NCBI GenBank assembly: GCA_041746175.1
Contig: JBGTHJ010000042.1
Span: 404 to 24,403, forward strand
Length of the DNA stretch: 24,000 bases
Origin: Pyrinomonadaceae bacterium
GTDB lineage: Bacteria; Acidobacteriota; Blastocatellia; Pyrinomonadales; Pyrinomonadaceae
Direction: 5' to 3'
The position numbers were made by a program, and so were the translations under genes. This document shows, piece by piece, positions 1 through 24,000 of the stretch. Under the pieces are notes generated by a model, which saw nothing but the letters and a program-made list of their open reading frames with translations, was not told the DNA's origin and made no database searches. Every line of letters starts with the position of its first letter. The stretch's first letter is position 1.

Positions 1-43
1 GTTGAGACGATGAACCGTCTCGCGGTTGAACCGAACGCCCCGG

Positions 44-1138
44 CTATTTTTCTTTTTTGCGTAGGTGGACTGTGCCGTTGAATGAGGAGAGATTGAGTTC
101 GGCGTCGCCGCCGCCGTAACTGCCGGTTAGACGAGCGCCTGTTTCTCTCAAGTTGTGCGCGTGCTCGGCGGAGTTAACCGGACTGACCGGAGCGACGGGA
201 GCGACGGGAGCAACAGGAGTGACGGAACCGGAGGAGTTGACTGGAGCAACCGGACTGACCGGAGTAACCGGACTGACCGGAGTCACGGGACTCGCAGAGG
301 TCTGTTTGATGGGGAAATCGGTGATGATGTCGCCATTGACAAAGACGCGCGCGTTGATGCGGAACGACGAGTCGGCGGGCAACGTCATGGTCACGTCGCC
401 CGAAGTCGATTTGATATTGTAGCTTCCGGCGCGAGCGAGCGCACCGTTGATCGACACGTCGCCGCTGACCGAACTGGCTTCGACGCGCGCGTGCGTGATT
501 CTGTCGAGATTTACGTCGCCGCTCACGGATTTGGCTTTGAAGCTGTCGCCCGCATCGCTCATTCGCACGTCCGAAACTTCAACGTCGCCGCTGATGCTTC
601 TGAGCGAGACACGTCCGCTCGAATTTTTGAGAAAGACGGTTCCGCTGATGCTCGACACCTCGACGCCTTTGGTGATGTTGCGGGCTTGGATGTCGCCGCT
701 CAGCGTCTCGACGCGGGCTTCGGCGACATCGGCGATTTCGACATCGCCGCTGCGAACTTTCAGCACGACGGTCGCGCCGTGCGGCACGTCGAGTTCGAGC
801 GAGCCCGTGCCCGCGCATTCGCCCGAGGTGAATGCGCCGTCGTCGGAATCCGCGACGATCACATCGACTCGCTTGGCGGGACTCTCCGCGCCGCCTTGCA
901 GTTCGAGTTTCCCGGCATCATCGGTATGGACGCGGACTTCCGGCCTATCCCAGCCGCGCACCTCGACATCGCCCGCTTCGAGACACGCCGAGACCACCAC
1001 GTCGGACGATGCCGCCACCGTGCGAGTTATTTCGCCGCCGGGGTTTTCGTCCTCGTCGCGTGCCGCCGCCGCCACCAACGTCCACGGCGCGCACGCGAGC
1101 AGCAAAACAAGGCTGATGATTAGAGACTTTCGTTGCAT
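44..1138 (-). CDS. Exported DUF4097-type beta-strand repeat protein (putative adhesin-like fold) with a C-terminal Pro-Val repeat linker
   Basis: N-terminal signal peptide [16 protein letters not shown], with a possible lipobox LLAC. At least seven degenerate SGDV-type repeats ([63 protein letters not shown]), as in DUF4097 (LiaG/YvlB-like) proteins. Starts 18 nt downstream of the anti-sigma gene on the same strand. Confidence 0.8.
176..283 (-). repeat. Short in-frame direct/tandem repeats inside the DUF4097 gene, encoding a PVxPV-type linker
   Basis: The 17-mer aaccggactgaccggag occurs at 176-192, 248-264 and 266-282; the last two copies are tandem with an 18-bp period. There is also a 9-bp tandem gcgacggga around 192-209. 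On the minus strand this translates to [17 protein letters not shown]...[16 protein letters not shown]. Confidence 0.75.
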
Positions 1139-1156
1139 AGTAAAAATGTTTCCGCG

Positions 1157-2104
1157 TTAGCGTCCTAAAGTTGCGAGCTGTGTCTGATCCGCGACCGTGT
1201 TGAGCAATTCCACTTTGGTTTGATATGCCGAGAGAAGAAACTCTCTGGCTCCGGTATCCTGCGGATTACGCAGCGCGTTGCGGCGCGTCGTCAGGATGGC
1301 TTGATCGACCACCGCGAGGTTGCGTTCATACTCCGAGCGAACCGAGGGACGCAGCGTTGCGTCGCCACCCGCGTCAATCGCTTTCGTCAAAGATGCGATG
1401 GCTTCGAGATAACTCCCTTCGCCGGGCAACAACTTTGGCGCCGTCGTCGTTGTCGTCGTCAGCGTTTCGCGCCCGCGTGCCGACGGCGTTGTGTTTGTCG
1501 AACGACGAACGCCACGCGGTTTGTTGACACTCGCTTTGACAATCGTCGCGCCGCCTGACGAAACAATCGCGGGCGAAACCGACTGCTCCGGTGCGGCATT
1601 CGCGAACGGCGGGGTGGTTTCTGTCGCGGTCGAGTTCTGATTCTCAAGGGCTGGCGCAACGGCGGCGATTTCGTTGCCGCCGCCCTCTTCTCCGGTCGCC
1701 TCCGGCGTCTGCTTATCCGGGCGCGCCGCCGCGAAGAGGACGGCGAGAGTGATGACGAGCGCAAGGCTCGCAAACGCTGCCGCACGTTGCGGCGTCAAGG
1801 TCAGGAGTGCCGTGAGCGCGCCGCATAAACGGTTGAAGGACGACGGTGCGGGTGTCGCCACAGCTAGTTGGCGTTGGTCAATCGCGGCCTCGATGTGGTC
1901 GCGTAGTCGTTCGGTGGGTACGTTGACGGAAGCTTCGTGCGCGAACGCGGCGGTGAACGACGCCATTTCGTTTTCGGCTTCGCGCGCAGCGTCGGCACAC
2001 GATAGGCACGCGGCGATGTGCGCCGCCGCTTCATCCATCGACGCGGCAGAGAGTTCGCCGTCGATGTAGCCTTGCAACATGCCTTCATCGAGACAATTTC
2101 TCAT
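1157..2104 (-). CDS. Membrane-spanning anti-sigma factor (zf-HC2 / ZAS type)
   Basis: HxxxCxxC motif in HIAACLSC near the N-terminus. One hydrophobic TM segment (AAAFASLALVITLAVLFAAA), then a Pro/Thr-rich linker and a C-terminal extracytoplasmic helical domain. I chose the start MRNCLDEG at 2104 because it makes an ATGA overlap with the sigma factor stop (2101-2104). The ORF-track start at 2245 would overlap the sigma gene by 145 nt. Confidence 0.8.
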   Translation of the reverse strand: MRNCLDEGMLQGYIDGELSAASMDEAAAHIAACLSCADAAREAENEMASFTAAFAHEASVNVPTERLRDHIEAAIDQRQLAVATPAPSSFNRLCGALTALLTLTPQRAAAFASLALVITLAVLFAAARPDKQTPEATGEEGGGNEIAAVAPALENQNSTATETTPPFANAAPEQSVSPAIVSSGGATIVKASVNKPRGVRRSTNTTPSARGRETLTTTTTTAPKLLPGEGSYLEAIASLTKAIDAGGDATLRPSVRSEYERNLAVVDQAILTTRRNALRNPQDTGAREFLLSAYQTKVELLNTVADQTQLATLGR

Positions 2105-2682
2105 CGGCTGCCCCCGATCTTTCCATACATTCTGACAAACTCCTTGCGCCCGCGCGCCACCAAACTCCCGACGCTCGCCTCGTTGAGCGCGAGCGCGCTC
2201 GCGATCTCGCGGTACGAAAGCCCCTGCTGTTTGAGCACCAGACAACTACGCATCGGTTCCTTGATCCTGTCCAAAGCCCGGCGCGCCTCTTCGATTTCGG
2301 CGCGGCGTTCGTAATCGACATCGAGCGGGACGGTTAAACCGTCGTCGCCGACGACGCCCCGCGCAAACTCTTCCTCGCGGACGTTCGCGCGACTGCGACC
2401 GCGCAGCGTGTTCCGCGCGACATTGATCGCGACGCGCAATAGCCACGCCCGCAACAACTCGTCGCCCGGCACGCTCTCGCGGTGACCGTAAAGTTTGAGA
2501 AAGACCTCTTGCGTCACGTCTTCGGCGAGTCCGGTGTCGCGGACGATTGAATAAGCCGTGCGGTACACGGCGCGATGATGCAGCGTAAACGCATCCTCAA
2601 AGCCGAGCGTGGCGGCTTCCCTCTCGACCGTCTTTGTTGCTGAGTCCATCAAGGCTCTTGCTAGTTCGCTCATCTCGCCCAT
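2101..2682 (-). CDS. ECF (sigma-70 family, group 4) RNA polymerase sigma factor
   Basis: Region 2 block HHRAVYRTAYSIVRDTGLAEDVTQEVFLKLY and region 4 helix-turn-helix LVLKQQGLSYREIASALALNEASVGSLVARGRKEF. Size 193 aa. Immediately followed by a ZAS anti-sigma gene. Confidence 0.9.
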   Translation of the reverse strand: MGEMSELARALMDSATKTVEREAATLGFEDAFTLHHRAVYRTAYSIVRDTGLAEDVTQEVFLKLYGHRESVPGDELLRAWLLRVAINVARNTLRGRSRANVREEEFARGVVGDDGLTVPLDVDYERRAEIEEARRALDRIKEPMRSCLVLKQQGLSYREIASALALNEASVGSLVARGRKEFVRMYGKIGGSR

Positions 2683-3035
2683 CTACCGTCTAAACACCGC
2701 AGGCGCGGATTTTGTGGCAAAGACTTCCGCTCCGGCTCTCTTCTCACCGCATAAACACCGCGCCAAACTCTTTTGTGTCAACTAATTTCCCCGCGCCCCG
2801 GCAGCCAACCCGCCACCCCCTTGATATTTCCTCGACCTCTTTGCGCGAAACTTTTTCGCCGCAAATCAACCGACTCTCGCGTTGAGCGGCGCGGCTGCTT
2901 CCGCTCGCCACGCTTCCTATTGTAGTCTGTTTGTGGACGCACGGAAACGCACCCGCGCCCGTGCCAGACCGCGTACTGATGAAGCAGCGGCGCGCCGTCG
3001 CTGCAACTTTGACCTTTGCGAGAAAGCGAGACTGC

Positions 3036-4115
3036 ATGAGTTTGGAAAATCAACCGGCGACGACGGCGACAAGCGAGCGGACGGCGCTCGACGATAGTCC
3101 GTTCATGCGCGCGTGCCGCCGCGAGCCTGTCCCGTACACGCCGGTTTGGTTGATGCGCCAGGCCGGAAGATACATGAGCGAGTACCGCGAGGTGCGCGCC
3201 CGCACCTCTTTTCTGGAACTGTGCAAGACGCCCGAACTGGCTTCGGAGGTGACGGTTTACGCGGCGGAGCGGCTCAACGTTGATGCGGCCATCATCTTCG
3301 CCGACATCCTGCTGATCGTCGAACCGTTGGGCTTGAATCTGGAGTTTGCCAAAGGCGAAGGCCCCGTCATACACAATCCGGTGCGCACACCGCAAGACGT
3401 TGAGCGGCTGCGCGAAGTCGAAGACGTGTCGGCGCTCGATTACGTCTACGAAGCGATTCGCGTGACGCGCCGCGCCCTGCCTGCAAACATGCCGCTGATC
3501 GGTTTCGCGGGCGCGCCCTTTACGCTCGCCTCATACATCATTGAGGGCGGCTCGTCGAAGAACTACGTCCACACGAAGCGTCTGATGTACGGCGACGCGG
3601 GAGCATGGCACGCGATGATGGCGCTGATCGCGCGGGCGCTGGCGCGTTATCTCAACGCGCAAATCGCGGCGGGCGCGCAGGCCGTCCAACTCTTCGACTC
3701 ATGGGTCGGCGCGCTCAGCGTCGAAGACTACCGCGAGTACGTTTTGCCGCACACGCGCGAGGTCATCCGCAACGTCACGCCGGGCACGCCCACGCTGCAT
3801 TTCGGCACGGGCACATCCGCGCTGCTCGAAGCGATGCGCGAGGCGGGCGGCGATGTCATCGGTCTCGACTGGCGCGTTGACCTCGCCGAAGCGTGGCGGC
3901 GCATCGGCCACGACTGCGCCGTGATGGGCAACCTCGACCCGGTCGCGCTTTTTGCGGATGTGTCGTTCGTCCGCGCTCAGGCGCGTCGCATCCTCGACCG
4001 CGCGGCGGGGCGTCCCGGTCATATCTTCAATCTCGGTCACGGCATTCTGCCGGAGACGCCGGTCGAAACGGTCGTCGCGCTCGTCGAAGCCGTCCACGAA
4101 CTGAGCGCGCGATAA
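3036..4115 (+). CDS. hemE: Uroporphyrinogen decarboxylase
   Basis: UroD signature PVWLMRQAGRYMSEYRE near the N-terminus and full-length collinear HemE-like sequence (359 aa from the ATG at 3036). The track start at 2931 adds 35 non-conserved residues (MWTHGN...) and is probably too long. Confidence 0.93.
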   Translation: MSLENQPATTATSERTALDDSPFMRACRREPVPYTPVWLMRQAGRYMSEYREVRARTSFLELCKTPELASEVTVYAAERLNVDAAIIFADILLIVEPLGLNLEFAKGEGPVIHNPVRTPQDVERLREVEDVSALDYVYEAIRVTRRALPANMPLIGFAGAPFTLASYIIEGGSSKNYVHTKRLMYGDAGAWHAMMALIARALARYLNAQIAAGAQAVQLFDSWVGALSVEDYREYVLPHTREVIRNVTPGTPTLHFGTGTSALLEAMREAGGDVIGLDWRVDLAEAWRRIGHDCAVMGNLDPVALFADVSFVRAQARRILDRAAGRPGHIFNLGHGILPETPVETVVALVEAVHELSAR

Positions 4116-4145
4116 TCCATCAATTTGTCACAGGTTCAAAACATC

Positions 4146-4442
4146 ATGGCGAACGATAGAAGAGAAGATGAACGTAAGATTATCTCCCTCGATGCGTGGT
4201 GGGAGGGGATTTCCGGCAAGCAACTGGCGCGCGTATCCGACATCAGCATGGGCGGCTGCTATATCGCCACCGTGTCGCCGGTCAGCGTCGGCGAGTTTAT
4301 CGTCTTCGGCATCAAGCTGCCCGACGGCGAATGGCTCCAACTCGGCGGACAGGTCGTCTCCAGCGACCCGAGCGGCTTCAGCCTCTACTACACGGCTCTG
4401 ACCGATGAGGAGGAAGACAAGATCAGGCAACTGGTTTACTGA
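4146..4442 (+). CDS. Stand-alone PilZ domain protein (predicted c-di-GMP receptor)
   Basis: Both canonical PilZ motifs are present: RRxxxR as RREDER (4158-4175) and DxSxxG as DISMGG (4239-4256). Small size, beta-rich remainder. Start uncertain: ATG at 4146 preferred, TTG at 4125 possible. Confidence 0.8.
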   Translation: MANDRREDERKIISLDAWWEGISGKQLARVSDISMGGCYIATVSPVSVGEFIVFGIKLPDGEWLQLGGQVVSSDPSGFSLYYTALTDEEEDKIRQLVY

Positions 4443-4448
4443 ATCATC

Positions 4449-4497
4449 GACTCGTCGGCTCTTTGATTCAACGTAAAAATCAATCAGCCGACGAGTC
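4449..4497 (+). other. Intercistronic stem-loop between the PilZ gene and hemH
   Basis: gactcgtcggct (4449-4460) pairs perfectly with agccgacgagtc (4486-4497). After a 2x2 internal loop, ttgatt (4463-4468) pairs with aatcaa (4478-4483). The loop is 9 nt. An A-run (not a T-run) follows, so it is not a canonical terminator on either strand. Confidence 0.55.
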
Positions 4498-4526
4498 AGC
4501 AAAAAAAGTCCTTTGGAGTGTTTGAC

Positions 4527-5615
4527 GTGAACCAATCTTACGACGCAATTTTGATCGTCTCTTTCGGCGGGCCGGAAGAGATGGACGACGTGATGCCGTT
4601 TCTCGAAAACGTTCTGCGCGGCAAGAACGTGCCGCGCGAAAGGATGTTGGCGGTCGCACATCATTACGAAATGTTCGGCGGCGTCAGCCCGATTAACGGG
4701 CAGAACCGCGAGTTAATCGCCGCCCTCGAACGCGAACTCGACGCGGCGGGACCGCACCTGCCCGTCTATTGGGGAAACCGCAACTGGCAACCGATGCTCG
4801 CCGACACGCTGCGCCAAATGCGCGACGACGGCATCAAACACGCGCTCGCATTTATGACTTCGGCTTACAGTTCTTACTCCGGCTGCCGACAGTATCGGGA
4901 AGACATCGAACGCGCGCAGGCCGAGATCGGCGACGGCGTGCCGCGCGTCGATAAACTGCGCGTTTTCTACAACCATCCCGGCTTCGTCGAACCCAACGTC
5001 GAACACATCCGCGCCGCGCTCGACCAAATTCCGGAAGCGCGTCGCGCATCGGCGAACATCGCGTTCACCGCGCACAGCATCCCGCAGTCGATGGCCGTCG
5101 GGTGCGCGTATGAAGCCCAACTGCTTGAGACCTGCCGCCTCGTCGCGGGCGCGCTCGACCATGAAAACTGGCGACTCGTCTTCCAGAGTCGCAGCGGCCC
5201 GCCGACGCAGCCCTGGCTCGAACCGGACATCTGCGACCATCTCCGCGCGGTGCACGAAGCCGGAACGACGGATGTGGTCATCGCGCCCGTCGGCTTCATC
5301 TCGGATCACATGGAAGTGCTCTACGACCTCGACACCGAAGCGCGCCAACTGGCCGACGAAATCGGACTCAACATGATTCGCGCGGCGACGGTCGGCACGC
5401 ATCCCACCTTCATCAAGATGATTCGCGAGTTGATCGTCGAGCGCATGGCCGACGCGCCCGTCGGGGAGCGTCGCGCGCTCGGTACGCGGGGCGCGAATCA
5501 CGACGTGTGCCCCGTTGACTGTTGTCTGTATGGTGCGACCCGCCCGACGAACACGGGGGGCACCGGGGGGGCGGCGCGCCCCGTCGCCATTGGCGCGCAG
5601 TCGCCCGCCGGGTGA
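4527..5615 (+). CDS. hemH: Ferrochelatase (proto- or coproporphyrin ferrochelatase) with a Cys-containing C-terminal extension
   Basis: Ferrochelatase N-terminal block ILIVSFGGPEEMDDVMPFLENV, FTAHSIP and ISDHMEVLYDLD motifs. GTG at 4527 lies 8 nt after GGAG (4515-4518). The track start GTG at 4518 overlaps that SD sequence. Confidence 0.9.
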   Translation: MNQSYDAILIVSFGGPEEMDDVMPFLENVLRGKNVPRERMLAVAHHYEMFGGVSPINGQNRELIAALERELDAAGPHLPVYWGNRNWQPMLADTLRQMRDDGIKHALAFMTSAYSSYSGCRQYREDIERAQAEIGDGVPRVDKLRVFYNHPGFVEPNVEHIRAALDQIPEARRASANIAFTAHSIPQSMAVGCAYEAQLLETCRLVAGALDHENWRLVFQSRSGPPTQPWLEPDICDHLRAVHEAGTTDVVIAPVGFISDHMEVLYDLDTEARQLADEIGLNMIRAATVGTHPTFIKMIRELIVERMADAPVGERRALGTRGANHDVCPVDCCLYGATRPTNTGGTGGAARPVAIGAQSPAG

Positions 5616-5624
5616 CCTCAGAGC

Positions 5625-7130
5625 ATGACGCAACCTGATCGACAACACGATGCGCCGCACGCCGGAGACCAACAGCCCGGAGCGCGGCGCATCGTCATTA
5701 TCGGGGGCGGGATTAGCGGTCTGGCGGCGGCGCACCGGCTATTTGAACAAAGCAAACCGGAACGCCCGCTCGAAGTCGTGCTGCTCGAAGCCGGCGAGCG
5801 CGCCGGCGGCACGATACGCACTTCGACGCGCGAAGGCTTTCTGCTCGAAGGCGGTCCCGATTCCTTCATCTCCGAAAAACCGGAAGCCGCGGAACTGGCG
5901 CGCCGCGTCGGTCTCGCCGACAATTTGATCGAGACCAACGATGCGCACCGCCGCAGTTTCGTCGTGCGCGGCGGTCGCTTGCGCCCGACGCCCGAAGGGT
6001 TTCAACTGCTCGCGCCCTCGCGCATCTGGCCGTTTCTGACGACCGACATTTTTAGTTGGACGGGCAAGGCGCGGATGGCGCTCGACCTCGTGCTGCCGCG
6101 ACGCAGGCACGCGAACGACGACGGCGATGACGAGACCCTCGCGCAGTTTGTGCGGCGGCGATTCGGGCAGGAAGCCCTCGAACGAATGGCGCAGCCGATG
6201 GTCGGGGGCATCTACACCGCCGACCCCGAACAACTCTCTTTGCGCGCCACGATGCCGCGTTTTCTCGACATGGAGCGGGCGCACCGCAGTCTTATCTGGG
6301 CGATGTGGAAGAACGCCCGACGGCAGTCGCGCGCCGTCACGCGCGGCACGAGCGGCGCACGCTACAGCATGTTTCTCTCGCTCGACGGCGGACTGCAAAT
6401 GCTCTCCGACCGTCTCGCCGCACGACTCCCGCGCGACACCCTGCGTCTCGATTCGAGAGTCGAACATTTGCGCTTCGACGACTCGTCGCAGCGTTGGAGG
6501 ATAGGCACAAGCCGCGACGAAACCTATCTCGCCGACGCGGTGTGCGTCGCGTTGCCCGCGCACGCATCGGCACGCTTGCTGCGCGATGTTGACGCGCTGC
6601 TCGCCGCCGACCTCGACGCGATACCCTACGCTTCGACCGCGACCGTCAATCTTGCCTTTCGTCGCGCCGACATCCCGCACCCGCTCGACGGCTTCGGCTT
6701 CGTCGTCCCCTTCATCGAACGCCGCACGACGCTCGCCTGCTCGTTCAGCAGCATCAAGTTTGCGGGTCGCGCGCCCGAAGGCCATGCGCTCTTACGCGCT
6801 TTCGTCGGCGGCGCGTTGCAACCCGCCACCTTTGCGCTCGACGAAGAAGCGATGACGCGCGCGGTGCTCGCAGACCTCCACGCGCTGCTCGGCATCGAAC
6901 GCCCGCCACTCTTTGCGCAGGTCGAGAAGTGGCCGCGCTCGATGGCGCAGTACCACGTCGGACACACCGCCAGAGTTGGACGCATCCGCGCCCGCCTCCA
7001 ACACTTCCCCACTCTCCAACTGGCGGGCAACGCTTACGGCGGCGCGGGTCTCCCCGACTGCATCCGCAGCGGACAAGCTGCCGCCGATGCGATTCTGGAA
7101 AATTTTATAGCGAGTTGCAATAGAAGGTAG
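5625..7130 (+). CDS. hemY: FAD-dependent protoporphyrinogen/coproporphyrinogen oxidase (HemY/PPOX family)
   Basis: Dinucleotide-binding motif IVIIGGGISGLAAAHRL. HemY-like C-terminus LQLAGNAYGGAGLPDCIRSGQAAADAIL. Starts 9 nt after the hemH stop. 501 aa. Confidence 0.9.
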   Translation: MTQPDRQHDAPHAGDQQPGARRIVIIGGGISGLAAAHRLFEQSKPERPLEVVLLEAGERAGGTIRTSTREGFLLEGGPDSFISEKPEAAELARRVGLADNLIETNDAHRRSFVVRGGRLRPTPEGFQLLAPSRIWPFLTTDIFSWTGKARMALDLVLPRRRHANDDGDDETLAQFVRRRFGQEALERMAQPMVGGIYTADPEQLSLRATMPRFLDMERAHRSLIWAMWKNARRQSRAVTRGTSGARYSMFLSLDGGLQMLSDRLAARLPRDTLRLDSRVEHLRFDDSSQRWRIGTSRDETYLADAVCVALPAHASARLLRDVDALLAADLDAIPYASTATVNLAFRRADIPHPLDGFGFVVPFIERRTTLACSFSSIKFAGRAPEGHALLRAFVGGALQPATFALDEEAMTRAVLADLHALLGIERPPLFAQVEKWPRSMAQYHVGHTARVGRIRARLQHFPTLQLAGNAYGGAGLPDCIRSGQAAADAILENFIASCNRR

Positions 7131-7142
7131 CGCCTATAGCGG

Positions 7143-7211
7143 TTTGCAATTGGATGAGTGCTTGTAGCGCCAGCGGGACGCTGGCGCTACAAGCACTCAT
7201 CCAATTGCAAA
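7143..7211. repeat. Perfect inverted repeat (33-bp arms, 3-nt loop), function unknown
   Basis: tttgcaattggatgagtgcttgtagcgccagcg (7143-7175), loop gga, then cgctggcgctacaagcactcatccaattgcaaa (7179-7211), which is the exact reverse complement. Lies between convergent hemY and the metalloprotease gene. No T-run flanks it on either strand. Confidence 0.9.
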
Positions 7212-7242
7212 GCACGATGATCGACGCTGAAACGAAGGCCGT

Positions 7243-7285
7243 AGAAAAAGGCGGAGGTAATGGCATTTGCCGATACCTCCGCCTT
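7243..7285 (-). terminator. Rho-independent terminator of the metalloprotease gene
   Basis: On the minus strand, aaggcggaggta / tacctccgcctt form a 12-bp perfect stem (7248-7259 with 7274-7285) with a 14-nt loop, followed by TTTTTCTAC. The hairpin starts 26 nt after the stop at 7312. Confidence 0.75.
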
Positions 7286-7311
7286 ACGCTGGCCTTGCTT
7301 CCGAGCCGGGA

Positions 7312-9702
7312 TCACGGACCAAAGCGTCCCTGATACTCGCTGGAATTGATGAAGGCTTTGACCATCTCGGCGTTGACAAAATTGCCGTTGAACTCGTTGA
7401 GTTTGCCGAGCCAGAAGTTGAACCCGCCGAAGTCGGCGTCGGGCGCATCGTTCGGATTGCGACGCAAGTAACCAAAGTATTGCATCAGGACGAACGCGCG
7501 GTTGAACTCGTTCTGCGTAAACTCGGCGTCCTGCGCCACGCCGCGCAACACTTGCGCACGCGTCAACTGCCCCGCGCCGAGCCGGTTCACAAGGTCGTTT
7601 CTCTCCGCCGGAGACAACGCGCCGCCCGTGTTGACGTTCAGGGCGTCAACGAACTGCGCGGGCGTGAGCGCCGACGGATAGGCGGCGGTGAACTGGGGTC
7701 GCGCGACGAACTGGTCGATGTAGGTCTGCGTGTTGGCTTCGAGAATCTGCTCCGAGCCGGGCGCGCCGATCACGACGCCGCGCCCAATCTGCTGCGTGTC
7801 GGGCACAAACTCGCGCAACGTGACGGGGACGATGCCCGCGACGCGACGCCCGAACGACGCCTGATAGACACGGTAAACGAAATAACCCGTCTGCTGGAAC
7901 TCTATCGAAAGAAAGAAGGCCGCGCTGGTGTTGATCTGTCGAATCTCACGACACGCCTGCGCAGTGCATTCGTCAATCTGATTTTTCCAGAAACCGAGTC
8001 CGGCGGCATCGGCGTCGCGGTTGAGAAAGTCGATGTAGGTGCGCCTGACGAAGAAGTCGGAATCGAAACTTCCCTCTTTGATCGGGTTCGGCCCGTCGAT
8101 CGGGTCGTTGCTGTCAATCTCGACGGTTGCCGCCGACGGCGTGCCGAGCGTCGCGCCGGTCGCGTTCGTCAATGTGACGTTGAAGTTTTCCACCGGCTCC
8201 AAAAAACTGTCGTCGGTGATGAAGATGGTAAAACTCTTCGAGGTCTCGCCGGGGGCGAAAGAAACAGAGCCGAAGGCCGCGTTGTAGTCGGAGCGGTCGG
8301 AGGCCGAGCCGTTCGAGGTTTCGTACGAAACTGTGGTCGAGCCGCTGCCGCTCGACCGCGTGAGGTTGATACTGACGGTGCGTGTGGTTTCGGAAGTGCG
8401 GAAAGATTGCTGGCTGAATTGCACGGTCGGCGGCGGGGTGGTCGCTACCGCGAGACAACCGCCGAATGCGTTGACGTAATTCGTAATCTGATCGCGCGAA
8501 AACTGGCAGAGGCTCAGGTTGGAGAATGTCGCGTCGGAATTCATGATCGAAGTGCCGCACTCGGGTCGCGGCGTGGCTTCCCGGTCGGGGTGCGACGCAC
8601 CGAGATTGTGCCCCATCTCGTGCGCCGGGATGATGAACTTCGCGGGCACCGAAGAGAACATTTGCGAGACGCCGTACGAGGCGGGCGCGCTCGGATTCCG
8701 ACACACGACGCCGTCGTTGGCGATTCCTTCGCGGCCCCCGAAAGCGAAGCCCGGACCGTCAAGCGATTTACCCGTCCACATGTGTACGAGGTCGCGCGCG
8801 GGCGCGCCCGCCGGGGGGGCGGCATTGTAATTCGTGCGGAGTTCGGTCAGCAATGCAACCACGCCTGTCGCGCTGTACGGGTCGTTCGGCGTCTCCCAAA
8901 CGCGCTGGAAGACAACCCTGAACGTCAGCCCCAGTTCGCTCTGATAAACGCCGTCGATCATGTTGATGATGCTGAGGATTTCGCTATTGGCGACGTTCGC
9001 GTTGCTGCTGAAAGCCTGAAAGAACTCAAAGTCGGCTTCGGTAATCAGTTCGATTTCACGCGCGGGCGAGAACGGCGCGGCGGCATCCGTGAGGCGTGCG
9101 GGCATCGACGAACCGAAGCGCGCGGCTTCCGACTCGAACCGCGCCGCCACCGTCGATTCGCAACTTCCAGTGGCGGCGGGCAACACGTCCGTCGCTCTGT
9201 AAAAGACGAAATCATCGGCGGCAGTAGCGACGCTCGCGTAGCGCGCGGCGGGTTCCACGAAATACCTCTCGCCACCCCTGACGATCAATCCCTCGACCTT
9301 CTCGCCGTCGATAGTAAAGCGCGCCACAGATTCCTCGACGCCTTCGACATATCCCTTGAAGGTGCGCACTGTGTCGCGTTCCAGAACCGTCACGCGGCCA
9401 CCGTCGTCAACGCTCACGGCGCGATGGCTGTCGGCGCGCAGGTCGTGCGGCGCGAGGACGATTTCGAGCGTCTCGGTGGAAGTGTGGAGCGCGAGCCGTC
9501 CGGTCTGTCGCACCTGTTGCACGGCGTTCGCCGGGTCGAGTTTGAACGTCTCATGACGTTGCAAGACGCGATGGATATCCGGCTTCATGCTCGCGCTCTG
9601 CGACCGGCCAGCGACCGGCGGCGAGAAGCGCAACGGGACGATAATCACTGCGCTGAAACACAGCGCGAAAAAAACATAGCGGTAGATTTTGATGGATTCC
9701 AT
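7312..9702 (-). CDS. Secreted reprolysin/adamalysin-like zinc metalloprotease (metzincin) with Calx-beta domain and DUF4214-like C-terminal module
   Basis: Signal peptide MESIKIYRYVFFALCFSAVIIVPL. Propeptide-like region of about 200 aa. HEMGHNLGASH (HExxHxxGxxH) at 8590-8622, with a downstream Met-turn candidate GTSIMNS. Calx-beta-like block DRSDYNAAFGSVSFAPGETSKSFTIFITDD. DUF4214-like FVRRTYIDFLNRDADAAGLGFWKNQI and terminal MVKAFINSSEYQGRFGP. GGAG 6 nt upstream of the ATG. Confidence 0.85.
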   Translation of the reverse strand: MESIKIYRYVFFALCFSAVIIVPLRFSPPVAGRSQSASMKPDIHRVLQRHETFKLDPANAVQQVRQTGRLALHTSTETLEIVLAPHDLRADSHRAVSVDDGGRVTVLERDTVRTFKGYVEGVEESVARFTIDGEKVEGLIVRGGERYFVEPAARYASVATAADDFVFYRATDVLPAATGSCESTVAARFESEAARFGSSMPARLTDAAAPFSPAREIELITEADFEFFQAFSSNANVANSEILSIINMIDGVYQSELGLTFRVVFQRVWETPNDPYSATGVVALLTELRTNYNAAPPAGAPARDLVHMWTGKSLDGPGFAFGGREGIANDGVVCRNPSAPASYGVSQMFSSVPAKFIIPAHEMGHNLGASHPDREATPRPECGTSIMNSDATFSNLSLCQFSRDQITNYVNAFGGCLAVATTPPPTVQFSQQSFRTSETTRTVSINLTRSSGSGSTTVSYETSNGSASDRSDYNAAFGSVSFAPGETSKSFTIFITDDSFLEPVENFNVTLTNATGATLGTPSAATVEIDSNDPIDGPNPIKEGSFDSDFFVRRTYIDFLNRDADAAGLGFWKNQIDECTAQACREIRQINTSAAFFLSIEFQQTGYFVYRVYQASFGRRVAGIVPVTLREFVPDTQQIGRGVVIGAPGSEQILEANTQTYIDQFVARPQFTAAYPSALTPAQFVDALNVNTGGALSPAERNDLVNRLGAGQLTRAQVLRGVAQDAEFTQNEFNRAFVLMQYFGYLRRNPNDAPDADFGGFNFWLGKLNEFNGNFVNAEMVKAFINSSEYQGRFGP

Positions 9703-10000
9703 CGGTAACTCCTTGACCAGAAGTCGGCGAAACGAAGTGACGGACTAGACTTTCACTCACCGTGACAGTGGTGACTGACCGGATAAAAATACCAAGCACG
9801 TTTTGAGAAATTACGACTGAAAGGTGACAAACGTATTGAGGGGCGATAGCACGTCCGTCATCAAAAACGTCTGACGACGCAGGCGGCAAACGGCGCGAGA
9901 ACTCCATCGTGCAGGATTATTCACGGCGTCATCGTGAGGAAGCCCCTCCCCCTTGCTCGCGGTTTTGACCGCGCCGGGGCGACGCAGCGGGACACCTTCT

Positions 10001-10030
10001 AATCTATTTGTTGGGAACAGCCGTTGTCAA
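10001..10030 (-). promoter_or_regulatory. Candidate sigma-70-type promoter for the metalloprotease gene
   Basis: On the minus strand, TTGACA (10030-10025), an 18-nt spacer, then TAGATT (10006-10001). It sits just downstream of the preceding gene's stop (10068). Pattern match only; it would imply a leader of roughly 290 nt. Confidence 0.3.
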
Positions 10031-10067
10031 CATCGACGCGGTTAAATTTCGCTTGCGGCCAACGCAT

Positions 10068-11765
10068 TCACGGCCCGAACCGCTGGCGGTATTCGCTGGA
10101 GTTGATGAAAGCCTTGACCATCTCGGCTTCGACGAAATTGCCGCCGAACTGATCGAGTTTAGCGAGCCAGAAATTGTAGCCGTCGAGGTTGTTGTCGGGG
10201 GCATCGTCGGGGTTGCGGCGGAGGTAGCCAACGTATTGCATTAGGACGAATGCACGGTTGAACTCCTGACGATTGAAGTCCGCGTCTTCGGCGACGACGC
10301 GGAGAACCTCCGCGCGGGACAGTCGCTCGCTGCGGAGCCGCGTGGCGAGGTCGTCGCGTTCGGACGGCGAAAGCGCGCCGCCGGTGTTGGCGTTCAGCGC
10401 ATCGACGAACTGCTCCGGCGTCATCGTTTGCGGATAGCGCGCGACGAATTGCGGACGCATGACGAACTCGCCCGCGAAGGCACGCTTGTTCGACTCCAAC
10501 AGTTGCTCCCAACCGGGGGCGTTGACGACGACGCCGCGCCCGATTTCCTGCGTGTCGGAGAGAAAGTCGCGCAGACGGAGCCGCACGCCGGTATCGAAGG
10601 CCGCCTGATGAAAGCGATAGACGAGATAGCCGGTCTGCTGAAATTCGATCGAGAGGAAGAAGGCTGCCGAGACGTTGACGCGCCGCAGTTCGATGCACGC
10701 CGCATCCGCGCCGCACGCTGCAATCTGGTTCGTCCAGAAGTTAAGCCCGGCGGCATCGGGTTCGCGGTTGAGAAAATCGATGTAGTTCTGGCGGACGAAA
10801 AACGGCGAAGCGTCGATCGGGTTCGCATTGGCGGGCGACGCATCGTTATCGCTGATGCGGAGCACGGCGGCGTTCGGCGCGGCAAGCGTCGCGCCCGTCG
10901 GGTTGGTGAGTTGGAGGTTGAAGGTCTCCGTGCCTTCGACGTGCGCGTCGTCGGTGATGAATACGGAGAAAGTTTTGGTCGTCTCGCCCGCCGCGAAGCG
11001 GAGCGTGCCGAGCGCGGCGGTATAGTCGGAACGGTCGTTGGCGGTGGCGTCGGCGGTCGAGTAGTTGACCGTCGCGGGGACTGAAGAGCCGCTGGTGAGC
11101 GTGACCGTGATGGTCGCGCTGCCCGAAGCCTCCGGCGCATCGTAGCTCGATGCACTGAAGGCGAGCGTTGGCGGTGCGGGCGCGTCGGGGGTGGTGGTGG
11201 CGAAGGTGAAATAGATGTTATCGCCGGACGTGTTGCCGTCGTTGTTGGCCTGATTGCCAGCCGTGTAGAAGGTGACGGGGCCGACGTTGGTCGCCGGGGC
11301 TAGCCAACGAAATGTCCAACTCGCGCCGCCCTGCTGTCCGGTGTACGTGCCATCGAAAGTGTGTTCGATGTACTGGCGCGACGGAAAAGGCCCTTGACCG
11401 TCGAGCGTCTGCGTCGTCGGGTCGAGACTTTCGAGCGTGCCGGCGCGTTCGTTGTTGTCGCCCAACGCGGTCAGTTGAAATCCCCAACGCCGCCGCGTCT
11501 GATCGGTGTTGGTGTGCGCGACCGTGATTTGATACGTCTGCCCCGGCACGTAGCTCGGCGGCACGGTGATGCTTATCCGTCCCGTGCCCGGACTCTCGAT
11601 GAGATGGCACTCGGCGCAATCGAACTCGCCGGGGGCTTTGGTGAACCCCGCGTCCGGTCCCGTCGAGCGCGCGTGTGCCGTGCGGTTGGCGGCGTTGTCG
11701 GTGAACAACGTCGCGACGCCCACGACGACAAAAAACATGATGACGAGGAGTTTGAGCTTAAGCAT
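10068..11765 (-). CDS. Secreted protein: N-terminal CxxCH-containing beta-rich domain, Calx-beta domain and DUF4214-like C-terminal module (paralogous tail to 7312-9702)
   Basis: Signal peptide MLKLKLLVIMFFVVVGVATLF. CAECH motif at 11604-11618. Calx-beta-like DRSDYTAALGTLRFAAGETTKTFSVFITDD. DUF4214-like FVRQNYIDFLNREPDAAGLNFWTNQI and terminal MVKAFINSSEYRQRFGP. The tail of about 366 aa is collinear with the tail of the metalloprotease. Confidence 0.8.
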   Translation of the reverse strand: MLKLKLLVIMFFVVVGVATLFTDNAANRTAHARSTGPDAGFTKAPGEFDCAECHLIESPGTGRISITVPPSYVPGQTYQITVAHTNTDQTRRRWGFQLTALGDNNERAGTLESLDPTTQTLDGQGPFPSRQYIEHTFDGTYTGQQGGASWTFRWLAPATNVGPVTFYTAGNQANNDGNTSGDNIYFTFATTTPDAPAPPTLAFSASSYDAPEASGSATITVTLTSGSSVPATVNYSTADATANDRSDYTAALGTLRFAAGETTKTFSVFITDDAHVEGTETFNLQLTNPTGATLAAPNAAVLRISDNDASPANANPIDASPFFVRQNYIDFLNREPDAAGLNFWTNQIAACGADAACIELRRVNVSAAFFLSIEFQQTGYLVYRFHQAAFDTGVRLRLRDFLSDTQEIGRGVVVNAPGWEQLLESNKRAFAGEFVMRPQFVARYPQTMTPEQFVDALNANTGGALSPSERDDLATRLRSERLSRAEVLRVVAEDADFNRQEFNRAFVLMQYVGYLRRNPDDAPDNNLDGYNFWLAKLDQFGGNFVEAEMVKAFINSSEYRQRFGP

Positions 11766-11852
11766 GAATTCGCTCGCCGCCCGCCCGGCTCACAAACTCG
11801 ATGAAGACCTCCGTCAACGAGTCGGTGCGCCGGTGCGCCGATGAAGCATTCC

Positions 11853-13262
11853 CTACATGAGAAAGCCGATGTTCGGGTTGTTGAATCGCCCGATGAGCGG
11901 GAAGACGAGGGGGATGTCGCTGTTTGAAAGGCCGTACCATGCGGCGAGCGTGGCGGCATACTGTTCGATGGAGAGCGTCGGTATCCAACGCCCGCGCGAA
12001 TCGGCGTCGTCGGGGCCGTTCAGCGCGAGCGTCGGGAACGTGCCGTAGAAGTCGCCGCCGCGCACCGCGCCGCCCATCACCAGATGATGATTGCCCCATG
12101 CGTGATCCGAGCCGACGCCCGCACCCGACCCGGCGGGTTGCAGCGTGCGTCCGAAATCCGAGAGCGTGAAGGTCGTGACATCGTTCTGCACGCCGAGTTC
12201 GATGGTCGCATCGTAGAACGCACGCATCGCCTGACTGACCTGTGTGAGCAAAGCGTCCTGCGTGTTGCCGACCGCGCCGCGCTGGTTGCTGTGGGTGTCG
12301 AAGCCGCCGAGCGACACGAAAAAGATTTGACGTTTGACGCCGAGCGTGTCGCGCAACTTAATCAGACGGGCGACCTGCTCCAATTGGTAGCCGAGCGACG
12401 TATCGGGAAAGGCGGTGGCGAGCGTCGCATTAGCCGAGGCGAGCGCCTGACTCGCGTCGAGCGCGGAAGCGGTCGTGTCGCTCGAAGCCCTGACCAGCGT
12501 CGCCCCGAAGTCCAAGTCGCGCAAGGCGTCGAACGCCGTCCGGCGCGCGGTATTCTGCGCGGTCGAAAAGCCGCCCGAACCCGGCGGATTGTTGAGCGGC
12601 AGCACCTGTGACAACGACGTGCGCGAGTCGTTGATGGCGAGCGGTCGCGACGCCCCACCGACGACGAATGTGCTGACCCCCGCGATCGAGATCAGTTGTG
12701 GAAACGATGCCGTGCCGTTGAGCATCGCGGCGCGGTCGGCGACGCGCCCGCCCCATCCCGTCTGGCTGACAACTTCGGACGATGTGGTTTGCCACTGGTT
12801 GACCTGATCCGAATGCGAGAAGAGTTGATAAGGACGCCGCCCCGTGCCGTTGCGGTAAGTGGTTCGCGTCAGCGGCTCGACCAGCGGCCCGACGTTGCAC
12901 ACCACCGCCAACTTCTGTTGACTGAACAGTGTTTGCATCTCCGGCATACTCGGATGCACCCCGAACGGGCGACCGCTCAGAGGCGTGACGGGCAACAGGC
13001 TCGCCTGTGTGACGGCGAGACCCGCCGTGCCGCGCACGCTGTTGTACTGGCTGTATTCAGCGTCGAGCGGAACGATGAGGTTGTTGCCGTCGTTGCCGCC
13101 GTTGAGAAAGATGCAGACGAGAGCTTTGTAATCGGTCGCGGCGGCCTGCTGCGCCGCCAGCGCACCCACTAAACTAAAACTCTCGATGCCCGCCGCCAGC
13201 GCCGTCCCGCCGAGGATGGCGCATCCCGTCTGCCGTAAGAAATCTCTGCGTGTTGATGACAT
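11853..13262 (-). CDS. Tat-exported DUF1501 family protein (sulfatase/alkaline-phosphatase-like superfamily)
   Basis: Twin-arginine signal MSSTRRDFLRQTGCAILGGTALAAG. DUF1501 blocks FSHSDQVNQWQT, GGFDTHSNQ and GVGSDHAWGNHHLVMGGAVRGGDFYG. The ATG at 13262 lies 4 nt after the DUF1800 stop. The track start at 13373 would overlap the upstream gene. Confidence 0.9.
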   Translation of the reverse strand: MSSTRRDFLRQTGCAILGGTALAAGIESFSLVGALAAQQAAATDYKALVCIFLNGGNDGNNLIVPLDAEYSQYNSVRGTAGLAVTQASLLPVTPLSGRPFGVHPSMPEMQTLFSQQKLAVVCNVGPLVEPLTRTTYRNGTGRRPYQLFSHSDQVNQWQTTSSEVVSQTGWGGRVADRAAMLNGTASFPQLISIAGVSTFVVGGASRPLAINDSRTSLSQVLPLNNPPGSGGFSTAQNTARRTAFDALRDLDFGATLVRASSDTTASALDASQALASANATLATAFPDTSLGYQLEQVARLIKLRDTLGVKRQIFFVSLGGFDTHSNQRGAVGNTQDALLTQVSQAMRAFYDATIELGVQNDVTTFTLSDFGRTLQPAGSGAGVGSDHAWGNHHLVMGGAVRGGDFYGTFPTLALNGPDDADSRGRWIPTLSIEQYAATLAAWYGLSNSDIPLVFPLIGRFNNPNIGFLM

Positions 13263-13266
13263 GGCT

Positions 13267-15465
13267 TTATCTCTGAACCTGATACTGCGACGACGAGGCG
13301 ACGAGGTACGCCGCCATTTGTGTGCGCTTGCGCGGGTGCGCCGCGTCGGTTGTGGGGACGCTTGAGACGGCATTGATGATCGCCGCGCGCATCTCCGGCG
13401 ACATCGTGTTGTGGAGCAAGAGCGCGTCGAGATATGCGACCAACTGCGCGGGGTCGCCCGCGAGCGCTTCGAGCGGCGCGAGGTCGAGCGCAGTGCCGTT
13501 GGGCGCGGTGCCGTTGACGGTGTCTGCCGAGCGCGCGACGCCGGTGTAGATGATCGTGTTGACGAAGTTGATGCGGCGCAGCGCGGTCGAGGTCGTCAGA
13601 ATCCCGAAGGTCGGGCCGGAGAGTTTGACGCCGGGTATTTCGTAATCCGCCGGGTAATAGTTGAAGACGGTGGCCGGTCGGAAGATGTCCTGTTCGAGCA
13701 GCGCCGCGTTTGGCGCGAGGTAGCCGTCGCTGTTCGTCGTCCTATCGAACGACTTGGCGTCGAAGGCGCGCAGGATGTTGTTGATGAGCTGCGCAGGCTC
13801 GCGCAGCCGTCCGTAATTGGAAGCGGTTTTGATGTCGCCACGCGCTTCCGGGTCGAGCAGAACGGCGCGCACGGTGGCTTTCATGTCGCCGCGTTCGCCC
13901 GTGCACGGATTATCCGGATAGAGTCCGGCGCAGTTGTTGTCGAAAGCTGCGGCGACGCGCCCGACGTAGGCCGCGCTCGGGTTGCTCGTCACCAGATGTT
14001 GAATCAGTTGCTTCGCGATAAACGGCCCGGTGTTCGGGTGGTTGAAGATATTGTCGAGCGCGACGTTCAGATCGGTCTGCGCGTTTTGTCCGGCGGTCGT
14101 CACCACGCCGTTCAAGAGCGTCTTCGCCCCCGTGTCGTGACTGTTGCCCGTGCGCGGAACCATCGGGTCGCGATAATTGGTGATGCCCTGACCGAGCGAG
14201 ACCGTGCGGTTGATATCCCAGCCGGTGAAGACGCGCGTGAAACTATTGACCGTATCCTGATTGTAAGACGGGATGCGTCGCCCCTGCGCGTCGAGTTTCG
14301 GCGTGCCGTCGGGGTTGAGTTCATCGACGCCGATGGAGAAGAGTTGGAGAATCTCGCGCGCGAAGTTTTCGTTTGGCGAGGTCGCCGTACTCCGTCGCAT
14401 GTCGAGATACTCGCCCATCGCCGGGCTGAGCGTGATTTCCTGAAGCAGTTGACGGAAGTTTCCGAAGGCGTTGCGGTCGAGCAGTTGTAGATACGGAGTC
14501 ATCCAACTCGGTCGCGAGATGTCGCGTCCCGAAACGACCATGATCTGATGGAGCGCAAAGGCCACGCGCTGCCGGAGTTGATCAGACTGCGCGCTCTTGT
14601 TGATCGCGTTCTGGAAGAAACGCAACTGCACCGGGTACATCGAATAGTTGTTACGAACACACGTCGGCGCGCTCCCGGTCGGGCAACCCGCATTCTGGTC
14701 GTCGAGCGGGAACGGCAAATCAGGATAACCAGACAACGGCGCGTTGAACTGCTCGTTCAAGTAAGCCCTAAAACCGATTGACTGCACGCGCGCGACTTCC
14801 GAAGGAGTCGGTCCCCACGACGCCTGTTCGAGAAAGCGCACGGTGTCGGCGTAAGTGCCCACACCCGTGTAAGGGTTGGGCGTCGGCGTCGGGATGACTG
14901 CGGGCGGTGTGGGCGGTGCCGGCGTCGGAATCGAACCGGCATCGTCGGGCGGGCCGCCACCCGTGCGCCCGACCGCGATACGCACGCGGTTGCTCGCTAC
15001 GCCGTGCAGGTTGATACGCACCAGCACGTCGCCGAGCGTGTCATCCATGTCGTCGCTCAGGCGCAGCACGACCTGATAGAGCCACGCTTGCCCCGGCACG
15101 CTGCCCACATATTCGACCGCGAGCGGGTAGCGTTGCTTCAGCGCGTCTTCAGCGTCCGCGCTCAGCGCATTCGCGCCTTCGCCCGCGAAGAAATTGAGAT
15201 TCAACGCAAAGAGCGTGACGCGCGTGCGCGTGTCCGCGCTCCACGCGAGGGGTGAGACGAGCGGAAACGGCTCGCTTTTGAACGTCACCGAGTCGAAGGC
15301 GACGGCGCGCGTCGTCCGACCGGTTCCTTCGCTCAGCAGGACGGGCGCACCGGGCACGCTCTGCGCGTAGGCCACGGGACTGCTGAACGCGCCGCTCAAT
15401 AACACGAGGCAGACACCCCACACCCCCGCAAGGGAGGCAGTCCGACGGCATGGCTTTTTAGACAT
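13267..15465 (-). CDS. Exported DUF1800 family protein with an additional N-terminal beta-domain and Pro/Thr linker
   Basis: Signal peptide ...VCLVLLSGAFSSPVAYAQ. DUF1800-like blocks RFLEQASWGPTPSEV and NENFAREILQLFSIGVDELNPDG...YNQDTVNSFTRVFTGW. Forms the classic DUF1800-DUF1501 gene pair with the next gene. Confidence 0.88.
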   Translation of the reverse strand: MSKKPCRRTASLAGVWGVCLVLLSGAFSSPVAYAQSVPGAPVLLSEGTGRTTRAVAFDSVTFKSEPFPLVSPLAWSADTRTRVTLFALNLNFFAGEGANALSADAEDALKQRYPLAVEYVGSVPGQAWLYQVVLRLSDDMDDTLGDVLVRINLHGVASNRVRIAVGRTGGGPPDDAGSIPTPAPPTPPAVIPTPTPNPYTGVGTYADTVRFLEQASWGPTPSEVARVQSIGFRAYLNEQFNAPLSGYPDLPFPLDDQNAGCPTGSAPTCVRNNYSMYPVQLRFFQNAINKSAQSDQLRQRVAFALHQIMVVSGRDISRPSWMTPYLQLLDRNAFGNFRQLLQEITLSPAMGEYLDMRRSTATSPNENFAREILQLFSIGVDELNPDGTPKLDAQGRRIPSYNQDTVNSFTRVFTGWDINRTVSLGQGITNYRDPMVPRTGNSHDTGAKTLLNGVVTTAGQNAQTDLNVALDNIFNHPNTGPFIAKQLIQHLVTSNPSAAYVGRVAAAFDNNCAGLYPDNPCTGERGDMKATVRAVLLDPEARGDIKTASNYGRLREPAQLINNILRAFDAKSFDRTTNSDGYLAPNAALLEQDIFRPATVFNYYPADYEIPGVKLSGPTFGILTTSTALRRINFVNTIIYTGVARSADTVNGTAPNGTALDLAPLEALAGDPAQLVAYLDALLLHNTMSPEMRAAIINAVSSVPTTDAAHPRKRTQMAAYLVASSSQYQVQR

Positions 15466-15816
15466 AAGTCACCGCGAAACCTGTAGATTTCTGTAATGAG
15501 GTGGGTAAATCGGAGCGGCGGCGTTCGCTACTTTGAACGCCCATCCGGATTCGTCGGACACATCGAATATAGCACGAAGCCCGACGATGCCAAACAACTT
15601 TTTACGCGATTCGAGGCCGTCATCTACGACGCTGAAAACGACGTTCTAAGCCCGCAAAGTTGGACGCAAGAGCGGCGACTTTTGGCTGAAATTATTTATG
15701 ATGAGAAAGGCGGAAACAATCGTCGAGGGTTCAAATGCGTGGAGCGTGAAAAGTGTCGGCCAAAACTCTCGCCGCAAGCAAAGTTTGGCCGTCTTTTTGA
15801 ACGAGCGATAAAAGAG

Positions 15817-15856
15817 AAGTCGTCAACCCGCGTTGAGCAACGCGGGTTGACGACTT
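15817..15856 (-). terminator. Rho-independent terminator downstream of the 53-codon ORF
   Basis: 18-bp perfect stem (15817-15834 pairs with 15839-15856: aagtcgtcaacccgcgtt / aacgcgggttgacgactt) and a 4-nt loop. On the minus strand it is followed by CTCTTTTATC. It starts 19 nt after the small ORF stop. Confidence 0.8.
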
Positions 15857-15875
15857 GGTTTGACGGCAAATGGTC

Positions 15876-16037
15876 TCAATCCTGTTTACGACGCGAGGAA
15901 TCATCGGTGGCTTGCTTGTCATCCCCGGTCTTGCCGGGCGTTCTACCGGGGCTTTTGGTCATCTCTTTTTCGCCGCCGGGTGCGGTCGTGCTGCTGTGGC
16001 CGATGTCTTGGTCGTCGCGTGGTTTTGTCTCTGCCAT
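15876..16037 (-). CDS. Small hydrophilic, probably disordered protein (53 aa), not in the supplied ORF track
   Basis: My own translation of the minus strand gives MAETKPRDDQDIGHSSTTAPGGEKEMTKSPGRTPGKTGDDKQATDDSSRRKQD, then TGA at 15876-15878. GGAG lies 8 nt upstream of the ATG (caaaGGAGcaaacaacATG). A strong terminator follows. Same strand as the SRPBCC gene and 89 nt downstream of it. Confidence 0.6.
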   Translation of the reverse strand: MAETKPRDDQDIGHSSTTAPGGEKEMTKSPGRTPGKTGDDKQATDDSSRRKQD

Positions 16038-16126
16038 GTTGTTTGCTCCTTTGAAACTCTGAAGCGACGGGCGGTCAAGGACGATTAGCCTTCCTCGACC
16101 GCCAGAAGCTCGATGCTCGTGGTTGT

Positions 16127-16933
16127 TTATTTTCTGGAGGCGGCGGCAGCGCGTCCGGAACTCTGTCCCTCGGTGGTCGCGATGACGCCGGTTTCCATCT
16201 CTTGTTTGAAGCGGCGCAAATCCTCTTGAATCTGTCCGGCGGGTTCTTCGCCGAACATCTTGGCGACGGCGGCGCCGAGCGCTCCCCCCGGCGGATCATA
16301 CTTGAGCGAGACCTTGACCTCTGTGCCGCGACCGCCCGTCGCGGGCTGGAAGCGCACCGACCCGGCGTTGTCCACGTCCGCGCCTTCGAGCGAACGCCAC
16401 GCGATGAGTTCATTCTCTTTCTCGTTGAAGATTTCGGCATCCCACTCGACGGTTGTTCCGGCGGGCGCTTTCGCAACCCAGTGCGAGCGGTTACCGCCCT
16501 CCGTGGTTGTCACAGCTTCCAGATGGTTCATGATACGCGGGAGGTTCTCGAAGTTGCGCCAGTAGCGAAAGAGTTCTTCGGGTGAGCGGTTGATCGTCAC
16601 GCTCTTTTCAACCTTGATGCCGCGTTCGCCGCGCACGCTGACGTTCTCGCTATTACGCAACCCATCGTCTCCGGTGTTGTAACCCAACGCTTCGTAGACG
16701 TTACAGTGTCCGCTCGCGCCGCGATAAACCAAAGTTCCGCCGACCAGCGCCAGCGCGACGCCGCCGACCGTGCCACGCGTCACACCGTAGAGCGCGAGCG
16801 CACCGCCCGCGATTGCTGACATCCACCGTTCACGCTGCCCGACATTGACCGATCCTGACGGCGTACCCGACTCGCTCGCGTCGCGTCGCGTCGTCTCCAT
16901 CGTCGTGTTCAGTGATTCTTCCCTCGATGACAT
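16127..16933 (-). CDS. DUF2892 (YgaP-like membrane hairpin) fused to an SRPBCC (cyclase/dehydrase, START-like) domain
   Basis: N-terminal GQRERWMSAIAGGALALYGVTRGTVGGVALALVGGTLVYRGASGHCNVYEALG matches the DUF2892 pattern. The remainder, IKVEKSVTINRSPEELFRYWRNFENLPRIMNHLEAV...WVAKAPAGTTVEWDAEIFNEKENELIAWRS, is polyketide_cyc2/SRPBCC-like. AAGGGGGA RBS 7 nt upstream of the ATG. Confidence 0.85.
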   Translation of the reverse strand: MSSREESLNTTMETTRRDASESGTPSGSVNVGQRERWMSAIAGGALALYGVTRGTVGGVALALVGGTLVYRGASGHCNVYEALGYNTGDDGLRNSENVSVRGERGIKVEKSVTINRSPEELFRYWRNFENLPRIMNHLEAVTTTEGGNRSHWVAKAPAGTTVEWDAEIFNEKENELIAWRSLEGADVDNAGSVRFQPATGGRGTEVKVSLKYDPPGGALGAAVAKMFGEEPAGQIQEDLRRFKQEMETGVIATTEGQSSGRAAAASRK

Positions 16934-17236
16934 ATTCTATCCCCCTTATGATAATCCGTTTTCCGAACACCGTAGCGGCGAACTGTGTCGTCGCCTGTCC
17001 GAAAACAGCTCGTTAGTGATGTTGTTATTGAATATAGACTCAATAACCGTGCCGACGGTCTGGAGACGAGAAGGATGAACAGCAGACAAAGCAGTCGGAG
17101 TATCGATACCTTGACGCTCGCACAAGTCGCGGGTCGATAAGGACGCATAAGAACTACGAGGAAATATTTATCAGCGGCGTGATTAAAGATTGGCTGACGG
17201 AAAAATTAGAGGATGAGGAAGTTTTGTTTTGATAAA

Positions 17237-17314
<78 letters not shown>

Positions 17315-17360
17315 CGCAAATCAAACAACGAACGCATTCTATGTGCGCCGCACCCACATG

Positions 17361-18038
17361 TCAAACCTGCACGTCTCCGGCACGCTGACGAGCACGCGCT
17401 TTCTCGCGTCGCGCTTTCAAAAATTCGTACAGCGGAGGCATCAGCGACAACGCGACGACCACGATCACGACCTTCTCGATGTGCTCGTCGAGTTTGATGC
17501 CGAACGCGCTTTCGACGATGCTGCCGAGGAAGTAGCCCGACAAAATCATGCTGAAGACCCAGAGGAATCCGCCCACGATGTTGAAGACGACGAACTGACG
17601 GTAAGGCATTTGCGCCGCCCCCGCGACGATCGGCGCAAACGTCCGCACGATGGGGACGAAGCGCGCGATGATGATGGTCTTGCCGCCGTATTTATCGTAA
17701 AACGCCTGTGCCTTTTCCAGATGACTCGGACGAAACAGTATCGACTTTTGCCGTGTGAACAGACGCGGCCCCAGTTTCGCTCCTGACAAGTAGCCGACCG
17801 CGTCGCCCACCACCGCCGCGACAAACAACGTGCTCAAGAGTATGAAGACGTTCAGATCGCCCTTGGCCGCAAACAACCCCGCGACGACGAGCAGCGAGTC
17901 TCCCGGCAGGAAGAAACCCATCGCCAACCCCGTCTCCGCAAAGACCACCGCGATTAGTACCAGATAGCCCGCCGCCGCAATCGTTCGCGGGTCGAGATAG
18001 CTTTTGATCTGATGCAAGATTTCTAAAATTGATTCCAT
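17361..18038 (-). CDS. dedA: DedA family inner-membrane protein
   Basis: DedA signature VFAETGLAMGFFLPGDSLLVVAGLFAAKGDLN and GGKTIIIARFVPIVRTFAPIVAGAAQMPYRQF. Multiple TM segments. 225 aa. Confidence 0.9.
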   Translation of the reverse strand: MESILEILHQIKSYLDPRTIAAAGYLVLIAVVFAETGLAMGFFLPGDSLLVVAGLFAAKGDLNVFILLSTLFVAAVVGDAVGYLSGAKLGPRLFTRQKSILFRPSHLEKAQAFYDKYGGKTIIIARFVPIVRTFAPIVAGAAQMPYRQFVVFNIVGGFLWVFSMILSGYFLGSIVESAFGIKLDEHIEKVVIVVVALSLMPPLYEFLKARREKARARQRAGDVQV

Positions 18039-18058
18039 CGTTTAATCCCACAGTCCAG

Positions 18059-18124
18059 AAGTCCGGGGTTGAAATTCCAAAGTCAAAACCTATCGGTTAA
18101 CTTTGAATATTCAACCCCGGACTT
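18059..18124. other. Long imperfect hairpin between the pcm stop and the dedA start (possible terminator or leader structure)
   Basis: 15-bp perfect outer stem: aagtccggggttgaa (18059-18073) with ttcaaccccggactt (18110-18124). Inner stems of 4 bp and 5 bp around a 16-nt loop. It begins 5 nt after the pcm stop and ends 20 nt before the dedA ATG. The T-run (TTTTT, 18123-18127) is on the plus strand, where there is no upstream gene. Confidence 0.5.
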
Positions 18125-18129
18125 TTTGG

Positions 18130-18843
18130 CTACTGTTCATTGCTCCAACCGTACCGACCGATGAGCGGGACGAACGCGCAGCCGCCATGATCTTCGTATT
18201 CATAACCGCGTTCGGTGCGCACGGCGCGCACGAGCCGCTGCGATGCGCGGGTCGTGCCGACCGGCACGACCAATCGCCCGCCGACTTTCAACTGCGCGAG
18301 CAACGGCTCGGGCACTTCGGGGCCGCCCGCCGCGACGAGCATCGCGTCGTAGGGGGCGTGCGCGCTCCAACCGAGCGTGCCGTCGAAACATTTGACCGTC
18401 GCGTTGTAGATGCCGAGGCTGCGGATACGCGCCTGCGCTTCGCGCGCCAGTTCGGCGATGCGTTCGAGCGAGTAAACCTGCGCGGCGAGTCGCGACAGCA
18501 CGGCGGTTTGGTATCCCGAACCCGCGCCGATTTCGAGCACGCGGGCGCGGTCGTCGAGTTCGAGCAACTCGCTCATGCGCGCGACGATGTAGGGCTGCGA
18601 GATGGTTTGGTTGGCGGCAATCGGGAGCGCGTTGTCGTCGTAAGCGCGGCCCTGCAAAGCTTCGGGAACGAACAGGTGGCGCGGCACCTCGCTCATCACG
18701 GCGAGCACGTGCGCGTCGCGGATACCGTAATGGTCGCGGAGGCGTTCGACCATTTTTTCGCGCGGCGTGCGACGCCCGGCAGCAGAAGAGCCGCGCGGCG
18801 ACTGTGTGGCGGGACTCAAGCGTTGTTCTTCTTTCAATGGCAA
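18130..18843 (-). CDS. pcm: Protein-L-isoaspartate O-methyltransferase
   Basis: TISQPYIVARMSELLEL, the SAM-binding VLEIGAGSGYQTAVLS, and GGRLVVPVG. The start is ambiguous. TTG at 18843 is the longest option and adds a low-complexity 30-aa N-terminus. ATG at 18753 (MVERLRDHYGIRD...) gives a canonical 207-aa Pcm. Confidence 0.9.
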   Translation of the reverse strand: MPLKEEQRLSPATQSPRGSSAAGRRTPREKMVERLRDHYGIRDAHVLAVMSEVPRHLFVPEALQGRAYDDNALPIAANQTISQPYIVARMSELLELDDRARVLEIGAGSGYQTAVLSRLAAQVYSLERIAELAREAQARIRSLGIYNATVKCFDGTLGWSAHAPYDAMLVAAGGPEVPEPLLAQLKVGGRLVVPVGTTRASQRLVRAVRTERGYEYEDHGGCAFVPLIGRYGWSNEQ

Positions 18844-18882
18844 GTGTGAACAGAATACCGGAGGGGGGAATGTGCGCCGCCC

Positions 18883-19677
18883 TCAGGGGCGTCCGACCGA
18901 CTGGTCTTCGTCTTCGCGGACGACCTCGTCCGGGCGGATGACGTTCCACGCATCGAGCGCCATCAGCGCGCTGTGATTCGTCATATCGCTGCGCATCGGC
19001 GTGACCGAAATATAGCCCTCTTCTATCGCGGTGTAATCCGTGCCGTCTTCGTGCTTCGAGGTGTAGACCTCTTCGCCGATCCAGTAATAAGCCTTGCCGC
19101 GCGGGTCGATGTGTTCGCTGATGATCGGGCGCGCGTGTTTGATGCCTTGCCGCGTGATCCGCACGCCGTTGATCGTCTCGCGCGGGACGTTGATGTTGAG
19201 CAGAGTCCCTTCCGGCAACCCCTCTTCGAGAACCTTGCGCACCGCAACGACGGCGAAGCGCGCCGCCGCTGTAAAATCGAAACGCTCGCGCGCGACGAGG
19301 CTGATGGCGATGCCCGGCACGCCGAGAATCGTCGCTTCGAGCGCGCCCGCAACCGTGCCCGAATAGCTCGCGTCGTCGCCGAGATTCGCGCCGTAGTTGA
19401 TGCCCGACACGCAAATATCGGGGCGTTGGTCTTCGGTGAGAATACGGTTGAGGGCGAGCGTCACGCAGTCGGTCGGCGTGCCGTCCACCGTCCAATGGCG
19501 TTCGTCGACGCGCCGGATGCGGAGCGGGCGCGCGAGCGTCAGACTGTGCGAAGCTCCGCTCATCTCCGAAGCGGGGGCGACCGTGTAAACATCGCCCACC
19601 TCGCGCAATGCTTCTTCCAGTTTGCTCAGACCGTCGGAATGAATGCCGTCGTCGTTGGTTAAAAGGATACGTGTCAT
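18883..19677 (-). CDS. surE: 5'/3'-nucleotidase SurE
   Basis: MTRILLTNDDGIHSDGL N-terminus, SGINYGANLGDDASYSGTVAGALEA. Conserved surE-pcm adjacency. ATG at 19677 preferred over the TTG at 19683 used by the track. Confidence 0.92.
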   Translation of the reverse strand: MTRILLTNDDGIHSDGLSKLEEALREVGDVYTVAPASEMSGASHSLTLARPLRIRRVDERHWTVDGTPTDCVTLALNRILTEDQRPDICVSGINYGANLGDDASYSGTVAGALEATILGVPGIAISLVARERFDFTAAARFAVVAVRKVLEEGLPEGTLLNINVPRETINGVRITRQGIKHARPIISEHIDPRGKAYYWIGEEVYTSKHEDGTDYTAIEEGYISVTPMRSDMTNHSALMALDAWNVIRPDEVVREDEDQSVGRP

Positions 19678-19827
19678 AATCAAAAACCGCGTTGCATTAC
19701 ACCTTAAAGCGCCGGATTATTCAAGCGCCGCTTTCTCGCTTCGACGCGCCGCCGCTACGCACGAAAGCCCCACGACTCGAACAGGGTTCGCGGGGCTTTC
19801 GCTCAATTCAGCAGTCGAGCCGTGGAA

Positions 19828-21867
19828 CTATGCGTCGAGCGCGGTTTCCTTGTTGCGACTCAAACCTTTGATCTGCACCGGCGTGTTCTTCTCGACATCG
19901 CCGCCCAGTTTCTTCTTCAAGACCATCTCCTGATAAAGCTTGCGCATCATCGCCGCCTCTTCCGCAGCCGTCTTCGGACCGGCCATTTCGGGACGGTTCG
20001 GACGCGCGAGGTCGGTATCGTTCAGATTGAGACTGACCGGCGCGGCGAAAGCCATTTCGACATCCTTGCCCTTGGCAAATATTTCGTGACGGCCATTCTC
20101 TTTGTACCACTTGGCGACGGTCGCATTCTGGTGCATCTGTTCGATGATGTTACGCCAGCCGATGCCGGTGTTGTAAGCGCAGAAGGAGATCTCACCCTCC
20201 TGTGTGCCGTAGGGGATGATGCACATTTCCGTGCGGCGAAAGTCGTAGTTGAAGAGGTCTTGGAACCACATGCCCGCGATGAAGAGGAAGTTCCAACGGT
20301 CTGAGCGACGCTTCTTGATGTCCTGTTCCGTGCGGTCGCCCTCGACCTTGCCGTACGACTTGCCGGTCAAACCGAACGACTTGTCGAACTTCTTGAACAA
20401 CTCCCACAGCGTGAACTGCGACGGCGAGTTGTACGGGTTGTAATGCTTCAGAAGCGTCAGTCCCATCATCAAGTTCGACGACCACTTGCCGCGTCCCGCA
20501 TCCGTAATCTTCTGCATGTCTTTGACGAGTCCCGGAATGTTCAAAAACTCCGGCACGGGTCGCATCTCTTTCGTTTCCTTGTCGATCATCACCGCCGTGC
20601 CGACGCCGCAATTCGGGTGGCAGCCGCAGGAGACCTGTCCCCACTCGGCATCGGGACCGTGCGCGAGGTCGGCGAAATCGGCGAACGCGCCCATCAGCGA
20701 GAGCGGGAACCAATCGCGCGTCGGCTCGGTGATGCCGACTTGCGACTTCACGTCGTTCGCCAGATGCGACAGGGTGTAGCGCTGCGCCATGCGGCGCTCG
20801 TCGGTAATCTCTTCGTCGCGTCCGGTGAACGAGACGGGCTGGAACGAGATGAACGCGATCTTCTTCGGATTCTCAAGCGCGAAGCGAATCACCGAACCGA
20901 CCTGATCGTTGTTGATGTTGTTGACCAGCGTCGTGACGAGCACGATTTCGACGCCCGCTTCATGCAGATTGTCGATGGCGCGCAGCTTCACGTCGAACAG
21001 GTTGCCGACCTGTCGGTGGCTGTTGGCATCGTTGCCGATGCCGTCGAACTGAAGATAAGCGTAACGCAGACCGGCTTCCGCCGACTCGCGGCAGAACTCT
21101 TTGCTCTTGGCGAACTCGATGCCGTTTGTGGCGCACTGGACGGAGTTGTAACCGACCTTGCGCGAATAGCGAATCGAGTCGAGGAAGTACGGCGAGATGG
21201 TCGGCTCGCCGCCGGAGAACTGCACCGACATCTGGCGACGCGGCTTGATCGAGATGGCCTTGTCGAGGATGTCTGTGATCTCTTCGTAGCTCAACTCGTG
21301 GACGAAGCCGACCTGATTGGCATCCATAAAGCACGGGTCGCACATCATGTTGCAACGATTGGTCAGGTCGATCGTCAAGACCGAACCGCGCCCGTACTTG
21401 ATCGTGCTCGAACCGTGATTGTGCAGTTTCTCATCGTTGTGCGCCTGGATGTCGCGACCGGGAAACATCGACTCGATGTGCTTCAAAAATGTCGAGTCGA
21501 TCGCCATGATGTCTTCAAAGTGGCCGTGCACGGGGCAATCTTTAATCATCCAGACTTCGCCGTCGCGCTCGATGATGGTCGCCTTGATTTCGCCGACCTT
21601 CTCGTTGATCAAAATCGACGGGTCGATCACCTCCGCGCTCAAAATCTTCTGGCGGGCTTCGATCACGCACTTCGGGCACAGCGAATCGGTCGTGCGGGGA
21701 AAGCCGAGCGGCGGCTTCGACTTCTGATAAGACTTGAGCATCGGCTTGTCAGACCACTTCGGCGTAAACGCTTCGTTGGGTCGATACTTGTTGAAAAACT
21801 GGATCGTATTGAATACGCCGCCCGCGAAGGCGGTCAAACCTCGCTCCACATGCTTGATGGGTTTCAT
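19828..21867 (-). CDS. Large multi-cluster radical SAM enzyme, probable MJ0619 / Tes / GDGT-MAS-like family
   Basis: CxxxCxxC as CNMMCDPC (21331-21354). N-terminal Cys knuckles TDSLCPKC ... KDCPVHGH. Later SCGCHPNCG and MCIIPYGTQEGEISFCAYNTG. Motif strings ISFQPVSFTGR and MWFQDLFNYDFRR. Start chosen at MKPIKHVERG (21867), with GAAGGA 7 nt upstream. Radical SAM membership is secure; the subfamily assignment is from memory of motif blocks. Confidence 0.85.
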   Translation of the reverse strand: MKPIKHVERGLTAFAGGVFNTIQFFNKYRPNEAFTPKWSDKPMLKSYQKSKPPLGFPRTTDSLCPKCVIEARQKILSAEVIDPSILINEKVGEIKATIIERDGEVWMIKDCPVHGHFEDIMAIDSTFLKHIESMFPGRDIQAHNDEKLHNHGSSTIKYGRGSVLTIDLTNRCNMMCDPCFMDANQVGFVHELSYEEITDILDKAISIKPRRQMSVQFSGGEPTISPYFLDSIRYSRKVGYNSVQCATNGIEFAKSKEFCRESAEAGLRYAYLQFDGIGNDANSHRQVGNLFDVKLRAIDNLHEAGVEIVLVTTLVNNINNDQVGSVIRFALENPKKIAFISFQPVSFTGRDEEITDERRMAQRYTLSHLANDVKSQVGITEPTRDWFPLSLMGAFADFADLAHGPDAEWGQVSCGCHPNCGVGTAVMIDKETKEMRPVPEFLNIPGLVKDMQKITDAGRGKWSSNLMMGLTLLKHYNPYNSPSQFTLWELFKKFDKSFGLTGKSYGKVEGDRTEQDIKKRRSDRWNFLFIAGMWFQDLFNYDFRRTEMCIIPYGTQEGEISFCAYNTGIGWRNIIEQMHQNATVAKWYKENGRHEIFAKGKDVEMAFAAPVSLNLNDTDLARPNRPEMAGPKTAAEEAAMMRKLYQEMVLKKKLGGDVEKNTPVQIKGLSRNKETALDA

Positions 21868-22172
21868 TCTTGTTCCTTCTCTACTTTTAAAATTGCCCGG
21901 GCACGAACAGCCGCCCGTGATGATGGGTTGGCTAAATAAAATTTTGGCCGTGTAATTCAACTGCAATGACCATGCCATCCCACCCGTAAATATCTAAACG
22001 GATAAATATAACGACTTAGCTCAAACACACGACCAGCGCACAGTTTCCAAAATAAAGCCTGGCGGGTCAAATGAGCTCGACTCACAGGCATCCCGTCCTC
22101 GCGTAGCCTTTTGACTCGGAAGCTATCATAAGCCCCGGCATGTGTGGCGGTTTTGACACCCGGCCAGAAAAT

Positions 22173-22961
22173 TCACCGGGTTTTACTGCGGATTATCTGA
22201 AGAACTTCGTCGAGCAGGACGGCGTTAGTGGCGATTCCGTTGCCGCCGCGAATGGTTTTGTGGCCGCGCCAATCGGTGAAGGTGCCGCCCGCTTCTTCGA
22301 GGATCGGCGGAAAAGGCGCGCAATCCCAGACGTTCAAAACCGGGTCGACCATGATTTCGGCGCGCCCGGTGGCGACGAGCGCATAGCCGTAGCAGTCGCC
22401 CCACGTGCGTCGCGCGTGGGCGCGACGCTGGAGTTCGTCCGCCGCCTCTCCGAATCCGTAGTTCGCGCACGTCCCGAAGTCGGTGGCTAAGAGCAGGGCT
22501 TCATCGAGCCGCGCGGTTTGGGAGACGCGTGCGCGCTCGCCGTTCCAGAAGCAGCCCAGCCCGCGCGCGGCGTAGACAATCTCGTCGAGCGCGGGAAAGT
22601 TCATCACGCCCGCGACCGATTCGCCGTCGATTTCCAGCCCGATGAGGACTCCGTAGAATGGGACGCCGTGAACGAAGGCGAAGGTTCCGTCAATCGGGTC
22701 GACGATCCACCGCCTGCCGGACGTGCCTTCACGCACGCCGTCTTCTTCGCCATGAATGGCATCTTCGGGGAAGCGTGACGCAATCTCGCGGCGGATAAAG
22801 GCTTCGGCTTCGCGGTCAGCGACGGTGACGAACGAGCCGTCGGGTTTGTGCTCGGGCGCGAACTTCCGGCGGAAGTAGCGCAGTGTTATCTCGCCCGCGC
22901 CGCGCGCCAGTTCGAGGGAGAAGTCGAGAAGCTTTTGCAGTTCGCTTTCTTCGATGTTCAT
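22173..22961 (-). CDS. hisN: Inositol-monophosphatase-family phosphatase, probable histidinol-phosphate phosphatase
   Basis: IMPase motifs [24 protein letters not shown] and [20 protein letters not shown]. The start overlaps the hisIE stop in an ATGA (22958-22961), which ties it to the his operon. Confidence 0.8.
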
Positions 22962-23692
22962 GCTGTGCCCTTCTTCGCGCTCCGGCGCGCGAGTTCATCG
23001 CGCACGGCATCGAGCGACACGCCGCGTTCAACGAGCAGCACCAACAGATGATAGATGAGGTCGGCGGCTTCGGCGGTGAGCGCGTGCGGGTCTTGGTTCT
23101 TCGCCGCGATGATCGTCTCCGCCGACTCTTCGCCGACCTTCTTCAGAATCTTGTCCAGCCCTGCATTGAAGAGATAGGTCGTATAAGAACCTTCCGGTCT
23201 TTCGCGTCGACGCATCTCGATCAATTCGTAGAGTTCCGCGAGCAACGCGCCGAGTCCGACAGTTTCCTCCGCGCCAGCATCATCATCAACATCGGATGCG
23301 TCGTTCGCGCCCGACTGACCGGCGTTTGCTTCGACACTTACTGGTGACGAGATTTCGTCCGACGCTACGGCGACCTCGTTAAAAAAACACGACGGCGCGC
23401 CCGTATGACACGCGACGCCGCCGCGCGGATTGACGAGCGCGATGAGCGCGTCTGAATCGCAATCGAGTCGCAGATCGATGACACGTTGGGTGTTGCCCGA
23501 GGTCGCGCCCTTGTGCCACAACTCCGAACGCGAGCGCGACCAGAACCACGTCTCTCCGTCTTCCAACGTGCGGCGCAGACTCTCGGCGTTCATGTAGGCG
23601 AGCATCAGCACTTGGCGCGTCTGCGCATCCTGCACGATGACCGGCACCAGCCCGCTCCCGTCAAACTTTACGTCTTCAAGCGAAACCTTCAT
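22958..23692 (-). CDS. hisIE: Bifunctional phosphoribosyl-AMP cyclohydrolase / phosphoribosyl-ATP pyrophosphatase
   Basis: HisI block [24 protein letters not shown]...[21 protein letters not shown]...[11 protein letters not shown]...[13 protein letters not shown]. HisE block [25 protein letters not shown]...[12 protein letters not shown]...[17 protein letters not shown] overlap with the hisF stop (23689-23692). Confidence 0.92.
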
Positions 23693-24000
23693 CGCACCAC
23701 CACTCCCCGCCCGCGCAGATAATTTTTCACGTCCTCGATTTTGAACTGACCGAAATGAAAGAGCGACGCGGCGAGGACGGCGCTCGCCCCTCCGACGCTC
23801 AGAGCTTCATAAAAATGTTCGAGCTTCCCCGCCCCGCCCGACGCGATGACGGGGATGCGCACGGCGTCGGCGACGGCGCGCGTCAACTCCACGTCGTAGC
23901 CGTCGCGCGTGCCGTCTCTGTCCATACTGGTCAAAAGTATTTCGCCCGCGCCGAGCCGTTCGGCACGCGCCGCCCACTCGACCGCGTCCCAGCCGACGCC
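23689..24000 (-). CDS. hisF: Imidazole glycerol phosphate synthase cyclase subunit, C-terminal part (continues beyond the window)
   Basis: The frame is open to the window edge. My translation of 23935-24000 gives ...[33 protein letters not shown], followed by [13 protein letters not shown] and [11 protein letters not shown], all HisF-like. The track's Met at 23934 is internal. Confidence 0.9.

What the first reader, a model, noticed from the sequence alone, without database searches (positions are those of the whole stretch)
19828..21867. Tes / GDGT-MAS-like radical SAM enzyme: candidate membrane-spanning-lipid synthase in a bacterium
Seen in the sequence:
- a 679-aa protein with the radical SAM CNMMCDPC triad
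- an N-terminal rubredoxin-like pair of knuckles (TDSLCPKC ... KDCPVHGH)
- a second Cys cluster, SCGCHPNCG
- a C-terminal MCIIPYG...ISFCAYNTG block
- the conserved-looking strings ISFQPVSFTGR and MWFQDLFNYDFRR

From memory, this order of blocks is the hallmark of the MJ0619 family. That family was first annotated as a pterin methyltransferase. It was later shown to be the archaeal tetraether/macrocyclic archaeol synthase (Tes, GDGT-MAS), which couples two lipid tails through an sp3 C-C bond.

The rest of the window looks Acidobacteria-like. Bacterial homologues have been proposed, but not settled, as the enzymes that make iso-diabolic-acid or brGDGT-type membrane-spanning lipids.

This copy also carries a C-terminal extension of about 110 aa (IGWRNIIEQMH... 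to the end) and an N-terminal leader of about 60 aa with no motif I recognise. It sits alone between its own AT-richer upstream region and surE-pcm-dedA.
Basis: partly seen in the sequence, partly recalled or inferred. Interest (0 to 1): 0.75.

Follow-up and report, generated by a model that had tools for sequence, protein, structure and literature searches.

The report
Divergent bacterial tetraether-synthase-like lipid enzyme
This soil acidobacterium (family Pyrinomonadaceae) carries an intact, strongly conserved relative of the archaeal enzyme that joins two lipid tails into one membrane-spanning lipid; it belongs to a distinct bacterial branch lacking one of the archaeal enzyme's iron-sulfur clusters, and is the best available but untested candidate for making the iso-diabolic-acid lipids behind a widely used palaeoclimate proxy.

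Summary
It is a true full-length homologue of GDGT-MAS/Tes (PDB 7TOL E=1.3e-60; AlphaFold model vs 7TOM/7TOL TM 0.82-0.83).

It is not a canonical Tes. It scores 314 bits against NCBIfam's Tes model (cut-off 450). It lacks the N-terminal auxiliary [4Fe-4S] motif. It has a conserved N-terminal leader, an insertion in the rubredoxin domain and a conserved C-terminal extension.

These traits define a monophyletic branch, which I call Type A. It is 66-92% identical across Acidobacteriota subdivisions 1, 3, 4 and 6, the ones reported to make iso-diabolic acid. It also occurs in Gemmatimonadota and Eremiobacterota MAGs.

All catalytic residues are kept in 76/76 orthologues that cover those positions: the radical SAM cluster, the 5'-dA loop, the C-terminal cluster Cys, Met439 and Tyr459 equivalents. 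One Acidobacteriaceae contig carries Type A and a canonical Tes 2.2 kb apart.

[quoted passage not shown] The papers available to me report no experimental test of bacterial Tes homologues. Bacterial Tes homologues are already in the literature; the split into two types appears unreported.

The parts
19828..21867 (-). Complete CDS, 679 aa plus stop: Type A Tes/GDGT-MAS-family radical SAM protein
   Evidence: ORF. Start supported by homologue lengths and an upstream RBS-like site. Pfam, 7TOL E=1.3e-60, model vs 7TOM/7TOL TM(target) 0.82-0.83.
21874..21879 (-). Shine-Dalgarno-like GAAGGA, 6 nt before the ATG at 21867
   Evidence: Sequence read.
21784..21861 (-). Residues 3-28: predicted long amphipathic N-terminal helix, a possible in-plane membrane anchor (inferred)
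   Evidence: AlphaFold helix 3-28 with pLDDT 85-91. Hydrophobic moment 0.49, maximum 0.70; no transmembrane segment anywhere in the protein.
21688..21783 (-). Residues 29-60: Type A-specific conserved leader (…FTPKWSDKPLLKSYQK.KPPLG.PR.TDS)
   Evidence: Nearly invariant between subdivision 4 and subdivision 1 orthologues; partly absent from Type B.
21505..21702 (-). Residues 56-121: rubredoxin-like zinc-ribbon domain, C64-x2-C67 … C111-x2-H114, with a ~23-residue Type A insertion between the knuckles
   Evidence: PF23545 2e-13. GDGT-MAS uses C9X2C12X20C33X2H36 (PMC9433317). Ligands kept in 76/76 orthologues that cover these positions.
21379..21462 (-). Residues 136-163: loop in place of the N-terminal auxiliary [4Fe-4S] motif. 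No Cys; H143, D145, H149, H151, S154, R160 invariant.
   Evidence: Aligns to MJ0619 'ngCpydCglCpnH'. Motif table. 70/70 invariance. pLDDT 35-38.
20878..21366 (-). Residues 168-330: radical SAM core, with C172-x3-C176-x2-C179 at 21331-21354
   Evidence: PF04055 4e-18; alignment to 7TOL.
20818..20844 (-). Residues 342-350, FQPVSFTGR: equivalent of the GDGT-MAS loop Q268/S271/R275 that closes over 5'-deoxyadenosine
   Evidence: Alignment, counted against PMC9433317 Extended Data. Q343, P344, V345, F347, T348, G349 and R350 are invariant over Type A and Type B.
20167..20724 (-). Residues 382-567: C-terminal auxiliary-cluster and lipid-pocket domain. Contains C414, C416, H417, C420, M533 (=Met439), C549, Y553 (=Tyr459), C563.
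   Evidence: Alignments. Pattern identical in 76/76 orthologues that cover these positions. Fold match spans this domain.
20059..20163 (-). Residues 569-603: conserved Type A C-terminal extension (IGWRNIIE.MH..AT..KWY.E.GRHEIF), two short helices
   Evidence: Near-invariant across classes. Helices 571-578 and 582-591. Only the first ~10 residues have a Type B counterpart.
19828..20058 (-). Residues 604-679 plus stop: variable, probably disordered tail with one semi-conserved helix (634-648, AAEEAAMMRKLYQEM)
   Evidence: Low conservation; pLDDT 28-49 apart from the helix.

Best explanation
The gene encodes a lipid-tail-coupling radical SAM enzyme of the Tes/GDGT-MAS family. It belongs to a distinct bacterial branch, here called Type A.

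Proposed mechanism, by analogy with GDGT-MAS (inferred, not shown):
1. The enzyme sits peripherally on the cytoplasmic face of the membrane, possibly through its amphipathic N-terminal helix.
2. The radical SAM [4Fe-4S] cluster (C172/C176/C179) cleaves SAM to a 5'-deoxyadenosyl radical.
3. That radical abstracts a hydrogen from the terminal methyl of an iso-branched C15 (or C17) chain of an intact glycerophospholipid.
4. The carbon radical is parked as a C-S adduct on the C-terminal auxiliary cluster (C416/C420/C549/C563, with M533 as the labile ligand).
5. A second SAM activates the tail of a second lipid, and the two carbons join.
6. [quoted passage not shown]

Unlike archaeal Tes, the enzyme has no surface N-terminal [4Fe-4S] cluster. 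I read this as an adaptation of the electron-entry side of the enzyme to aerobic hosts.
For: Shown:
- Full-length homology to GDGT-MAS: phmmer E=1.3e-60 over residues 93-567; BLASTP 32% identity, 2e-66. The AlphaFold model (pTM 0.80) matches 7TOM/7TOL at E 2e-33 and TM(target) 0.82-0.83; the next hit, MoaA, is at 1e-7.
- Every residue PMC9433317 ties to chemistry is kept: the CX3CX2C motif, the Q268/S271/R275 loop (FQPVSFTGR), three C-cluster Cys, Met439 and Tyr459. The pattern is identical in 76/76 orthologues that cover these positions, from several phyla.
- Strong purifying selection: 66-72% identity between Acidobacteriota classes and across phyla.
- Distribution: Type A is in Pyrinomonadaceae/Blastocatellia (SD4), Acidobacteriaceae including the isolate Acidipila rosea (SD1), Bryobacteraceae/Solibacteraceae (SD3) and Vicinamibacterales (SD6). 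These are the subdivisions reported to make iso-diabolic acid (PMC13274423, PMC13159169).
- In Pyrinomonas, membrane-spanning and ether lipids make up to 40% or more of membrane lipid, and the strain is obligately aerobic (PMC4644332).

From the literature:
- No mss homologues were found in the acidobacterial genomes examined (PMC13159169).
- The iso-C15 terminus is structurally identical to a phytanyl terminus (PMC8941075).
- GDGT-MAS binds ester-linked bacterial phospholipids in its pocket (PMC9433317).
Against: - There is no experimental test of any bacterial Tes homologue in the papers I could read (PMC11868695; PMC13459092). Chen et al. 2025 (GCA) could not be read and, as summarised in PMC13023045, appears correlative.
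- A distant 'Tes homolog' of Thermoanaerobacter ethanolicus (24% identity) produced no membrane-spanning lipid in E. coli (preprint 10.1101/2022.04.21.487849).
- The protein fails NCBIfam's Tes equivalog threshold and lacks one of the four metallocofactors.
- Canonical Type B Tes also occurs in Acidobacteria, once next to Type A on the same contig. The two may therefore do different jobs, and Type B could be the coupling enzyme where both exist.
- PMC13159169 found Tes homologues in only 3 of 14 iso-diabolic-acid-producing acidobacteria at their thresholds. I could not establish whether Type A was simply missed (31-32% identity is at the usual 30% cut-off).
- No lipid gene is a conserved neighbour.
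Confidence: 0.55

Rival explanations
1. The chemistry is the same (radical C-C coupling at an inert lipid terminus), but the substrate or product differs from iso-diabolic acid. Examples: intramolecular macrocyclisation; coupling only of ether-linked chains; or acting on another isopropyl-terminated lipid. Where both paralogues exist, canonical Type B Tes would make the bulk membrane-spanning lipid.
For: GDGT-MAS itself makes both macrocyclic archaeol and GDGT (PMC9433317). Type A and Type B are both retained 2.2 kb apart on one contig and share only 34% identity, which suggests non-redundant roles. The published brGDGT and tetraester producers Solibacter and Koribacter carry homologues 40-42% identical to archaeal Tes. 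That is the Type B range measured here (PMC8941075).
Against: No named Type B hit came from Blastocatellia or Pyrinomonadaceae, though few hits carry names. By my inference from the 3-of-14 result in PMC13159169, subdivision 4 strains lack Type B. Yet they make large amounts of iso-diabolic acid (PMC4644332). Something other than Type B or Mss must make it there.
Confidence: 0.2
2. It is a Tes-family paralogue that has moved to different radical chemistry on a hydrophobic substrate. Possibilities include sulfur insertion from the auxiliary cluster, desaturation or hydroxylation, and not C-C coupling.
For: It falls below the equivalog threshold. It has lost one cluster and gained an invariant His/Asp loop plus new N- and C-terminal elements. 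Related branches have diverged further: the Terriglobus roseus paralogue P0133 lost all C-cluster Cys. Enzymes that form C-S bonds on auxiliary clusters also carry non-standard cluster ligands (PMC9433317).
Against: Met439 and Tyr459, reported as completely conserved in 1000 archaeal GDGT-MAS homologues (PMC9433317), are both kept in every orthologue, together with the C-cluster Cys. Such retention is hard to explain if the coupling mechanism had been abandoned.
Confidence: 0.15
3. It is a 7,8-dihydro-6-hydroxymethylpterin dimethyltransferase. This is the older annotation of MJ0619 that some databases still propagate.
For: JGI names several close homologues this way, and the Pfam zinc-ribbon domain keeps the HMPTM name.
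Against: Lloyd et al. could not reproduce that activity and showed lipid coupling instead (PMC9433317). From general knowledge, methanopterin-type cofactors are not known in Acidobacteriota. No pterin gene is nearby.
Confidence: 0.02

Closest known systems
GDGT-MAS / Tes (MJ0619, PDB 7TOL/7TOM; Methanosarcina MA_1486; NCBIfam NF045702)
   Same: - Rubredoxin-like CX2C…CX2H domain.
- Radical SAM CX3CX2C motif.
- FQPVSFTGR 5'-deoxyadenosine loop.
- C-terminal auxiliary-cluster Cys, with the Met439 and Tyr459 equivalents.
- Overall fold (TM 0.82-0.83 normalised to the crystal structure).
   Different: - No N-terminal auxiliary [4Fe-4S] motif; an invariant H/D/H/H loop takes its place.
- About 60-residue conserved leader with an amphipathic helix.
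- About 23-residue insertion in the rubredoxin domain.
- Extra Cys414.
- Conserved 35-residue C-terminal extension followed by a variable tail.
- 32% identity; 314 bits against a 450-bit cut-off.
- The host is an aerobic bacterium whose lipids are iso-fatty-acid based.
Canonical ('Type B') bacterial Tes homologues: Bryobacteraceae, Solibacter, Terriglobia. The 40-42% identity hits of Koribacter and Solibacter in Zeng et al. 2022 fall in this range.
   Same: Same family. Also found in Acidobacteriota. Both types occur on one Acidobacteriaceae contig (L065).
   Different: Type B keeps the CPxxCGxCxxH cluster motif, is about 545-560 aa, is 42-45% identical to MJ0619, passes the NF045702 cut-off (578 bits), and is named 'tetraether lipid synthase Tes' by NCBI in some MAGs. 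Type A is a separate monophyletic branch.
Mss, membrane-spanning lipid synthase of Thermotoga maritima and Thermoanaerobacter ethanolicus
   Same: The proposed reaction is the same kind: radical SAM tail-to-tail coupling of fatty acyl chains to diabolic or iso-diabolic acids.
   Different: Mss is the bacterial radical SAM enzyme shown experimentally to make diabolic acids. It is active only anaerobically in E. coli and was not found in the acidobacterial genomes examined (PMC13159169).
TrsS radical SAM (seleno)protein (NF045646)
   Same: Second-best NCBIfam model (206 bits), so it is related in sequence to the Tes family.
   Different: Far below its 490-bit cut-off; the best-scoring match covers only residues 93-378.

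Membership tests
Tes / GDGT-MAS (NF045702 equivalog) | Radical SAM CX3CX2C cluster motif in a partial TIM barrel | tested here: met
   C172/C176/C179. PF04055 at 4e-18. Aligned to the 7TOL motif.
Tes / GDGT-MAS (NF045702 equivalog) | N-terminal rubredoxin-type iron site, C9X2C12X20C33X2H36 | tested here: met
   C64, C67, C111, H114. PF23545 at 2e-13. The spacer is 43 residues instead of 20. Conserved in all orthologues that cover these positions.
Tes / GDGT-MAS (NF045702 equivalog) | N-terminal auxiliary [4Fe-4S] cluster (C73, C77, C80 plus His) | tested here: not met
   The aligned segment is 'AHNDEKLHNHGSST', with no Cys. The motif is present in every Type B sequence compared.
Tes / GDGT-MAS (NF045702 equivalog) | C-terminal auxiliary [4Fe-4S] cluster with labile Met439 and conserved Tyr459 | tested here: met
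   C420, C549, C563 (plus C416), M533 and Y553 align. Identical in 76/76 orthologues that cover these positions. Metal binding itself was not tested.
Tes / GDGT-MAS (NF045702 equivalog) | 5'-dA/SAM loop Gln268-Ser271-Arg275 | tested here: met
   Q343, S346 and R350 in FQPVSFTGR. Q343 and R350 are invariant in alignment A4; S346 is conserved but not on the invariant list.
Tes / GDGT-MAS (NF045702 equivalog) | Overall fold, including the lipid-pocket domain | tested here: met
   Foldseek vs 7TOM/7TOL: E 2e-33, TM(target) 0.82-0.83, 555 aligned columns. Model pLDDT 73, pTM 0.80. Tunnel geometry was not inspected, because no coordinates are returned.
Tes / GDGT-MAS (NF045702 equivalog) | Score at or above the curated equivalog cut-off (450 bits) | tested here: not met
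   313.9 bits. Type A orthologues score 320-333; Type B from L065 scores 578.
Tes / GDGT-MAS (NF045702 equivalog) | Catalyses Csp3-Csp3 coupling of two lipid tails | not testable with these tools
   Needs expression or deletion with lipid mass spectrometry. No published test of a bacterial homologue was found.
Mss (bacterial membrane-spanning lipid synthase) | Sequence homology to the Thermotoga maritima and Thermoanaerobacter ethanolicus Mss enzymes | not tested
   Reference sequences were not obtainable here. PMC13159169 reports no mss homologues in the acidobacterial genomes examined.
   SPASM-family NCBIfam models match only the radical SAM core (about residues 147-373), with scores of 28.9-74.2 bits against cut-offs of 265-650 bits. 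Pfam finds no B12-binding or SPASM domain.
TrsS (NF045646) | Score at or above the 490-bit cut-off | tested here: not met
   206 bits.

The most novel reading that the evidence does not exclude
Type A is the long-sought iso-diabolic-acid synthase of aerobic Acidobacteria. It would be a Tes descendant that dropped the surface-exposed N-terminal [4Fe-4S] cluster, replaced it with an invariant His/Asp loop (perhaps a mononuclear metal or partner-docking site), and so works in oxygen-respiring cells.

Its presence would then mark true producers of iso-diabolic-acid and brGDGT-precursor lipids. These would include unsuspected ones in Gemmatimonadota and Eremiobacterota. Canonical Type B Tes, where present, would do a second job such as diether-to-tetraether coupling.
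Probability: 0.4. Interest if true: 0.8.

Novelty: new variant of a known kind. Interest (0 to 1): 0.6.

Why it matters
Branched GDGTs are widely used as proxies for past temperature and pH. Yet their producers and biosynthetic enzymes are still poorly constrained (PMC13274423). Iso-diabolic acid is the presumed building block and is abundant in aerobic Acidobacteria. No mss homologue, the only experimentally shown bacterial coupling enzyme, was found in the acidobacterial genomes examined (PMC13159169).

Tes homologues in these bacteria fall into two architecturally different types. The type found here spans subdivisions 1, 3, 4 and 6 with all catalytic residues intact. That gives a concrete single-gene target for expression and knockout work. 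It also gives a sharper genetic marker than 'any Tes hit' for metagenome surveys of brGDGT sources.

Mechanistically, a Tes-family enzyme without the N-terminal cluster tests which cofactors the unusual Csp3-Csp3 coupling really needs.

Tried and rejected
- **Gene neighbourhood.** I clustered all ORFs from 81 related loci. No lipid gene is conserved next to Type A. surE-pcm-dedA follows it only in about 20 Pyrinomonadaceae loci; Terriglobia loci have a queG-like gene instead. The DedA adjacency is therefore probably incidental.
- **Regulatory RNA and signals.** Rfam over the whole window finds only a tRNA. There is no sigma-70-like promoter and no terminator above the shuffle expectation around the gene.
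- **Source of the window.** The exact protein is not on record.
- **Organism names for cluster representatives.** Two cluster-member runs gave few names. The useful result was that P0133 is from Terriglobus roseus.
- **Supplementary tables.** Those listing which acidobacteria had Tes hits are not held for PMC13159169, and those held for PMC8941075 had no matches. I could not check the '3 of 14' claim strain by strain.
- **Primary lipid paper for subdivision 4.** PMC4136120 is not held.
- **Absence of Type A from non-producing subdivisions (8, 10, 23).** This could not be tested. The single genome scan returned only the best 80 of at least 596 relatives.
- **Pterin methyltransferase, SPASM maturase and B12 methylase readings.** Rejected on the domain and literature evidence given above.
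Full report
**1. Observation**

The minus strand carries an ORF at 19828..21978.
- That start is preceded by GAAGGA with a 6-nt spacer.
- It matches the start and length (671-685 aa) of more than 100 close homologues.
- All nine quoted peptide strings are at the expected residues.
- Pfam finds Radical_SAM and the HMPTM zinc-ribbon domain.

Downstream lie surE, pcm, a DedA/VTT-domain gene and tRNA-Pro(CGG). Upstream lie an inositol-monophosphatase-family gene and hisIE. The rest of the window is housekeeping: hemE, a protoporphyrinogen-oxidase-like flavoprotein, an ECF sigma/anti-sigma pair, and DUF1800/DUF1501.

**2. Family**

Against all PDB sequences the only strong hit is GDGT-MAS (7TOL/7TOM), at E=1.3e-60 over residues 93-567. 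The next hits, SkfB and MoaA, are at 1e-5 to 1e-6 and cover only the radical SAM core.

An AlphaFold2 model was built on an 80-sequence alignment (pLDDT 73, pTM 0.80). It matches 7TOM/7TOL with Foldseek E 2e-33 and TM 0.82-0.83 normalised to the crystal structure. MoaA follows at 1e-7.

**3. It is not a canonical Tes**

NCBIfam's Tes equivalog model gives 313.9 bits against a 450-bit cut-off. I mapped the residues described for GDGT-MAS (PMC9433317) onto the alignment.

| GDGT-MAS feature | In this protein |
|---|---|
| Rubredoxin site C9/C12/C33/H36 | C64/C67/C111/H114 |
| Radical SAM motif | C172/C176/C179 |
| Labile Met439 | M533 |
| Tyr459 | Y553 |
| C-terminal cluster Cys | C420, C549, C563 |
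| N-terminal auxiliary cluster C73-x3-C77-x2-C80…His | None; the aligned segment is AHNDEKLHNHGSS |

**4. Two types of homologue**

An exhaustive profile-free search of 1.84 billion cluster representatives found 567 clusters at E<=1e-30. I aligned full-length representatives and built a neighbour-joining tree with a ligand table. They separate into two groups.

- **Type B.** It has CPxxCGxCxxH, is about 500-560 aa, and groups with MJ0619.
- **Type A.** It is monophyletic and includes the window protein. It has no N-terminal cluster motif, a conserved ~60-residue leader, an insertion between the rubredoxin knuckles and a C-terminal extension.

BLASTP against MJ0619 gives 31-32% identity (about 1e-66) for Type A and 42-45% (1e-128 to 1e-152) for Type B. 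These numbers reproduce those in Zeng et al. 2022: Edaphobacter aggregans at 32% and 4e-61, against Koribacter and Solibacter at 42% and 40%. My inference is that the much-cited top bacterial hits are Type B and the E. aggregans hit is Type A.

Type B exists in Acidobacteria too (Bryobacteraceae, Solibacter, Sulfopaludibacter, Terriglobia). NCBI names some of these MAG proteins 'tetraether lipid synthase Tes'. Type A is named only 'radical SAM protein'.

On one Acidobacteriaceae contig (L065) a Type A gene and a Type B gene lie 2.2 kb apart. They score 320 and 578 bits against the Tes model and share 34% identity. They are distinct paralogues kept side by side.

**5. Distribution and constraint**

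A scan of one genome per GTDB species found at least 596 relatives. The best 80 are full length and 66-92% identical. They come from:
- Pyrinomonadaceae, Blastocatellia and 'Chloracidobacterium' MAGs (subdivision 4);
- Acidobacteriaceae, including the isolate Acidipila rosea DSM 103428 (subdivision 1);
- Bryobacteraceae, Solibacteraceae and Sulfopaludibacter (subdivision 3);
- Vicinamibacterales (subdivision 6) and Acidiferrales;
- five Gemmatimonadota MAGs, two Eremiobacterota MAGs and one Eisenbacteria MAG.

The tree is largely congruent with these groups. In 76 of 76 orthologues that cover these positions, all 18 tracked residues are identical.

Between subdivisions 4 and 1, several segments are almost invariant: leader residues 29-60, NEKVGEIKA, the AHNDEKLHNHG loop and extension residues 569-603. 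Residues 604-679 are variable and predicted disordered, apart from one helix. Residues 3-28 form a confidently predicted amphipathic helix. No transmembrane segment exists.

**6. Function**

Literature background:
- Iso-diabolic acid occurs in acidobacterial subdivisions 1, 3, 4 and 6 (PMC13274423, PMC13159169).
- In Pyrinomonas, membrane-spanning and ether lipids make up to 40% or more of membrane lipid, and the strain is an obligate aerobe (PMC4644332).
- No mss homologue was detected in the acidobacterial genomes examined (PMC13159169).
- The iso-C15 terminus mimics the phytanyl terminus (PMC8941075).
- GDGT-MAS accommodates ester phospholipids (PMC9433317).

Together with section 5, this makes Type A the most economical candidate for the tail-to-tail coupling step in aerobic Acidobacteria. 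The mechanism given under 'best explanation' is transferred from GDGT-MAS and is inferred.

Loss of the surface N-terminal cluster in a lineage of aerobes is suggestive of oxygen adaptation, but this is speculation. The invariant H143/D145/H149/H151 loop that replaces it is unexplained.

**7. Caveats**

- No bacterial Tes homologue has been tested in any paper I could read. The one reported attempt used a 24%-identical Thermoanaerobacter protein and was negative.
- Sahonero-Canavesi et al. found Tes hits in only 3 of 14 producers at stringent thresholds. Type A sits at the 30% identity line, so it may have been missed, but I could not verify this.
- Type B may be the coupling enzyme where both types occur.
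- The neighbourhood gives no functional support.
- I could not test absence from non-producers.

**8. Novelty and verdict**

Bacterial Tes homologues, and the hypothesis that they make brGDGT-type lipids, are published.

I did not find the following described: a separate, cluster-deficient, N- and C-terminally extended Type A branch that spans all the iso-diabolic-acid-producing subdivisions and coexists with canonical Tes. I rate this a new variant of a known kind, with interest 0.6. It is not a surprise to specialists, but it turns an open question into a sharply testable one.

Noticed in passing
L065:7995-10100 (+) and L065:12331-14013 (+): One Acidobacteriaceae MAG contig (814 kb) carries a Type A gene (701 aa) and a canonical Type B Tes (560 aa, with the N-terminal cluster motif, 578 bits vs the 450 cut-off). 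They lie 2.2 kb apart on the same strand, separated by PPK2 and OmpA-family genes.
   Followed up: yes
P0133 (Terriglobus roseus DSM 18391, WP_014786616.1); L084:6001-7875: A Type A-derived paralogue has lost all three C-terminal cluster Cys and Tyr459 but keeps the radical SAM motif. It sits inside a conjugative or integrative element (TrwC relaxase, TraG/TrwB coupling protein, two integrases). Related representatives P0143 and P0180 show a different Cys arrangement (CRSCA).
   Followed up: partly
window 21379-21462 (-), residues 136-163: The loop that replaces the N-terminal [4Fe-4S] motif is invariant at H143, D145, H149, H151, G152, S154, G159, R160 and G161 in 70/70 full-length orthologues, yet is modelled with pLDDT 35-38. 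It may be a new metal or partner-binding site. Unexplained.
   Followed up: partly
L048, L049, L051, L058, L061 (Gemmatimonadota); L064, L079 (Eremiobacterota); L063 (Eisenbacteria): Full-length Type A orthologues about 70% identical to the window protein, with all ligands intact, occur in MAGs of phyla that, as far as I know, have not been reported to make iso-diabolic acid. The four Gemmatimonadota sequences included in the tree (L048, L049, L051, L058) form their own clade. Single hits labelled Clostridia (L037) and Acidimicrobiia (L047) may be binning errors.
   Followed up: partly
P0139 and P0152: Some Type A-like cluster representatives are degenerate. P0139 lacks the CX3CX2C motif altogether. 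P0152 lacks the C-terminal Cys block. P0136 looks frameshifted.
   Followed up: no
window 17237-17313 (-): tRNA-Pro (anticodon CGG) lies just downstream of the DedA/VTT-domain gene. The listed ORF 17229-17786 (+) overlapping it is spurious.
   Followed up: yes
window 7312-15465 (-); L001:15470-19044: A DUF1800/DUF1501 gene pair, preceded in the window by two large Calx-beta/DUF4214 proteins (one with an M12B metalloprotease domain), lies downstream of the surE-pcm-dedA block. The DUF1800/DUF1501 pair is syntenic in L001 and L017.
   Followed up: no
L082:1976-3716: In one Terriglobia-type genome the Type A gene lies about 2.3 kb downstream of NifU-like and HesB/IscA-like Fe-S assembly genes. 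This is not conserved elsewhere.
   Followed up: no
L001:5043-8591: In the 5.5-Mb Pyrinomonadaceae contig, the region upstream of the Type A gene holds methylmalonyl-CoA-mutase-family, B12-binding and enoyl-CoA hydratase genes. These could relate to branched-chain acyl-CoA metabolism. They are seen in only 4 loci.
   Followed up: no
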